Shown here in pieces: positions 1-64,000 of a stretch of 64,000 nucleotides of DNA; the stretch's first letter is position 1; each line of letters starts with the position of its first letter. The position numbers were made by a program, and so were the translations under genes. The DNA comes from Acidobacteriota bacterium (GTDB taxonomy: Bacteria; Acidobacteriota; Vicinamibacteria; Vicinamibacterales; UBA2999), in assembly GCA_027622905.1 (NCBI GenBank), contig JAQBVV010000001.1, positions 2,111 through 66,110 of the forward strand. Reading direction: 5' to 3'. A model generated the notes under the pieces. The model ran no database searches. It worked only from the letters and a program-made list of their open reading frames with translations, and was not told the DNA's origin.

Positions 1-435
1 TGACAGGTCCGAGGGCATCTTGTCGTACTCGCGACCCAGGCCGACCTGCGTAAGCAGATGGCTCGCCCGCGAGCGGATCTCGTCGTTCGCGAGATCCGAG
101 TGCCTGCGGAGCGGGAACGCCACGTTTTCGCCCACGCTGATCGAGTCGAACAGCGCCGCGTACTGAAAGAGAAATCCGATCCGTTTGCGGACCCGCGAGA
201 GCTCCCGACTCGACAGCCCGGTAATGTCTTCTCCTTCGATCAGGACGCCGCCCGTGTCCGGACGGATCAGGCCGATGATGGTTTTCAGCGAAACGCTCTT
301 CCCCGTGCCGCTCCGGCCAAGGATGCAGATGCTTCGCCCCGCCTCGATGGTCAGCGAGACATCGTCGAGCACCTTCCGGGTTCCGAACGATTTACTGACG
401 GCTCGGAGTTCCACCGCCGGTCTGTCGGTCGCCAT
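1..435 (-). CDS. ABC transporter ATP-binding protein, MlaF-like (partial, C-terminus beyond window edge)
   Basis: The minus-strand frame is open to the window edge. The ATG at 435-433 abuts the stop of the upstream permease. My translation MATDRPAVELRAVSKSFGTRKVLDDVSLTIEAGRSICILGRSGTGKSVSLK... contains the Walker A motif GRSGTGKS. Confidence 0.8.
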   Translation of the reverse strand, partial: MATDRPAVELRAVSKSFGTRKVLDDVSLTIEAGRSICILGRSGTGKSVSLKTIIGLIRPDTGGVLIEGEDITGLSSRELSRVRKRIGFLFQYAALFDSISVGENVAFPLRRHSDLANDEIRSRASHLLTQVGLGREYDKMPSDLS

Positions 436-1185
436 CTACACCGGATAAAAGAAGAAGATGATGCGCACGAGCAGTACATTCGCGGCAATGAGCAGGATCG
501 AGGACGCGACCACGCTCTGGGTGGACGCACGGCCGACACCCTCCGTTCCGCTGTTCGTATTGATCCCGAGATAGGAGGCCACGCTGGCGATGATGAACCC
601 GAACACCATCGTCTTGAGCGTTGCGGGAATCAGATCCGAGAACTCGATGGCGGTGAACGCCTGTCTGAAATAGGCCTGGAACGGCGTGCCGGTGATGCTC
701 GTTTCGGCGACGTACCCGCCGAACATGCCGGTGAAGTTCATCAGGCTGGTCAGCAGCGGCAGCGCGATCACGCAGGCGATGACGCGCGTGACAACGAGAT
801 ATCTGAACGAGTCGACCGCCGTGGCTTCCAGCGCATCGATCTGCTCGGTCACTTTCATGGCGCCGAGCTCCGCGCCGATGCCGGCGCCGATTCGTCCGGA
901 CAGCAGGAGGCCCGCCGTGAGCGGTCCGGTCTCCCGCACCAGGGCGATGGCGAGTCCAGCCGGAATCAACGCCTCGGCACCGAATCGGGCCAGGGATGCC
1001 CGCGTGTGCATGGAGAGCACGATGCCGACGGCAAAGCCGCTTGCGGCGATCAGCGGCACCGACCGGCAGCCGAGCTCAAAGAGCTGCCGAAGGGTCTCTC
1101 GGAACTCGTAGGGAGGTCGCACCGATTCCACGATCACCCGTCCCGCGAAACGGGCCGCCTCACCGACGACTACGAGCAGGTGCAT
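436..1185 (-). CDS. MlaE/YrbE-family ABC transporter permease
   Basis: 249-aa ORF encoding a multi-pass membrane protein with an MlaE-like core (GAELGAMKVTEQIDALEATAVDSFRYLVVTRV). It is translationally adjacent to the ATPase gene. Confidence 0.8.
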   Translation of the reverse strand: MHLLVVVGEAARFAGRVIVESVRPPYEFRETLRQLFELGCRSVPLIAASGFAVGIVLSMHTRASLARFGAEALIPAGLAIALVRETGPLTAGLLLSGRIGAGIGAELGAMKVTEQIDALEATAVDSFRYLVVTRVIACVIALPLLTSLMNFTGMFGGYVAETSITGTPFQAYFRQAFTAIEFSDLIPATLKTMVFGFIIASVASYLGINTNSGTEGVGRASTQSVVASSILLIAANVLLVRIIFFFYPV

Positions 1186-1199
1186 GGTGGAAGCCCCGT

Positions 1200-2120
1200 T
1201 CAGAACAACCGGTAGGCAACGCCGGCGCTGACGATCGTCGTATCGCCGCGCGTTGACCGTTTCTCAAGCTGCCCGTTCTCCAGCACCGTCAGGCGGAGCC
1301 GCGTGATCACGTGCCCGACAAAGACGTTCAAGGCTGTTCGACGGCTGAGGTTGTGCCAGAGTGATACGGACGGTCGCCAGACGAGGCTGTTGTCGACCTC
1401 CACCGGCAGTCCCTCGGCGGCTCCGGTCTCGGTGACCGTCAGACTGTTCCAGGCATACCCACCGACCAGCGACGCCGACAGGGACGTTCGCTCCGTCCCG
1501 ACCGTGTAGCCGGCCCCGAGCATGATCGGCTTGATCTGGACGTGCGTCAGCGCATCCGGATGATCGCCCAGCGATCGGAGCTTCGCTTGAACCCAGCCAA
1601 GTCCCACGGCCAGTCCGAGGCCCTGACCCGATCCGAGCTTGAAGAGCGGGCCGACCGAGACTCGGTGTCCCAGTTCCGCCGCGCGCGGCGCGCTCCAGCC
1701 GACCGACGCGCCGACCGCCAGCAAGCCGGGGTTGTCCTGAGGTTCCGACAACTCGACACCAGAGGCGTCGAACTGATCCGACGGTTCCTCAGACCGTGGG
1801 GACTGCGCGCCTATTTGCAGGGCGGCCTGGACGTTGACGACACCAGGAACGCCGCGCGCGATCATCACGGCTCGGTCGACCTCCGCCTGGCTCGCGACCT
1901 GTCCGGACAGTTGCGCCACGCCGAGCGCCACGCGGACTTCGATCGTGCGAGGGCCCAGATCGGGGTCGTTGACCAGGGCCGTCTTGACGCGCGCGGCTGT
2001 CTGCGCATCGGAGATGGCCATCGGATCCACGACGGTGCGGCATCCGGCCCCGCCAGCGACCACCGCCATGCAGACGAGCATTCTCGCGACGAGCGTCAGA
2101 GACCGCCTCAATCGAGTCAT
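1200..2120 (-). CDS. BON-domain protein with a C-terminal outer-membrane beta-barrel-like region
   Basis: 306-aa ORF. It has an N-terminal signal/Cys (VVAGGAGC) and a BON-like segment (TAARVKTALVNDPDLG...LSGQVASQAEVDRAVMIARGVPGVVNV). The C-terminal half has an alternating hydrophobic pattern and ends in ...VSAGVAYRLF, a terminal aromatic typical of OMP beta-signals. Confidence 0.65.
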   Translation of the reverse strand: MTRLRRSLTLVARMLVCMAVVAGGAGCRTVVDPMAISDAQTAARVKTALVNDPDLGPRTIEVRVALGVAQLSGQVASQAEVDRAVMIARGVPGVVNVQAALQIGAQSPRSEEPSDQFDASGVELSEPQDNPGLLAVGASVGWSAPRAAELGHRVSVGPLFKLGSGQGLGLAVGLGWVQAKLRSLGDHPDALTHVQIKPIMLGAGYTVGTERTSLSASLVGGYAWNSLTVTETGAAEGLPVEVDNSLVWRPSVSLWHNLSRRTALNVFVGHVITRLRLTVLENGQLEKRSTRGDTTIVSAGVAYRLF

Positions 2121-2124
2121 GTCG

Positions 2125-3270
2125 TCAACCTGTCTGCTTGACCGCGAACGGCCTGCTGGCTTCGCCGAAGTATACCGACATGTGCGGGAACGGGATCTCG
2201 ATTCCCTTGGCGTCGAACGTCTTCTTGATGCGTCTCAGGAGCTCGCGACCGATCGCCCACTGCTTCAGCGGCACGGTCTTGATCCGGACCTTGATGGTCA
2301 CCTGCGAGTCCTCAAGGGCATCCACGCCCAGGATCTCCAGCGGCTCGAGAATCGAGTCCTGAAAGGCCGGATCGGCGGCAAGTTCCGCGCCGACCTCACG
2401 CAGCGCATCGGCGACAGCATCGGTGTCCTCCTTGTACGCCACCCCGACGTTGACGACGTAGTACGAAAAATCTTTCGTGCGATTTGCAAGGGTCTCGACA
2501 GAGCCGTTCGGGAAGACATGCACGACGCCCTCCAGATCCCTCAGCACGATCGTCCGAAGGTTGATGGCTTCGACCAGACCACCGGTACCATTGATCGTCG
2601 CAACATCGCCGACGCGCACGTGGTTTTCCAGTATCAAAAAGAATCCAGCGATCAGGTCCTTCACCAGCGTTTGCGCGCCGAAGCCGACGGCCAGGCCGAG
2701 GATGCCGGCGCCCGTGAGGATCGGCACGATATCGACGTTCAGTTCCCGGAGCACCATGAGCGTGGCCACGGCCGTCAGGAGGACAGTCAGGAGGTTCTGC
2801 GCGAGCCGGGCAAGGGTCTTGGCGCTCTTGGCGCGCTCTGCGGCCTCAACCGCAGAGGTACCGCGACTCAGCTCGGCTTCGAGGCGTTTCGCGGCCGAGG
2901 CGATGACGCGAATGAGCAGATACGTCAGCAGCGTGATGACGACGACGCGCAGTCCCGATCCGAGCAGCCAGGCCGTCAGCGCTTCTGGCGCGAGTCCCCA
3001 TGAAATCTGCATACCGGCCAGACGGAGCGCCGGCGGAGCAAGGGCGAGAACGGCAGCCAGGAAGACCACCGCCCGGGTGACGCGAATCGGGCCGTGTACG
3101 ATCGGGCTCTGAAAGTTCCTGGCCTCATCGCCGCCCGTGACAGACACCAGCACTCGCCGGATCACCCGAGCCGCGATCTGGGCGACGATGTACGCGACGA
3201 CTGCGACGACGAGCAGCACGATGCTGAGCGTCGTCCAGTTCTCGACTTGGCCGATCAGGCTATCCAACAT
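2125..3270 (-). CDS. Mechanosensitive ion channel, MscS family
   Basis: 381-aa ORF with N-terminal TM helices followed by an MscS core (LIAGFFLILENHVRVGDVATINGTGGLVEAINLRTIVLRDLEGVVHVFPNG). Confidence 0.85.
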   Translation of the reverse strand: MLDSLIGQVENWTTLSIVLLVVAVVAYIVAQIAARVIRRVLVSVTGGDEARNFQSPIVHGPIRVTRAVVFLAAVLALAPPALRLAGMQISWGLAPEALTAWLLGSGLRVVVITLLTYLLIRVIASAAKRLEAELSRGTSAVEAAERAKSAKTLARLAQNLLTVLLTAVATLMVLRELNVDIVPILTGAGILGLAVGFGAQTLVKDLIAGFFLILENHVRVGDVATINGTGGLVEAINLRTIVLRDLEGVVHVFPNGSVETLANRTKDFSYYVVNVGVAYKEDTDAVADALREVGAELAADPAFQDSILEPLEILGVDALEDSQVTIKVRIKTVPLKQWAIGRELLRRIKKTFDAKGIEIPFPHMSVYFGEASRPFAVKQTG

Positions 3271-3482
3271 CGTCAGTTTTCTCGCTATTCAGGCGCACCC
3301 CCGCACCCCATCAGTGCTGCACATCATTGCATTCTAATTGGCCGTCGCGGCACCAGACAGCACCGGATTCCCGTCTACAGGTAGTCTTGCTGGTGTCGGC
3401 GACGGATCCAGAGACGCGGTGGCGCCACCCGAAATGCGGCTCAGCCGTCCCGGTCAGCGAGACCGGTGACCCAGAGCCACGG

Positions 3483-4175
3483 CTACCCCAGTTCGTCGTG
3501 CAGGAACGCGACGACCTTCGGCCAGATCTGCGCAGCGAGGTCCGCGTTCAGCGTCCCCAGCGCATTGTGCGGTGCCATGAAGGCATGGCCGGTTCCGGGG
3601 TGGACCGTCAATGTGACGTCTTTCCCCATGGACGTGAGCTTGGCCTCGAGCGCGCGAGCGGCCTCCGGAGGGAAGAAGCTGTCCTGCTCGGCCATGTGGC
3701 CACGCACTGTCGCGGTCAGCCTGGACCAGTCCGGCTCGGTGTCGCCATGGGGGAACCCGTAAAACGGTACAACCGCTGCGACCTTGTCCGGACGATTCGC
3801 GGCAATCAGGAAGGCCAGCATGCCGCCCATGCAGAACCCCATGACGCCGATGTTCTGGCCCGTCACGGCGGGATGCCCGGAGAGGTAGTCCACCGCACCG
3901 CTCATGTCACGACCGGCCCTGTCGGGCGGGAGGCTCTGCATGAGCTCACCGGCCTTGTCCATTTCGTCGTGCCCCGCCAGCTCTCCGTGATAGAGATCTG
4001 GTGCGAGCGCGACGAAACCGGCGGCGCCGAGGCGATCGGCCATTTCCTTGATGCCCGAATCAAGGCCCCACCATTCCTGTATGACCAGGACGCCCGGACC
4101 GGTACCGCTGGGGGGCGTCACCAGGTACCCGGACGCTGTATGCCCGTTGACGGGGAACTCGACGGTGTCAGCCAT
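3483..4175 (-). CDS. Dienelactone hydrolase family protein
   Basis: 230-aa ORF with the GVLVIQEWWGLD motif and the nucleophile elbow GVMGFCMGG typical of DLH-fold hydrolases. Confidence 0.85.
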   Translation of the reverse strand: MADTVEFPVNGHTASGYLVTPPSGTGPGVLVIQEWWGLDSGIKEMADRLGAAGFVALAPDLYHGELAGHDEMDKAGELMQSLPPDRAGRDMSGAVDYLSGHPAVTGQNIGVMGFCMGGMLAFLIAANRPDKVAAVVPFYGFPHGDTEPDWSRLTATVRGHMAEQDSFFPPEAARALEAKLTSMGKDVTLTVHPGTGHAFMAPHNALGTLNADLAAQIWPKVVAFLHDELG

Positions 4176-4210
4176 GGGTGTGAGGATAGCCGATCACATG
4201 CCGTGTGTCT

Positions 4211-4942
4211 CTACCGGGCACGCTGCAGTCTCTCCAGGACATCGACCAGCGCGCGGCCGCGCTCCAGGGCGCCCCGCTCTTCAAGGAGTTCCTGGCGAAT
4301 CGATGGATCGATCGGAAGGTACTGGGCCAGCTCGTCCACGACCTGTTCGTCGGGAACACCCGCCGGTGGCTGCACGATGCCGAGCCGGTCGGTCATCGCG
4401 AGCAGCAGGGACTCCAGTTCCTGGCGAACCTCGCCGAGCGCTGCGGTGTCCTGGTCGTTCAGGACCTCCTCCATCGGTTCCACGCGGGCCAGACGGTAGA
4501 TCCGGCTGTCGTCCTCCTCGTCGAGCACGCGAAACTTCACCAGGCCGCCAAGCACGATGTTGAACTCCCCGTTGGGAAGTGCTTCAAAGTCGGTGATCAG
4601 GCCGGCACACCCGATGGCCTCGATCGGGGGCCGCCCTTCATAGTCAGCCTCGAAGCCCGGTCGCAGCGTCGTCATGCCGATGAGACGGTTGCCCTTCATT
4701 GCCTCGACGATCATCGTGCGATAGCGCGGCTCGTAGATCCGGAACGCATGTGACGCGTTCGGGAAGAGCGTGGCGCTCGGGAGCGGAAAGATCGGAATCG
4801 TCTCGGGCAACCCGCCGGTCATGACCGGGGCGTCACCCGTGGCCGTCGTCTGTGCCGCGAGAGTGGCGGGCGTCGCCAACGAACAGGCAAGCGCCATGAC
4901 CCAGATTCCGATCATCGAGAATCGTGTCGTCGTCATGGCCAC
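4211..4942 (-). CDS. LON N-terminal (substrate-binding) domain protein with predicted signal peptide
   Basis: 243-aa ORF. The IPIFPLPSATLFPNASHAFRIYEPRYRTMI segment matches the LON N-domain start. The N-terminus MIGIWVMALACSLATPATLAAQ looks like a signal peptide. Confidence 0.7.
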   Translation of the reverse strand: MAMTTTRFSMIGIWVMALACSLATPATLAAQTTATGDAPVMTGGLPETIPIFPLPSATLFPNASHAFRIYEPRYRTMIVEAMKGNRLIGMTTLRPGFEADYEGRPPIEAIGCAGLITDFEALPNGEFNIVLGGLVKFRVLDEEDDSRIYRLARVEPMEEVLNDQDTAALGEVRQELESLLLAMTDRLGIVQPPAGVPDEQVVDELAQYLPIDPSIRQELLEERGALERGRALVDVLERLQRAR

Positions 4943-4997
4943 AGGGTACGCGATCGCCGCGGCGATCTACACACCCCGACCGCGGGCGAAGGCCACG

Positions 4998-6332
4998 TCA
5001 GTGCGTCAGGTCGCTCGTGCTCGTTTCCCGCGTGGCCAACACGCCAGCCAGCGACAGCAGCGCCGCCGCGGTGAGGTAGTAGCCGACGTACTGCAGGCCG
5101 TACGTGTTGGCGAGCCACGTGGCGATGTACGGCGCGAGTGACGCGCCGAAGATGCCAGCCAGACTGAAGGCGAGCGAGCTGCCGGTGTATCGCGCGTTCG
5201 TGGGAAAGAGCTCCGACAGGATGGTCCCGAGCGGGCCGAAACTGAGCCCCATCAGGCCAAGTCCGATGCTGACTGTCAGGACCGCGCCCGTGCGGCCGGC
5301 GAGGAACAGTGGCCCCATCACGAGGCCGAAGAGCGCCATCGCTATCGACGATCCGATGAGCACCCGCCGCCGTCCCCCTTCCGCCAGGACCGCGGCGATC
5401 GGAATGGTTGCCGCGAGGCACACTACGCCGACCAGCTGGATCCGCAAGAACTCGTCGCGTGTGAACCCAAGTTCAGCCGTGCCCCACGCCAGCGTGAAGA
5501 CGGTCATCAGATAAAACGTCACGAATGTCGCGAGGGCGGTGACCGTGCCTGTGAGGAGCGCGCGCGGATGGTCGCGCAGCACGGCGAGCATCGGGACCCG
5601 CACGGGGACGCGGTCGCCGAGCGCGGCGGCGAACACCGGTGTTTCAGTCAGCGCCAGGCGCACGTAGAGGCCGATGATGACGAGGGCGGCACTCGCCACG
5701 AATGGTATCCGCCACCCGAACGCCAGGAATTGATCGTTGGTCAGGAAGTTCGAGAGCGCGAGGAATACGCCGGTCGAGATGAGGAACCCAAGTGGGGCGC
5801 CGAGCGGGGCGAACATGCCGTACCACGCGCGCTTGCCCGGCGGCGCGTTCTCGATGGCCAGCAGCACGGCGCCACCCCATTCGCCCCCGAGGCCGAGCCC
5901 CTGCCCGAAGCGGCAGATCGCCAGCAGGATGGGTGCGGCGAGACCGATGGAGGCATACGGCGGCAGGAGGCCGATCGCCACCGTGGAGCCGCCCATCGTC
6001 AGCAGCGCCGCCACCAGCGTCGTCTTGCGTCCCACGCGGTCCCCGAAGTGGCCGAAAAGGGCTGCGCCCACGGGTCGGGCGAGAAAGGCGATGCCGAAGG
6101 TGGCCAGCGACGCCAATGTGGCTGCAGCCGGGTCCGATGCAGGAAAAAAAAGCACCGGGAAGACTAGGACGGCCGCCGTACCGTAGATATAGAAGTCGAA
6201 GTACTCGATCGTCGTACCGACGAGGCTTGCGAACAACACGTGCCGCGCACTGTTGACCGGGGCGATGGTGCTCGAACTGGACATGGATGCTGTGGTTCCC
6301 GATGGCGGTTCGGTGCGCAGGCCCCCCGACAC
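4998..6332 (-). CDS. MFS transporter, metabolite:H+ symporter (MHS) type
   Basis: 444-aa ORF with about 12 TM segments and MHS-like motifs (GTTIEYFDFYIYGTAA, GHFGDRVGRKTTL). The start could be a downstream ATG. Confidence 0.85.
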   Translation of the reverse strand: MSGGLRTEPPSGTTASMSSSSTIAPVNSARHVLFASLVGTTIEYFDFYIYGTAAVLVFPVLFFPASDPAAATLASLATFGIAFLARPVGAALFGHFGDRVGRKTTLVAALLTMGGSTVAIGLLPPYASIGLAAPILLAICRFGQGLGLGGEWGGAVLLAIENAPPGKRAWYGMFAPLGAPLGFLISTGVFLALSNFLTNDQFLAFGWRIPFVASAALVIIGLYVRLALTETPVFAAALGDRVPVRVPMLAVLRDHPRALLTGTVTALATFVTFYLMTVFTLAWGTAELGFTRDEFLRIQLVGVVCLAATIPIAAVLAEGGRRRVLIGSSIAMALFGLVMGPLFLAGRTGAVLTVSIGLGLMGLSFGPLGTILSELFPTNARYTGSSLAFSLAGIFGASLAPYIATWLANTYGLQYVGYYLTAAALLSLAGVLATRETSTSDLTH

Positions 6333-6520
6333 GCAGCGTACGCCCGTCCCCTAGATGGCCCCCCGGGTTGCGAGCACCGCAGACTACAATGACGGGTGTT
6401 GAATGTCACTCTCACCCGGACACTTGGCCGACTCTCTCGCGTTGTGCGCATGCAGTTTCTTCTAAAAACACTCCTCGCGCTCGGCTTCGGCCTCGCCACG
6501 GCCGCCCTCCTGTGAAGCCA

Positions 6521-6620
6521 GAGCGCTTTTCGTTTCGGTCTAGGGCTTCTCGCAGGGGACAGGCCTTTTCGAAAAGCGCTTTCCCGCGTTTTTCGGTCTC
6601 CATCGAATCGAAGAACGCTC
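6521..6620 (+). repeat. Copy 1 of a ~100-nt dispersed palindromic (MITE/REP-like) element
   Basis: gagcgcttttcgtttcggtctagggcttctcgcaggggacaggccttttcgaaaagcgctttcccgcgtttttcggtctccatcgaatcgaagaacgctc. It aligns along its full length with the copies at 23641, 34011 (reverse) and 56598. Confidence 0.9.
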
Positions 6621-6700
6621 CAGGCGACAGGCGCTTTTTGTACTGGCGCGATCCGGTCTGTGTGACGGCGTGCGCCACGTACGTCGTGTATCACTGGCTG

Positions 6701-7126
6701 ATGCCAGCGGTGGGCGTTACACCGTTGTGGAACGGACACGTCACTGACGTCTTGCTGATTCCGGCGGGGCTTCCGTTCTGGCTGTGGCTGGAGCGCCGCC
6801 TGGGCTGGCGCGACGATGACGGCGTGCCCCGGTGGCGCGAGGTGGCGTTCGCGCTCGTGACCTGGACCGTCGCGGCCGAACTGATAGCCCCCAGGCTCTT
6901 CTCGCAGGCGACGGGCGATGTGTGGGACTCGGTAGCCTACGCCGGCGGAGCGGTGATTGCGGGTCTTCTGTGGCGTCCTCCGTGCCCAGAAGCGAAGGTG
7001 GCATCGGGTCGAAACAATTGCGTTGAGGTGACGGGGCCGGATAAGATTCTCTGTTGTCCCCGACGCGTGAGACTCGACATGGACCGCTGGCCACGGCCGA
7101 TCTCGGTGATCTCGGGAGCGAAATGA
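6701..7126 (+). CDS. Small integral membrane protein (resembles short proteins often auto-annotated as magnesium citrate secondary transporter)
   Basis: This is the in-frame ATG within ORF 6287..7126, chosen because the upstream part of that ORF overlaps the repeat and the MFS gene. The sequence TDVLLIPAGLPFWLWLERRLGW...VTWTVAAELIAPRLFSQATGDVWDSVAYAGGAVIAGLLW is hydrophobic and helical. Start (alternative GTG at 6662) and function are uncertain. Confidence 0.45.
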   Translation: MPAVGVTPLWNGHVTDVLLIPAGLPFWLWLERRLGWRDDDGVPRWREVAFALVTWTVAAELIAPRLFSQATGDVWDSVAYAGGAVIAGLLWRPPCPEAKVASGRNNCVEVTGPDKILCCPRRVRLDMDRWPRPISVISGAK

Positions 7127-7196
7127 GTCGCTCGTGAAAGTGTGCGTGCGGATCATACGGTAATCACGCTCGGCGGTAAGGACAGATATCAACCAT

Positions 7197-9278
<2,082 letters not shown>

Positions 9279-9436
9279 GTTCATTTTCAAGAGTCGCCCT
9301 TTCGACGCCGATGTCGAGGGGGCGGCTCGATCTTCCCCTCGTCTCGTAACCACATTTCCGTCGCAGATGAACCTGCCTGCGGAGGCCTGGTCAGCGATAC
9401 CGATCCGACGCGCGGCGGTACCAGGCTCGCGGCGAA

Positions 9437-9454
9437 CTCACATCGCGATGTGAG
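9437..9454. promoter_or_regulatory. Perfect 18-bp palindrome abutting the Shine-Dalgarno of the HPF-like gene
   Basis: CTCACATCGCGATGTGAG is its own reverse complement. It is followed directly by caGGAGGcaaccATG (ATG at 9467). Confidence 0.4.
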
Positions 9455-9466
9455 CAGGAGGCAACC

Positions 9467-9805
9467 ATGCAAGTCCTGGTAAGGACCGACCACAACATCG
9501 AAGGCCGCGAGGCGCTGGCCGATCGGATCACGGACGTCGTGGAGCGCGCCCTGACTCGAGTCAGGGACCGCATCACACGCGTGGAGGTCCACCTGAGCGA
9601 CGAAAACAGCGACAAGAAGGGCGGTGGCCTGGATATGCGCTGCGTCATCGAGGCACGGCTCGAGGGTCGACCGCCGGTCGCCGTGACGGATCACGCCGCC
9701 ACGATGGACCAGGCGGTCAGTGGCGCCACCCACAAGCTGGCTCGCTCGCTCGATCGCGTGTTCGGGCGGTTGCACGACAAGCGGAGTCGCGGCTCCGAAA
9801 AGTAA
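9467..9805 (+). CDS. HPF/RaiA-family ribosome-associated protein (short form)
   Basis: 112-aa ORF. MQVLVRTDHNIEG...RITRVEVHLSDENSDKKGGGLDMRCVIEARLEGRPPVAV..HAATMDQAV fits the sigma-54 modulation/HPF fold pattern. A strong SD precedes the start. Confidence 0.65.
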   Translation: MQVLVRTDHNIEGREALADRITDVVERALTRVRDRITRVEVHLSDENSDKKGGGLDMRCVIEARLEGRPPVAVTDHAATMDQAVSGATHKLARSLDRVFGRLHDKRSRGSEK

Positions 9806-9827
9806 AGGGTCTTTCGGTGGGTCGCCG

Positions 9828-10823
9828 TCAGGGCGTGCGCTGTCGCGGGTAAAAGTACAGCGTGGCCGGAATCGACTGACGCTCTTCGCTGAGCGTGAAG
9901 TACCCGCTGCCGTCGGCGGCCCATGCGATCGCCTCCCCTTGAGGCTCGGGGACATAGGGCAGGGCTTGGTACGGACGTGCGAACAGCGCCTCGGCGGCCG
10001 AGCCGCGCCGCCAGTAGTAGACCGCGGTATAGGTCTTCAGGAGCACCTCAAGGCCGGAAGGTGCGATGTCCCCACCCACCGCACCCTGGCCGGCGGCTGG
10101 CAGGCCGGGTACGCTCGGCAGCGACAGCGTCCCCGAGCGTTCCATCTCGATGATGTCCGCAGTCGAGATAGGCGCAGCGGCACGGTAGACCGAGGCGTCG
10201 GTGCTGCGCTTCGTGACCACGTAGAGGTCGCCCGTCAGCGGATCGACGAGCAGGGTCTCCGCGTCGGACGGAGCGCCAGGATAGCGAAGCGCAATCCTCG
10301 ACACGCCGGTCAGCGATGTGACCGAAGGCGCCTGGTCCGTGCTCACGGCGGGCTCCGCCACCCGGTAGACGTACTTCACGTCGTGTTGCGAATCGTTGTC
10401 GCCAATGTCGCCAGCATAGAGATAGTCCACCCCGGCGTCGGGGCCGGGGCCGATGGCGAGATCCTCCCAGTCGCGGGCCTCGGCGCCGCTCAGGGTAAAG
10501 ACGCCCAGATGTCGGCCGTCGGTCGTGAGCGCGTACAGATGCGGCCCATCCCCGGAGTCATTGTGCGTCCAGAGGACGCCAGGGTGGGCGCGACTGGCGA
10601 CCAGGCCGGAGGCCTCCCGAAGCGGATCGTGCTGCACGACGCCCGCCGGCGTTGGACCCCCGAAGCTCACCTCATCCTGGGGGGCAGCCACGACGTCCAG
10701 CGACAGTGCACCCGGGCCGAGCGCATCCGGCGGGAGCGCTTGCTGGGAGGCTCGCGCCTCGCAGCCCCACGCGGCCAGGCTGAGGCCCAGCAGCGAGAGG
10801 GCGATGGGGGGCAGGACTCCCAT
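9828..10823 (-). CDS. Secreted hypothetical protein, beta-propeller-like (conserved EASGL / HNDSGD / DWEDLA / GDIGDN motifs)
   Basis: I chose the internal ATG at 10823 because it begins a signal peptide (MGVLPPIALSLLGLSLAAWG). The motifs recur in a widespread family of uncharacterised secreted proteins. Confidence 0.65.
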   Translation of the reverse strand: MGVLPPIALSLLGLSLAAWGCEARASQQALPPDALGPGALSLDVVAAPQDEVSFGGPTPAGVVQHDPLREASGLVASRAHPGVLWTHNDSGDGPHLYALTTDGRHLGVFTLSGAEARDWEDLAIGPGPDAGVDYLYAGDIGDNDSQHDVKYVYRVAEPAVSTDQAPSVTSLTGVSRIALRYPGAPSDAETLLVDPLTGDLYVVTKRSTDASVYRAAAPISTADIIEMERSGTLSLPSVPGLPAAGQGAVGGDIAPSGLEVLLKTYTAVYYWRRGSAAEALFARPYQALPYVPEPQGEAIAWAADGSGYFTLSEERQSIPATLYFYPRQRTP

Positions 10824-11067
10824 CAGGCTGACGCTACGCGTGGTCGTGGCACGTGATTTAGACGGCCGTCTCCCCTGGTGGTGGCCCATTGGGCCCCATG
10901 GTAGGCGGAAGTAGTGGTACGAATAGGTTCTTGCGACTCTGGCCGGCAATGTATAAAGTCCGAGATAATCAGAAGTGGCGTACGCGCCTCGGCTCGAATG
11001 GCGCCACCTTTGTCGCGCCCGACAGCGGATTGGGTGCGGAGCAAACAACTCTACTCGGGAGGTCAGA

Positions 11068-12162
11068 GTGAAGAAGGATATTCGTATCGGGATGCTGAGC
11101 GTCGTTGTCGCAGCGTGTGTGGCGTTCGGGGCGTCGTTCGTTCAGGCTCAGGCTCCGACCCAGGAATGGCCGCTCTGGGCATACGGGTGGCTTACGTCGC
11201 CTCAGCCCGGAGACAAGGCCGCCCCGCAGGCCGCACCGCTACCTCCGACGCAGTTGCGCGGGGATATGAGTCCGGAGGACCAGCGCAGGCCGCGGACCGT
11301 CGAGGGCAGCAGCGCGTCTTACTCGTGGCTGGAGATTCGCGATGGTCACAACGTGATCGAGTGGTTTCCAGAGGATTACCCGCCGATGCCGCCCATCATG
11401 AAGACCGGCCCGGCAAGCTTGATGGCGGAACGCGGTCGGGGCTGCGGGTCGTGCCATCTGCCAACCGGCAAGGGACGGCCGGAAAACGCGCCACCGGGTG
11501 GGCAGCCGGCGGCCTACACCATGCAGCAGCTCGAGGACATGCGGAATGACCTGCGATACCAGGCCGATCCTCGGGATCCGAACACGCCGACGATGGTCGC
11601 GCTCGCCAAGGCCATGACCGAGGAAGAGATGCGGCAGTCAGCCGAGTATTTCGAGGCCATCCCGTATACCAAGTGGATCGAAGTCAGAGAGGCCGACATG
11701 ATTCCCGAGATGGAGTTGCATCTCGGCGACATGTATATCGCGGTCGAGGGAGGCGGGATGGAGCCGCTCGGGAAGCGTATCGTCGAAACGCCACGGGACG
11801 ATCATCAGGCCAACTTTCTCCGGAATACGCGCGCGCCGGGGGATTGGATCGCCTACGTGCCGACGGGAAGCCTTGCCAGAGGAGAGAACCTCGTCACCAC
11901 CGGGGGAGGCAAGACAGTGTCGTGCTCCGTGTGTCACGGGGCGGACCTGATGGGTGTCGGCAGCATGCCGGGCATCGCCGGGCGATCGCCAAGCTACCAG
12001 ATGCGTCAGCTGTGGGACATGAAGATGGGCACGCGGAAAGGCCCACAGGTCGCGCTGATGATGCCGGTGATTGCGAACCTGACCATGGACGACATGACCG
12101 ACATCGTCGCGTATCTGGCGTCGATCGACCCTCCTGCCCCGGCGGCGACGAGTTCGCGGTAG
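11068..12162 (+). CDS. Diheme c-type cytochrome, periplasmic
   Basis: GTG start at 11068 after a GGGAGG SD. It has a signal peptide (MLSVVVAACVAFGASFVQAQA) and two CxxCH motifs (CGSCH, CSVCH). Confidence 0.8.
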   Translation: MKKDIRIGMLSVVVAACVAFGASFVQAQAPTQEWPLWAYGWLTSPQPGDKAAPQAAPLPPTQLRGDMSPEDQRRPRTVEGSSASYSWLEIRDGHNVIEWFPEDYPPMPPIMKTGPASLMAERGRGCGSCHLPTGKGRPENAPPGGQPAAYTMQQLEDMRNDLRYQADPRDPNTPTMVALAKAMTEEEMRQSAEYFEAIPYTKWIEVREADMIPEMELHLGDMYIAVEGGGMEPLGKRIVETPRDDHQANFLRNTRAPGDWIAYVPTGSLARGENLVTTGGGKTVSCSVCHGADLMGVGSMPGIAGRSPSYQMRQLWDMKMGTRKGPQVALMMPVIANLTMDDMTDIVAYLASIDPPAPAATSSR

Positions 12163-12375
12163 CCAGGAGGTTTCGGGAATTCGCCCCCGCGGACGAGTGC
12201 CGTCCGCGGGGTGCTGTCCCGCTGCTCCCATGCTCGGCGCCTGCTCCGACACGGAAATACTGAGGGGCGGCGCCCAATGATCCTGGTGGCGTTCTGCGCT
12301 CGGGAAAGACCTCGGGAAAGACATCGTTCGTTCGGACACGCGCGAGCGGGTGAGCCCGCTCCATGGAGGAAGCTT

Positions 12376-14592
12376 ATGGTCCGCTCAGTCACCATCACGC
12401 TCTTGGCCGTGGGTATGTTCGTGGCGTCTGTCGCCGCGCAGCAGCCGGCAGATGCCCCGCTGAGCGTCACAACGCTCTCGTCGAAGGCGGAGTTCGTTAG
12501 CGGCGGCGATGTCCTGCTTCAGGTCGCCGGTCCAGCCAATCTCACTGCCAGGAACGTCACGGTTCGTCTCAACGGGCAGGACGTATCGCGGTCGTTCAGA
12601 CTCGCGGCAGATTCCAGGTCAGTCATCGGTCGCGTCAGTGGCCTCGAGATCGGTCCGAATGCGATCGAGGCCTCGATGCGCGGGCAGGCGACAGCGCAGC
12701 TCACGGTGGTGAACCATCCGATCACTGGCCCGGTGTTGTACAGCCCGCAACAGATGCCGTTTGTCTGCGAGACCGACGCCCACGGGCTTGGCGCGCCGCT
12801 CGATGAGAAGTGCTCGGCGGAAACGAAGGTCGAGTATTTCTACAAGGTGGCGGAGACTCCCGCGCCTGCCGGTCAAGCGCCCGGTGACCTCGCGGCGGCC
12901 GACAACGCAAACGGATTCCAGGGTGGCGCCCAGGAAAGCCCGTTCCGACCGCTCGATCCGGAGGGGCCCCGGCCCACGGACATCGCGATGACGACGACCA
13001 CCGAAGGCAAGACGGTTCCCTACATCGTGCGTCGGGAGATGGGCACCATCAATCGTGCGGTGTACTCGATCGCGTTCCTCCACGAGCCCGGGACGCCGCT
13101 GCCGTCGCCCTGGTCGAATGAATCAGCCTGGAACGGTCGTCTCGTGTACGCGTTCGGCGGCGGCGTGTCCGCCGGCTATCACCAGGGTCGCACGGTTGGC
13201 GGACTGCGTGGCAATCGCCAGAACCTCGAGGATGGGCAGCTTGGCGACTATCCGATCGCCAAGGGGTACGCGCTGGCCGGTGGGTCGCTGAACGTCTTCG
13301 GCACCCACGGGAGTGACGTGGTCTCGGCCGAGACGATGATGATGGTCAAGGAGCGGTTCATCGAGCAGTTCGGCGTGCCGATGTACACGATGGGCAGCGG
13401 GCGTTCCGGCGGTTCGATGCAGCAACACCTCATTGGCAACAACTACCCCGGGCTGCTCGACGGCATCGTCCCGACCGCCAGCTACGCCGACACGCTGACC
13501 TTCCACGCCGGAATGGTCGATTGCCATCTGCTGGATAGTGCGATGGCCGGGTCGGAGCTGCCATGGACCATCGAGGACAAGACGGCCGTGTCGGGGTACA
13601 GCCATTTCGACTATTGCACCAACAACGAGCTGCGCTACTCGGCCCGCCAGGCGGCCAACAACTGCGACGACACGACGATTCCGATGTCGATGCGGTTTAA
13701 TGCGGAGACCAACCCCACCGGTGTCCGCTGCACATACCACGACAGCATGTCGAGCGTGTTCGGCAAAGACCCGCAGACCGGCTTCGCGCGGAGCCCGTTC
13801 GACAACGTGGGCGTCCAGTACGGTCTTGGCGCGTTCAACGACGGCACGATCAATTTCGCGCAGTTTCTTGATCTGAACCGGCGGGTCGGTGGCCACGACG
13901 TCAACGGCAATATCGTCGCTGCGCGATCGGTTGGGGATCCGGAAGCGCTGAGGCGCGCGTACGCGTCCGGTCGCATCAACGACACGGCGCACGGCCTGAG
14001 CATGATTCCGATCATCGACATGCGTCCGTATACCGAGGGCCCCGGTGGCAACGTCCACGACACGTTTTCCGGCTGGATCGCCCGGAATCGCCTGACCGCC
14101 CACAATGGCAACCTCGACAACTATGTATCACGCGTCTACGCCCCTGGCGCTCCGACCAACGAGGCCCAGGACGCCAACCTGATCGTCCTGGATGCGTGGC
14201 TGGCGGCCGTCGCGAAGGACATGGCGCCAGGGACGCAGCGCGAGAAGGTGATTCGCAACCGGCCCGCGGGGCTGGTGGATTCCTGCTTTACCGCGGAGCT
14301 GGAGGAGACCAAGGACGCGGCGGTATGTGCGGAGCGGTTTCCGGTGTATGCGAATCCGAGAATCGTGGCCGGCATGCCTCCGGTGTCGGAACACCTGAAG
14401 TGTCAGCTCAAGCCGGCTGATCGATCCGACTACTCGCGGGAGGTCACTGACGCACAGCTTGCGAGCCTCCGCGCCGTCTTCCCTCAGGGCGTGTGCGACT
14501 ACAGCAAGCCTGGCGTGGGGTACGGCCCACCGGCGGGCGTATGGCAGACATTCCTGGCCGACGCGCCGAGCACGAGCACGAGCACGAGGTAG
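12376..14592 (+). CDS. Secreted alpha/beta-hydrolase-like protein (tannase/feruloyl-esterase-like or DUF6351-like; function uncertain)
   Basis: The ATG at 12376 follows a GGAGGA SD and starts a signal peptide (MVRSVTITLLAVGMFVASVAAQQ). It contains the GxSxG-like motif GSGRSGGSMQQH. Confidence 0.7.
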   Translation: MVRSVTITLLAVGMFVASVAAQQPADAPLSVTTLSSKAEFVSGGDVLLQVAGPANLTARNVTVRLNGQDVSRSFRLAADSRSVIGRVSGLEIGPNAIEASMRGQATAQLTVVNHPITGPVLYSPQQMPFVCETDAHGLGAPLDEKCSAETKVEYFYKVAETPAPAGQAPGDLAAADNANGFQGGAQESPFRPLDPEGPRPTDIAMTTTTEGKTVPYIVRREMGTINRAVYSIAFLHEPGTPLPSPWSNESAWNGRLVYAFGGGVSAGYHQGRTVGGLRGNRQNLEDGQLGDYPIAKGYALAGGSLNVFGTHGSDVVSAETMMMVKERFIEQFGVPMYTMGSGRSGGSMQQHLIGNNYPGLLDGIVPTASYADTLTFHAGMVDCHLLDSAMAGSELPWTIEDKTAVSGYSHFDYCTNNELRYSARQAANNCDDTTIPMSMRFNAETNPTGVRCTYHDSMSSVFGKDPQTGFARSPFDNVGVQYGLGAFNDGTINFAQFLDLNRRVGGHDVNGNIVAARSVGDPEALRRAYASGRINDTAHGLSMIPIIDMRPYTEGPGGNVHDTFSGWIARNRLTAHNGNLDNYVSRVYAPGAPTNEAQDANLIVLDAWLAAVAKDMAPGTQREKVIRNRPAGLVDSCFTAELEETKDAAVCAERFPVYANPRIVAGMPPVSEHLKCQLKPADRSDYSREVTDAQLASLRAVFPQGVCDYSKPGVGYGPPAGVWQTFLADAPSTSTSTR

Positions 14593-14759
14593 ACCATTCG
14601 GAGCGGTCACCTCATGAACGGCGCCGTCGCATCAGGGATCAACCAGCGTGCCCTGCGTGCGGCGGCGCCGTTTTCCATTTCACTCGAATCTGGCGGCGCG
14701 CTGTCGGCGAGGGATGCCGGCGACGGCCATCACGGGCTGATCGTTGTGACGGAGGGTGA

Positions 14760-16463
14760 ATGATGGTTGAACAACCGCCGACCTATCGCGATCCGATGAG
14801 CCGTCTGGCGATGCGGCAGCTCCTCTGGCTCGGCGCCTTGTCCCTTGTCGGGTTCGTCGCCCTGATGGGGGCACTCGCGTGGGCGTCGTCGATCACCGGG
14901 GGCAGCGCGATCGCTGGTCGAGCGATCGATGTCGAGACGGGGACCATCACCCGCGCACTGGCGCAGGAACCTCCCCAGCTTGATTCCACGCGTGCCACCG
15001 ACCAGGCCAGCATTTTCATCCTCGGGCACGTCATGGAAGGGCTCCTGCGCTACGACGCGAGCAACAGGCTTGTGCCCGGGGTGGCCGAACGATGGGACAT
15101 CCGACCTGATGGCGCAACCTTCTGGTTGCGCGACGATGCGCGGTGGAGCGACGGGCGACCAGTGACGGCGCACGATTTTGTCTTCGCGTGGCGCACGATC
15201 GTCGACCCTGCCAACGCCGCTGAGTACGCGTTCATCCTCTACTACGTGAAGAACGGAGAGGCGATCAACAGAGGCGAACTGTCCCCGGAGGCGCTCGGCG
15301 CCACGGCGGTCGACGATCGGACCCTCGAAGTCGAGTTCGAGCGCCCGGTCGGTTTCTTCGATAAGCTCGTTGCGTTCGCGGTGTATTTCCCCGTGCGAGA
15401 GGACTTCTACCGGAGCCGCGACGGGAGATACGCGGCTGACGCCGAGGACCTCGTGTACAACGGGCCGTTCATGATGACGCGGTGGGTACACGGGGCGCAC
15501 GTGCGGCTTGAGAAGAACCCGCTGTACTGGAACCGCGACGCGGTGCGCCTCAACGTCATCGACATGCCATACGTGACGGCCGACACCGGAGCCGTTGTGA
15601 ATCTGTTCAAGGACGGTTCGATCGCGACAGCCACGCTCGGCGCCGAGCAGCTCGACGACGCGATGAAGCTGCGCTGGAACCTCGGTCGCTACAGCGACGG
15701 CTCAGTCTTCTATATCGACTTCAACTTCCGCCCCGAGCGACTGACGAGCAACTTTCATCTGCGCAGGGCGCTGCAGCTGGTCAACGACTCCGGAGAGCTC
15801 GTCAACAAGGTGATCGGGCTTCCAGGCTATCTGCCCGCCGTCTCCTTGTTTCCCATCTGGTTGAACGGGGTCGAGGGACCGTTTCGGCAGGAGTACCCGC
15901 CGCCGGTGGTGATCCCCGATCTGGAACTGGCCCGGACGCATCTGGAGCTCGCCAAGCAGGAGCTGGGCGTGGCGGAGATCCCGCCGCTCGTCCTCTTGAC
16001 GGGCGATGCACCAATTGCCAACAAGCAAGCCGAGTACTTCCAGAACCTCTTCGACAGGGCGCTCGGACTCGAGATCCGGATCGACAAGCAGATCTTCAAG
16101 CAACGTCTCGACAAGATGACGTCCGGCGATTTCGACATGGTGGCTGCAGGATGGGGGCCGGATTTCGCGGATCCGCTGACCTTTGGCGATCTCTACGCGT
16201 CCTGGAATGGCAACAACCGCGGTAAATACAACAACCCGGCGCTGGACGAGCAGGTACGCATCGCCCAGAACTCACTCGACCCGAGAACCCGGATGGATGC
16301 GTTCGGAGAGATCCAGCGGATCCTGATCGATGACGCCGTGCAGTTACCAAACTACGAGCGAGGCCTTGTGTACGTCGAGGATCCGCGGCTCAAAGGCGTC
16401 GTTCACAGATCCGTGGGCACAGATCCTGATTACACCACGGCGTACCTCGTCGAGAATCCCTAG
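14760..16463 (+). CDS. ABC transporter substrate-binding protein, family 5 (Opp/Dpp peptide type)
   Basis: 567-aa ORF with an N-terminal membrane anchor/signal. Its length and sequence are typical of SBP family 5, and it is the first gene of a permease/ATPase operon. Confidence 0.85.
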   Translation: MMVEQPPTYRDPMSRLAMRQLLWLGALSLVGFVALMGALAWASSITGGSAIAGRAIDVETGTITRALAQEPPQLDSTRATDQASIFILGHVMEGLLRYDASNRLVPGVAERWDIRPDGATFWLRDDARWSDGRPVTAHDFVFAWRTIVDPANAAEYAFILYYVKNGEAINRGELSPEALGATAVDDRTLEVEFERPVGFFDKLVAFAVYFPVREDFYRSRDGRYAADAEDLVYNGPFMMTRWVHGAHVRLEKNPLYWNRDAVRLNVIDMPYVTADTGAVVNLFKDGSIATATLGAEQLDDAMKLRWNLGRYSDGSVFYIDFNFRPERLTSNFHLRRALQLVNDSGELVNKVIGLPGYLPAVSLFPIWLNGVEGPFRQEYPPPVVIPDLELARTHLELAKQELGVAEIPPLVLLTGDAPIANKQAEYFQNLFDRALGLEIRIDKQIFKQRLDKMTSGDFDMVAAGWGPDFADPLTFGDLYASWNGNNRGKYNNPALDEQVRIAQNSLDPRTRMDAFGEIQRILIDDAVQLPNYERGLVYVEDPRLKGVVHRSVGTDPDYTTAYLVENP

Positions 16464-16474
16464 CACCAATTCTT

Positions 16475-17407
16475 GTGCTGACGTACACCCTCAAGCGCAT
16501 CCTGCAGGGGATAGTCACCGTCTGGTTCATCGCGACGGCCACCTTCGTCGCGATGCACGCGGTGCCTGGAGACCCGCTTGCGAATCAGCGCGCGACCAAC
16601 GAACAGATACAGCGCAACCTGGAGCAGCGGTACGGGCTCGACCGGCCCGTCTCCGAGCAATACGTCGTCTTCCTCGGAGGGATTCTGCGCGGCGATTTTG
16701 GCATCTCGTTCACGCAGGAGAACCGCCGCGTCAATGACATCATCCGGGAAAACTTTCCCGTCTCGGCCACGCTTGGCATCCTCGCCGTGGCCTTTGCTGC
16801 CCTCGGCGGCATTCTGTTCGGGGCACTGACCGCGTTGTTCCGGGACCGTCTGCCGGACCTCGTGATCATGTTCCTCGTGATCCTGGCGATTTCTGTGCCG
16901 AGCTTCGTCGTGGCGGCGTTCAGTCAGCTTGCGCTTGTCGACATCAACGTCTACCTGGGCTTCTCGCTCTTGCCCGTGGCTGGATGGGGCACGCTGCGTC
17001 ACATGATCGTCCCGTCGATGGTGCTCGGCTTGGGCACCATGGCGTACCTCACGCGGCTCATGCGCTCGTCGATGCTCGAGATCACGAGTTCGGATTTCAT
17101 CCGAACCGCGCGCGCCAAGGGTCTGCCTCCCGCGCGCATCTTCCTGAAGCACCAGTTGCGCAACGCGGTGCTGCCGGTGGTGACGGTACTCGGGCCGGCG
17201 ATCGCCGCCATTACGACTGGCGGCTTCGTGGTCGAGCTGGTGTTCGCCATACCGGGCTTGGGCCGGTATTTCGTCGAGGCGGTGCAGCAACTCGACTACA
17301 CCGTCATCATGGGCACGACCGTCTTCTACGGCGCTTTCCTCGTCAGCATGGTGATCGTCGTCGATCTGTTGTACGGATGGATCGATCCCCGGGTGAGAGT
17401 CGAGTGA
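16475..17407 (+). CDS. ABC transporter permease (OppB/DppB type)
   Basis: 310-aa ORF. The start MLTYTLKRILQGIVTVWFIATATFV and the end YGWIDPRVRV are typical of OppB-type permeases. Confidence 0.9.
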   Translation: MLTYTLKRILQGIVTVWFIATATFVAMHAVPGDPLANQRATNEQIQRNLEQRYGLDRPVSEQYVVFLGGILRGDFGISFTQENRRVNDIIRENFPVSATLGILAVAFAALGGILFGALTALFRDRLPDLVIMFLVILAISVPSFVVAAFSQLALVDINVYLGFSLLPVAGWGTLRHMIVPSMVLGLGTMAYLTRLMRSSMLEITSSDFIRTARAKGLPPARIFLKHQLRNAVLPVVTVLGPAIAAITTGGFVVELVFAIPGLGRYFVEAVQQLDYTVIMGTTVFYGAFLVSMVIVVDLLYGWIDPRVRVE

Positions 17408-17426
17408 GACGCGTCGGAAGCCGCCA

Positions 17427-18818
17427 ATGAGCGTCGCGGTACGATTTTCTCCCGCGGATTTCGAGCCGGTCACGGCCCGACGTCAGCTTCAGGTCAGCTC
17501 GCGACCCTCGCTGTCGTACTGGCAGGACTCGTGGCGCCGGTTGAAAGGGAGTCGGCGTACGTTTGCGTCGCTGTGTGCGGTGATGGCGCTTGGGGCGATG
17601 GCGGTTGCCGGACCGTGGGTGTGGAGTGTCGATCCGGCGGCGCAGGACATCGACCAGATCAGTCAGGCGCCGGCGTGGCCATCCTCGGCACTGATCGTCC
17701 CACCGTACACGCCATGGGCGGCTGTGACGGCGACGCCCACGCAGGCCGGCGACGTTGTCACGAACCTTCGATTGGCCGAGCCAGCGTCGACGCAGGCCGT
17801 CCGACTCGTCTGGGAGCCGGTCGTGGGAGCCGCCGGATACGTCGTGTACCGCAGCGTCTACGACACGGCGCCGGATCGGGCGCTGGGCCTGCCGATCGGC
17901 GAGGTACTTGGCGCCGACCAGGCGAGCTTCGAAGATCGGCTCGACCTCGAACCGCGGCGCTACTGGTATTCGGTCGTCGTCACGGACGAGAACCGCGCCG
18001 AGCAGAGCGCGTACGCCGCGCTCACCGTCGATACAGTCAGGACCGTGAGCGCCGGGGACGCAGAGTTGCGTGGCTGGGTCGAGGACGCGACCGTGCTCGC
18101 GCCGGGTGATCAGATCGATTTGCCCTATCACCCGCTTGGGACCGATTACCTCGGCCGGGACATGCTGGCTCGGCTCCTGTACGGGGCAAGGGTGTCGTTG
18201 TTCATCGGCGTTGTCGCGCCGCTCCTGTTTGTCCTGGTCGGCGTCGTGTGGGGCAGCGCGGCCGGCTTTCTGGGCGGGCGGGTTGACCAGCTGCTGATGC
18301 GCGTCGCTGATTTCGTCATCGCGCTTCCGTTTCTCCTGTTCATGATCCTGTTCAAGATTGCCTTCGGCATTGGCCCGGGTGAGAGCGGCGTGTTCCCGAT
18401 GCTCGTGGCCCTCGTGCTGCTCGGATGGCCGTCGACGGCCAGGCTCGTGCGGGGGCAGATTCTGCAGGTGCGGCAGGAGGGCTATGTTGCCGCATCGCAG
18501 CTCCTCGGCGCCCGGACCGGCTATCTCGTGTTCCGTCACATGATTCCGCAGACGATGGGCGTGATCCTGGTGACGCTGACGTTTGCGGTGCCGAGCGCCA
18601 TCTTCACTGAAGCATTTCTGTCGTTCATCGGCATGGGTGTCGCGCCGCCCACGCCGTCGTGGGGCAGCATGGCGAACGAGGGCATTCGGACAATGCTGTC
18701 CCATCCCCACGAACTGCTGTTCCCCGCGCTGATCATCAGCGCGACGGTTCTGGCGTTCAACCTGCTGGGTGACGGGCTGCGCGACGCGCTCGATGTGCGC
18801 ATGCGAGGTCGGGAGTGA
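17427..18818 (+). CDS. ABC transporter permease (OppC/DppC type) with ~150-aa FN3-like insertion in the first periplasmic loop
   Basis: 463-aa ORF. An OppC core is present (HPLGTDYLGRDMLARLLYGARVSLFIG ... LGDGLRDALDVR). The insertion contains VRLVWEPVVGAAGYVVYRS...RRYWYSVVVTDENRAEQ. Confidence 0.85.
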   Translation: MSVAVRFSPADFEPVTARRQLQVSSRPSLSYWQDSWRRLKGSRRTFASLCAVMALGAMAVAGPWVWSVDPAAQDIDQISQAPAWPSSALIVPPYTPWAAVTATPTQAGDVVTNLRLAEPASTQAVRLVWEPVVGAAGYVVYRSVYDTAPDRALGLPIGEVLGADQASFEDRLDLEPRRYWYSVVVTDENRAEQSAYAALTVDTVRTVSAGDAELRGWVEDATVLAPGDQIDLPYHPLGTDYLGRDMLARLLYGARVSLFIGVVAPLLFVLVGVVWGSAAGFLGGRVDQLLMRVADFVIALPFLLFMILFKIAFGIGPGESGVFPMLVALVLLGWPSTARLVRGQILQVRQEGYVAASQLLGARTGYLVFRHMIPQTMGVILVTLTFAVPSAIFTEAFLSFIGMGVAPPTPSWGSMANEGIRTMLSHPHELLFPALIISATVLAFNLLGDGLRDALDVRMRGRE

Positions 18819-19846
18819 TCGTCGCGAATGACGCACCGGTACTCGATGTCAGTGACCTGTGCGTCGAGTTCGATACGCATGGCGGCGTCGTACAGGCGGT
18901 CCGCGGCGTCAGCTTCAGCGTCCGTCCGGGGAAGACGCTCGCGATCGTCGGCGAATCAGGCTGCGGGAAGTCGGTGTCGGTGCAAAGCATCATGGGCCTG
19001 ACGCCGATGCCGCCGGGGCGGATCACGCGCGGCGCGGCGCGGCTCGACGGTGTCGACATCGTGCGGCAGAAGATCGTCAATGGTGAGGACGTGCGCGGGA
19101 ATCGGATCGGCATGATCTTTCAGGATCCGATGAGCGCGCTGAACCCCACGATGCGGGTCGGCGACCAGATCGCCGAGACGCTCCAGGTGCATCGCGGCAT
19201 GTCGAAACGCGACGCCTTTGCGCGTGCGGTCGAGGTGCTCGCGTTGGTGAATATTCCTGATGCGGACGCGCGCGCGCGGCAGTTCCCGTTCGCCTTCTCC
19301 GGTGGCATGCTGCAGCGGGCGATGATCGCCATGGCGATCGCCTGCGAGCCGGCGGTGCTGATCGCGGACGAACCCACCACGGCGCTCGATGTCACCATTC
19401 AGGCGCAGCTGCTGGAGCTGCTCGAGGGACTCCAGCGGAAGAACGGCATGGCGATCGTGCTCATCACGCATGACCTCGGCGTCGTCGCGCGCGTGGCTGA
19501 CGACGTTGCGGTGATGTACGCCGGTGAGATCGTGGAAAGTGGAACCGTGGACGACGTGTTCTATCGTGCCGCCCACCCCTACACCCTCGGACTCAAAGCG
19601 GCGATGCCGAGCCGGGAGACATCGAAGTCCGTTGGCCTGATGCCGATAGAGGGGGCGCCGCCCGACCTGTTTCGTCCGCCGGCGGGCTGTGGATATGCGG
19701 AGCGATGCCCGCATGCGATGCTGGTGTGCGGGCCACATCGACCTCAACGTGTCGAGGTCGATCCTGGACACCATGCGATGTGCTGGCTTCATCACGAGGA
19801 CGCGCCGCGAGGGACCGACGCCGTCTATCGTGGAGGCCGCGCGTGA
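18815..19846 (+). CDS. ABC transporter ATP-binding protein (OppD/DppD type)
   Basis: 343-aa ORF with Walker A GESGCGKS, signature FSGGMLQR and Walker B LIADEPTTALD. It has the C-terminal oligopeptide-ATPase extension. Confidence 0.9.
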   Translation: MIVANDAPVLDVSDLCVEFDTHGGVVQAVRGVSFSVRPGKTLAIVGESGCGKSVSVQSIMGLTPMPPGRITRGAARLDGVDIVRQKIVNGEDVRGNRIGMIFQDPMSALNPTMRVGDQIAETLQVHRGMSKRDAFARAVEVLALVNIPDADARARQFPFAFSGGMLQRAMIAMAIACEPAVLIADEPTTALDVTIQAQLLELLEGLQRKNGMAIVLITHDLGVVARVADDVAVMYAGEIVESGTVDDVFYRAAHPYTLGLKAAMPSRETSKSVGLMPIEGAPPDLFRPPAGCGYAERCPHAMLVCGPHRPQRVEVDPGHHAMCWLHHEDAPRGTDAVYRGGRA

Positions 19847-20862
19847 GCCTGCTTGTCGAGGCCAGAGGCGTCACGAAGCATTTTCCGCTCGGGCGCGGGA
19901 AGACCGTGCATGCCGTGGACGATGTGTCGTTGAGCATTGCCGCCAGGGAGATCGTTGGCCTTGTGGGCGAGAGCGGATCGGGCAAGTCCACGTTCGGAAA
20001 AGCCTTGGTGGGCCTGCACGACAAGACGGCCGGCGAGGTGTACCTGGAGGGCGAGCGTCTGCCGCAGCGCTACACCGCGGCTGACTTTCGGCACTATGCC
20101 CAGCGTATGCAGATGATCTTCCAGGATCCCTACTCGAGCCTGAACCCCCGGATGACCGTTGGGGAGATCGTCGGGGAAGGTCTTCGTCTCGGTGGCGGCG
20201 CCAGCGACGCGCAGCAGCGTGCCGCCGTCGCTGACTGGTTGGAGCGCGTCGGCCTCGCGGCTGGCTATGCGGGCCGCTACCCGCACGAACTGTCTGGCGG
20301 CCAGCGCCAGCGCGTCGGCATCGCGCGCGCGTTGATCCTGGAGCCGACATTCGTCGTCTGCGACGAGCCAATCTCGGCACTCGACGTGTCGGTGCAGGCG
20401 CAGATCGTACGGCTGCTCGGAGAACTCAAGGAATCCCTCGGTCTGACCCTCTTGTTCATCGCGCACGATCTGTCGATGGTCCGCTACGTGTCCGATCGGA
20501 TGGCGGTCATGTACCTCGGTTCCCTGGTCGAACTCGGCGGTGCCGACGACGTGTACTTCAGGCCGATGCATCCGTACACGAAGACGCTTGTCGCGTCCAA
20601 CCCGGAGCCGGATCCGCGCTCCGAGCGAGAGCGGGCAACCATCCCGATCACTGGCGAGATCCCGTCGCCCATCAACATCCGCGCAGGGTGTCGTTTCGCG
20701 ACCCGCTGCCCCGAGGTGATGGATATCTGCCGGACAGTGACACCGGAGCTGCGGACCGTGGCCGCCGGGGATGAGCGCCATGTGGCGTGTCATCTGTTCG
20801 AATCCGGGGGTCTGGCGTCACCCGCGCCGACCGCGCTACCGACGGAGGTTGTTGACCGATGA
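19843..20862 (+). CDS. ABC transporter ATP-binding protein (OppF/DppF type)
   Basis: The GTG at 19843 overlaps the oppD-type stop (GTGA). It has Walker A GESGSGKS, signature LSGGQRQR and Walker B VVCDEPISALD. Confidence 0.9.
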   Translation: MSLLVEARGVTKHFPLGRGKTVHAVDDVSLSIAAREIVGLVGESGSGKSTFGKALVGLHDKTAGEVYLEGERLPQRYTAADFRHYAQRMQMIFQDPYSSLNPRMTVGEIVGEGLRLGGGASDAQQRAAVADWLERVGLAAGYAGRYPHELSGGQRQRVGIARALILEPTFVVCDEPISALDVSVQAQIVRLLGELKESLGLTLLFIAHDLSMVRYVSDRMAVMYLGSLVELGGADDVYFRPMHPYTKTLVASNPEPDPRSERERATIPITGEIPSPINIRAGCRFATRCPEVMDICRTVTPELRTVAAGDERHVACHLFESGGLASPAPTALPTEVVDR

Positions 20863-21353
20863 CGCGTCGCCCTGCCGCCTGGATCGCGATGGCCAGCGTG
20901 GTGTTGCCGCTGGTGTTCGTCGGGGGGTGGATCAGCGGGAGGCTCGGCATGGGGGATTCGCCGGTGGATCCGGTGTCCCTGTCGGACCTCGAAGGGCGTT
21001 TTACCGAGCGGATGCGCAATGTGACGCTCGTCGGCACCTTTACCGTTGACGGTCGCGAAGACGGGGCGCCTCGCGAAGACCGGTATCGGATCGAGAGCGT
21101 CGAGAAAGTCGACGACGACCTGTGGCGGTTCCGCGCGGTCGTCGGGGACGGCGGAAGTGTCATCCCGATCGTGGTGCCCCTACGGTGGATTGGCGACACG
21201 CCGATGCTCATGATGACCGATACCAGCCTGCCCGGGATGGGGACCTTCACCGTGAGACTGTTCTTCTACCGCGATCACTATGCCGGGACGTGGCAGCATG
21301 GCGAGGTCGGCGGCCTCATGTCGGGGAGAATAGAGGGGCCTGCGGCTGAGTAG
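20859..21353 (+). CDS. Hypothetical membrane-anchored protein, translationally coupled to the peptide ABC operon
   Basis: 164-aa ORF with an ATGA overlap on the preceding ATPase gene. It has one N-terminal TM helix ([20 protein letters not shown]). I recognise no family. Confidence 0.55.
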
Positions 21354-21673
21354 CGCCGCCTCTCGCCGGGCCTGGAGACTCGCCGTGGTGCCGGACCAGG
21401 CCCGACGCATCCAGCGCGGGAACACGACGCGTTTCGCTCACGCTGCGGAGTTGCCGTGATCAGCAGCGGTCGGGCATAATATGGCGCGGTCGGGTCGCCG
21501 TAACAGCTCCTTCACCCACCACGCCGCGAACCGGGATTCGACAGCGTAGAGTACCAGGGAGGGTGTCCCACCGGGCGCGTGACGCTCGACCACACCGAGG
21601 CGCGATTTGCGTGCAGCCGCCTCGGATTGCGACTTCACTTCAACAACCGGAACGTGATTTACGGGAGAAGATC

Positions 21674-23641
21674 GTGGCAGACAACAAGTTACCTTCAGCT
21701 GACGAAACGCCCGTCTACAACCCGCCGGCGGCGTTTTCCGCCAAGGCGCACATCAAGTCGCTCGACGAGTATCGCGCTCTGTACGACCGATCGGTGAGCG
21801 ACCCTGAAGGGTTCTGGGCCGAGCAGGCTGAGCAGCGCATCACCTGGATCGAGAAATGGCATACGGTTCGGCAGGTCGACTATCACAAGGCCGAGATCGC
21901 GTGGTACCTCGGTGGCAAGCTCAATGCCTGCTACAACTGCGTTGATCGCCATGTCGAAGCCGGTCGCGGGGGGAACACCGCGCTGATCTGGGAAGGCAAC
22001 AACCCGGCAGAGAGCAAGGTCTTCACCTACACGGAGCTTCAGGCGGAGGTGCAGAAAGCCGCCAATGCGCTCAAGAACCTTGGCATCGTCAAGGGCGATC
22101 GGGTGTGTATCTACATGCAGATGATTCCCGAGCTGGCCATTGCCATGCTGGCCTGTGCGCGGATCGGCGCGGTGCACTCGATCGTCTTCGGCGCGTTCAC
22201 GGCCGACAGCCTCGTCACCAGGATCAACGATTCGAAGTGCAAGGCGATCATCACGCAGGACACCGGTGTGCGTGGCGTCAAGCAGGACATCGCCATGAAG
22301 GCCAATGCCGACAGTGCGGTGAAGAGCACGCCGAGCATCGAGAAGATCCTCGTCGTGCGGCGCACCGGCGCGCCGGTCGACATGGCGCCCGGTCGCGACG
22401 TCTGGTGGCACGAAGCACTCGCCGCAGCGGACGCGACGTGCGCGCCAGAGGTGATGGACGCCGAGGATCCGCTGTTCATCCTGTACACCTCTGGATCGAC
22501 CGGCAAGCCCAAGGGCGTGCTGCATACCACCGGCGGGTACATGACCTACGTGGCGGCCACGTTCGAGTACGTCTTCGACTACCGCGCAGGCGATGTGTAC
22601 TGGTGCACCGCTGACATCGGCTGGGTGACGGGCCACAGCTACATCACCTACGGGCCGCTCGCCAACGGCGCCATCACGATGATGTATGAAGGCGTGCCGA
22701 ACTACCCCGATTGGGGTCGGTTCTGGGAGATCTGCCAGAAGCACAAGGTCAACATCTTCTACACCGCGCCGACGGCGCTGCGCGCGCTGATGAAGGAAGG
22801 CGACACGTGGCCGGCGAAATACGATCTCAGCAGCTTGCGATTGCTCGGCACGGTCGGCGAAACGATCAAGTCTCCGGAATGGACCTGGTACCACACGGTG
22901 ATCGGCAACGAGCGATGCCCGATCGTCGATACGTGGTGGCAGACCGAGACGGGCGGCATCCTGATGTCGCCGTTGCCCGGCGCAACGCCGACCAAGCCTG
23001 GTTCCGCGACGTTCCCGTTGTTTGGCATCACGCCCGCGCTGGTCGACGAGGAAGGCAACGTACTCGAGGGCAACAGCGTGCGGGGCAACCTCTGCATGTC
23101 GCAGTCGTGGCCCGGCCAGATGCGTGGTGTCTACGGCGATAAGCAACGCTTCTTCGACACCTACTTCGCGCGATTCCCAGGCAAGTACTTCACGGGTGAT
23201 GGTTGCCTGCGCGACAAGGACGGCTACTACTGGATCACGGGCCGCGTTGATGACGTGATCATCGTGTCCGGGCACAACCTGGGCTCGGCCGAGGTCGAGG
23301 GTGCGATCGGGAAACACCCGTCGGTCGCCGAGGCCGCGGTCGTCGGTTTCCCGCATGACATCAAGGGCAGCGCGATCTACGCCTTCGTCACGCTGAAGAC
23401 CGGCCAGACCCCGACCGATGCGATGAAGGCAGAGATCGTCAAGGCCGTGCGCGGCGAGATCGGTCCGCACGCCTCGCCGGACAAGATCCAGTTCACCGAG
23501 GGGTTGCCGAAGACTCGTTCGGGCAAGATCATGCGCCGCATTCTTCGCAAAATCGCAGAAGGCGACGTGCACGACCTTGGTGATATTACGACGCTCGCGG
23601 ACCCGGGCGTGGTGGAATCGCTGGTGACCGGGCGCGTCTAG
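21674..23641 (+). CDS. acs: Acetyl-CoA synthetase (AMP-forming)
   Basis: GTG at 21674 after a GGGAGAAG SD. Motifs are typical of Acs ([37 protein letters not shown]). Confidence 0.95.
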
Positions 23642-23741
23642 AGCGTTTTTCGTTATCGGTCTGGGGCTTCTCGCAAGGGCCAGGCTCGTTCGAAAAGCGC
23701 TTTCCCGCGTTTTTCGGTCTCCACCGAATCGAAAAACGCTC
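23641..23741 (+). repeat. Copy 2 of the ~100-nt dispersed palindromic element
   Basis: gagcgtttttcgttatcggtctggggcttctcgcaagggccaggctcgttcgaaaagcgctttcccgcgtttttcggtctccaccgaatcgaaaaacgctc. Its first base is the G of the acs stop codon TAG. Confidence 0.9.
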
Positions 23742-23815
23742 CAACGTCGCGGGTTCGCGGCATCGACGCGTGTCCCCGCGTGTGGAGCCGGGCCGTCGAG
23801 GATAGAGGACGACAG

Positions 23816-24601
23816 ATGCGATCGTGGATCGGCCTCTCGGTGATGGCAGTCTGGGTGGGGTCGTCGGTCGCGTGTGCGCCGCCGGCACCTCCCGTGGCGC
23901 AGGACACGCGGCCCAGCGGCCCCGTCCAGTGGGGCTACGGTCGGGAGGACGGTCCGGCCGTGTGGGGCGATCTCTCTGTCGACTACGACCTGTGCGCAAC
24001 CGGCACTCGGCAGTCACCGGTCGATCTCCGCTCCGTCTCCGCAGCGGAGCCGGAGGCGTTCACATTCGATTACAAAGATTCAGCGATCGAGCTCGTCAAC
24101 GACGGGCGCACCGTTCGGGCGACCTACGATCCCGGTAGCGAGGTCGACATTGGCGGACAGCGCTTCGGGCTTCGAGAATTGCATTTTCATGCGCCGAGCG
24201 AGCATACCGTCGGGGGCCGGTCGTTCCCTGCAGAAGTCCACTTCGGTCACCAGTCGTCTGCGGGCGATCTGGCAGTGATCGCCGCATTCCTTGACGTCGG
24301 CCGCCACAGCGATGCGCTCGCACCGGTGCTCGACCGTCTGCCGACCACGATCGACCTGCCCCGCGCGGTGCTCGACAACCGATTGTCCGCCGCGGCGATC
24401 CTCGGTTCGGTGGGTGAGGTCATGCGCTACGACGGGTCCTTGACGAAGCCGCCGTGTACAGAGGGCGTTCGCTGGTTCGTGCTGGCCGATGCGATCGCGG
24501 TGGATGACGCCCAGATCGAGCAGCTCCGCGCAGTCGTGTACGACAACAGTCGACCGGTGCAGCCGAGGAACAACAGGACGATTGTCAGCGCCAGACGATG
24601 A
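23816..24601 (+). CDS. Alpha-class carbonic anhydrase, secreted
   Basis: The ATG at 23816 starts a signal peptide. Motifs: WGY...GPAVWG, QSPVDL, LHFHAPSEH, YDGSLTKPPCTEGVRWFVL. Confidence 0.9.
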   Translation: MRSWIGLSVMAVWVGSSVACAPPAPPVAQDTRPSGPVQWGYGREDGPAVWGDLSVDYDLCATGTRQSPVDLRSVSAAEPEAFTFDYKDSAIELVNDGRTVRATYDPGSEVDIGGQRFGLRELHFHAPSEHTVGGRSFPAEVHFGHQSSAGDLAVIAAFLDVGRHSDALAPVLDRLPTTIDLPRAVLDNRLSAAAILGSVGEVMRYDGSLTKPPCTEGVRWFVLADAIAVDDAQIEQLRAVVYDNSRPVQPRNNRTIVSARR

Positions 24602-24741
24602 TCCTCCTGTTGCGGACGATCGCGTTGAGGTCCGGAATGATGCCCGGGCCTTCGATGGCTGACGGCAGCAGGCTTTGCCTGCCAACCTTCTGAGTTCCTT
24701 GTCGCATTCTCGGTGGGTGTGAACCACTGGACGGTGCTACC

Positions 24742-25914
24742 GTGGCCGCCATGACAACGCTGCCCACCAAGCAGGAGATGCGCCGCGCATTCCTGAGTGG
24801 CGATGCGACCTACGACGGCGTGTTTTTCACGGGCGTGAAGACGACAGGCATCTTCTGCCGGCCGTCGTGCACGGCGCGCAAGCCGCGGCCCGAAAACGTG
24901 GAGTTCTTCGCCACGCCCCGCGAGGCCGCCTTTTCCGGCTATCGACCCTGCAAGCGGTGTCGCCCGCTGGACACCGACGGCCGTCCGCCTGCGTGGGTGG
25001 GCAGGCTGCTGGCGCGGGTCGACGCCGATCCTGCATCGCGCATCCGGGCGGCTGAGCTCCGCGCCGAGGGCATCGACCCCGCGCGGGCACGGCGGTATTT
25101 CCTGAAGCACTTTGGCATGACATTCCAGGCCTATGGCCGTGCCAAGCGCCTGGCAGACGCTTTTCACCAGATCAAGGGGGGCGCAACCGTGAGCGACGCG
25201 GCCAGCGACGGGGGATTCGAGTCTGAAAGCGGCTTTCGGTCTGCTTTTGCCAGGGCCTTCGGAACCTCGCCTGGAGAAGCCCACGACGGCGACACCGTTT
25301 CGCTCGACTGGATCGCGTCGCCGGTGGGGCCGCTCATCGCCGGTGCGACGACGGCAGGCGTGTGCCTGCTCGAGTTCACTGACCGTCGCATGCTGGAGGC
25401 CCAGCTGTCGACACTCGGGCGCCGGCTCGGCATGCCACTCATCCCCGGTCGGAACCGCTGGCTCGAGAGGCTACGTGTGCAGCTCGGCGAATATTTTGAC
25501 GGCGCGCGTGAGGCTTTCGACCTGCCGCTGGTCATCCGGGGGACCGTCTTCCAGGAGCGGGTCTGGAACGCGCTGCTCACCATTCCCTATGGTGAAACCT
25601 GGTCGTATCGCGACCTCGCCCGATGCATCGGGAACCCGGCCGCGACGCGCGCCGTGGGAACGGCCAACGGCATGAACCGCATCGCCATCGTGATCCCCTG
25701 TCACCGCGTCGTGAACGCCGACGGGCGCCTGGGTGGGTATGGTGGCGGCGTCTGGCGCAAGCGGAGTCTGCTCGACCTTGAGCGTGGGCAGGACTCGATC
25801 ACCACATCCGTCGCCTCCGGGTACCGTGGAGACCTGGCGGAGTCGCAGCGTGGGCCTTCGACTCAGAGCCAGCCGAAGTCCACGCGCACGGCGCCGCCGA
25901 TTGCCGAACCATGA
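24742..25914 (+). CDS. ada: Ada-type bifunctional regulator / methylated-DNA-protein-cysteine methyltransferase
   Basis: The N-terminal zinc domain (TTGIFCRPSCTARKP...YRPCKRCRP) closely parallels E. coli Ada. An AraC-type HTH region follows, then a C-terminal MGMT active site (IPCHRVV). Confidence 0.85.
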   Translation: MAAMTTLPTKQEMRRAFLSGDATYDGVFFTGVKTTGIFCRPSCTARKPRPENVEFFATPREAAFSGYRPCKRCRPLDTDGRPPAWVGRLLARVDADPASRIRAAELRAEGIDPARARRYFLKHFGMTFQAYGRAKRLADAFHQIKGGATVSDAASDGGFESESGFRSAFARAFGTSPGEAHDGDTVSLDWIASPVGPLIAGATTAGVCLLEFTDRRMLEAQLSTLGRRLGMPLIPGRNRWLERLRVQLGEYFDGAREAFDLPLVIRGTVFQERVWNALLTIPYGETWSYRDLARCIGNPAATRAVGTANGMNRIAIVIPCHRVVNADGRLGGYGGGVWRKRSLLDLERGQDSITTSVASGYRGDLAESQRGPSTQSQPKSTRTAPPIAEP

Positions 25915-25954
25915 CGCCGTCCTGTGCGCGATACACTTCCACGCCCACGGACTG

Positions 25955-27844
25955 CTAGGCGATCACCTTCCTGGTCTGCAGGATCGTAACGATTTCAGGG
26001 ATGACACCCGGATCCTCGATCGTGGAGGGCACAACGTATTCCTTGCCGTTGACGATACTGGCGAGCGTCTTGCGCAGGGTCTTGCCGGAGCGGGTCTTGG
26101 GTAGCCTGGCCAGGATCACGGTGTCCTTGTAGCAGGTGATCGCGCCGATGGTGTCCCGCACGCGCGTGATGAGTTGCTGCTGCAGCACCTCGTCGGTCAC
26201 CGTCACACCCGCCTTGAGCACGACCAGCCCCATCGGAACCTGGCCTTTGAGCGCATCGTCGCGCGCGATGACGGCGCATTCCGCCACATCAGGATGCGTG
26301 GCGACCACTTCCTCGATCTCGCCGGTGGACAGCCGGTGCCCGGCGACGTTGATCACGTCGTCGACGCGCCCCATCACGAAAACATAGCCGTCGTCGTCGA
26401 TGTAGCCACCATCACCGCTGGTGTAGTAGCCAAGCAGAAACTTCAGATAACCCTCGCGGAATCTGTCGGGATCGCCCCAGATGCGGTTCAGGCAGGCCGG
26501 CGGGAGCGGCAGCTTCAGGGCGATGTAGCCCTGCGTACCACGTGGCATCTGCTGCCCGTTCTCGTCCAGGATCTGCACATCGAAGCCGGGTACCGGCATT
26601 GTCGAGGAGCCGGCCTTGATCGGCATCGGCTCGACGCCTTGCAGGTTGGCGGTGATCGCCCAGCCGGTTTCGGTTTGCCACCAGTGATCGACCACGGGCT
26701 TCCCGGTGTGCCCGGTCAGCCACGCCTCGGTGGGCGGGTCGAGTCGTTCGCCGGCGGAGTAGATAACCTGAAGCGCGCTCAGGTCGTGCTGCTTCATCAG
26801 CGTTGCGTCCGGATCCTCCTTCTTGACGGCGCGGAACGCCGTCGGCGCCGTGAAGAGCGCCTGTACCCCGTATTCGGCGCAGACGCGCCACAGGGCTCCA
26901 GCGTCTGGCGTCATGACCGGTTTCCCCTCGTACACGATCGTCGTGCATCCGCGTAGTAGCGGGCCGTACACGGTGTACGAGTGGCCGACCACCCAGCCGA
27001 TGTCGGACGCCGCCCAGTAGACGTCGCCGGCCTCGACGTTGTAGATGGCCTTCATGCTGTAGTGCAACGCAACGGCGTGACCGCCGTTCTCTCGCACGAC
27101 GCCCTTGGGTTTACCGGTGGTCCCCGACGTGTAGAGGATGTAGAGCGGATCGCTGCCCTTGACCGGTGTGCAGTCCACGGGCGACGCGGCGGCGAGCAAC
27201 GTTGCCCAGTCGCGATCCCGTCCCTCGACCATCGAGGCGGCCGCCTGTGGGCGCTGGAGGACGACGCAGATCGCTGGCTTGTGCGCCGCAAGCTCGATCG
27301 CGCGATCGACGAGGGGCTTGTACTCGATCACGCGCGTGATCTCGATGCCGCAGGAGGCGGTCAGGATGACGGTCGGCGTGGCATCGTCGATGCGCGCGGC
27401 CAGCTCCGGCGGCGCGAAACCGCCGAACACCACGGAGTGCACGGCCCCGAGCCGCGCCACCGCAAGCATCGCGATGACCGATTCGGGGATCATCGGCATG
27501 TAGATGATGACGCGATCGCCCTTGGTGACGCCGAGCGTCGCGAGCATTCCGGCCGTGCGCGCCACCGCATCGGTGAGCTCAGCGTAGGTGTAGCGCGCCG
27601 TGGTGCCGGTCACGGGGGAGTCGTAAATGAGGGCCGCCTGGTCGCCACGCCCGTGCTTCACGTGATGATCGAGCGCCATGTACGCCGTGTTCATCTCGCC
27701 ATCGGCAAACCAGTGCCCGAGTCCGTCGTCGTCGATCGAGACGATGTCAGCGGGGAACGTGAACCATTCCAGCGCCTCGGCCTGCGTTCGCCAGAACCCC
27801 GCGGGATCGCGCATCGAGCGGTCGTACTCTTCCCTGTAGCTCAT
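25955..27844 (-). CDS. prpE: Propionate/3-hydroxypropionate-CoA ligase (PrpE-like acyl-CoA synthetase)
   Basis: The ATG at 27844 is preceded by a GGAAGGA SD. MSYREEYDRSMRDPAGFWRTQAE... and YTSGTTGKPKGV, WWQTETGW, PKTRSGKTLRK are typical of PrpE/Acs-family enzymes of about 629 aa. Confidence 0.8.
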   Translation of the reverse strand: MSYREEYDRSMRDPAGFWRTQAEALEWFTFPADIVSIDDDGLGHWFADGEMNTAYMALDHHVKHGRGDQAALIYDSPVTGTTARYTYAELTDAVARTAGMLATLGVTKGDRVIIYMPMIPESVIAMLAVARLGAVHSVVFGGFAPPELAARIDDATPTVILTASCGIEITRVIEYKPLVDRAIELAAHKPAICVVLQRPQAAASMVEGRDRDWATLLAAASPVDCTPVKGSDPLYILYTSGTTGKPKGVVRENGGHAVALHYSMKAIYNVEAGDVYWAASDIGWVVGHSYTVYGPLLRGCTTIVYEGKPVMTPDAGALWRVCAEYGVQALFTAPTAFRAVKKEDPDATLMKQHDLSALQVIYSAGERLDPPTEAWLTGHTGKPVVDHWWQTETGWAITANLQGVEPMPIKAGSSTMPVPGFDVQILDENGQQMPRGTQGYIALKLPLPPACLNRIWGDPDRFREGYLKFLLGYYTSGDGGYIDDDGYVFVMGRVDDVINVAGHRLSTGEIEEVVATHPDVAECAVIARDDALKGQVPMGLVVLKAGVTVTDEVLQQQLITRVRDTIGAITCYKDTVILARLPKTRSGKTLRKTLASIVNGKEYVVPSTIEDPGVIPEIVTILQTRKVIA

Positions 27845-27875
27845 CTTGACTCCTTCCGTCGCGTCAGTTCGATGC

Positions 27876-28661
27876 TCATTCCCCGCTGAAGCTGGCGGCG
27901 CGCTTCTCGACGAAGGCGGACATGCCCTCGGACTGGTCGCGCGAGGTGAAGAGGTCAGCAAACGCCTGTGCTTCCAGCTGGTTGGCGGCTGCCAGTGGCA
28001 GCGAGGCCCCCGCGTGAATCACGCGCTTGGCCTCGGCGACTGCCAACGGTCCCATGGTGGCGATCGTATCCACGCACGCGACGGCCTCCTGAAGCAGGGC
28101 TTCGGGCTCACAGACCTTGTTCGCCAGTCCGATGCGGAGGGCCTCGTCGGCCGTGATCATCTCGCCGGTCACGCACAACTCGATCGCCCTGCCCAACCCC
28201 ACACGACGCAGAAGACGCTGGGTGCCTCCAAAACCGGGAATCACGCCCAGCTTCACCTCGGGTTGCCCGAAGCGCGCCCTGGTGCTCGCGTAGATGAAGT
28301 CGCAGGCGAGCGCGATCTCGCATCCCCCACCGAGCGCGAAGCCATTGACGGCCGCGATGACAGGTACTTTTGTGGACGCGATCAGATCGCCGACGGCGTG
28401 TCCCCGCCTTGCGAAGGCCAGGGCCTGCTCGGGGTTCAGGTCTCGCATGGCTGCGATATCGGCCCCGGCCACGAAGGCTTTCTCCCCGGCTCCGGTGAGC
28501 ACGACCCCTCGCACGTGCTTCTCCGCGGCGAGGGCATGGAACGCCTCGCTGAGCGCCGTGATGACTGCTGCGTTCAGCGCGTTGAGCACCTGAGGTCTGT
28601 TGATGGTGATGATGCGGGCGGGTCCGCGGTCTTCAATGATGAGCGTCGTGTCGTCTGCCAT
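27876..28661 (-). CDS. Enoyl-CoA hydratase/isomerase (crotonase) family protein
   Basis: 261-aa ORF with a crotonase signature (VLTGAGEKAFVAGADI ... AAVNGFALGGGCEIALACD). Confidence 0.9.
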   Translation of the reverse strand: MADDTTLIIEDRGPARIITINRPQVLNALNAAVITALSEAFHALAAEKHVRGVVLTGAGEKAFVAGADIAAMRDLNPEQALAFARRGHAVGDLIASTKVPVIAAVNGFALGGGCEIALACDFIYASTRARFGQPEVKLGVIPGFGGTQRLLRRVGLGRAIELCVTGEMITADEALRIGLANKVCEPEALLQEAVACVDTIATMGPLAVAEAKRVIHAGASLPLAAANQLEAQAFADLFTSRDQSEGMSAFVEKRAASFSGE

Positions 28662-28790
28662 GGAGCCATTCTACAGATCGTTTGCGGCGCATGTTTCCTC
28701 GCTCACCCGTGACGCGGATATGATCGTGCGCGTACGCGTCAGAGAACGGAGCCGGGTCTGCGGTGGGTCGGCCTTGACAAGGGAACTGGA

Positions 28791-29780
28791 ATGAACAGCT
28801 TTCGTGCTTTTCGGATTGACAAGAAGGATGACGCGATCGTCGCGGGGTTCTGCGAACTGTCGCTCGACGACCTGAGCGAAGGCGAGGTCGTCATCAAGGT
28901 CAGCCACTCGACCATCAACTACAAGGACGCACTGGCAGCCACGGGGGCTGGAAAGATCCTGAGGCGCTACCCGCTGGTCGGCGGCATCGATCTGGCTGGT
29001 ACCGTCGTCAGCACCGCGGACGCACGTGTCGAGGTCGGCCAGCAGGTGCTCGTCAACGGATGTGGGCTGAGCGAGACGGTTGACGGGGGCTATGCGGAGT
29101 ACGCCCGTGTGAAGGGTGATGCCGTCATTCGCGTGCCTGAGGGCATGACCGCCGCGCAGACGATGCAGATTGGCACCGCGGGCTACACCGCAGCGCTGGC
29201 CATCCATCGGATGGAGCACAACAACCAGCGTCCCGAGCATGGGCCGATCGTCGTGACGGGTGCGACGGGAGGCGTGGGCAGCATCGCCGTCGACATGCTG
29301 AGCGCGAGGGGATACGAGGTCGTCGCGCTCACCGGGAAGGTGGAGCAGTCCGACTATCTCAAGAGCATCGGCGCGCATCGGGTCCTGCTCAGGGGAGACG
29401 TGGACTACGGTAAACGACCGATGGAGAAGGCGGAATGGGGCGGCGCGATCGACAACGTCGGCGGTGATGTGCTGACCTGGTTGACCCGCACCGTCAACTA
29501 CGGCGGAAACATCGCGAGCATCGGCCTCGCCGGGAGTCCCGCGCTCAATACCACCGTGTTGCCGTTCATCCTGCGCGCGGTCTGCCTGCTGGGCATCAAC
29601 TCGGTCGATACGCCGAGAGACCTGAGGCTGGAAGTCTGGGATAGGATCGGCGGGGATCTTCGACCCAGGCACCTGGAGACGATCGCCGCGACAACGATTG
29701 CGTTCGATGCGTTGCCCGGTGCCTTCCAGGCCTTCGTCGACGGTACAGTGACGGGTCGCACGGTTGTCGCGATCGGTTGA
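28791..29780 (+). CDS. acuI: YhdH/AcuI-family acrylyl-CoA reductase (MDR superfamily)
   Basis: 329-aa ORF. MNSFRAFRIDKKDD...VVIKVSHSTINYKDALAATGAGKILRRYPLVGGIDLAG is highly typical of the YhdH/YhfP/AcuI subgroup. Confidence 0.8.
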   Translation: MNSFRAFRIDKKDDAIVAGFCELSLDDLSEGEVVIKVSHSTINYKDALAATGAGKILRRYPLVGGIDLAGTVVSTADARVEVGQQVLVNGCGLSETVDGGYAEYARVKGDAVIRVPEGMTAAQTMQIGTAGYTAALAIHRMEHNNQRPEHGPIVVTGATGGVGSIAVDMLSARGYEVVALTGKVEQSDYLKSIGAHRVLLRGDVDYGKRPMEKAEWGGAIDNVGGDVLTWLTRTVNYGGNIASIGLAGSPALNTTVLPFILRAVCLLGINSVDTPRDLRLEVWDRIGGDLRPRHLETIAATTIAFDALPGAFQAFVDGTVTGRTVVAIG

Positions 29781-29797
29781 AGCGCAGAAGAGGACCA

Positions 29798-30775
29798 ATG
29801 AAAGCCATCCTCGTTCGTGAATTCGGCGCTGCGGGAGTCATGAGGCTCGAAGACGTGCCCAGCCCATCGCCCGGGCCAGGTCAGGTACTGGTGGGGGTCA
29901 AGGCTGTCGGCGTCAATCCCGTGGACACGTATATCCGCTCAGGCACGTACGCCATCAAGCCGAGCCTGCCGTATACGCCTGGCGCCGATATCGGCGGGAT
30001 CGTGGAAGCCACTGGCGTCGGTGTCACGCGCGTCACGAAAGGCGACCGGGTCTATGCGAACGGCACGGCCGAGGGGCACGGTGGATACAGCGAGGCGACA
30101 CTCTGCGATGAGTCGCAGGTTCACCTGTTGCCGGACCGGATCTCGTTCGCTCAGGGTGCTGCGGTGGGCGTCCCGTACGGCACCGCCTGGCGCGCCCTGT
30201 TTCTCAAGGCCAAGGCGCGTCCGGGAGAAACGGTCCTCGTCCATGGCGCGAGCGGTGGCGTCGGCATCGCGGCGACCCAGATGGCCCGGGCGGGTGGCCT
30301 GCGTGTGATCGGCACCGCCGGCAGCGACCGGGGGCTGGCGCTGGTGCGGGAGCAAGGTGCGCACGAGGTGCTCAACCATAATGACGCCGACTACATGAGC
30401 CGGATCATGGCGTTGACGGCCGGTCGCGGCGTGGACGTGATTCTCGAGATGCTTGCCAACATCAACCTCGACCGTGACCTTGAAGTCCTGGCTCTTCATG
30501 GACGCGTGATGATTGTCGGAAATCGTGGCCGCGTCGAGATCGATCCACGCAAGTTGATGGGTAAGGACGGCACCGTGCTGGGCATGACGATGTTCAACGC
30601 CACCGCGGAGGAGCGGCGCGCGATTCACGCGGCGCTCGGGGCCGGCCTGGCCAACGGCACGCTGAACCCGGTCGTCGGCCGGGAATTCCCGCTGGCACAG
30701 GCCGTCGATGCGCACGGTGCTGTCATGGAGGCGGGCGCGTTCGGAAAGATCGTGTTAGTGCCACCGGGCGCGTAG
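29798..30775 (+). CDS. NADPH:quinone oxidoreductase (zeta-crystallin-like MDR)
   Basis: ATG at 29798 after an AGAGGA SD. It starts MKAILVREFGAAGVMRLEDVP and has the cofactor motif VLVHGASGGVGIAA. Confidence 0.85.
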   Translation: MKAILVREFGAAGVMRLEDVPSPSPGPGQVLVGVKAVGVNPVDTYIRSGTYAIKPSLPYTPGADIGGIVEATGVGVTRVTKGDRVYANGTAEGHGGYSEATLCDESQVHLLPDRISFAQGAAVGVPYGTAWRALFLKAKARPGETVLVHGASGGVGIAATQMARAGGLRVIGTAGSDRGLALVREQGAHEVLNHNDADYMSRIMALTAGRGVDVILEMLANINLDRDLEVLALHGRVMIVGNRGRVEIDPRKLMGKDGTVLGMTMFNATAEERRAIHAALGAGLANGTLNPVVGREFPLAQAVDAHGAVMEAGAFGKIVLVPPGA

Positions 30776-30832
30776 TCAACAGGGCTCTTGTGGGCTTGGC
30801 GCGGCTCACAGACATCACATGGAGACGTTCTC

Positions 30833-31306
30833 ATGTCCGACACCAACGCCAGCACGTCCGAGTACAAGAGTTGGCAAGACCGATTCTTCGGGCGCGATCT
30901 TCCGGTGGCCTATCTCATGGTGCGAGCCACCATGGGTTTCCACATGATCGCCCACGGAGGGTCGCGTTTTCCAATTCTGAGTGAGTTCGTTGCCGAAACC
31001 CGGGAAGAGTTCATGGGCGTCACCCTGGCTGGTGTGCTCCCGATATTTCCGAGCTGGGTTGTCACGATCATTGCTTACACGATCCCGCCAACAGAGTTCG
31101 TGATCGGGCTGCTGCTCGCGGTGGGATTCAAGACGAGGCTGGCGAGCTTGGCCGGGAATGCGATGTTTCTGGTCATGATGTTCGGGCAGGTGGCGCTGAT
31201 GAACTTCGGTACGGCCCACGTCATGTGGTGGTACGTGCTGGTGTTTGCCCTCCTGGGGGCGCTGAGCTTTGCAGACCGCTACTCGGTGGATCGGATGGGA
31301 AAGTAG
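30833..31306 (+). CDS. DoxX/DoxD-like integral membrane protein
   Basis: ATG at 30833 after a GGAGA SD. It has about 4 TM helices. The family assignment is tentative. Confidence 0.5.
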   Translation: MSDTNASTSEYKSWQDRFFGRDLPVAYLMVRATMGFHMIAHGGSRFPILSEFVAETREEFMGVTLAGVLPIFPSWVVTIIAYTIPPTEFVIGLLLAVGFKTRLASLAGNAMFLVMMFGQVALMNFGTAHVMWWYVLVFALLGALSFADRYSVDRMGK

Positions 31307-31309
31307 CCA

Positions 31310-32137
31310 GTGGAGCGACACGCGGAACATGCGAAGGCGCGCGCAGGGTGTTCACGAGTTCGGGGTGCGCTGCTGTACCTGTCGCTCGGTGCGTTGCTGC
31401 TCCCCAGCCCAGCCCTGGCGCAGACCACGTTTACGCATGTGCACATGCGCGTACCCGATACAGCCGAAGCGGCAGCGTGGCATCAGGCACTGCTCGGCGG
31501 CGAGGTGGTCTCGCGAGGTCCAGGGCAGGCGGTGCTGCATCGGAACGGCCTGGTGATGACCATGCAGGCCGAGGGGGACACGCCGCCGAGCGAGGGCGGC
31601 GTGATCGATCACTTCGGCATCGCCGTCGAAGACGTTGTGGCGACGGTGGCGCGCGCCAGGGAGATGGGCGCGCAGATCAGGACCGAGCCGCAGGTCGGCG
31701 TCACGGCGTCGACCATTGCGTTCATCGAGGATCCGTGGGGCACTCGCATGGAACTGCTGGAGGACCCCGTGTACACGGGTGTGAACCACCTGCACATGAT
31801 GGCGAGCGACCCGGACGGCGTTCACGCCTGGTTTCTTGACGTGTTCGGGGGCGAGGATATTCCGGCTCGTGGCAAGGGCCAGTTTCATACCATCTTGTAT
31901 GGCGACGTCTGGGTCCATATCTCGAGGCCCGCTCAGGGGTTTCCCGCACCGAGCCGTTTCCGAGCCATCGATCACATCGGCTTTCGCGTGCCGTCCCTGC
32001 AGGCGTTCGGTGAGGTTCTCGAGGCCTCCGGCTACACGCCGTACCTGGTGAGACCCAACCCGCCTGGCTCGGACCTGATGTTTTTTGAAGGCCCGGAAGG
32101 CATTCACTTCGAGATCACGGAGATCGTCGCTCCGTAG
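31310..32137 (+). CDS. VOC (glyoxalase/dioxygenase) family protein, two domains, with signal peptide
   Basis: GTG start at 31310. It has a signal-like N-terminus (LLYLSLGALLLPSPALAQ) and two VOC modules (FTHVHMRVPD..., GVNHLHMMASDPD...). Confidence 0.7.
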   Translation: MERHAEHAKARAGCSRVRGALLYLSLGALLLPSPALAQTTFTHVHMRVPDTAEAAAWHQALLGGEVVSRGPGQAVLHRNGLVMTMQAEGDTPPSEGGVIDHFGIAVEDVVATVARAREMGAQIRTEPQVGVTASTIAFIEDPWGTRMELLEDPVYTGVNHLHMMASDPDGVHAWFLDVFGGEDIPARGKGQFHTILYGDVWVHISRPAQGFPAPSRFRAIDHIGFRVPSLQAFGEVLEASGYTPYLVRPNPPGSDLMFFEGPEGIHFEITEIVAP

Positions 32138-32206
32138 CTGCGCCGGACACGCCTGGGACGAAAAAAGTGGCGCAAGCAGGGCCCGCCGGGAGTAGCATCG
32201 GCCTGA

Positions 32207-32968
32207 ATGAATCGAGGTGCCAGCATGACACACCTATCACGCGGAATCGGACTGCTTGGAATCGTGCTTCTGATCGGCCTGCCAGCGCTGGCGCAGTCGC
32301 CGGCCGAAGAGCCCTTGCAGAACATACAGGTCTTTCCGGCGGGCACGACGCGGACCCAGTTACTGTCCACCATGAACGCCATGAACGAATCGCTTGGCGT
32401 CCAGTGCGTCTATTGTCACGTGGCTGGAGCGCCCGGCCAGCGCCCTGACTTCGTGTCCGACGCGAACCCGAAGAAAGACATCGCGCGCAGAATGATGCTG
32501 TTCCGGGACAAGATCAACGAGGACATGCCGGCGGTGCTCGGTGCGGCATCGTCAAGCACGCGCGTACTCTGTTCCACCTGCCACCGCGGCGTGCCGATTC
32601 CCAGGCAGATCTACGAGATCGTCTTCGACGCAACGGCCGAGGGTGGTGACCCTGCCGTTGGTCTGGCCAAGTTCGAGGAGCTCAGATCCCAGTTCTACGG
32701 TGGCCAGAGCTACGACTTCAGCGAACTGGCGCTGGTGGAGCTGGGGCGTCGCGCGACCGCACAGGGCAGAACCGACGATGCGATGGCGTATCTGCTCGGT
32801 AACTTCAAGTACCATCCAAACTCGGTACCCACCTATCTGGCGATTGCCCGGGCCAAGGACGCGAAGGGCGACAGGGCCGGCGCGATCCAGGATCTCGAGA
32901 AAGCCGCAGCGCTCAATCCCGGCGATGAACGGATCGGCGCGGAACTCGCACGGTTGAAGGGTGCATAA
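32207..32968 (+). CDS. c-type cytochrome (reaction-centre cytochrome c-like heme motif) with C-terminal TPR-like region
   Basis: Signal peptide present. MNAMNESLGVQCVYCHV matches the CytoC_RC-type motif, and there is a second CxxCH (CSTCH). The C-terminus is TPR-like (AIARAKDAKGDRAGAIQDLEKAAALNPGD). Confidence 0.7.
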   Translation: MNRGASMTHLSRGIGLLGIVLLIGLPALAQSPAEEPLQNIQVFPAGTTRTQLLSTMNAMNESLGVQCVYCHVAGAPGQRPDFVSDANPKKDIARRMMLFRDKINEDMPAVLGAASSSTRVLCSTCHRGVPIPRQIYEIVFDATAEGGDPAVGLAKFEELRSQFYGGQSYDFSELALVELGRRATAQGRTDDAMAYLLGNFKYHPNSVPTYLAIARAKDAKGDRAGAIQDLEKAAALNPGDERIGAELARLKGA

Positions 32969-32980
32969 ACGGAGGACGTC

Positions 32981-33958
32981 ATGAACATGTTGCGCGCGCG
33001 TCGGTTCGTCGGAGGCCTCGTATCACTGGGCGTCGTGCTCGTGCCGGCCCTGGCCATCGCCCAGGGAGGGTCATCCTGGACGTCGGTCGGCTCCATGCCG
33101 TTCGAGCGCGCCGAAATCGCGCTCGCTGAGGCGAACGGGAAGGTCTACGTCCTGGGCGGCCAGATGCGTGCGGTGGACGCGAACTCGCTGAATCAGGAAT
33201 ACGACCCGGCGACCGGCACGTGGCGGGAGCGTGCGCTGATGCCTGCGGTCACGTCGCATGCCGGAGCGGCGACGGTCAACGGGAAGATCTACGTCGTGGG
33301 TGGCTTTCAGGCCAACGTCCACGTCGGTGCCGTGAGCAACGTCTTCGAGTACGACCCCGGCACCGACGCGTGGCGTCGAGTGGCGCCGCTCCCCGCGCCG
33401 CGCGGGGCCCCGGGCGTCGTTGCGCTGAACGGAAAGATCTACGCCATCGGCGGGCGCAATCCCGACCGCGTCACCGTGAATACGAATGAGGTCTACGATC
33501 CGGCGACCGACGCGTGGATGACGGCCGCGCCGCTGCCACAGGCACGGGATCACCTGGGCATCGCCGTGTTGAACGGGCGCATCCATGTGTTCGGCGGCCG
33601 ACTGAACGCGACGGTCGACAACACCACGAGGCACGATATCTACGATCCAGCGACAGATACCTGGAGCGACGGCGCACCGTTGAATATTGCCCGCAGCGCG
33701 GGTGTCGTCTTCTTGATTAACGGTCGGATCGTGTGGGCAGGTGGCGAATGCAAGGACGCACAGGCGCGTACCACGTTTGACGACGTGGAGGTCTTCGATC
33801 CCGGGGCCAACCGATGGACCGTGTTGTCGAAGATGCCGATCGGTCGGCACGCGGCTGCGGGCGTCACCGTCGGAGACGTGGGCTACGTCATGGGCGGTGC
33901 CAACGGCTGCGGCACGGACCGACAGACGAAGGACATCAGCGCCTTCCGGATGCAGTAG
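32981..33958 (+). CDS. Kelch-repeat beta-propeller protein, secreted
   Basis: Signal peptide present, with repeated NGK(I/V)Y(V/A)xGG units (NGKVYVLGG, NGKIYVVGG, NGKIYAIGG, NGRIHVFGG, NGRIVWAGG). Confidence 0.85.
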   Translation: MNMLRARRFVGGLVSLGVVLVPALAIAQGGSSWTSVGSMPFERAEIALAEANGKVYVLGGQMRAVDANSLNQEYDPATGTWRERALMPAVTSHAGAATVNGKIYVVGGFQANVHVGAVSNVFEYDPGTDAWRRVAPLPAPRGAPGVVALNGKIYAIGGRNPDRVTVNTNEVYDPATDAWMTAAPLPQARDHLGIAVLNGRIHVFGGRLNATVDNTTRHDIYDPATDTWSDGAPLNIARSAGVVFLINGRIVWAGGECKDAQARTTFDDVEVFDPGANRWTVLSKMPIGRHAAAGVTVGDVGYVMGGANGCGTDRQTKDISAFRMQ

Positions 33959-34010
33959 TCCCGGGAACGCGCTGGCCTGGCGCACGTGACCAGGCCGGCG
34001 CGACACGCCA

Positions 34011-34116
34011 CTAAAGCGTTTTTCGATTTGGTGTAGACCGAAAAACGCGGGAACGCGCTTTTCGAAAAGGCCTGGCCCCTGCGAGAAGCCCCAGACCGAA
34101 ACGAAAAGCGCTCTAG
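34011..34116 (-). repeat. Copy 3 (reverse orientation) of the ~100-nt dispersed palindromic element
   Basis: The reverse complement reads ctagagcgcttttcgtttcggtctggggcttctcgcaggggccaggccttttcgaaaagcgcgttcccgcgtttttcggtctacaccaaatcgaaaaacgctttag. It lies between convergent genes. Confidence 0.9.
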
Positions 34117-35756
34117 TTTCCCGCCGGCTTCGTGAGCTGCGGATACCTGATGCCAAGCTGTTCGAGATACGTCGCGAACCGCGAAGGGTCGTAATAGAAC
34201 TCGCGCAGTCGCTCGCGATACTGCGCCATGATCTCTGCGTTCTTCTCGGTGGCCGGCGGGTCGTCGGCCGTGATGAACGGCGTGTAGGTTTCCCCGGCCG
34301 TCTGCTCCTCGCGGAAGTAGCGCCACGCGTCTTCGACCAGCGTGGGGTTCTGCAGCAGGTCCAGCATCGTCGCCGCCATGACCTTGGCACCGGCCGTGGC
34401 TCCCTTGTGTGCGATCGGCGTCGCCATGGCCATCGCGCTCGACCAGTGATGACCCGTCCGACCGGCCACGTTGGACGGGAAACTCAGTCTGACCGTAGGG
34501 ACGTTCCACGACACGTCACCGATGTCGTCCGATCCTCCCGACACCGGCTCGTCGGGGGGCTCGGCAATCCCCCCCAACTCGGTGGACAGGCCCACCACCT
34601 TGTCGGCGCCCATGAACTCCTGGAACGCTCGCGCAAAAGCCTGGTCGTCCTCGGACCATGCCGGAAGACCCACAGCCGTGATGTTCTCGTCCATGGCCAG
34701 CGCGATCGTCTTGTTGAAGTGTCGGGGGTAGGCGGCCCCGACGACGCGCCGGGTGAGCGTCGTATCGGTCATCAGCGCGGCGCCTTCGGCCATGCGCTGT
34801 AACGTCTCCACGTTCTCTCGAATGCCGTCGGCCGTGATCTCCCGGACGAAGTACCAGACCGAGGCGACCGATGGCACCACGTTGGGCTGGTCGCCGCCGT
34901 CGACGATCACGTAGTGTGAGCGCTGCAGCGGATGCAGGTGTTCCCGCCGGAAGTTCCATCCGACGTTCATCAGCTCGACCGCATCCAGTGCACTTCGGCC
35001 CTTCCACGGGTCGGCCGCTGCATGCGCGGCGACGCCTTCGAAGGTGTACTCGACCGACACCAGGCCCGTGCCCGCTGAGGGCCCCCAGCTGACGTCCATG
35101 TTGTCGCCGACGTGCGAGAACAGCACCGCGTCAACGCCCTCGAAGCGGCCGTCTCTGGCGAACCAGGCCTTCGACCCGACGAGTTCCTCGGCGACGCCCG
35201 GCCAGAGCACGATGGTACCAGGCAGGTTCTCGCGCTCCATGAGTTCCTTGACCGCGAGCGCGGCCGTCACGTTGACGGCCTGGCCGGAGTTGTGCCCTTC
35301 CCCGTGTCCGGGCGCACCCTCGACCATCGGCTCCCGATACACGACGCCTGGCATCTGCGACGACTTGGGGATGCCGTCGATGTCGGAGCCAAGAGCGATC
35401 ACGGGCCGACCCTCGCCCCATGTGGCCCACCACGAGGACGGGATCCCCGACACGCCCTGCTCCACCGTGAAGCCGTTCGCTTCGAGCATCTCCGTCAGAT
35501 AGCGCTGTGTCTCGAACTCCTGAAAGCCGAGTTCGGAAAACGAAAACAGGCTGTCAACGATCTCCTGCGTGAGCTTCTGCAGCTCATCGACCCGCGCGGC
35601 CGCCTCTGCTTTCAGGCCGGTCAGCGACGGTGGATCGTCGGCGCCGGTGGTCTCCTGACTCTCCTGGGCCACGGCCATCCCGCTGGTCGCGACGAGCATG
35701 GCACAGGCCAGTGGCAGCAGTCGTCTCATCGTCATTCTCATCGGCGTCACCCTCAT
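34113..35756 (-). CDS. M20-family amidohydrolase/peptidase (AbgB-like), secreted
   Basis: 547-aa ORF with a signal peptide (MRRLLPLACAMLVATSGMAVAQ) and a metal-binding region (GAPGHGEGHNSG). Confidence 0.85.
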   Translation of the reverse strand: MRVTPMRMTMRRLLPLACAMLVATSGMAVAQESQETTGADDPPSLTGLKAEAAARVDELQKLTQEIVDSLFSFSELGFQEFETQRYLTEMLEANGFTVEQGVSGIPSSWWATWGEGRPVIALGSDIDGIPKSSQMPGVVYREPMVEGAPGHGEGHNSGQAVNVTAALAVKELMERENLPGTIVLWPGVAEELVGSKAWFARDGRFEGVDAVLFSHVGDNMDVSWGPSAGTGLVSVEYTFEGVAAHAAADPWKGRSALDAVELMNVGWNFRREHLHPLQRSHYVIVDGGDQPNVVPSVASVWYFVREITADGIRENVETLQRMAEGAALMTDTTLTRRVVGAAYPRHFNKTIALAMDENITAVGLPAWSEDDQAFARAFQEFMGADKVVGLSTELGGIAEPPDEPVSGGSDDIGDVSWNVPTVRLSFPSNVAGRTGHHWSSAMAMATPIAHKGATAGAKVMAATMLDLLQNPTLVEDAWRYFREEQTAGETYTPFITADDPPATEKNAEIMAQYRERLREFYYDPSRFATYLEQLGIRYPQLTKPAGN

Positions 35757-35921
35757 CTCACATGCACCGGAACCCGGTTCGCCCGGCGTCCGGGCGCGGT
35801 GCGCGATTTCCGCCCCGATTATAGGGCGCCCACCAGGGGGATCGCTGCGATCACTCAGACCTGCGCACGTTGGTTGTGACCCTTGTGCGTGGCGTCAGGA
35901 TTCCGGAGTCCAATAGACGTC

Positions 35922-35950
35922 TTGACAATAGTTGTTCCAACGTATATCTT
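35922..35950 (+). promoter_or_regulatory. Candidate sigma-70 promoter giving a leaderless marR transcript
   Basis: TTGACA (35922-35927), a 17-bp spacer, then TATCTT (35945-35950). The marR ATG at 35957 lies 7 nt after the -10 element and no SD precedes it. Confidence 0.45.
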
Positions 35951-35956
35951 CCTGTC

Positions 35957-36451
35957 ATGGCACGGACGGCTGGCAAACTCGGATCGGGCGTGGGGGGCTC
36001 CAGGCGCCGCAGCGCCGAGGCTCGTGCCCGGTACGAGGTCTTCGCCGAGATCCTCCAGGCGGCTGAAGAGATGCAGCGCAGGTTCACTGAGCTCTTCCGG
36101 CGCGTCGACCTCTCGCTGGCCCAGTACAACGTTCTGCGAGTGCTCCGGGGGGCCGGACCTGCCGGACTGACGTGCGGCCAGGTGGGCGACCGCCTGATGC
36201 AGCACGACCCCGACGTCACGCGCTTGCTCGACCGGCTGGCGCGGCGCGCTCTGATCGCACGAGTGCGCGAGGCCGCAGACCGGCGCATCGTCCGCACGAC
36301 GATCACCCCGTCTGGGGTCGCCATGCTGGCCGATCTGGATGCGCCGGTCGAGGCGCTGCACGAGGCCCAGCTCGGGCACCTGACGACCCGGCAGCTGGAG
36401 GAGTTGGCCGCGGCCGTGGCGGCTGCCCGTCACGCGCCGCCAGTGGGATAA
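35957..36451 (+). CDS. MarR-family transcriptional regulator
   Basis: Internal ATG of ORF 35870..36451. It has a winged-HTH core (LSLAQYNVLRVLRGAGPAGLTCGQVGDRLMQHDPDVTRLLDRLARRALIAR). Confidence 0.85.
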   Translation: MARTAGKLGSGVGGSRRRSAEARARYEVFAEILQAAEEMQRRFTELFRRVDLSLAQYNVLRVLRGAGPAGLTCGQVGDRLMQHDPDVTRLLDRLARRALIARVREAADRRIVRTTITPSGVAMLADLDAPVEALHEAQLGHLTTRQLEELAAAVAAARHAPPVG

Positions 36452-36514
36452 ATATTGCGGGCCAGATATCTGTTTTAACGAATATATGTCAAACGAATAG
36501 AAAGGAACTTTCCC

Positions 36515-36958
36515 ATGCGAAACACCTCATCACTCGACCGCGGGCTCCTCGTCATCCGGATCGCGCTCGGCCTGGTCTTCGTGGCGCACGGCGGCCAGAA
36601 GCTCTTCGTCTTCGGACTCGACGGCGTCCCCGCCTTCCTGACACAGGCGGGCTTCCCGTTTCCCGTCCTCAACGCCGCCGCGATAACAGGCGTGGAGCTG
36701 CTCGGTGGTCTTGCGCTACTTGTCGGCCTCGCGACCCGGGCGGCCGCGGCGCTCACGGCCGTCTCGATGCTCGTTGCCATCCTCACCGTGCACCTGGCCA
36801 GCGGCTTCTTCCTGCCGAACGGGTACGAGTACCCGCTCACACTGATGCTCGTCAGCGTCGGCCTCGTGCTGAGCGGCGCGGGGGCGTACTCACTCGACGC
36901 CCGCCTGCGCGGCGCCGGGGCCGAGGCGGAAAGCCCTACCTACAGGCTGGCGGCCTGA
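36515..36958 (+). CDS. DoxX-family membrane protein
   Basis: 147-aa ORF. LLVIRIALGLVFVAHGGQKLF...GVELLGGLALLVGLATR is typical of DoxX. Confidence 0.85.
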   Translation: MRNTSSLDRGLLVIRIALGLVFVAHGGQKLFVFGLDGVPAFLTQAGFPFPVLNAAAITGVELLGGLALLVGLATRAAAALTAVSMLVAILTVHLASGFFLPNGYEYPLTLMLVSVGLVLSGAGAYSLDARLRGAGAEAESPTYRLAA

Positions 36959-37004
36959 CCGCCGTTCGACCATCGCACCGCATACACCTGGACTGGAGGA
37001 CACC

Positions 37005-37703
37005 ATGATCACGCGACGTCCATCGTCGGAGCGGGGCCACGCAAACCACGGATGGCTCCACACGTACCACACCTTCTCGTTCGCTGACTATCGCGATCCG
37101 GTGCACATGGGCTTCCGGTCGCTGCGCGTCATCAACGAAGACGTGGTCGCGCCGGGTCAGGGCTTCGGCACGCACCCCCACCACGACATGGAGATCGTGA
37201 CCTACGTGTTGTCGGGAGGTCTCGAGCATCGCGACAGCACAGGCAGCCACGGCGTCATCACGCCGGGCCTCGTGCAGCGCATGAGCGCCGGGACCGGCGT
37301 GACGCACAGCGAGTTCAACGCGTCAAAGACCGACCCGGTGCACTTGCTCCAGATCTGGATCGTGCCAGAGGTGCGCGGTGTTACGCCGCGCTACGAGGAC
37401 CGACCCTTTCCGGTGGAGCGGATGATGAACCGGCTCGGCCTGCTGGTGTCGCCCGACGGCGCCGACGGGTCGCTCGACATCTACCAGGACGTGAAGATCT
37501 TCAGCGCCGTGCTCGATGCCGGTCGCGGCGTGACGCACGAACTCGCCGCGGCCCGGCACGTCTGGGTGCAGGTGGCGCGTGGCCGAGTCACCGTCAACGG
37601 GCTCGCACTCGATCAAGGGGACGGCGCGGCCCTGTCGGATGAGCCGCGCGTGACGATCGCCGCCGCGGAGCCGTCGGAGATCCTGCTGTTCGACCTGAAG
37701 TGA
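37005..37703 (+). CDS. Pirin-family protein (YhhW-like quercetinase fold)
   Basis: 232-aa ORF. ERGHANHGWLHTYHTFSFADY...GFGTHPHHDMEIVTYVLSG matches the pirin N-domain metal site. Confidence 0.9.
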   Translation: MITRRPSSERGHANHGWLHTYHTFSFADYRDPVHMGFRSLRVINEDVVAPGQGFGTHPHHDMEIVTYVLSGGLEHRDSTGSHGVITPGLVQRMSAGTGVTHSEFNASKTDPVHLLQIWIVPEVRGVTPRYEDRPFPVERMMNRLGLLVSPDGADGSLDIYQDVKIFSAVLDAGRGVTHELAAARHVWVQVARGRVTVNGLALDQGDGAALSDEPRVTIAAAEPSEILLFDLK

Positions 37704-37865
37704 CGGGCGCAGGTGGCTGCGGCCTGGATCGACGCCGACCGTGGCGTCGAGCCGGGTGAGGAGGACCGGTCCACGCGTCGGTCAGCCGGAGATGAGCACC
37801 TCGCCGGTTGTCTCATTGCAGCCGCCCTGTACAATCCCGTTCATTCCCTGCAGGAGGCGCGACCG

Positions 37866-38504
37866 ATGCACTACGACGCAATCGCCAACGCACATGGGCT
37901 GGCGCACGACCCGTTCAAGGCGCTTGTCGGTCCTCGACCGATCGGTTGGATCACGTCTGTCAGTGCGGACGGGGTTTGCAACCTCGCGCCGTACAGCTTT
38001 TTCAACGCCGTGTCGGACCGGCCCCACTACGTGATGTTTTCATCCAGTGGCAAGAAGGACAGCCTGCGAAACATCCACGAGACTGGCGAGTTCACCTGCT
38101 CGATGGCTACCTGGGACACCCGTTTCGCCATGAACGTCAGTTCTGCCCCGGTGGCGCCGGACGTTGATGAGTACCAGGTCGCCGGACTGACGGCGGTGGC
38201 CTCGCGTTTCGTCAAGCCACCCAGAGTCAGGGAGGCGCCGGCGGCGCTCGAGTGCACACACTGGAAGACGATCGAGCTTCCGGACGTCGAGGCCGGGTCA
38301 GACCAGGGCCACTTCGTGGTGTTCGGTCGCGTGGTGGGTATCTACATCGATGATGCCTACGTGCACGACGGGCGGGTCGACACCGGCGCGATGCGGCCCA
38401 TCGCCCGACTTGGATACATGCAATACGCCGCGGTGACGCCGGAGACGGTCTTCGATATCGATCGGCCGAGCATCGCCAGGAACGGAAGCGTGGTGCGATC
38501 GTGA
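37866..38504 (+). CDS. Flavin reductase family protein (FMN-binding split barrel)
   Basis: ATG at 37866 after a CAGGAGG SD. FKALVGPRPIGWITSVSADGVCNLAPYSFFNAV is typical of the family. Confidence 0.8.
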   Translation: MHYDAIANAHGLAHDPFKALVGPRPIGWITSVSADGVCNLAPYSFFNAVSDRPHYVMFSSSGKKDSLRNIHETGEFTCSMATWDTRFAMNVSSAPVAPDVDEYQVAGLTAVASRFVKPPRVREAPAALECTHWKTIELPDVEAGSDQGHFVVFGRVVGIYIDDAYVHDGRVDTGAMRPIARLGYMQYAAVTPETVFDIDRPSIARNGSVVRS

Positions 38505-39784
38505 CGGATGCCCCGCGCAGCTCCATCCCCCTGGTGGCCTTCGCCAGCCTCATTGGCACGACGATCGAGTGGTACGACTTCTTTCTGTACGGCACCGCGT
38601 CGGCCTTGATCTTCAATCGGCTCTTCTTCCCGGAGTTCGACCCGCTCGTGGGCACGATGGCTGCCGTCGGAACGTTCTCGGTGGGCTTCGTCGCTCGACC
38701 GATTGGCGGGATCGTGATCGGACATTTCGGTGACCGCGTCGGTCGCAAGTCGATGCTCGTGCTGACGCTCGTCATCATGGGGGTGGCGACGTTCTTGATA
38801 GGCCTGCTGCCAACCTACGAACAGATCGGCCCGTGGGCTGCCGTGTTGCTCGTCGTGCTTCGGATCGCGCAGGGGTTCGGTGTTGGAGGGGAATGGGGGG
38901 GCGCGGTGCTCATGGCCGTGGAGCACGCCCCCGCCCACCTCAGAGGTTTCTACGGAAGCTGGCCGCAGATTGGCGTGCCGGCTGGGCTGCTGCTGTCCAC
39001 CGGTGTCTTTTCGCTTGTCACGCAGCTCCCCGAGGAAGCCTTCCTGAGCTGGGGATGGCGTGTGCCCTTCCTGCTCAGCATCGTCCTGGTCGGCGTCGGG
39101 CTGGTGATCCGGGTCACGATCCTCGAAACGCCTGCATTCCAACAGATCAAAGCGTCCGGGAGCGAGGCTCGTCAGCCGATCCTCGAGGTGCTCACGCACT
39201 ACCCGAGGGAGGTGCTGCTGGCCATGGGCGCGCGCATCGCCGAGAACGGGGCGTTCTATGTCTACAGCGTCTTCGTGATCGCGTACGCCACCCAGCAGGT
39301 GGGGATGGATCGGACGACCGTTCTCGGGGGCATCCTGTTGGCGGCGGCGCTCGAAATCTTCGCGATCCCCCTGTTCGGGTATTTGTCCGACCAAGTGGGT
39401 CGACGGCTCGTGTACATCTTCGGGGCCGTGGTGACCGCGGTGTTCGCGTACCCCTTCTTCCTGATGCTCGACACCGGGTCCGCGCCGATCGTCTGGACGG
39501 CCTTGATCATCGCGTTCGTGTTCTCCCACGCGGCGATGTACGCGCCGCAGGCCGCATTCCTCTCGGAACTGTTCGGCGCGCGCGTGCGCTACAGCGGCGC
39601 GTCGCTGGGCTCACAGCTCGCGTCGGTGATCGCGGGCGGACTGTCGCCCCTCATTGCGCTGGCCCTGCTCAATGCGTACGGCGACCATGCCCAGGGCCCG
39701 CTGGCTCTGTACATGGTCGGCATGTCGCTGATCACCATCGTCGCCGTGACGCTCGCATCGGAGTCAGCCCGGGATCGGTTCTAG
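38501..39784 (+). CDS. MFS transporter, MHS type
   Basis: 427-aa ORF that overlaps the flavin reductase stop by 4 nt. Motifs: GTTIEWYDFFLYGTAS, GHFGDRVGRKSML. Confidence 0.85.
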   Translation: MTDAPRSSIPLVAFASLIGTTIEWYDFFLYGTASALIFNRLFFPEFDPLVGTMAAVGTFSVGFVARPIGGIVIGHFGDRVGRKSMLVLTLVIMGVATFLIGLLPTYEQIGPWAAVLLVVLRIAQGFGVGGEWGGAVLMAVEHAPAHLRGFYGSWPQIGVPAGLLLSTGVFSLVTQLPEEAFLSWGWRVPFLLSIVLVGVGLVIRVTILETPAFQQIKASGSEARQPILEVLTHYPREVLLAMGARIAENGAFYVYSVFVIAYATQQVGMDRTTVLGGILLAAALEIFAIPLFGYLSDQVGRRLVYIFGAVVTAVFAYPFFLMLDTGSAPIVWTALIIAFVFSHAAMYAPQAAFLSELFGARVRYSGASLGSQLASVIAGGLSPLIALALLNAYGDHAQGPLALYMVGMSLITIVAVTLASESARDRF

Positions 39785-39892
39785 CGGAACCGACGAGGCT
39801 TGAGGTCCTCCGGGGTGCTGTGTGGACGTTCGCTGATCTGAGCCTGCCACGATGTCCGTCGCGTCGCGGGAGCGACCGCTGAGCCCGCCCCG

Positions 39893-40672
39893 TTACTGTC
39901 TCGGAATATTGAACGTCAGCCTTGTCTGGTACCTCCAGTCTGTGGCCTTGACGTTGGTCGGCGGGCGCGAGTTATTTTGGAGGGATGCGACCAGCCCCAG
40001 CGTCACGACGGGGCCCAGACGAGCGGTCAACTCGGCCGCACCGTTGGCCCTCACGTCCCCCAAGTCTGACCAACGGGGTTGATAGAAGCCGGTCACGTTG
40101 ACCCCGACGGTCTTGCTGTCGGTCAGATCGCCGTGCCAATACAGATAGGTCGAGAGACGCTGTGCATGTTTGGGTTCGTTCACGTCCCGGATGTCCTCCC
40201 GCTCCACCATATGCGCCGCCCCCAACGAAAGGCTCCAGTTCGAGCGTTGAACGGGATCGAACTGGAACCCAGCTCCGACCAGTAATCGCGAACGGAGTCT
40301 CTGGAATCGATCGCGCTGGATCTGGGCAAACGCCAGTGTCGAGATCCACGGTCGCAGACGATGGAGGTCGCGAAGGTGACCCATCGAGGAGTCGACGGCC
40401 GTGTTGCCGTTGACATCGGTGCGGGAGACGCCGCCCAGGAGGCGGACCCGATGCCCCCAGGCGGACTCAGGGCGGGCCGGACTCTGCCACTGGACCTTTC
40501 CAGCTGCGCCCAGCGTCAAGACATCGGTGTTGCCACTCGACTGCGCGAAGGTTGCTTCAGCGACGCCGGACCAGGCGGGCACGTCGCTGAATCCGCTCAG
40601 CGTGTTGACGATCTGTGCCGGAGCGCTCCGCACCACCCCGAACAGGATCACGAGTATCAGGACCGGTTTCAT
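39893..40672 (-). CDS. DUF481-like outer-membrane beta-barrel protein
   Basis: The internal ATG at 40672 begins a signal peptide (MKPVLILVILFGVVRSAPAQ). The sequence shows a beta-strand-rich alternating pattern (SGNTDVLTLGAAGKVQW...). Confidence 0.55.
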   Translation of the reverse strand: MKPVLILVILFGVVRSAPAQIVNTLSGFSDVPAWSGVAEATFAQSSGNTDVLTLGAAGKVQWQSPARPESAWGHRVRLLGGVSRTDVNGNTAVDSSMGHLRDLHRLRPWISTLAFAQIQRDRFQRLRSRLLVGAGFQFDPVQRSNWSLSLGAAHMVEREDIRDVNEPKHAQRLSTYLYWHGDLTDSKTVGVNVTGFYQPRWSDLGDVRANGAAELTARLGPVVTLGLVASLQNNSRPPTNVKATDWRYQTRLTFNIPRQ

Positions 40673-40990
40673 AAGCTTCCGAGGCACTGCCTTGCGCCTG
40701 TACCGCGTGTAGTCTGTGCGCAAATGTGGCACCACCCAGGCGGGAGATGCATCGCGGGCATCATTGCCCTGTGCCCTCTCCGCCGTTGAACTGCGCGCCA
40801 CGCGAAATGACGCACCACCAAGAGACGGGCTCCCTGGCGCCAGCGCATCTTCGTAGTGTCGAGCTGCTCCTGGAAGGACGGCGAGTTGTCGGTCGGTCTG
40901 CGGCAACCCTTTGACCTGCTTGCAGATACGGCCGCCCAAGCCGAGCAGGTCGAGGGCTCAGAAGACGCTGATCTTGCCAAAAGAGAGAAG

Positions 40991-41064
40991 TGGCTGGGAG
41001 GCAGGGATTCGAACCCCGATAACCTGCTCCAGAGGCAGGTGTCCTACCGTTGAACGACCTCCCA
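40991..41064 (-). tRNA. tRNA-Gln (anticodon CUG)
   Basis: I folded a 74-nt cloverleaf by hand: acceptor TGGGAGG/CCTCCCA, D arm GTTC-AACGGTA-GGAC, anticodon arm CCTGC-CTCTGGA-GCAGG, T arm CGGGG-TTCGAAT-CCCTG. CCA is encoded. Confidence 0.93.
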
Positions 41065-41166
41065 GTGCTGGCTTCACGAGAAACCGAGGCTGGAACCACT
41101 GATTGTATAGAGAAAGCCTCGAACCTGGCAAACTCGACTGCAACGGAGGCTGGCGTTGGGCTCCTG

Positions 41167-42645
41167 CTAGGTTCTGCGGCCCAGAAAGCCGACGAGCCGT
41201 TCCAGCCGCGCCACGCTGCGAGTTTTTCCCAGCAACACCAGCACTTCGAAGATACCGGGACTCGTCGTGCGCCCGGTGACCGCCACGCGCGTGGCATGGA
41301 TCAGGGCTCCCGCCTTGATGCCGCGTGCGGATGCCGTCGCTCGCACCATCGCCTCCACCTGCGCCTCGTCGAAGGGTTCGAGCGTCCCCAACGCCGCGGC
41401 AAGGGTGGCGACGTGATCGCCGATGTCTGGCGATGACAGGTGCTTGACGACCGCCTCGGCTTCGTACTCGACGGTTTCCACGAGGAAGGGGCGCGCCAGC
41501 TCGACGAAATCGGTCAGCCGCTTCGCCCTCGGGCGCAGCAGGTTCAGGAGTCGGTGGAGCCACGGGCCGCCGGTGCTGGTGTCCGGAGCGATCATCTCGG
41601 CAGTCGGCGCCAGGTCCGCGGCAGCGAGCAGCGGGTCGACAGCGGCAGTCAGTGCCTCGACGGGGAGCGTCGCGATGTACTGCCCATTCATCCAATCGAG
41701 TTTCGTCGTGTCGAACACGGCGTTGCCGCCGCTGATCCCGTCGAGCGAGAAGCGCACGACGAGCTCGCCGACCGGCATCAGCTCGCTGTCGTCGCCGGGC
41801 GACCAGCCGAGCAGCGCCAGGAAATTGACCATGGCGCCAGGAAGATAGCCCTGCTGTCGGTACTCGGTGACCGATGTCGCACCATGTCGTTTGCTCAGCC
41901 GCTTCTTGTCGGCCCCGAGGATCAGCGGGACGTGCGCGAACACGGGCGGCTCGGCGCCGAACGCCTCGAACAGCAGCAGGTGCTTCGGCGTGTTCGAGAT
42001 GTGGTCGTCGCCGCGGATAACGTGCGTGATCCCCATGTCGACGTCGTCCACGACGACGGACAGGTGGTATGTCGGGTGCAGGTCGGAGCGGAGTACGACA
42101 AAGTCTTCGACGTGACTCGCGTCGAACTCGATCCGGCCATGCACCTGGTCGTCGAAGGCGGTCTGGGCGAGCGGTACCTTGAATCGCACGGCGCGCCGCG
42201 CGCCGCCGCCTTCCAGCTCCGCGATACGCTCCGGTGAGAGCGTGAGGCACGTCCTGTCGTACTGCCAGGCCTCCCCGCGCTGTTCCGCGAACTCGCGTTC
42301 CCTGCGGAGCCGCTCAGGCGTGCAGTAGCAGTAGTAGGCGCGGCCCTCCGCGACGAGTCGTCCGACCGCCTGCCGGTAGCGATCGAGGCGCTCCGACTGG
42401 AAGTAGGGGCCGTGCGGTCCGCCCACCTCCGGGCCTTCGTCCCAGTCGAGGCCGAGCCAGCGCAGGCCATCGAGGATGCCGTCGATCATCTCGGCCGAGG
42501 AGCGCTCGACGTCGGTGTCCTCGATTCGCAGGATGAACGCGCCGCCGTGCCGGCGCGCGTAGAGCCAGTTGAAGAGCGCCGTGCGTGCGCCGCCCACGTG
42601 CAAGTATCCGGTCGGCGAGGGAGCAAAACGAACGCGTGGAACCAC
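41167..42645 (-). CDS. gltX: Glutamate-tRNA ligase
   Basis: 492-aa ORF. RFAPSPTGYLHVGGARTALFNWLYARRHGGAFILRIEDTD carries the HIGH-type motif, and a KLSKR motif is present. Confidence 0.95.
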   Translation of the reverse strand: MVPRVRFAPSPTGYLHVGGARTALFNWLYARRHGGAFILRIEDTDVERSSAEMIDGILDGLRWLGLDWDEGPEVGGPHGPYFQSERLDRYRQAVGRLVAEGRAYYCYCTPERLRREREFAEQRGEAWQYDRTCLTLSPERIAELEGGGARRAVRFKVPLAQTAFDDQVHGRIEFDASHVEDFVVLRSDLHPTYHLSVVVDDVDMGITHVIRGDDHISNTPKHLLLFEAFGAEPPVFAHVPLILGADKKRLSKRHGATSVTEYRQQGYLPGAMVNFLALLGWSPGDDSELMPVGELVVRFSLDGISGGNAVFDTTKLDWMNGQYIATLPVEALTAAVDPLLAAADLAPTAEMIAPDTSTGGPWLHRLLNLLRPRAKRLTDFVELARPFLVETVEYEAEAVVKHLSSPDIGDHVATLAAALGTLEPFDEAQVEAMVRATASARGIKAGALIHATRVAVTGRTTSPGIFEVLVLLGKTRSVARLERLVGFLGRRT

Positions 42646-42820
42646 CGCGGCATTATTCCACGGAGATTCGGAAGGGCTCGCAGATGGGCAGCGACTGAAG
42701 CCCTCACGCCTGCCGGGTTGATGCCGAGCGGAGAGCTGTCATCGGTTCGCGATCCGCGCCTGGATGTAGTTCAATGGGCGTTCTTATACAGGCCTATTCA
42801 GGGCGAGCGAAGGGGGGCCG

Positions 42821-44155
42821 ATGAACGCACTGCAGGGTGAGGCGCTGGGGAGCTATCAACGCAGTCGCGAGCGATCGCGGGAGCTGTTCGATCTGTTGAC
42901 CGACGAGGCCTACTACCACCAGCCGATCGCGCTGCGCCACCCGATCGTGTTCTACGAGGGACACCTGCCCGGGTTCAGCTTCAACGCCTTGATGAAGAAG
43001 GCGCTGGGCCGCCCGAGCATCGACGCGAGGCTCGAGGATCTGTTTGCCCGGGGCATCGACCCGCATGAATCAGCTGCGGCGGGCAGGGCGCAGGTGAGCG
43101 CAGAATCGCAGTGGCCCTCCCGAGAGACGGTCCGGGCGTTTGCGGCCGATGCCGACCGACAGATCGAAGACGTGCTGGCCACCGGGGATCTCGATCGCCC
43201 CGGGCATCCGCTACTGGACCGGGCCGAGGCGGCCTTTTGCATCATCGAGCACGAGGCGCTGCACCACGAAACACTCCTCTACATGTGGCATCGGCTGCCG
43301 TTCGCGTTCAAGCAGCGCCCATCCGGTTACCATCCGCAGACCGATGGCATCGCGCCGCCGGCTGAATGGATCACCGTGCCGGCGGGTCGCGCCACACTGG
43401 GTGTCGATAGAGACGCCGTGCGCTTTGGATGGGACAACGAGTTTCCGGCACGCGCGGAAGACGTCGCGACATTCACTCTCGAGCGCCACGATGTGACCAA
43501 CGCGCGGTTCCTCGAGTTCGTGGAAGCGGGCGGGTATAGAGACCCGCGCTGGTGGGCGCCCGAGGATTGGCAATGGGTACAGCGGGAGCGCATGGCTCAT
43601 CCCCTCTTCTGGGAGCGCGAGGGAGACGCGTGGCGCTGGCGCTGCATGTTCGAGCTGGTGCCGTTGCCGCTGTCGTGGCCCGTCTACGTGAGCCACGCGG
43701 AGGCGTCGGCGTTTGCCCGCTGGCGCGGCGCGCGGCTGCCCACGGAGGCCGAGTTTCAGCGCGCCGCCTACGGTTCGCCGGAAGGGGATCGCCAGTATCC
43801 TTGGGGGGGCGACGAGCCGTCAGATGAACGCGGCGTGTTCGACTTCTCGAGCTGGGATCCGCACCCCGCCGGCAGCCACCCGGCGGGCGCCAGTGCCTGG
43901 GGCATCGAGGATCTCGTGGGCAACGGGTGGGGATGGACGAGCACGCCCTTCGGTCCCTTTCCGGGGTTTCAGGCGATGGCGTCGTACCCGGAATACTCCG
44001 CGGATTTCTTCGACAACCAGCACATGGTGATGAAGGGCGCGTCTCCGGCGACAGCTCGCGAGCTGTTGCGGCCGTCGTTTCGCAACTGGTTTCGGACGCG
44101 CTATCCGTACGTCTACGCGACATTTCGCTGTGCCAAAGACCACGACCGCGCGTAG
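42821..44155 (+). CDS. egtB: Ergothioneine biosynthesis sulfoxide synthase EgtB (DinB_2 + FGE-sulfatase domains)
   Basis: 444-aa ORF with an N-terminal DinB-like region (PIVFYEGHLPGF...EHEALHHETL) and a C-terminal FGE/SUMF1-like domain (GNGWGWTSTPF...). It is adjacent to egtD. Confidence 0.85.
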   Translation: MNALQGEALGSYQRSRERSRELFDLLTDEAYYHQPIALRHPIVFYEGHLPGFSFNALMKKALGRPSIDARLEDLFARGIDPHESAAAGRAQVSAESQWPSRETVRAFAADADRQIEDVLATGDLDRPGHPLLDRAEAAFCIIEHEALHHETLLYMWHRLPFAFKQRPSGYHPQTDGIAPPAEWITVPAGRATLGVDRDAVRFGWDNEFPARAEDVATFTLERHDVTNARFLEFVEAGGYRDPRWWAPEDWQWVQRERMAHPLFWEREGDAWRWRCMFELVPLPLSWPVYVSHAEASAFARWRGARLPTEAEFQRAAYGSPEGDRQYPWGGDEPSDERGVFDFSSWDPHPAGSHPAGASAWGIEDLVGNGWGWTSTPFGPFPGFQAMASYPEYSADFFDNQHMVMKGASPATARELLRPSFRNWFRTRYPYVYATFRCAKDHDRA

Positions 44156-45077
44156 CCGGTTCGCCGAAGACGTTGCGTACTACCTGTCGCAGACGCCGCG
44201 GCAGTTGCCGTCCGAACACCTGTACGACGAGCTGGGTTCCGAGCTCTTCGAGGCGATCTGTCGCCTGCCGTGGTACGGCATCACCAGAGCCGAGCAGCGG
44301 TTGCTCGAACGGCGTGCGGGCGACATCGTGTCGCGCGTCGCTCCGCTGGCGACCATCGTCGAGCTGGGGCCCGGTAGCGGCCTGAAGCTCGCGACGCTGC
44401 TGGCGGCTCGGCCGGCCGGTCCGGTGACCGTGCATCTGGTGGACGTGTCCGCGGCGGCCCTCGACGCTGCCGGCCGCGCCCTGGCCAGCGATCCGGATCT
44501 GGCGATCGTCCCGCACGAAGCGACCTACGAGGCCGGGTTGGCGGAGGTCGCCGCCGGGAGACGGTCGAGCGGAAAGACGCTGACGCTCTTTCTCGGCTCG
44601 AACATAGGCAACTTCGACCCGCCTGGCGCGGCAGCCTTTCTGCGTAACCTCCGAACCGCGATCTCGGAGGGCGATTCACTGCTGCTCGGGGCGGATCTCG
44701 TGAAGCCGGAGTCCGAGTTGCTGCTCGCGTATAACGATCCGCTCGGCGTGACAGCGGCCTTCAACAAGAACCTGCTCGTGCGTGCCAACACCGAACTCGA
44801 TGCTGATTTCGATCTGGCGGGGTTCAGCCATCGCGCGATCTGGAACGACGAGGCTTCGCGCATCGAGATGCACCTGGTCAGTACACGGAGGCAGCGCGTG
44901 CGGGTACCGGCCGTTGATCTCAATGTCACGTTCGAGGACGGCGACACGATCTGGACCGAGAGTTCCTACAAGTACCGCACCGACCAGATTGTGACCATGC
45001 TGTCGCAGGCAGGGTTTTCTTCCACCAGCCAGTGGTCGGACGATGGCTTCGCGCTGACCCTGGCGGCGGCGCGCTGA
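44130..45077 (+). CDS. egtD: L-histidine N-alpha-methyltransferase EgtD
   Basis: 315-aa ORF. LYDELGSELFEAICRLPWYGITRAEQRLL..., ELGPGSG and FLGSNIGNF are typical of EgtD. It overlaps the egtB 3' end by 26 nt. Confidence 0.85.
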   Translation: MPKTTTARSRFAEDVAYYLSQTPRQLPSEHLYDELGSELFEAICRLPWYGITRAEQRLLERRAGDIVSRVAPLATIVELGPGSGLKLATLLAARPAGPVTVHLVDVSAAALDAAGRALASDPDLAIVPHEATYEAGLAEVAAGRRSSGKTLTLFLGSNIGNFDPPGAAAFLRNLRTAISEGDSLLLGADLVKPESELLLAYNDPLGVTAAFNKNLLVRANTELDADFDLAGFSHRAIWNDEASRIEMHLVSTRRQRVRVPAVDLNVTFEDGDTIWTESSYKYRTDQIVTMLSQAGFSSTSQWSDDGFALTLAAAR

Positions 45078-45133
45078 ACTGGACTAGACAGCCGACGAGA
45101 CGTTTGCCGAGAAGTTACCAAGAGGACCCCACC

Positions 45134-45793
45134 ATGCCTGACCAGCCGAAGCCGACACCCGAGATTGCGCTCATGCCGAATGGCCCGTATCGGGTCTCCA
45201 ACCTCGCGAGGCTTGAAGGTCTGTATGGCGCGCCGGCCCACGACACGACGGAGGTGACCAAGCTCTGCCGGTGCGGCGGCTCGAAGAACAAGCCCTTCTG
45301 CGACGGCAGTCATCGGACCAACGGCTTCAGCGATGCGAAGGCCGCTGATCGCGTCCCCGACGCGCGCGAGGACTACGTCGCCGAGGCGATCACCATCCAC
45401 GACAACCGCGGCATCTGCGCGCATGCCGGGCGATGTACCGACGGTCTCGAGGAGGTGTTCCGGTTGAGGCAGGAGCCGTTCATCCTGGCGACCGCCGCGT
45501 CGGCTGAGCAGATCGCGGCCGTCATCGACACCTGTCCCTCAGGCGCACTCAGCTACTCGATCGACGGCGTCGAACACCGCGACGGCGGCGGGGAGCCGGT
45601 GGTCGGTTACGTTCCCAACGGCCCGTACGTCGTCCGTGGTGGCGCCGCCGCGCTCAAGAACGTGCCGCAGGGCGAGGGCGCATCGACGAAACGCTTCGCG
45701 CTGTGCCGTTGCGGCCACAGCACCAACAAGCCGTTCTGCAGCGGCGCGCACTGGAACCACCAGTTCGACGAGCACGCCAAGAAGCCCGAGTAA
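45134..45793 (+). CDS. CDGSH iron-sulfur domain protein (CDGSH / central Cys-rich module / CDGSH)
   Basis: Internal ATG at 45134. It has two CDGSH-type motifs (CRCGGSKNKPFCDGSH, CRCGHSTNKPFCSGAH) flanking a Cys-containing module (GICAHAGRCTD...CPSGAL). Confidence 0.8.
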   Translation: MPDQPKPTPEIALMPNGPYRVSNLARLEGLYGAPAHDTTEVTKLCRCGGSKNKPFCDGSHRTNGFSDAKAADRVPDAREDYVAEAITIHDNRGICAHAGRCTDGLEEVFRLRQEPFILATAASAEQIAAVIDTCPSGALSYSIDGVEHRDGGGEPVVGYVPNGPYVVRGGAAALKNVPQGEGASTKRFALCRCGHSTNKPFCSGAHWNHQFDEHAKKPE

Positions 45794-46018
45794 CTCCCCC
45801 CGGTTCGGTTCGCGCCGATCCCGACTGTAGCGCCGGTGGCTCTCCGACTCCGCGCCGAAAAGAAGCGGCTGGTCGGTGCATGTTCGATGTGGCGTGAATA
45901 CACGAGCAACGCCGGGCAATTCCAGCGGCCTGCCCCGCGTAGCCCCCAGGCCGGTGTTCCGGACCAACGGATCTGCCGATACTAGGGTGCACGCGCCCGG
46001 CAAGGAGCGTCGGGACAC

Positions 46019-46567
46019 GTGGGGGGCCATCGAATGACGACGGAGGGCGCTGGTGCCACTAGCGGATTCACGCTCGTCGAGCTGCTGATCGTCGTGATGC
46101 TCATCGGCATCATCTCGGCTGTCGCGATTCCGGGGCTGCTGCGTGCGCGTCAGTCGGGCAACGAAGCCTCGGCGGTCGGTTCGCTGCGCGTCATCAGCAG
46201 CGCGGAGGCCGCCTACGCCTCCACGTGCGGCGGTGGTTACGCACCCTCGCTGGAGGACCTTGCCTTGGCCCCAGTGGATGGCGGACCGGCGTTCATCACC
46301 TCGGACCTGTCCACGACCGGTGTGGCCAAGAGCGGCTACGTCATGGCGGTGGCCGCGGGTACCAACACGGCCGTCATGACCTCCAGCGCAGAGACGTGTA
46401 ACGGCGGAGCTGAAACCGTCGCGAGCTTCCATGCGCACACCGAGCCGTCCTCGGTCGGTAGCACGGGGCAGCGGTCGTTCGCGACCAACGAGAGCGGGAC
46501 GATCTACCAGCTCGTGACTGGCGGCGCTATTCCCAATTCCATGGCCGGCGCTACGACGTATCGCTAA
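46019..46567 (+). CDS. Prepilin-type N-terminal cleavage/methylation domain protein (pilin/pseudopilin-like)
   Basis: GTG at 46019 lies 11 nt after an AAGGAG SD. The leader is followed by G|FTLVELLIVVMLIGIISAVAIPGL, the class III signal. Confidence 0.8.
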   Translation: MGGHRMTTEGAGATSGFTLVELLIVVMLIGIISAVAIPGLLRARQSGNEASAVGSLRVISSAEAAYASTCGGGYAPSLEDLALAPVDGGPAFITSDLSTTGVAKSGYVMAVAAGTNTAVMTSSAETCNGGAETVASFHAHTEPSSVGSTGQRSFATNESGTIYQLVTGGAIPNSMAGATTYR

Positions 46568-46634
46568 TTCACGGTGGTCGGTCCCCGACGGTGGCCGGAG
46601 ACCGGCGCCCCACGGGCTGCTAGACTGCGCGTCG

Positions 46635-47765
46635 ATGAACTCCGTCCACGAGCGAACACGCGCCATCCGAGAGGCGGCGACCCAACTAGGGTTCGATCAC
46701 TGCGCGGCCGCGCCCGTAGCGGCGTTGGACGCGGCCCCGCGTCTGCGCGAGTGGCTCGCGCTCGGGATGCACGGGAGCATGCAGTGGATGGAGCGCAGCG
46801 CCGACCGGCGCGCCCATCCTGGGCTCGTGGTGCCGGAGGCGCGGTCGGTTCTGATCGTGACGCGAAGTTACTGGACGGGAGAGGACGCCACCACCGACCC
46901 GTCCCGCGGCAGGATCTCCCGCTACGCGTGGGGGGGCGAATACCACGACGTGCTCGGCGCGGCGCTCGGCGACCTGTATCAGCGCACACAGGAGATCGCA
47001 CCGGGTGTCGTGGGGCGTTTTTACATCGACACCGGCCCCGTGCTCGAGAAGGCCTGGGCGGAACTCGCCGGCCTGGGCTGGATCGGCAAGCACTCGAATC
47101 TCATCACCGCCGGAGTCGGCTCGTGGTTCTTTCTCGGCGCCATCGTGCTCGATTGCGAGCTTGCGTACGGAGACCCCGTTGCCGACCAGTGCGGAAGCTG
47201 CACGGCGTGCATCGACGTGTGCCCGACAGAAGCGATCGTCGCGCCCTACGTCGTGGACGCGAGGCTCTGCATCTCCTATCTGACGATCGAGAACCGTGGC
47301 CCGATCCCGCGCGAATTACGGGCGGGCGTCGGCAACCGCATCTTTGGCTGTGACGAATGCCAGGACGTCTGTCCGTGGAACCGGTTCGCCCAGGTCGGGG
47401 CCGCCGCGTCGGCCTTCTCGGCTCGCAAGGGGCTCCGGGCGCCGGATCTGGTGGACCTGCTTTCGCTGGACGAAGATGGCTTCAGTACGCTGTTCCGCGG
47501 GAGCCCCGTGAAGCGCGCCCGGTATCAGGGCTTTCTGCGCAACGTCGCCGTCGCGCTGGGCAATAGCGATCACCCGCGTGCGGTGGCGGCGCTGACATCG
47601 AGACTGCAGCACGAATCCGCCCTGGTGCGTGGCCACTGCGCGTGGGCGCTGGGACGTTTCGACGACGCCGATGCGCGCGCCGCACTCAGCGATCGGTTGC
47701 CGTGCGAGTCCGATGCCTGGGTTCGCGAAGAGATCGAGGCTGCGCTGGCGCCCGCACTCCGCTAA
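46635..47765 (+). CDS. queG: tRNA epoxyqueuosine(34) reductase
   Basis: 376-aa ORF with 4Fe-4S motifs (CGSCTACIDVCPTEAI, CDECQDVCPWN), CISYLTIE and a C-terminal HEAT-like region. Confidence 0.9.
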   Translation: MNSVHERTRAIREAATQLGFDHCAAAPVAALDAAPRLREWLALGMHGSMQWMERSADRRAHPGLVVPEARSVLIVTRSYWTGEDATTDPSRGRISRYAWGGEYHDVLGAALGDLYQRTQEIAPGVVGRFYIDTGPVLEKAWAELAGLGWIGKHSNLITAGVGSWFFLGAIVLDCELAYGDPVADQCGSCTACIDVCPTEAIVAPYVVDARLCISYLTIENRGPIPRELRAGVGNRIFGCDECQDVCPWNRFAQVGAAASAFSARKGLRAPDLVDLLSLDEDGFSTLFRGSPVKRARYQGFLRNVAVALGNSDHPRAVAALTSRLQHESALVRGHCAWALGRFDDADARAALSDRLPCESDAWVREEIEAALAPALR

Positions 47766-47879
47766 ATCTGGCCGATGGCGGCTGGCCAGGGAGCCACTCT
47801 CGCCCGCGCGGCCGCTCACGATCGCTATAATGGCGTGAGCACAGCCGCTGCGGATGTTTCCGGACGGCAACTCTGTACG

Positions 47880-47918
47880 GGTGAGGTGGCTGAGTGGCCG
47901 AAAGCGGCGGTTTGCTAA
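47880..47918 (+). repeat. Orphan 5' half of tRNA-Ser(GCU) (attL-like direct repeat)
   Basis: ggtgaggtggctgagtggccgaaagcggcggtttgctaa is identical to nt 1-39 of the intact tRNA-Ser at 52113. Identity ends at the last base of the anticodon loop. Confidence 0.9.
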
Positions 47919-47939
47919 GGCCGCCCGAGATCGAAGAAC

Positions 47940-47975
47940 GGGCCTGAAATTCACGATTTCAGGCCCGTTTTTTAT
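47940..47975 (+). terminator. Rho-independent terminator immediately after the half-tRNA
   Basis: GGGCCTGAAAT-tcacg-ATTTCAGGCCC is a perfect 11-bp stem, followed by GTTTTTTATT. Confidence 0.65.
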
Positions 47976-48101
47976 TGGGTCGTTGGTTGGCGTTGGCTGC
48001 CGATGGATGGTCCTCGGACCGAGTTTGGGCACACTGGCGGGCACACTGGAGCGGACGCCAATGTGTGCCTTGTGGGCACACGATGCATTACGCTGAGCGA
48101 G

Positions 48102-48329
48102 ATGCCGAGTAAGAATCGACGTCAGAGGAAATCGTCGTCACAAGACTCGATGACGCGGTCATCGTCGGGCGCCTCCGCGCTCCGGGCGTTGAAGCTCGAC
48201 GCCTGTGAGCGAGGCCTGCTCAATGACGTCGAACGGGGCGAGTGGACGGCAGTCGGGCAGCTCGCCGCTGCCCGAGTTCGATACGCTGGCATCGCGAAGG
48301 CGACTCTACGCCGCCCTCGAAAAGCGTAG
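48102..48329 (+). pseudogene. Truncated CopG/RHH-type antitoxin-like fragment (N-terminal half only)
   Basis: ...CERGLLNDVERGEWTAVGQLAAARVRYAGIAKATLRRPRK resembles the N-terminal part of COG5304-type antitoxins (xxFERGEWxSV...). The ribbon-helix-helix half and a partner toxin are missing. Confidence 0.35.
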
Positions 48330-48388
48330 CTGCGCATTCTCTCGCAAGGCTCGCCGATCCGCAGGGTGCCGGCGTACAATTGGACATC

Positions 48389-48664
48389 ATGCGGGTCACC
48401 ATTCAGTTGCCAGACGACATATCCGCCGCCCTCGAGGGGCAGTGGGACGACGTGCCCCGCCGTTCACTCGAGGCCATCGCGGTTGAGGGCTACCGCACCG
48501 GCGCACTGACGGAGTCTCAGGTTCGGAAGTTGCTGGGACTCGACACGCGCTTCCAGGTACATGTGCTGCTCAAGGAGCACCGCGTGCCGCTGCATTACAC
48601 GAGCGCAGACATCGAGGACGACATCCGCGCACAACGTGAGCTCGGCATCCTGCCCGGCCAATGA
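48389..48664 (+). CDS. UPF0175-family antitoxin
   Basis: ATG at 48389. MRVTIQLPDDISAALE...SLEAIAVEGYRTGALTESQVRKLLGLDTRFQVHVLLKEHRVPLHYTSADIEDDI fits the UPF0175 pattern. It overlaps the downstream toxin gene by 4 nt. Confidence 0.8.
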   Translation: MRVTIQLPDDISAALEGQWDDVPRRSLEAIAVEGYRTGALTESQVRKLLGLDTRFQVHVLLKEHRVPLHYTSADIEDDIRAQRELGILPGQ

Positions 48665-56699: not shown

Positions 56700-57456
56700 C
56701 CGCCGCCTTCTTTCCGGCGATCGGCGATCATCGCGGTGCTCATCGACTGGGATGCACCCGGCATGTCTGGCGAGCCGAATGCGGGTCCGCTCATCGCACC
56801 GGTGGGTCGAGGCCTGAGCGGGCGCCGCTCGTAGGCGCCAGGGATCAGCGTTTGCCCCGTCGTCACACGGGGGGGCGGTGGCGCCGGCGGATTCTCGACC
56901 GTCACTGGTGCCCTTCCACGCAGCCGGCGTATGTCGGCGCCGTTGCCGGCAGACGAGTGGGTCGGGCGTCGCACGTAGAGCGGCTCTGCACGCCTCCAGC
57001 CCAACGCGTGGCGTCTGGAAGGGCAGGCGCCGCCCAGCGACACAGCGGACAGGCAACCGTAGTCATGTCTCATCGTGAGGCCGGAGAGGCGTGGCGTCTG
57101 TACCGTTTTGCACACCCGACGGCGCGTCAACGCCAGACTTGTGCAGAACGGTACAGACGCGGTGTCCTGCCGACAACTACGCTCAGCACGAGGTTCACAC
57201 TGTGTTGATCGTGCTTGGGCTCAGCGTGCTCGCGGTGGTCGGCGCCTTTGCTGTCAGGGCTCTGATTCTCGGCAGTCGCCCCGATCTGGGGTTTGTCAGC
57301 GAACGCTGGCTGGCCGAGCTCAAAGCCGATTCGTCTGGCCCGTCGCATTGAGGGACGCGGCGAGTCGCTTGCGGGACGTGGCTGGATGGTTGCGTGAGGA
57401 CTGTGCACTTGTGTACAGCGCCGTCGCCTGCCGGGCAACTACACTGACGACCATCC

Positions 57457-57648
57457 ATGGTTAAACGACCGCCGGCCATCAGTGCCTATGAATTCGCCGT
57501 CGTATCGGGACTCCGCGCCAAGCAGTTGATGCGCGGTTGCGTTCCGATGGTTGGCACCTCCCAGAAGCTGATCATGACAGCGCAGCTCGAAGTGGCCGCG
57601 GGTCTGGTGGCGAAGATGCCCGACCCGCCCGACCCAACCGAGATCTGA
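57457..57648 (+). CDS. rpoZ: DNA-directed RNA polymerase omega subunit (probable)
   Basis: 63-aa ORF. SAYEFAVVSGLRAKQLMRG...QKLIMTAQLEVAAGLV parallels the RpoZ core (xxYxLvxxaaxRAxQL...Kxxxxal.Ei..G.v). Confidence 0.55.
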   Translation: MVKRPPAISAYEFAVVSGLRAKQLMRGCVPMVGTSQKLIMTAQLEVAAGLVAKMPDPPDPTEI

Positions 57649-57673
57649 GGCCGGGGTCAGGCGGCCCACCCGC

Positions 57674-58363
57674 CTACGAATCGTGCAGGACGACGGTCAG
57701 CAGCGAGCTGTTGACCGTGATGATGCCGTTGTAGTCGATGAAGCCGAGGTCGCGAAACTTGTTCATGAAGACGTTGACGCGCGAGCGGGTGGTGCCCACC
57801 ATCTCGGCCAGCGTCTCCTGCGACAGTTTCGGCAGTCTCTGCGGATAGCCGCCCTTGCCGTATCGCGCCAGCAGCAACAGCGTCCGCGCAAGTCGCTTCT
57901 CGCTTGAGTTGAAGAGCTGGTCGATCAAGTCCTCCTCGATCCTGATGTTCCGCGACAGCATGTGCGCCAGGAAGCACTCAGCGAGATCGGGTTGGGTGCG
58001 CAGTTTCTCCAGCATTTCCGGCTTCTCGACCACCAGCACCGTGCTTGCGGCGAGTGCCGAGGCGGTGGCCATCCGGCGAGGCTGCCCCGCGAGACACCCC
58101 TCCCCGAAAAAGTCACCCTCCCCGAGAACCGCCACGATCGCCTCCTTGCCCCTGGGCGAGAGCACCGACAGCTTGATGCTGCCGCGCTGGAGGTAGAACA
58201 CGTCGCTGGCAGGATCTCCCTGGGAGAAGACCGGAGCTGACCGGGCGTACGTGGTGATGTGGCGTGCGACACCGGCAGAGTCGAGGAAGTGGCGAAGATC
58301 GAAGGCGGGCGGCCGTTCTGCTCGTGTGGGGCTGCGTCGCGTCGTCTTCGCCATGGGCCTCAA
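57674..58363 (-). CDS. Crp/Fnr-family transcriptional regulator
   Basis: 229-aa ORF with a cNMP-binding domain (VFSQGDPASDVFYLQRGSIKLSV...GEGDFFGEGCL) and a C-terminal HTH (LSQETLAEMVGTTRSRVNVFMNKFRDLGFI). Confidence 0.9.
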   Translation of the reverse strand: MRPMAKTTRRSPTRAERPPAFDLRHFLDSAGVARHITTYARSAPVFSQGDPASDVFYLQRGSIKLSVLSPRGKEAIVAVLGEGDFFGEGCLAGQPRRMATASALAASTVLVVEKPEMLEKLRTQPDLAECFLAHMLSRNIRIEEDLIDQLFNSSEKRLARTLLLLARYGKGGYPQRLPKLSQETLAEMVGTTRSRVNVFMNKFRDLGFIDYNGIITVNSSLLTVVLHDS

Positions 58364-58437
58364 TCATCGCACGCGCCAATCCAGACTGTGCTCTTGTGAA
58401 CAGCCCGGGCGGTGGTTCCTGTGCCACGCTCTCCGCC

Positions 58438-58692
58438 ATGCCGATTCGCCGCGACACGTTCACTGCGCGCCTGCCCTCAGGCGACTTCTTCCTGAACCCC
58501 ACCGGTCTGACGTGGGGCGTCCGTCGTACCAACGACAACGGCAGCGCGGCCGATGTGTTCGCTGGCACGCGTGACCGGCGACAGGCGCTGGCGACGCTCC
58601 TCTCGCTGGCCGAGGGCGCCGGCGCGGACGCGTGGGAGGCGGCGGCGGAAGGCACCTTCCGCCTCCTCAAGAGCCATCGGGCGCCGGTATGA
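58438..58692 (+). CDS. Hypothetical small protein (84 aa)
   Basis: Internal ATG of ORF 58264..58692. Third positions are strongly G/C-biased as in the confirmed genes. It is divergent from the crp-like gene, and I recognise no family. Confidence 0.4.
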   Translation: MPIRRDTFTARLPSGDFFLNPTGLTWGVRRTNDNGSAADVFAGTRDRRQALATLLSLAEGAGADAWEAAAEGTFRLLKSHRAPV

Positions 58693-58865
58693 GGGGGGCC
58701 TTCGGCTGGCGCCTGCGGCCGGCAGGCGGAGAACATCCAGCCCCGCTGGTCGCCGCTCGCCCGCAGGCGTGACAAGATACAGCGTCGCTCGCAGCCAGAC
58801 CGGCGTCCGCCGCCTCAGGTGGCCGCCGAAGGCACGGCCGCCTGGATCACCGAGCGTCCTGTCCC

Positions 58866-59831
58866 ATGTTCGATTCCGTCCTGCTCGTGTCGTTCGGCGG
58901 ACCGCAAGGTCCTGGTGACATCCGTCCGTTTCTTGAGCGCGTGCTTCGAGGGCGGCGAGTCACGCCGGAGCGAATCGAGGAGGTGGCGCATCACTACGAA
59001 CTGTTCGGTGGTGTGTCCCCGCTCACCGAACTGACGAAGCGCCAGGGCGAGGGCCTCAGGCAGCGGTTGGCCGCAGCCGACTATCCGCTGCCGGTCTACG
59101 TCGGGATGCGTAACTGGAATCCGCTGCTGGCCGACACGCTCGCGGAGATGTACGCGGACGGTGCTCGGCATGCCATCGGTTTCATCACGGCTGCGCACCA
59201 CAGCTATTCAAGTTGCCAGCAGTACCGCGAGAACGTGCGGGACGCGCGCGGTGTACTGCGCGACAGCACGGGCGGCGACATCGACGTCACGTTCGTCAAC
59301 AGCTGGTTCGATCATCCACTCTTCATCGAGGCCAACGCCGTGCACGTTCGAGAGGCGCTCGCCACGCTTCCGGCACACGTGCACGGCGCCACGCGGCTGG
59401 TCTTCACGGCACACAGTATTCCGATGACGATGTCCGAATCGTCGCGCTATCGAGAACAGCTTCTGGAATCAGCCGCGCTGGTGTCGCAGCAGGCTGCCAT
59501 CAGCGACTGGGCGCTGGTGTACCAAAGTCGAAGCGGCCGCCCCGGCGACCCCTGGCTCGAACCTGATATCTGTGACTACCTGCGGCGTGAACACGAGGCT
59601 GGCCTGCGCGCTGTCGTGGTCTGCCCCATCGGCTTCGTGTGCGACCACATCGAGGTGCTCTACGACCTGGACCACGAAGCTGCCGGCGTGTGCCGCGAGC
59701 TGGGCCTCCCGATGGCACGCGCCGAGGCGGTCAACGACGACGAGCGTTTCATCGAGATGATGGCCGATGTCGTGCTGCGCACGATCCAGCGCTACCAGCG
59801 CGGCCGGCCATTGCCGATCGTCGCACCCTGA
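58866..59831 (+). CDS. hemH: Ferrochelatase
   Basis: 321-aa ORF. It starts VLLVSFGGPQGPGDIRPFL, contains FTAHSIP, and has a C-terminal CPIGFVCDHIEVLYDLD. Confidence 0.9.
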   Translation: MFDSVLLVSFGGPQGPGDIRPFLERVLRGRRVTPERIEEVAHHYELFGGVSPLTELTKRQGEGLRQRLAAADYPLPVYVGMRNWNPLLADTLAEMYADGARHAIGFITAAHHSYSSCQQYRENVRDARGVLRDSTGGDIDVTFVNSWFDHPLFIEANAVHVREALATLPAHVHGATRLVFTAHSIPMTMSESSRYREQLLESAALVSQQAAISDWALVYQSRSGRPGDPWLEPDICDYLRREHEAGLRAVVVCPIGFVCDHIEVLYDLDHEAAGVCRELGLPMARAEAVNDDERFIEMMADVVLRTIQRYQRGRPLPIVAP

Positions 59832-59885
59832 CGGACGTCCCGGTGGCTGGGCGCCGGGGCCTGGTTTGAGTATCGTATCCTCGCA

Positions 59886-61811
59886 ATGACAACCCGCTGC
59901 GTGGAAGGCCCCTTCCCGACCCGCGCGTCCCTGACGCATGGCGTTCGCCCGCTGATCGCGCTCCTGTGGTTCCTGGCCATGCCGGCCCTCGCGTCGGCGC
60001 AGGCGCTGACTCCGACACCCGTGCAGTACCGGCTGTCGTTCAGCGCTCCCGAACACCGCCTGATGGAAGTGGCAATCCTGTTTCCCGACGTTCCCGCCGG
60101 TCCGCTGGAGCTGCGGATGAGCCGATCGTCACCCGGTCGTTACGCCCTTCACGAATTTGCCAAGAACGTGTTCGACGTTCGCGTCACCGACGCCGGGGGT
60201 GATCCATTGACGGTCACGCGACCAGATCCGTACGCCTGGATCGTGAATGGACATGCCGGTACGGTGTGGGTGACGTACCGGATCTTCGGGGATCGCATCG
60301 ACGGTACGTATCTCGCGATCGACAGTACGCACGCCCACATCAACATGCCGGCGGCGCTCATGTGGGCCCGTGGGTTCGACGACCGGCCGGTCACGATTCA
60401 GTTCGTGGCCCCCGGCGGCGCCGACTGGCGCGTGGGGACGCAGCTTCTGCCCGGCGACGAGGCAGGGACGTTCACGGCGCCGAATCTGCAGTACCTCATG
60501 GACAGCCCGACCGAGTTCAGTGACTTCAGCCTGCGGACGTTCACGATGGAGGACGCACCCGCATCGCCGGTCGTCCGCCTTGTCGTGCACCATGCAGGCA
60601 CGGACGCCGACCTCGACGGCTTCGCCGCGGACGTGGAACGGATCGTCCATGAAGCGCGGCACGTGTTCGGCGAGTATCCGTCGTTCGACGGCAACACCTA
60701 CACCTTCATTGCCGATTACCTGCCCTGGGCCAACGGCGACGGCATGGAACATCGGAACAGCACGATTCTGACGAGCGCCAGCTCGATCCGCACCAACCGG
60801 GAAGGTCTGCTCGACACGGCGGCGCACGAGTTCTTCCATGCGTGGAACGTGGAGCGCATTCGACCACGTTCGCTCGAGCCGTTCGACTTCGAACGGGCCA
60901 ACATGTCCGGCGAACTGTGGCTGGCCGAAGGGTTTACCAGCTACTACGGGCCGCTCATCATCCATCGCGCCGGCCTGCGCGACACGGGCGACTATCTGGC
61001 CGGGCTGGCGGCGAACATCAATCGCGTCCGGATGAGTCCAGGGCGCGACGTGCGGAGCGCCGAGGAGATGAGCCGTTTTGCGCCGTTTGTCGACGCGGCC
61101 GCGCCGATCGATCGGACCAGCATCGACAACACGTTCATCTCGTATTACACGTGGGGCGCTGCGATCGGGCTCGGCCTGGATCTCACGCTTCGCGATCGGA
61201 CCGACGGCCGGATCACGCTCGACGATTACATGCGCGCGCTCTGGGAAGCGCATGGCAAGCCTGGTGGCAGGGCGCCCGGCTATGTTGACCGACCGTACAC
61301 GATGGCCGACCTGCAGCGCACATTGGCTGCCGTCTCCGGCGACGCGGGTTTCGCCGACGACTTCTTCGCGAGGTACATCCAGGGCCACGAGGTGGTGGAT
61401 TACGAGCCGCTGCTCGCCCGTGCGGGGCTCCTGCTTCGACGGGTGTCCCCGGGGCGCGCATTCGCCGGACTCATCCGGCTCCAGGACGCGCAGGGTGGAG
61501 CGCGGGTGGCGGATCCCGTGCCGTTCAACTCACCGGCGTTTCTGGCAGGCCTCGAGCGGGACGATCTGATTCTGGAGGTGGCCGGGCAGGGCGTCACACG
61601 CGCTGCCGACTTCGGACAGGCGATCGACGGACGTGCTCCCGGAGACGAGGTGTCGATCGTGTTCGAGCGCCGCGGACAACGCGTCACCGGGATCCTCCGA
61701 CTGACCGAGCGACCGGAGATCGAGATCGTGCGGGCCGAGGATGCGGGCCAGACGCTGACGGCCGACCAGCGGCAGTTTCGCGATTCTTGGCTCACCTCGC
61801 CAGGCCCGTAA
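59886..61811 (+). CDS. M61-family glycyl aminopeptidase with C-terminal PDZ domain, secreted
   Basis: 641-aa ORF with a signal peptide, the zinc motif HEFFHAWNVERIRP and a PDZ-like region (GLERDDLILEVAGQGV). Confidence 0.85.
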   Translation: MTTRCVEGPFPTRASLTHGVRPLIALLWFLAMPALASAQALTPTPVQYRLSFSAPEHRLMEVAILFPDVPAGPLELRMSRSSPGRYALHEFAKNVFDVRVTDAGGDPLTVTRPDPYAWIVNGHAGTVWVTYRIFGDRIDGTYLAIDSTHAHINMPAALMWARGFDDRPVTIQFVAPGGADWRVGTQLLPGDEAGTFTAPNLQYLMDSPTEFSDFSLRTFTMEDAPASPVVRLVVHHAGTDADLDGFAADVERIVHEARHVFGEYPSFDGNTYTFIADYLPWANGDGMEHRNSTILTSASSIRTNREGLLDTAAHEFFHAWNVERIRPRSLEPFDFERANMSGELWLAEGFTSYYGPLIIHRAGLRDTGDYLAGLAANINRVRMSPGRDVRSAEEMSRFAPFVDAAAPIDRTSIDNTFISYYTWGAAIGLGLDLTLRDRTDGRITLDDYMRALWEAHGKPGGRAPGYVDRPYTMADLQRTLAAVSGDAGFADDFFARYIQGHEVVDYEPLLARAGLLLRRVSPGRAFAGLIRLQDAQGGARVADPVPFNSPAFLAGLERDDLILEVAGQGVTRAADFGQAIDGRAPGDEVSIVFERRGQRVTGILRLTERPEIEIVRAEDAGQTLTADQRQFRDSWLTSPGP

Positions 61812-61840
61812 CGACTGCTGGTGCGTTGTATCCTGTGCCC

Positions 61841-62311
61841 ATGGCGAAAAAGTACTGGTTGATGAAGTGCGAGCCTGCCGCGTACACGATCCTTGATCTC
61901 AAGCGCGACGGCGAGACGAGCTGGGAAGGCGTGCGCAACTACCAGGCGCGAAACTTCATGCGCGACGAGATGCAGGTTGGCGACCCCGTGCTGTTCTACG
62001 CGTCCAACGCCACGCCGTCCGGCGTGACGGGCCTCGCCAGGATTTCCCGTGCCGGCTACCCGGACCAGTTCGCCTGGAAGAAGGGCCACAAGTACTTCGA
62101 TGAGGCCACCGACAAGAAGAAGCCGATCTGGTACATGGTGGACATCGCGTTCGTGGAGGCGTTCACAGACACCATCGCGCTGGAAACGCTGAAGCACACG
62201 CCAGGCCTGGAAGAGATGAAGGTCACGCAGAAGGGCAGCCGACTTTCGGTGCAGCCCGTCACCAAGTCCGAGTACGACATCGTCGTTCGAGTGGGCCGGA
62301 AAGGTCGGTAG
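61841..62311 (+). CDS. EVE (PUA-like) domain protein
   Basis: ATG at 61841. KYWLMKCEPAAYTILDLKRDGETSWEGVRNYQARNFMRDEMQVGDPVLFYASN is typical of EVE domains. Confidence 0.85.
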   Translation: MAKKYWLMKCEPAAYTILDLKRDGETSWEGVRNYQARNFMRDEMQVGDPVLFYASNATPSGVTGLARISRAGYPDQFAWKKGHKYFDEATDKKKPIWYMVDIAFVEAFTDTIALETLKHTPGLEEMKVTQKGSRLSVQPVTKSEYDIVVRVGRKGR

Positions 62312-62334
62312 CTGGCCGTCGGACATTCCGGTCT

Positions 62335-63936
62335 GTGTCGGAGGCCGGTAACTGGCGCGAGGGTCACGAACCCGTGAGCGAAGAAATCTCGATCGAGGTC
62401 GGTCTCGACGACGTCGACAACCCCGAGGTACTGGGCCGTCTCGTCGCCCGAGCACTGGGGCGGAGCGGAACCGACGTACCCGAGTGGACGGTGCGGAGAC
62501 GGTCGCTCGACGCGCGTAGGGGCAGCATGAAGTTTCATCTCGTCGTTGCCGTCGGCGCCACCGAGACGCACAAGCCGGTTGGACCACCCCCCAAGACCGT
62601 GTCTGGAGATCGACGCGTGGTCGTCATCGGCGACGGCCCGGCCGGACTGTTCTGCAGCTATGAACTTGCCAGGCACGGCATTCCGTCGGTCGTCGTCGAT
62701 CGTGGACGTCAGGTGCAGCCGCGTCGGCTCGATCTCAGACGATTGAATCAGGAGGGCGCCGTCGACGCTGACAGCAACTACTGCTTCGGCGAGGGCGGCG
62801 CGGGGACCTACAGCGACGGCAAGCTGTACACGCGGTCCCACAAACGCGGCGATGTCCGGGACGTGCTGGAGGTGCTCGTCGAACATGGTGCCCCGGCCGA
62901 CATCCTCGTTGATGCCAGACCGCACATCGGTTCGAATCGACTGCCCAAGGTCGTCTCGGCGTTGCGCGAGCGACTCGAGTCGGTGGGCGTCGAGTTTCGT
63001 TTCGAGACAAGGGTGACTGGCCTGGACGTCGATCCGCCACGCCGCGTCCGCGGCGCGATGACTGCGGGAGGACGGGTCATCGGAGGCGACGCCGTGGTCG
63101 TGGCGACCGGTCATTCCGCCTCCGACGTGTTCGATCTCCTCGCTGCCGCGGGCGTCGGGCTCGAACCCAAGTCATTTGCGCTGGGCGTTCGGATCGAGCA
63201 CCCGCAACCCCTCATCAACGAGATTCAATACGGACGCTACGCGGGACATCCCAGGCTCCACGCGGCGAGCTACAAGCTCGCGCATACCGTGGAGGATCGT
63301 GGCGTGTTCTCCTTCTGCATGTGCCCTGGTGGGTGGATCGTACCGGCGGCGACCGAGGCGGATGGGCTTGTGGTCAATGGCATGAGCCTGTCGCGACGCG
63401 ATTCGCGATTCGCCAACTCAGGGATGGTGGTCTCGATCGAGGTCGACGACGCCAAGACGGCTGGCTTCGACGGACCGCTGGCGGGCCTTCGCTTGCAGCG
63501 CGCGATCGAGCGCCGCGGATTCGAAGCTGGAGGCGGGGCGCTGCGGGCGCCGGCCACGCGCCTCACCGACTTTCTCGCCGGCCGCTCATCCGCCGACGTT
63601 CCGCGCTCCAGCTACGTGCCCGGTCTGACGGCCGGGAACCTCGCGGACGTGCTCGACTCGACAGGACTGCCCATCGCGGCACGCCTGCGCGAAGGCTTGA
63701 CGGCCTTCGGCAGGAAGATGCGCGGGTTCGCCAGCGCAGAGGCCGTGCTCGTCGGTGTCGAGTCACGGACCAGTTGCCCCGTGCGCGTGCCACGCGATCC
63801 GGAATCGCTCGAGAGTCCGGATCTGGCCGGCCTCTATCCGTGCGGAGAAGGCGCCGGCTACGCGGGTGGAATCGTCAGCGCCGCACTCGACGGCATCCGC
63901 GTGGCCCGTGCCATTGCACGCGAGTGGTCGTCGTAG
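62335..63936 (+). CDS. NAD(P)/FAD-dependent oxidoreductase (COG2509-like)
   Basis: 533-aa ORF with a dinucleotide fold (VVVIGDGPAGLFCSYELA) and the motif NYCFGEGGAGTYSDGKLYTRS. An alternative GTG start is possible near 62374. Confidence 0.85.
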   Translation: MSEAGNWREGHEPVSEEISIEVGLDDVDNPEVLGRLVARALGRSGTDVPEWTVRRRSLDARRGSMKFHLVVAVGATETHKPVGPPPKTVSGDRRVVVIGDGPAGLFCSYELARHGIPSVVVDRGRQVQPRRLDLRRLNQEGAVDADSNYCFGEGGAGTYSDGKLYTRSHKRGDVRDVLEVLVEHGAPADILVDARPHIGSNRLPKVVSALRERLESVGVEFRFETRVTGLDVDPPRRVRGAMTAGGRVIGGDAVVVATGHSASDVFDLLAAAGVGLEPKSFALGVRIEHPQPLINEIQYGRYAGHPRLHAASYKLAHTVEDRGVFSFCMCPGGWIVPAATEADGLVVNGMSLSRRDSRFANSGMVVSIEVDDAKTAGFDGPLAGLRLQRAIERRGFEAGGGALRAPATRLTDFLAGRSSADVPRSSYVPGLTAGNLADVLDSTGLPIAARLREGLTAFGRKMRGFASAEAVLVGVESRTSCPVRVPRDPESLESPDLAGLYPCGEGAGYAGGIVSAALDGIRVARAIAREWSS

Positions 63937-64000
63937 CGACCCCATGGCTGCTAGTGCCAGCTACACGATCGCCCGTGCCGCGCGTCCGCCTGTGCCGGAG

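What the first reader, a model, noticed from the sequence alone, without database searches (positions are those of the whole stretch)
23639..23741. Dispersed ~100-nt palindromic element (MITE/REP-like), four copies in 64 kb
The copies are at 6521-6620 (+), 23641-23741 (+), 34011-34116 (-) and 56598-56699 (+). They align end to end with only scattered substitutions. The consensus is GAGCGCTTTTCGTTTCGGTCTGGGGCTTCTCGCAGGGGCCAGGCCTTTTCGAAAAGCGCTTTCCCGCGTTTTTCGGTCTCCACCGAATCGAAAAACGCTC.

The element is built from four copies of an 11-12-nt module (GAGCGYTTTTCG) in alternating orientation. It can therefore fold as two adjacent hairpins (module 1 with 2, module 3 with 4). Alternatively its termini can pair as 12-bp terminal inverted repeats. 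All copies are intergenic and have no coding capacity of their own.

I do not recognise this element as a named family. It could be a non-autonomous transposon, a REP-like RNA stability or terminator element, or an array of binding sites for a protein that recognises TTTTCG half-sites.
Basis: seen in the sequence. Interest (0 to 1): 0.65.

Follow-up and report, generated by a model that had tools for sequence, protein, structure and literature searches.

The report
Small non-autonomous transposon targeting CTAG sites
The four ~100-base repeats are copies of a miniature transposon (MITE) in an uncultured marine Acidobacteria genome that inserts at the rare sequence CTAG, often a gene's stop codon; it is an ordinary kind of selfish DNA, though this family has not been described.

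Summary
The window holds four copies, 90-94% identical to one another.

It is a miniature inverted-repeat transposable element (MITE). The evidence:
- It has ~22-bp terminal inverted repeats.
- It is flanked by a duplicated TA inside CTAG.
- Eight further copies lie at unrelated sites in other metagenome contigs.
- Orthologous sites in close relatives are empty.
- Assemblies break at copies.
- One copy sits in frame inside a TrpH/PHP phosphoesterase gene, where seven orthologues lack exactly 34 residues. An insertion therefore adds 102 bp.

CTAG occurs 18 times in the window against 207 expected, and many of those sites are TAG stop codons. This explains why copies sit on or next to stop codons. 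The stop codon is regenerated after insertion.

No Rfam family, plasmid, phage or viral contig matches. There is no covariation, no canonical terminator and no transposase in the sequence held.

The mobilising enzyme was not found. TA-in-CTAG targeting is the IS630 pattern, but an IS5/IS427-type parent is not excluded.

Verdict: a new member of a known kind, of modest interest.

The parts
6518..6623 (+). MITE copy 1 (106 bp). It is flanked by CCAG at both ends, in the intergenic region between an MFS transporter gene (-) and a small ORF followed by the H+-pyrophosphatase gene (+).
   Evidence: The same non-consensus tetranucleotide CCAG at both ends argues that these bases come from a duplicated target. 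Flanking genes.
23638..23744 (+). MITE copy 2, the focal copy (107 bp, one extra A). Its left CTAG contains the TAG stop codon (23639-23641) of acetyl-CoA synthetase. Its right flank has decayed to CCAA. It lies 71 nt upstream of the called carbonic anhydrase gene (23816).
   Evidence: Five relatives with an orthologous acs 3' end carry NTAG and no element.
23639..23660 (+). Left terminal inverted repeat of copy 2, including the TA of the duplicated target (TAGAGCGTTTTTCGTTATCGGT).
   Evidence: arm 23641-23652 pairs perfectly with 23730-23741.
23722..23743 (-). Right terminal inverted repeat of copy 2. Read on the - strand it is TGGAGCGTTTTTCGATTCGGT.
23691..23716 (.). Internal palindrome of copy 2 (modules 2 and 3: CGAAAAGCGC / GCGTTTTTCG, 6-nt loop). 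These modules repeat the core of the terminal repeat.
   Evidence: (pair I4).
34011..34116 (-). MITE copy 3 (106 bp). Its left CTAG contains the TAG stop codon (34113-34115, - strand) of an M20-family peptidase gene. It lies between that gene and the convergent Kelch-repeat gene, upstream of a separate downstream hairpin.
   Evidence: Empty sites in relatives L013, L016 and L017, the last two with both flanking genes orthologous. A second sample's scaffold ends inside this copy.
56595..56699 (+). MITE copy 4 (105 bp, one base deleted). It begins 5 nt after the TAG stop codon (56587-56589) of the type III glutamine synthetase gene. Its flanks are CTCG and CTAG.

Best explanation
The element is a miniature inverted-repeat transposable element (MITE). 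It is a 100-bp non-coding DNA transposon with ~22-bp imperfect terminal inverted repeats (TAGAGCGYTTTTCGWTTCGGT, counting the flanking TA).

**Mobilisation (inferred).** It is moved in trans by a DDE-type transposase encoded elsewhere in the genome.

**Integration.** It inserts at the TA of the palindromic target CTAG and duplicates the TA, so each insertion adds 102 bp, which is 34 codons.

**Consequences of the end sequence (from the sequence).**
- The element starts with G and ends with C, so CTAG is rebuilt on both sides.
- An insertion into a C-TAG stop codon leaves the stop codon intact.
- An insertion into a CTA-G reading frame leaves the frame intact.

**Why it sits at stop codons.** CTAG is about eleven-fold depleted in this genome, and a large share of the remaining sites are TAG stop codons. 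This gives the element its apparent association with gene 3' ends.

**Hairpins (inferred).** The strong hairpins follow from the inverted repeats plus two internal copies of the repeat core. There is no evidence that they are selected as RNA structures.

**Age (inferred).** The copies are about 5% diverged on average and are absent from relatives, which points to a recent expansion in a narrow lineage of marine Acidobacteria.

**Parent family (inferred from the target preference alone).** The most likely parent is an IS630/Tc1-mariner-type insertion sequence. An IS5-family (IS427/IS5-group) parent would fit almost as well.
For: **Shown here**
1. *Dispersal.* There are 12 distinct sites with unrelated flanks: 4 in the window, 7 in JGI metagenome contigs and 1 on another scaffold from a second sample of the same assembly project. 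About 7 further sites are seen only as element-derived peptide inside predicted proteins.
2. *Terminal repeats.* Both ends match a 21-mer at <=4 mismatches, and in the held element-bearing contigs that 21-mer occurs only at copy ends.
3. *Flanks.* Similarity ends exactly at CTAG...CTAG. Copy 1 has CCAG at both ends, and L011 has ATAG on the left and CTAG on the right.
4. *Empty sites.*
   - The M20 peptidase stop region in L013 reads AAACTAGcgag with a single CTAG.
   - In L016 and L017 both flanking genes are orthologous, and the intergenic space is 43 nt against 154 nt in the window.
   - The acs stop region carries no element in 5 relatives.
   - The TrpH/PHP protein P0124 carries exactly 34 extra residues between AHPGK and LGLSG. 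All 7 orthologues lack them, and Leu (CTA) is present on both sides.
5. *Target scarcity.* CTAG occurs 18 times in the window against 207 expected. Of the 14 unoccupied sites, 5 are stop codons.
6. *Behaviour as a repeat in assemblies.* Contigs L005, L007 and L009 and scaffold_2615 end in or within 18 nt of a copy.
7. *Lineage restriction.* There is no copy in about 130 kb of non-redundant sequence from syntenic relatives. Only 9 protein clusters out of 5.8 billion contain element peptide.
8. *A related element elsewhere.* A different 226-bp element with related terminal repeats and CTAG flanks occurs in a soil Acidobacteriota MAG.

**From the literature**
- IS630 transposes preferentially to the TA in 5'-CTAG-3' (Tenzen & Ohtsubo 1991, as cited in PMC2170065).
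- IS630-family elements duplicate TA (PMC2170065).
- The 107-bp RUP and 107/155-bp Correia elements are TA-flanked bacterial MITEs (PMC2229807).
Against: - No transposase with matching ends was found. None is present in the ~74 kb of the scaffold examined or in any held locus, so mobilisation in trans is inferred.
- A 2-bp (TA) duplication cannot be told from a 4-bp (CTAG) duplication by sequence when the target is CTAG. The variant sites favour TA only weakly, needing 4 against 6 post-insertion mutations by my count.
- At gene 3' ends, 7 of 8 copies have the same end facing the upstream gene. A palindromic target alone does not predict this, and it could point to selection at the RNA level (two-sided p about 0.07).
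- The metagenome copies were found with an exact central 29-mer, so their central conservation is an effect of how they were found, and diverged copies were missed.
Confidence: 0.84

Rival explanations
1. It is a selected cis-acting RNA element, such as a 3'-UTR stabiliser, processing site or weak terminator. Its copies are kept downstream of genes because the transcribed hairpins protect or end the mRNA. Mobility is only how it got there.
For: - The element's own strand folds very stably, at -43 to -51 kcal/mol with z from -3.5 to -5.1. In three of the four copies it folds better than the opposite strand.
- At gene 3' ends, 7 of 8 copies are co-oriented with the upstream gene.
- The central palindrome CGAAAAGCGC-N6-GCGTTTTTCG resembles a weak bidirectional terminator, with an A-tract, a stem and a T-tract (from the sequence).
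Against: - None of 38 predicted pairs shows a compensatory change, and substitutions break pairs as often as they keep them.
- No canonical terminator lies inside the focal copy.
- At copy 3 a separate hairpin lies downstream of the element, and the relative L013 has its own hairpin with no element.
- Copies also lie in divergent promoter regions (copy 1, L011), 5' of genes (P0123, P0126) and inside a coding sequence (L026).
- Close relatives do without the element at the same genes.
- No Rfam family matches.
Confidence: 0.1
2. It is a REP/REPIN-type or IS200/IS605-derived palindromic element. It would be moved as single-stranded DNA by a Y1 (RAYT or TnpA) transposase that recognises the hairpins.
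For: - The element has two adjacent imperfect hairpins and is about 100 nt long.
- It is mostly extragenic.
- A conserved tetranucleotide sits next to the palindrome, which recalls the GTAG head of REPs (the family features are from my own knowledge).
Against: - The termini are true inverted repeats of about 22 bp.
- A target sequence is duplicated, which Y1 transposition does not do.
- The two hairpins are not inverted copies of each other (63 nt against 40 nt).
- Both orientations occur on what looks like one replichore.
- No Y1_Tnp gene appears in the gene tables of the held loci.
Confidence: 0.04
3. It is an array of operator sites for a host DNA-binding protein that recognises GCGYTTTTCG half-sites, spread to form a regulon.
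For: - Each copy holds four alternating copies of the 12-nt module.
- Some copies lie upstream of genes (copy 1, L011, P0123, P0126).
Against: - The whole 106 bp is conserved as a unit, including the non-module spacer, and its boundaries are sharp.
- Most copies are 3' of genes or on stop codons.
- Flanking genes share no functional theme: acs, an M20 peptidase, glutamine synthetase III, an FHA-domain protein and other peptidases.
- Modules occur nowhere outside full copies.
Confidence: 0.02

Closest known systems
RUP (repeat unit of pneumococcus), the IS630-Spn1-derived MITE of Streptococcus pneumoniae
   Same: - Nearly the same size: 107 bp against 106 bp.
- Terminal inverted repeats.
- Insertion at TA with TA at both termini.
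- Non-coding, mostly intergenic, with high copy-to-copy similarity suggesting recent spread (PMC2229807).
   Different: - There is no sequence similarity, and the host phylum is different.
- The ends of RUP match a known IS630-family element, whereas no parent was found here.
[quoted passage not shown] This element has two fully open frames and a length increment divisible by three.
- This element shows a strict CTAG context.
IS630 (Shigella sonnei) and the IS630/Tc1-mariner superfamily
   Same: - Preferential insertion at the TA within 5'-CTAG-3', with TA duplication (Tenzen & Ohtsubo 1991, cited in PMC2170065).
- Terminal inverted repeats bound by the transposase.
   Different: - This element encodes no transposase.
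- No IS630-type gene was found in the sequence held.
- Similarity of its ends to any IS630-family member could not be tested because ISfinder was not available.
Correia elements / NEMIS of Neisseria
   Same: - TA-flanked MITEs of ~107-155 bp with ~24-26-bp terminal repeats.
- Long stem-loops in transcripts.
- Frequent position close to genes.
- The short form has open frames and is found fused to ORFs (PMC2229807).
   Different: - Correia elements carry functional promoters, an IHF site and RNase III processing sites, none of which is shown here.
- There is no sequence similarity.
- The CTAG specificity is not shared.
Rickettsia palindromic elements (RPE)
   Same: Palindromic repeats of ~100-150 bp that can sit in frame inside protein-coding genes and add a peptide segment (PMC2229807). 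Here one copy adds 34 residues to a TrpH/PHP phosphoesterase.
   Different: - Only one in-frame case was seen here, and most copies are extragenic.
- RPE target duplication is uncertain.
- The lineage and the sequence are unrelated.
IS5-family elements of the IS5 and IS427 groups
   Same: - 2-4-bp duplications at YTAR/TA-type targets.
- Ends beginning GA/GG (my own recollection of ISfinder summaries, not checked here). The element proper begins with GAG.
   Different: No IS5-type transposase with matching ends was found, and the CCAG/CCAG site of copy 1 does not fit YTAR.
REP / REPIN elements with RAYT transposases
   Same: Short, extragenic, hairpin-forming repeats, often between convergent genes.
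   Different: REPs lack long terminal inverted repeats and target duplications. Both are present here.

Membership tests
MITE (non-autonomous class II element) | Short (<~300 bp) and without a transposase gene | tested here: met
   The unit is 106 bp including flanks. Its open frames encode only 34-35 residues with no family match, and the translated peptide finds only 9 incidental ORFs in the protein database.
MITE (non-autonomous class II element) | Terminal inverted repeats | tested here: met
   The two ends are ~22 nt long and differ at 2 positions in the consensus. A 12-nt perfect pair is present in the focal copy.
MITE (non-autonomous class II element) | Target-site duplication shown by comparing filled and empty sites | tested here: met
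   - Relatives have a single CTAG or TAG at the M20 and acs stop codons.
- P0124 has a 34-residue insertion with Leu (CTA) on both sides, against 7 orthologues without it.
- Copy 1 has CCAG at both ends.
MITE (non-autonomous class II element) | Multiple dispersed copies at unrelated loci | tested here: met
   12 sites are seen at DNA level and about 7 more at protein level.
MITE (non-autonomous class II element) | A cognate autonomous element with matching ends, able to mobilise it | not testable with these tools
   None was found in the sequence held. Scans of the genome and metagenome collections were capped, and the full genome was not available.
IS630/Tc1-mariner-derived MITE | TA dinucleotide target, duplicated on insertion | tested here: inconclusive
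   TA is present at both ends in most copies, and the 102-bp increment fits 100 + 2. A 4-bp CTAG duplication (98 + 4) gives the same sequence. The variant sites L011 (ATAG/CTAG) and copy 2 favour TA slightly.
IS630/Tc1-mariner-derived MITE | Ends similar to those of an IS630-family insertion sequence | not testable with these tools
   There was no ISfinder access and no IS630-type gene in the held loci.
REP/REPIN (RAYT-mobilised) | No target duplication, and an associated RAYT gene flanked by REPs | tested here: not met
   A target duplication is present. No Y1 transposase appears in the gene tables of the held loci, although the whole genome was not searched.
Rfam-described structured RNA | Match to a curated covariance model at gathering score | tested here: not met
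   The only hits in the window are two tRNAs. The best sub-threshold hit on the element is mir-3718 at 14.7 bits against a gathering score of 78, with E = 2.3.
Intrinsic terminator | GC-rich stem followed by a U-tract | tested here: not met
   The scan finds no such site inside the focal copy. Its one hit spans the junction between the gene end and the element and is within the number expected by chance.

The most novel reading that the evidence does not exclude
The most novel reading still open is that the element is adapted to be harmless in gene-dense DNA and is partly domesticated.

- It targets CTAG, which in this genome largely means TAG stop codons.
- It rebuilds the stop codon.
- It adds exactly 34 codons, with open frames in both orientations.
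- It ends up preferentially in one orientation in 3' UTRs, where its hairpins would act on mRNA stability or termination.

On this reading the family would be a 'stop-codon-seeking' MITE that supplies ready-made 3'-UTR structures and occasional protein inserts.
Probability: 0.12. Interest if true: 0.5.

Novelty: new member of a known kind. Interest (0 to 1): 0.27.

Why it matters
- **Annotation.** Gene callers already produce false or extended ORFs across copies, for example the 279-residue 'gene' over copy 1 and the N-terminal extensions in P0123 and P0126. Short-read assemblies of this lineage break at copies.
- **Target choice and genome composition.** The family is a clean natural example of how a target preference (CTAG) combined with strong avoidance of that tetranucleotide steers a transposon onto stop codons without harming genes.
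- **Lineage marker.** The copies are lineage-specific and can help tell closely related marine Acidobacteria populations apart.
- **Limits.** It does not open a new mechanism.

Tried and rejected
**Searches that found nothing useful**
- Rfam at gathering thresholds on the whole window, and at E<=10 on the focal copy, gave nothing relevant.
- An exact central 29-mer found 0 hits in 185,579 species-representative genomes. A terminal-repeat 21-mer found one hit, which was a different 226-bp element.
- Viral contigs, plasmids and phages gave no match.
- Full-text search for the module sequence returned only two unrelated papers with chance primer matches.

**Analyses that gave no support**
- RNAalifold on 10 copies found no covariation because the copies are too similar. 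I did not build a covariance model for that reason.
- nhmmer and fuzzy searches of all held loci found no diverged copies, solo ends or full-length parents.
- Pfam on the unannotated part of the window (44-50 kb) and on an IS1-like ORF in relative L012 found no transposase linked to the element.

**Look-ups that failed**
- Two contig look-ups failed because the exact protein was not on record.

**Ideas considered and dropped**
- The element as a fusion of two shorter units joined at a decayed CTAG. The junction (TTCC against CTAG) does not support it, and no solo units exist in the sequence held.
- The stop-codon association as evidence of function. It is explained by the distribution of CTAG.
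Full report
**1. The observation**

They are 90-94% identical to one another, and similarity stops abruptly at both ends.

The 12-nt module GAGCGYTTTTCG occurs 11 times at <=1 mismatch, all inside the four copies. Shuffled sequence gives 0.65 on average and at most 3.

When eight further copies from other contigs are added, the unit is 106 bp:

CTAGAGCGCTTTTCGTTTCGGTCTAGGGCTTCTCGCAGGGGCCAGGCCTTTTCGAAAAGCGCTTTCCCGCGTTTTTCGGTCTCCACCGAATCGAAAAACGCTCTAG

The window copies are:
- 6518-6623 (+)
- 23638-23744 (+)
- 34011-34116 (-)
- 56595-56699 (+)

**2. Source and distribution**

The window is part of an 83-kb scaffold from an ENA metagenome assembly (MEHR18-1). A second sample gave a near-identical scaffold. 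NCBI labels the window's acetyl-CoA synthetase as coming from a 'MAG: Acidobacteria bacterium'. G+C is about 65%.

| Search | Result |
|---|---|
| Central 29-mer, 185,579 species-representative genomes | 0 hits |
| Central 29-mer, JGI metagenome contigs | 9 contigs |
| Central 29-mer and terminal-repeat pattern, viral contigs | 0 hits |
| Consensus, plasmids and phages | 0 hits |

The 9 JGI contigs represent 7 new sites. Their flanks are unrelated to the window and to each other.

I also translated the element in its open frames and searched 5.8 billion protein clusters with the result. Only 9 clusters contain it. One of these led to a twelfth DNA-level site, on another scaffold from the second sample of the same project (L026).

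About 130 kb of non-redundant sequence from syntenic relatives holds no copy. These relatives have Acs proteins 90-95% identical to the window's, and their acs 3' ends are 85-89% identical at DNA level. nhmmer and fuzzy matching find no diverged copy or solo end in anything held.

The family is therefore real and multi-copy, but confined to a narrow lineage.

Several short-read contigs end in or within 18 nt of a copy: L005, L007, L009 and scaffold_2615 at copy 3. Repeats typically cause such breaks.

**3. Anatomy**

The two ends are inverted repeats of about 22 nt:
- left end: TAGAGCGCTTTTCGTTTCGGT
- right end, read on the other strand: TAGAGCGTTTTTCGATTCGGT

Among the element-bearing contigs held, this 21-mer occurs only at copy ends.

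Modules 2 and 3 repeat the core of the terminal repeat internally and form a 10-bp palindrome with a 6-nt loop. This is why the element can fold in two ways: as two adjacent hairpins, or as one long stem closed by the termini. Both folds appear among the minimum-energy structures. Folding is much stronger than for shuffled sequence.

**4. Evidence for transposition**

*(a) Flanks.* Nine of ten complete left ends and seven of eleven right ends read CTAG. The exceptions are informative:
- Copy 1 has CCAG on both sides. Two parallel mutations would be needed if these bases belonged to the element, so duplication of the target is the simpler reading.
- L011 has ATAG on the left and CTAG on the right, so only the TA is shared.

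*(b) Empty sites at the M20 peptidase gene (copy 3).*
- Relative L013 reads ...GGCGGAAACTAGcgagcg..., with a single CTAG followed at once by its own hairpin.
- The window reads ...GGCGGGAAACTAG[element]TTAGtggcg....
- In L016 and L017 both flanking genes (Kelch and M20) are orthologous. Their intergenic space is 43 nt, against 154 nt in the window.

*(c) Empty sites at acs (copy 2).* Five relatives end the gene with GTN TAG and carry no element. Only the window has GTC TAG, which makes a CTAG.

*(d) An in-frame copy in a gene.* In L026 a copy lies inside a TrpH/PHP phosphoesterase gene.
- The DNA reads GGA AAG CTA GAG CGC ... GCT CTA GGG CTG.
- All seven orthologues aligned lack exactly the 34 residues between AHPGK and LGLSG.
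- An insertion therefore adds 102 bp. This equals a 100-bp element plus a 2-bp duplication, or 98 bp plus 4 bp.

**5. Why the copies sit at stop codons**

CTAG occurs 18 times in the 64-kb window against 207 expected from base composition. GATC and TCGA occur more than 550 times each. There are 950 TA dinucleotides.

Four of the 18 CTAGs belong to the copies. Of the other 14:
- 5 are TAG stop codons preceded by C
- 3 are inside genes
- 1 is intergenic
- 5 form a cluster that I did not resolve

An element that needs CTAG will therefore land on stop codons often. The stop codon lies within the flanking CTAG at copy 2, copy 3, L010 and L009. It lies 5-9 nt upstream at copy 4 and L006.

Because the element starts with G, TA|G becomes TA-G(AGCG...), so the stop codon survives. 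This follows directly from the sequence.

**6. Tests of an RNA or regulatory role**

- *Known families.* No Rfam family matches.
- *Covariation.* RNAalifold on 10 copies finds 38 pairs with no compensatory change and a covariation term of -0.01 kcal/mol. Single substitutions break pairs about as often as they keep them. The copies are too alike for this to be a strong negative.
- *Terminator.* No canonical terminator lies inside the focal copy.
- *Position.* At copy 3 a separate hairpin lies downstream of the element. Other copies sit in very different places: between divergent genes (copy 1, L011), upstream of genes (P0123, P0126), inside a gene (L026), and read through at the end of a NUDIX gene in reverse orientation (P0128).
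- *Orientation.* This is the one observation not explained by transposition alone. At gene 3' ends, 7 of 8 copies have the left end facing the upstream gene, giving a two-sided binomial p of about 0.07. I treat this as a lead and not as a finding.

**7. Which transposase**

None was found. The gene tables and Pfam scans of the scaffold and the held loci contain no transposase associated with the element.

The literature held here gives three relevant points:
- IS630 transposes preferentially to the TA in 5'-CTAG-3' (title of Tenzen & Ohtsubo 1991 in the reference list of PMC2170065).
- IS630-family elements duplicate TA (PMC2170065).
- The 107-bp RUP element is thought to be an IS630-Spn1 derivative (PMC2229807).

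From my own recollection, some IS5-family groups also make 2-4-bp duplications at YTAR/TA targets and have ends beginning GA/GAG. I therefore put an IS630-type parent first, at roughly 55-60% given that it is a MITE. An IS5/IS427-type parent comes second.

A soil Acidobacteriota MAG carries a different 226-bp element with closely related terminal repeats and CTAG flanks (L015 6319-6545). This suggests a family of autonomous elements with these ends in the phylum.

**8. Verdict**

It is a previously undescribed MITE family of an uncultured marine Acidobacteria lineage, with a TA-in-CTAG target.

Three features are neat:
- The stop codon is preserved after insertion.
- Each insertion adds exactly 34 codons.
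- Two reading frames are open throughout.

All three have precedents in RUP, Correia elements and RPE. It is a new member of a known kind, and its interest is modest.

Noticed in passing
L026 10490-10595 (ENA scaffold_8429, second sample of the MEHR18-1 project): A copy of the element is inserted in frame in a TrpH/PHP phosphoesterase gene. It adds 34 residues (ERFSFRSSASRRAQAFSKSAFPRFSVSTESKNAL) between AHPGK and LGLSG, which all seven aligned orthologues lack. Whether the protein still works is unknown.
   Followed up: yes
window, whole; cluster at 45084-46686: CTAG is about eleven-fold under-represented (18 against 207 expected). Five of the 18 lie within 1.6 kb, around a CDGSH/4Fe-4S gene, a prepilin-type N-methylation-motif ORF and the start of queG. 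The cluster is unexplained.
   Followed up: partly
L015 6319-6545 (CAVSND010000016.1, soil Acidobacteriota MAG MFD03975.bin.1.62): A different 226-bp element has terminal repeats closely related to those of the window element (CTAGAGCGCTTTTCGTTTCGGTGTGGCG... and ...CGCGACACCGAACAGAAAACTGCGCTAG) and CTAG at both ends. It was the only hit to the terminal repeat among 185,579 species-representative genomes.
   Followed up: partly
window 23745-25954: A carbonic anhydrase gene and an Ada/MGMT-type regulator gene lie between acs and the convergent second acs-like gene, directly downstream of copy 2. In five relatives the two acs genes are adjacent (about 90-150 nt apart), so this ~2.2-kb block is lineage-specific and begins at the MITE.
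   Followed up: partly
window 6287-7126 (+): The public gene call over copy 1 (279 residues, no Pfam match) runs through the element and is probably an artefact. A 21-codon hydrophobic ORF (MQFLLKTLLALGFGLATAALL) ends 2 nt before the element's CCAG flank, and a short membrane-like ORF follows it at about 6690-7000.
   Followed up: no
window 42821-45077: A DinB_2/FGE-sulfatase (EgtB-like) gene is followed by a histidine-specific methyltransferase (Methyltransf_33, EgtD-like) gene. This looks like an ergothioneine biosynthesis pair.
   Followed up: no
window 48242-49143: An adjacent UPF0175 and DUF3368 gene pair looks like a small toxin-antitoxin-type module.
   Followed up: no
L023 15112-16376 versus L024 15112-16260 (about 1 kb beyond the window's 3' end): The two samples' scaffolds diverge after the ThiS-like gene. 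One continues with a BNR/sortilin-type gene. The other has a 55-residue ORF and a gap before a TetR/RND efflux operon. This is either strain variation or an assembly join. No MITE copy lies at the breakpoint.
   Followed up: no
P0128, P0123, P0126 (protein level only): Predicted proteins carry element-derived peptide. A NUDIX hydrolase has a reverse-oriented copy read through at its C-terminus. An MGMT-domain protein and a CPBP (Rce1-like) protease have N-terminal extensions that are probably miscalled starts.
   Followed up: partly

What the first reader, a model, noticed from the sequence alone, without database searches (positions are those of the whole stretch)
48027..48081. Tandem GGGCACACTGG motifs just inside both island ends (candidate arm-type recombinase or RDF sites)
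The left end has GGGCACACTGG at 48027-48037 and again at 48039-48049. It also has an inverted GTGTGCC at 48063-48069 and a further GGGCACAC at 48074-48081. The right end has GGGCACACTCG at 51924-51934 and GGGCACACTGG at 51936-51946, followed by a degenerate inverted copy (gtgtccacac). Both 23-bp blocks have the same orientation and 12-bp phasing. They sit about 110 bp (left) and about 165 bp (right) inside the att-like repeats, where P and P' arm sites of tyrosine-recombinase elements are usually found. In the ORF track they show up only as spurious GHTGGHTG / GHTRGHTG peptides.
Basis: seen in the sequence. Interest (0 to 1): 0.55.

Follow-up and report, generated by a model that had tools for sequence, protein, structure and literature searches.

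The report
Integrase arm sites at island ends
The repeated GGGCACAC motifs are real and are most likely the accessory ("arm") docking sites of a tyrosine integrase, kept at both ends of a small integrase-less island next to a serine tRNA gene; this is an ordinary kind of feature in a little-studied element family of soil Acidobacteriota.

Summary
The tandem pair GGGCACACT-N3-GGGCACACT occurs only twice in the 64-kb window, 108 nt and 166 nt inside a perfect 39-nt direct repeat. That repeat is the 5' half of tRNA-Ser(GCU). The same motif cluster sits at the same offsets (+108, +120, +155) in about 100 independent left ends that were collected without using the motif. It also lies at the 3' end of about 400-aa tyrosine integrase genes that read into tRNA-Ser, where it is conserved in different reading frames. 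A second element family at the same site carries GGGACA repeats instead, and left and right motif types always agree (12:3:0, Fisher p = 0.002). The integrases have an N-terminal beta3-alpha domain with recurrent sub-threshold matches to Pfam Arm-DNA-bind_2. The 4.2-kb island has no integrase or excisionase. It carries a toxin-antitoxin pair, an unknown 503-aa ORF and a broken ADOP permease. It is therefore a non-autonomous or decayed derivative of an ICE-like family. Whether Int or the excisionase binds the motif, and whether the island still moves, is not shown. This is a new member of a known kind, of moderate interest.

The parts
47880..47918 (+). Left att repeat: an orphan 5' half of tRNA-Ser(GCU), positions 1-39 up to the anticodon loop.
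   Evidence: It is 39/39 identical to 52113-52151. The same fragment precedes class A left ends in other genomes.
47934..47979 (+). Hairpin with a 17-bp stem, followed by a T-run. Inferred to be a terminator that stops transcription from the orphaned tRNA promoter.
   Evidence: Inverted repeat I11. The RNA fold has z = -4.5. It is conserved in most left ends, with a variable loop and a few compensatory stem changes.
47983..47999 (+). Conserved box TTGGTTGGCGTTGGCTG between the terminator and the arm sites. Its role is unknown.
   Evidence: Nearly invariant in 29 aligned left ends.
48027..48035 (+). Left arm copy L1, GGGCACACT.
   Evidence: The exact 8-mer is present in 86 of 102 left ends that were not selected on the motif. 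Information content is 1.94 bits per position.
48039..48047 (+). Left arm copy L2, GGGCACACT, 12 nt after L1.
   Evidence: Exact in 69 of 102 unbiased left ends, 1.80 bits per position, against 0.91 for the 3-nt spacer.
48063..48070 (-). Left arm copy L3, inverted (GTGTGCCT on the + strand).
   Evidence: GTGTGCC is present in 76 of 102 unbiased left ends. It was not part of any search pattern.
48074..48081 (+). Left arm copy L4, GGGCACAC.
   Evidence: GCACAC is present at this place in 77 of 102 unbiased left ends.
48389..49143 (+). Cargo: a UPF0175 antitoxin-like gene (48389-48664) and a DUF3368 PIN-like gene (48661-49143).
   Evidence: Pfam. PADLOC PDC-S70, E = 3.6e-45.
49172..50683 (+). Cargo: a 503-aa ORF of unknown function.
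   Evidence: No Pfam, NCBIfam or PADLOC match. DNA relatives lie beside the same end motifs in L022 and L028.
50763..51897 (+). ADOP (MacB/FtsX-type) permease pseudogene with an internal deletion and a frameshift.
   Evidence: It matches TIGR03434 positions 2-215 and 751-803 of 803, in different frames.
51924..51932 (+). Right arm copy R1, GGGCACACT.
51936..51944 (+). Right arm copy R2, GGGCACACT, 12 nt after R1.
51965..51974 (-). Degenerate inverted copy (gtgtccacac). It lies roughly where other integrase-less relatives have GTGTGCCC.
   Evidence: Compared by eye with class C right ends, for example L089.
52029..52112 (+). Element-borne region upstream of the tRNA: hairpin 52029-52053 and the promoter-like cgtagactt at 52095-52103.
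   Evidence: It is 75-80% identical to the region before internal or second tRNA halves in other arrays (L071, L048, L091, L090). Promoter function is inferred.
52113..52205 (+). Intact tRNA-Ser(GCU). Its first 39 nt are the right att repeat and are supplied by the island.
   Evidence: ARAGORN. Rfam tRNA, 59.4 bits. Repeat.

Best explanation
The GGGCACAC(T) copies are the arm-type (accessory) sites of a family of tyrosine-integrase elements from Acidobacteriota, mostly Vicinamibacterales. These elements recombine at the anticodon loop of tRNA-Ser(GCU) and replace the 5' half of the gene. In the excised circle the two ends would join, so the core would be flanked by a direct pair about 100 nt on one side and by a cluster (two direct, one inverted, one direct) 108-160 nt on the other. 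That makes an attP of roughly 280-300 bp. The integrase is inferred to bind these sites with its small N-terminal beta3-alpha domain, while its C-terminal domains bind the core. This would bridge arm and core into an intasome, and an HTH_17 excisionase encoded next to int would set the direction. The 4.2-kb island in the window keeps both att repeats, both arms, a terminator behind the orphan tRNA half and a promoter-like region in front of the restored tRNA. It has no int or xis gene. It is therefore a non-autonomous or decayed derivative that could move only with Int/Xis supplied by a related element. Shown here: the anatomy, its conservation, the left/right concordance, and the link to integrase genes. 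Inferred: which protein binds the motif, and whether this copy is still active.
For: 1. The pair occurs only at the two island ends in the window.
Of those hits, 36 were homologous left ends, 11 were integrase 3' ends next to tRNA-Ser, and 14 were integrase 3' ends next to other tRNA genes.
3. Among 102 unique left ends collected with an anchor that excludes the motif, copy 1 is exact in 86, copy 2 in 69, the inverted copy in 76 and the fourth copy in 77. The motif columns carry 1.8-1.9 bits against 0.9 for the spacer.
4. In several loci the cargo diverges directly after copy 2, so the pair belongs to the end module and not to the cargo promoter.
5. Inside int ORFs the motif is read as GHT.GHT (14 loci), as GTL.GTL (8 loci) or in a third frame in two frameshifted copies. 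The conservation is therefore at the DNA level.
6. The integrases are tyrosine recombinases (Pfam Phage_integrase; Foldseek hits to Xer, IntI and Tn1549 Int).
7. Their N-terminal 50 residues fold as three strands plus a helix (pLDDT 84). They match Pfam Arm-DNA-bind_2 below threshold in 14 of 15 variants.
8. An integrase at another tRNA with the same motif keeps 80% identity in the N-domain against 58-63% elsewhere. It has AbiV, not an HTH_17 gene, upstream.
9. A second family at the same site has AGGGACA/GGGGACA repeats with the same phasing. In elements bounded by two att copies the left and right types agree: 12 GGGCACAC/GGGCACAC, 3 GGGACA/GGGACA, 0 mixed, Fisher p = 0.0022.
10. One contig has a class A left end and an int-bearing right end about 32.5 kb apart (L084 and L057). 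L121 shows ICE-like genes upstream of int: T4CP, a VirB11-like ATPase, RepB primase, RadC and HTH_17.
Against: 1. There is no integrase or excisionase in the island or anywhere in the 64-kb window.
2. No binding data exist.
3. The N-domain assignment is weak. The Pfam matches are below the gathering score. Foldseek of the N-domain against the PDB gave nothing significant. A PDB profile search and an hhalign comparison with the lambda Int N-domain were both negative.
4. The right-hand pair in the window is farther from the tRNA (177/189 nt) than in int-bearing elements (70/82 nt). Most integrase-less relatives have it inverted at 138-183 nt, and the model does not explain this.
5. The genome scan selected on the motif itself. 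Only the metagenome sample is unbiased, and it covers left ends only.
Confidence: 0.65

Rival explanations
1. The repeats are binding sites for the recombination directionality factor (the HTH_17 excisionase encoded just upstream of int in intact elements) and not for the integrase N-domain.
For: Intact relatives encode an HTH_17 protein next to int. From general knowledge of lambda, L5 and Tn916, tandem direct repeats with about one helical turn of phasing are typical of Xis filaments.
Against: The motif is on both arms and in both orientations. From general knowledge, Xis sites usually lie on one arm. The motif tracks a conserved Int N-domain in an element (L038) with no HTH_17 gene within 1.3 kb upstream of int. 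The Int N-domain gives recurrent Arm-DNA-bind_2 matches. None of these points is decisive.
Confidence: 0.15
2. The sites are real arm sites but are now relics. The island is an immobile fossil left after int/xis were deleted, and the motifs have no present function in this genome.
For: There is no int or xis in the island or window. The permease cargo is a pseudogene. The right arm differs in distance from int-bearing elements. Many relatives carry fragmented int genes.
Against: All four left copies and both right copies match the consensus exactly, and the 39-nt repeats are identical. At least a dozen integrase-less 3-5 kb relatives keep the same ends, which fits mobilisation in trans as well as it fits recent decay. 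This rival concerns activity, not identity, and is compatible with the best explanation.
Confidence: 0.4
3. The repeats are operators of a transcription factor that controls the first cargo operon at the left end and the tRNA promoter at the right end.
For: The left cluster lies upstream of the first cargo gene; in many relatives a DUF497/BrnT-like ORF starts about 45 nt after copy 4. The right pair lies upstream of the tRNA.
Against: The cluster is kept whatever cargo follows, and the cargo breakpoints fall directly after copy 2. In intact elements the right pair lies inside the int coding region. The motif type is concordant between the two ends of an element. That is expected for recombination partners and not for two unrelated promoters.
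Confidence: 0.05
4. The motif is a chance match or a generic dispersed repeat (REP- or MITE-like), or the terminal inverted repeat of a transposon.
For: The hits outside Acidobacteriota in the genome scan are mostly coding or low-complexity repeats.
Against: No shuffle of the window gives even one pair. The copies at the two ends are in direct orientation and lie inside a tRNA-derived direct repeat, not a target-site duplication. The position is fixed relative to att in about 100 loci.
Confidence: 0.01

Closest known systems
Arm-type sites of phage lambda Int (P1, P2, P'1-P'3) (own knowledge)
   Same: A short motif unrelated to the core, repeated on both sides of the crossover within about 50-200 bp. 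The integrase has two DNA-binding parts with a small N-terminal domain. An excisionase gene lies beside int.
   Different: The motif sequence differs, and the N-domain shows no detectable sequence similarity to the lambda N-domain. The target here is a tRNA anticodon loop with the 5' half replaced. No binding data exist here.
Mycobacteriophage L5 attP arm sites, used as adjacent pairs P1/P2 and P4/P5 (own knowledge)
   Same: Arm sites are organised as directly adjacent tandem pairs on each arm. The element integrates into a tRNA gene.
   Different: L5 restores the 3' part of tRNA-Gly, whereas here the 5' half of tRNA-Ser is restored. Here the right pair overlaps the 3' end of the int ORF.
tRNA-targeting genomic islands as catalogued by Islander
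   Same: An intact tDNA plus a displaced fragment in the correct configuration marks the island ends. Tandem arrays occur at one tDNA.
   Different: Only 159 of 3919 Islander islands have a 5' fragment (PMC4383910, Table 1). Islander also requires an integrase gene inside the island, which this island lacks.
CIMEs (cis-mobilisable elements) derived from ICEs in Streptococcus thermophilus (own knowledge)
   Same: The island is flanked by functional-looking att sites, lacks recombination and transfer genes, sits at the site used by related ICE-like elements, and has relatives in tandem arrays.
   Different: Mobilisation has not been shown here. The phylum and integrase family are different.

Membership tests
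Arm-type sites of a heterobivalent tyrosine integrase | A short motif, different from the core sequence, repeated on both arms within about 50-200 bp of the crossover | tested here: met
   Left copies lie 108, 120, 144 (inverted) and 155 nt after the att repeat. The right pair lies 189/177 nt before it.
Arm-type sites of a heterobivalent tyrosine integrase | Conserved in sequence and position at the ends of homologous elements, more than the surrounding DNA | tested here: met
   In 102 left ends not selected on the motif, the motif columns carry 1.8-1.9 bits against 0.9 for the spacer. Offsets are the same in the complete short elements that carry this motif.
Arm-type sites of a heterobivalent tyrosine integrase | The element encodes a tyrosine recombinase | tested here: not met
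   There is none in this island or in the window. The feature is met in intact relatives.
Arm-type sites of a heterobivalent tyrosine integrase | That recombinase has an extra N-terminal arm-binding domain | tested here: inconclusive
   The model shows a beta3-alpha fold with pLDDT 84. Arm-DNA-bind_2 matches 14 of 15 variants, all weak (best E 2.9e-4; the one member tabulated scores 18.2 bits, below the 22-bit gathering score). Foldseek, a PDB profile search and hhalign against lambda were negative.
Arm-type sites of a heterobivalent tyrosine integrase | The motif changes together on both arms between element families | tested here: met
   12 GGGCACAC/GGGCACAC, 3 GGGACA/GGGACA, 0 mixed; Fisher p = 0.0022.
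Arm-type sites of a heterobivalent tyrosine integrase | Direct binding by the Int N-domain, and a requirement for recombination | not testable with these tools
   This needs EMSA or footprinting and mutagenesis.
RDF (Xis) binding sites | Bound by the excisionase; usually tandem repeats on one arm between the core and the arm sites | not testable with these tools
   An HTH_17 gene is present in intact relatives. The motif lies on both arms and in both orientations, which fits less well.
tRNA-integrated genomic island (Islander criteria) | A tDNA and a cognate end fragment, in the same orientation, with the 5' fragment upstream | tested here: met
   The criteria are those described in PMC4383910.
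tRNA-integrated genomic island (Islander criteria) | An integrase gene inside the island | tested here: not met
Non-autonomous integrative element (CIME-like) | att sites at both ends, with no recombination or transfer genes | tested here: met
Non-autonomous integrative element (CIME-like) | Excision or transfer when a related autonomous element supplies the proteins | not testable with these tools
   Only 64 kb of the source genome is available, and no experiment is possible.
Transposon or MITE terminal repeats | Terminal inverted repeats plus a short target-site duplication | tested here: not met
   The end blocks are in direct orientation. The flanking repeat is a 39-nt tRNA half.

The most novel reading that the evidence does not exclude
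The 3-5 kb integrase-less elements, including this island, may be a population of hitch-hiking mini-elements and not debris. They keep intact arms, both att copies, an insulating terminator and a promoter plus the 5' half of tRNA-Ser, and they carry toxin-antitoxin or defence cargo. On this reading they are moved in trans or in cis by the integrase and excisionase of the roughly 30-kb ICE-like elements that share the GGGCACAC arm code. Because they supply the promoter and 5' half of the tRNA, they would become hard to lose. The same arm code downstream of integrases at other tRNA genes would then define a large, predictable integrase/arm-site specificity group.
Probability: 0.25. Interest if true: 0.55.

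Novelty: new member of a known kind. Interest (0 to 1): 0.4.

Why it matters
Arm-type sites have been mapped experimentally for only a handful of integrases. Here, comparison alone gives a clear arm-site consensus, its spacing, and a matching integrase family for soil Acidobacteriota that are mostly known only from metagenome-assembled genomes (MAGs). It also gives a second family with a different arm motif at the same tRNA site. This makes attP boundaries of these elements predictable. It offers a natural pair of specificities for studying how an N-terminal domain reads arm DNA. It also flags abundant integrase-less mini-islands as candidates for trans-mobilisation. For the window itself, the result explains the spurious GHTGGHTG peptides, fixes the island borders at 47919-52112, and shows that the tRNA-Ser promoter and 5' half are island DNA.

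Tried and rejected
1. Searches for an integrase in the window found nothing. tblastn with four family integrases gave only noise, and the best hit (16456-16590, E = 0.003) lies in ABC-transporter genes.
3. The whole-integrase AlphaFold model was poor (pLDDT 61). It was used only to confirm the recombinase fold.
4. A covariation test using the GGGCACAGT variant (integrases ending GHSFGHS) failed, because the contigs did not reach the left ends. A viral-contig scan for that variant gave unrelated phage repeats.
5. A viral-contig scan with the left-end box alone gave 21 chance hits in 22. A longer anchor was therefore used for the metagenome scan.
6. Literature searches for the motif and for Acidobacteria integrative elements found nothing relevant.
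7. I first read the hairpin-plus-promoter region upstream of the tRNA as native chromosome. I rejected this because the same region precedes internal att copies in tandem arrays and therefore belongs to element right ends.

Full report
**Observation.**
- The left block has two direct GGGCACACT copies 12 nt apart (48027, 48039), an inverted GTGTGCC (48063) and a fourth direct GGGCACAC (48074).
- The right block has two direct copies with the same phasing (51924, 51936) and a degenerate inverted copy (51965-51974).
- The tandem-pair pattern, even with two mismatches allowed, matches only these two places in 64 kb and never in 100 shuffles.
- Both blocks lie inside a perfect 39-nt direct repeat (47880-47918 and 52113-52151). 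This repeat is the 5' half of tRNA-Ser(GCU) up to the anticodon loop. The intact gene is at 52113-52205.

**The island.** The segment between the repeats (47919-52112, 4.2 kb) holds four things:
- a UPF0175/DUF3368-PIN pair, where the PIN protein matches the PADLOC candidate PDC-S70;
- a 503-aa ORF with no family match;
- an ADOP permease pseudogene that keeps only model positions 2-215 and 751-803.
There is no integrase or excisionase here or anywhere in the window. The flanking genes are queG and a phosphofructokinase.

**Relatives found with the motif.** About 17 matches would be expected for 18 fixed bases in 596 Gb. Most hits are MAGs labelled Acidobacteriota, mainly Vicinamibacterales. 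Sorted by context, the hits fall into these groups:
- 36 are homologous left ends;
- 11 are the 3' ends of integrase genes that read into tRNA-Ser;
- 14 are 3' ends of integrase genes beside other tRNA genes;
- 2 are integrase-less right ends;
- 57 are "other", partly degraded left ends and partly coding repeats in unrelated phyla.

**Left-end anatomy.** The left end has a fixed layout. In order, it contains:
- the orphan tRNA half;
- a short imperfect inverted partner of the anticodon stem (GGCYGCC);
- a 17-bp-stem hairpin with a T-run;
- the box TTGGTTGGCGTTGGCTG;
- the four motif copies.
The window has this same layout.

**Removing ascertainment bias.** The genome scan selected on the motif, so I collected left ends again from metagenomes with an anchor made only of the hairpin and the box. 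Results for 102 unique left ends:
- Copy 1 is exact in 86, copy 2 in 69, the inverted copy in 76 and the fourth copy in 77.
- Information content is 1.94 and 1.80 bits per position in the two direct copies, against 0.91 in the 3-nt spacer.
- Some ends have lost exactly one 12-nt unit.
- In several loci the sequence diverges completely right after copy 2.
The last point places the pair in the conserved end module and not in the promoter of whatever cargo follows.

**Link to an integrase.** In the int-bearing right ends the pair lies at the end of an ORF ending ...SVFDRYNVVSDGDLRDA..RRL-GHTGGHT-..., 62 nt before the tRNA start.
- Full-length homologues are about 400 aa. They carry Phage_integrase and SAM-like domains and match Xer, IntI and Tn1549 integrase structures.
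- The motif is translated as GHT.GHT in 14 loci and as GTL.GTL in 8 loci; the frame differs again in two frameshifted copies. The tail it encodes is predicted disordered. What is conserved is therefore the DNA, not a peptide.
- Gene context in L121 is ICE-like: coupling protein, VirB11-like ATPase, RepB primase, RadC, an HTH_17 excisionase-like gene, then int.
- One contig carries a class A left end and an int-bearing right end in the same orientation about 32.5 kb apart (L084/L057). This gives the likely size of an autonomous element, provided no further att copy lies in the 24 kb I could not see.

**Is there an arm-binding domain?** The first 50 residues (MGSVYSR..SPYLWIKYHQHGR.VRESTGT...ARRMLR.REGDVERG) are predicted with pLDDT 84 as three strands followed by a helix.
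- From my own knowledge, this is the topology described for the lambda and Tn916 arm-binding domains.
- Fourteen of 15 sequence variants match Pfam Arm-DNA-bind_2, and no other family recurs. The matches are weak (best E = 2.9e-4); the one member whose score was tabulated reached 18.2 bits against the 22-bit gathering score.
- Foldseek against the PDB, a PDB profile search and hhalign against the lambda N-domain gave nothing.
I therefore rate this feature as inconclusive, not met.
- An integrase beside a different tRNA that has the same motif (L038) is 80% identical in this domain but only 58-63% identical elsewhere. Its upstream neighbour is AbiV, not an HTH_17 gene. This mildly favours Int over the excisionase as the binder.

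**Concordance between the two ends.** tRNA-Ser is a hot spot with tandem arrays. A second family at the same site carries AGGGACA/GGGGACA repeats with the same 11-12-nt phasing and similar offsets. Among non-redundant elements bounded by two att copies within one locus, counted together with the window island:
- 12 have GGGCACAC-type copies at both ends;
- 3 have GGGACA at both ends;
- none is mixed (Fisher p = 0.0022).
Family-specific motifs that change together on both arms are what recombination partner sites predict. Promoter elements or generic repeats do not predict this.

**Mechanism proposed.** After excision the two ends join, so that the core (anticodon stem-loop) is flanked by the right pair about 100 nt away and by the left cluster 108-160 nt away. 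That is an attP of about 280-300 bp.
- Int would bridge arm and core sites, and the HTH_17 protein would bias the reaction towards excision.
- The element must rebuild the 5' half of the tRNA. It therefore carries that half and a promoter-like region (cgtagactt in the window, cgtatactt in relatives).
- The element also places a strong terminator behind the orphaned chromosomal promoter and tRNA half.
- The binding protein, the promoter and the terminator functions are all inferences.
- Use of the 5' fragment is a minority mode but is known: 159 of 3919 Islander islands (PMC4383910, Table 1).

**What this island is.** It matches a set of integrase-less 3-5 kb elements with the same left offsets (+108, +120, +155). 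All six good copies match the consensus and the att repeats are identical, yet a cargo gene is broken and int/xis are absent. It is either a recent deletion derivative or a non-autonomous element that depends on a related resident element. With only 64 kb of the genome I cannot decide between these.

**What does not fit.**
- In int-bearing ends the right pair is direct at 70/82 nt from the tRNA.
- In the window it is direct at 177/189 nt.
- In most integrase-less relatives it is inverted at 138-183 nt, although the flank after it is collinear with the window.
I have no explanation for this.

**Comparison and verdict.** The feature works like the arm-type sites of lambda-family integrases. In its paired layout it most resembles the L5 P1/P2 and P4/P5 pairs (own knowledge). 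The island resembles a CIME. Literature searches found no description of this motif or of these elements. It is a new member of a known kind: a well-supported but unsurprising mechanism in an under-studied phylum. The bonuses are a clean natural pair of arm specificities and an abundant class of integrase-less mini-islands.

Noticed in passing
window 47934-47979: A 17-bp-stem hairpin plus T-run lies directly after the orphan tRNA-Ser 5' half. It is conserved in nearly all homologous left ends, with a variable loop and a few compensatory stem changes. It probably terminates transcription from the orphaned tRNA promoter. A stable RNA made of the tRNA half fused to the hairpin could be produced.
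   Followed up: partly
window 50763-51897: An ADOP (MacB/FtsX-type) permease pseudogene. Only model positions 2-215 and 751-803 of 803 remain, in different frames. It ends 26 nt before the right motif pair.
   Followed up: yes
window 49172-50683: A 503-aa ORF with no Pfam, NCBIfam or PADLOC match. DNA relatives lie beside the same end motifs in other genomes (L022, L028), so it is recurrent cargo of this element family.
   Followed up: partly
window 48389-49143: A UPF0175 / DUF3368 PIN-like gene pair. The PIN protein matches the PADLOC candidate defence family PDC-S70 (E = 3.6e-45).
   Followed up: yes
L184 (- strand, between att copies at 491 and 3460), L199 1439-4854, L228 (- strand, 4-4574), L121 11377-11418: A second element family uses the same tRNA-Ser 5' site but carries AGGGACA/GGGGACA repeats (11-12-nt phasing) at both ends instead of GGGCACAC.
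   Followed up: yes
L122 9911-9931: An integrase subgroup with the C-terminal tail GHSFGHS has the variant pair GGGCACAGT-TTT-GGGCACAGT. Its N-domain also differs (WIKYLQHGRVIRESTQT...).
   Followed up: partly
L122 10112-11068 (-), L123 4047-5189 (-): The same tRNA-Ser gene is also occupied on its 3' side by other elements whose integrase genes point towards the tRNA. Both sides of the gene are therefore integration sites.
   Followed up: no
L024 2858-2960: A tRNA-Ser copy runs through to the T-loop (ggttcgaatc) and is then joined to a class A left end. This is a junction at the T-loop instead of the anticodon loop, and may be an off-site integration.
   Followed up: no
L041, L044, L071, L074, L172, L184, L196, L222, L247 (138-183 nt upstream of the second att copy): In most integrase-less mini-elements the right-hand motif is inverted, either a single copy or a pair. 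In the window and in int-bearing elements it is direct. This is unexplained.
   Followed up: partly
L004, L006, L053, L056, L060, L079, L105 (Amycolatopsis and related actinomycetes): GGGCACACTNGGGGGCACACT plus a third degenerate copy lies just upstream of a conserved ORF of about 500 aa. The context is different and may involve an unrelated DNA-binding protein.
   Followed up: no
window 49047-49062 vs 51918-51933: A 16-nt inverted match (15/16) links the PIN gene to the right motif and its flank (CAAGTCGGGCACAC). By a rough count this is about what chance allows in 5 kb.
   Followed up: no
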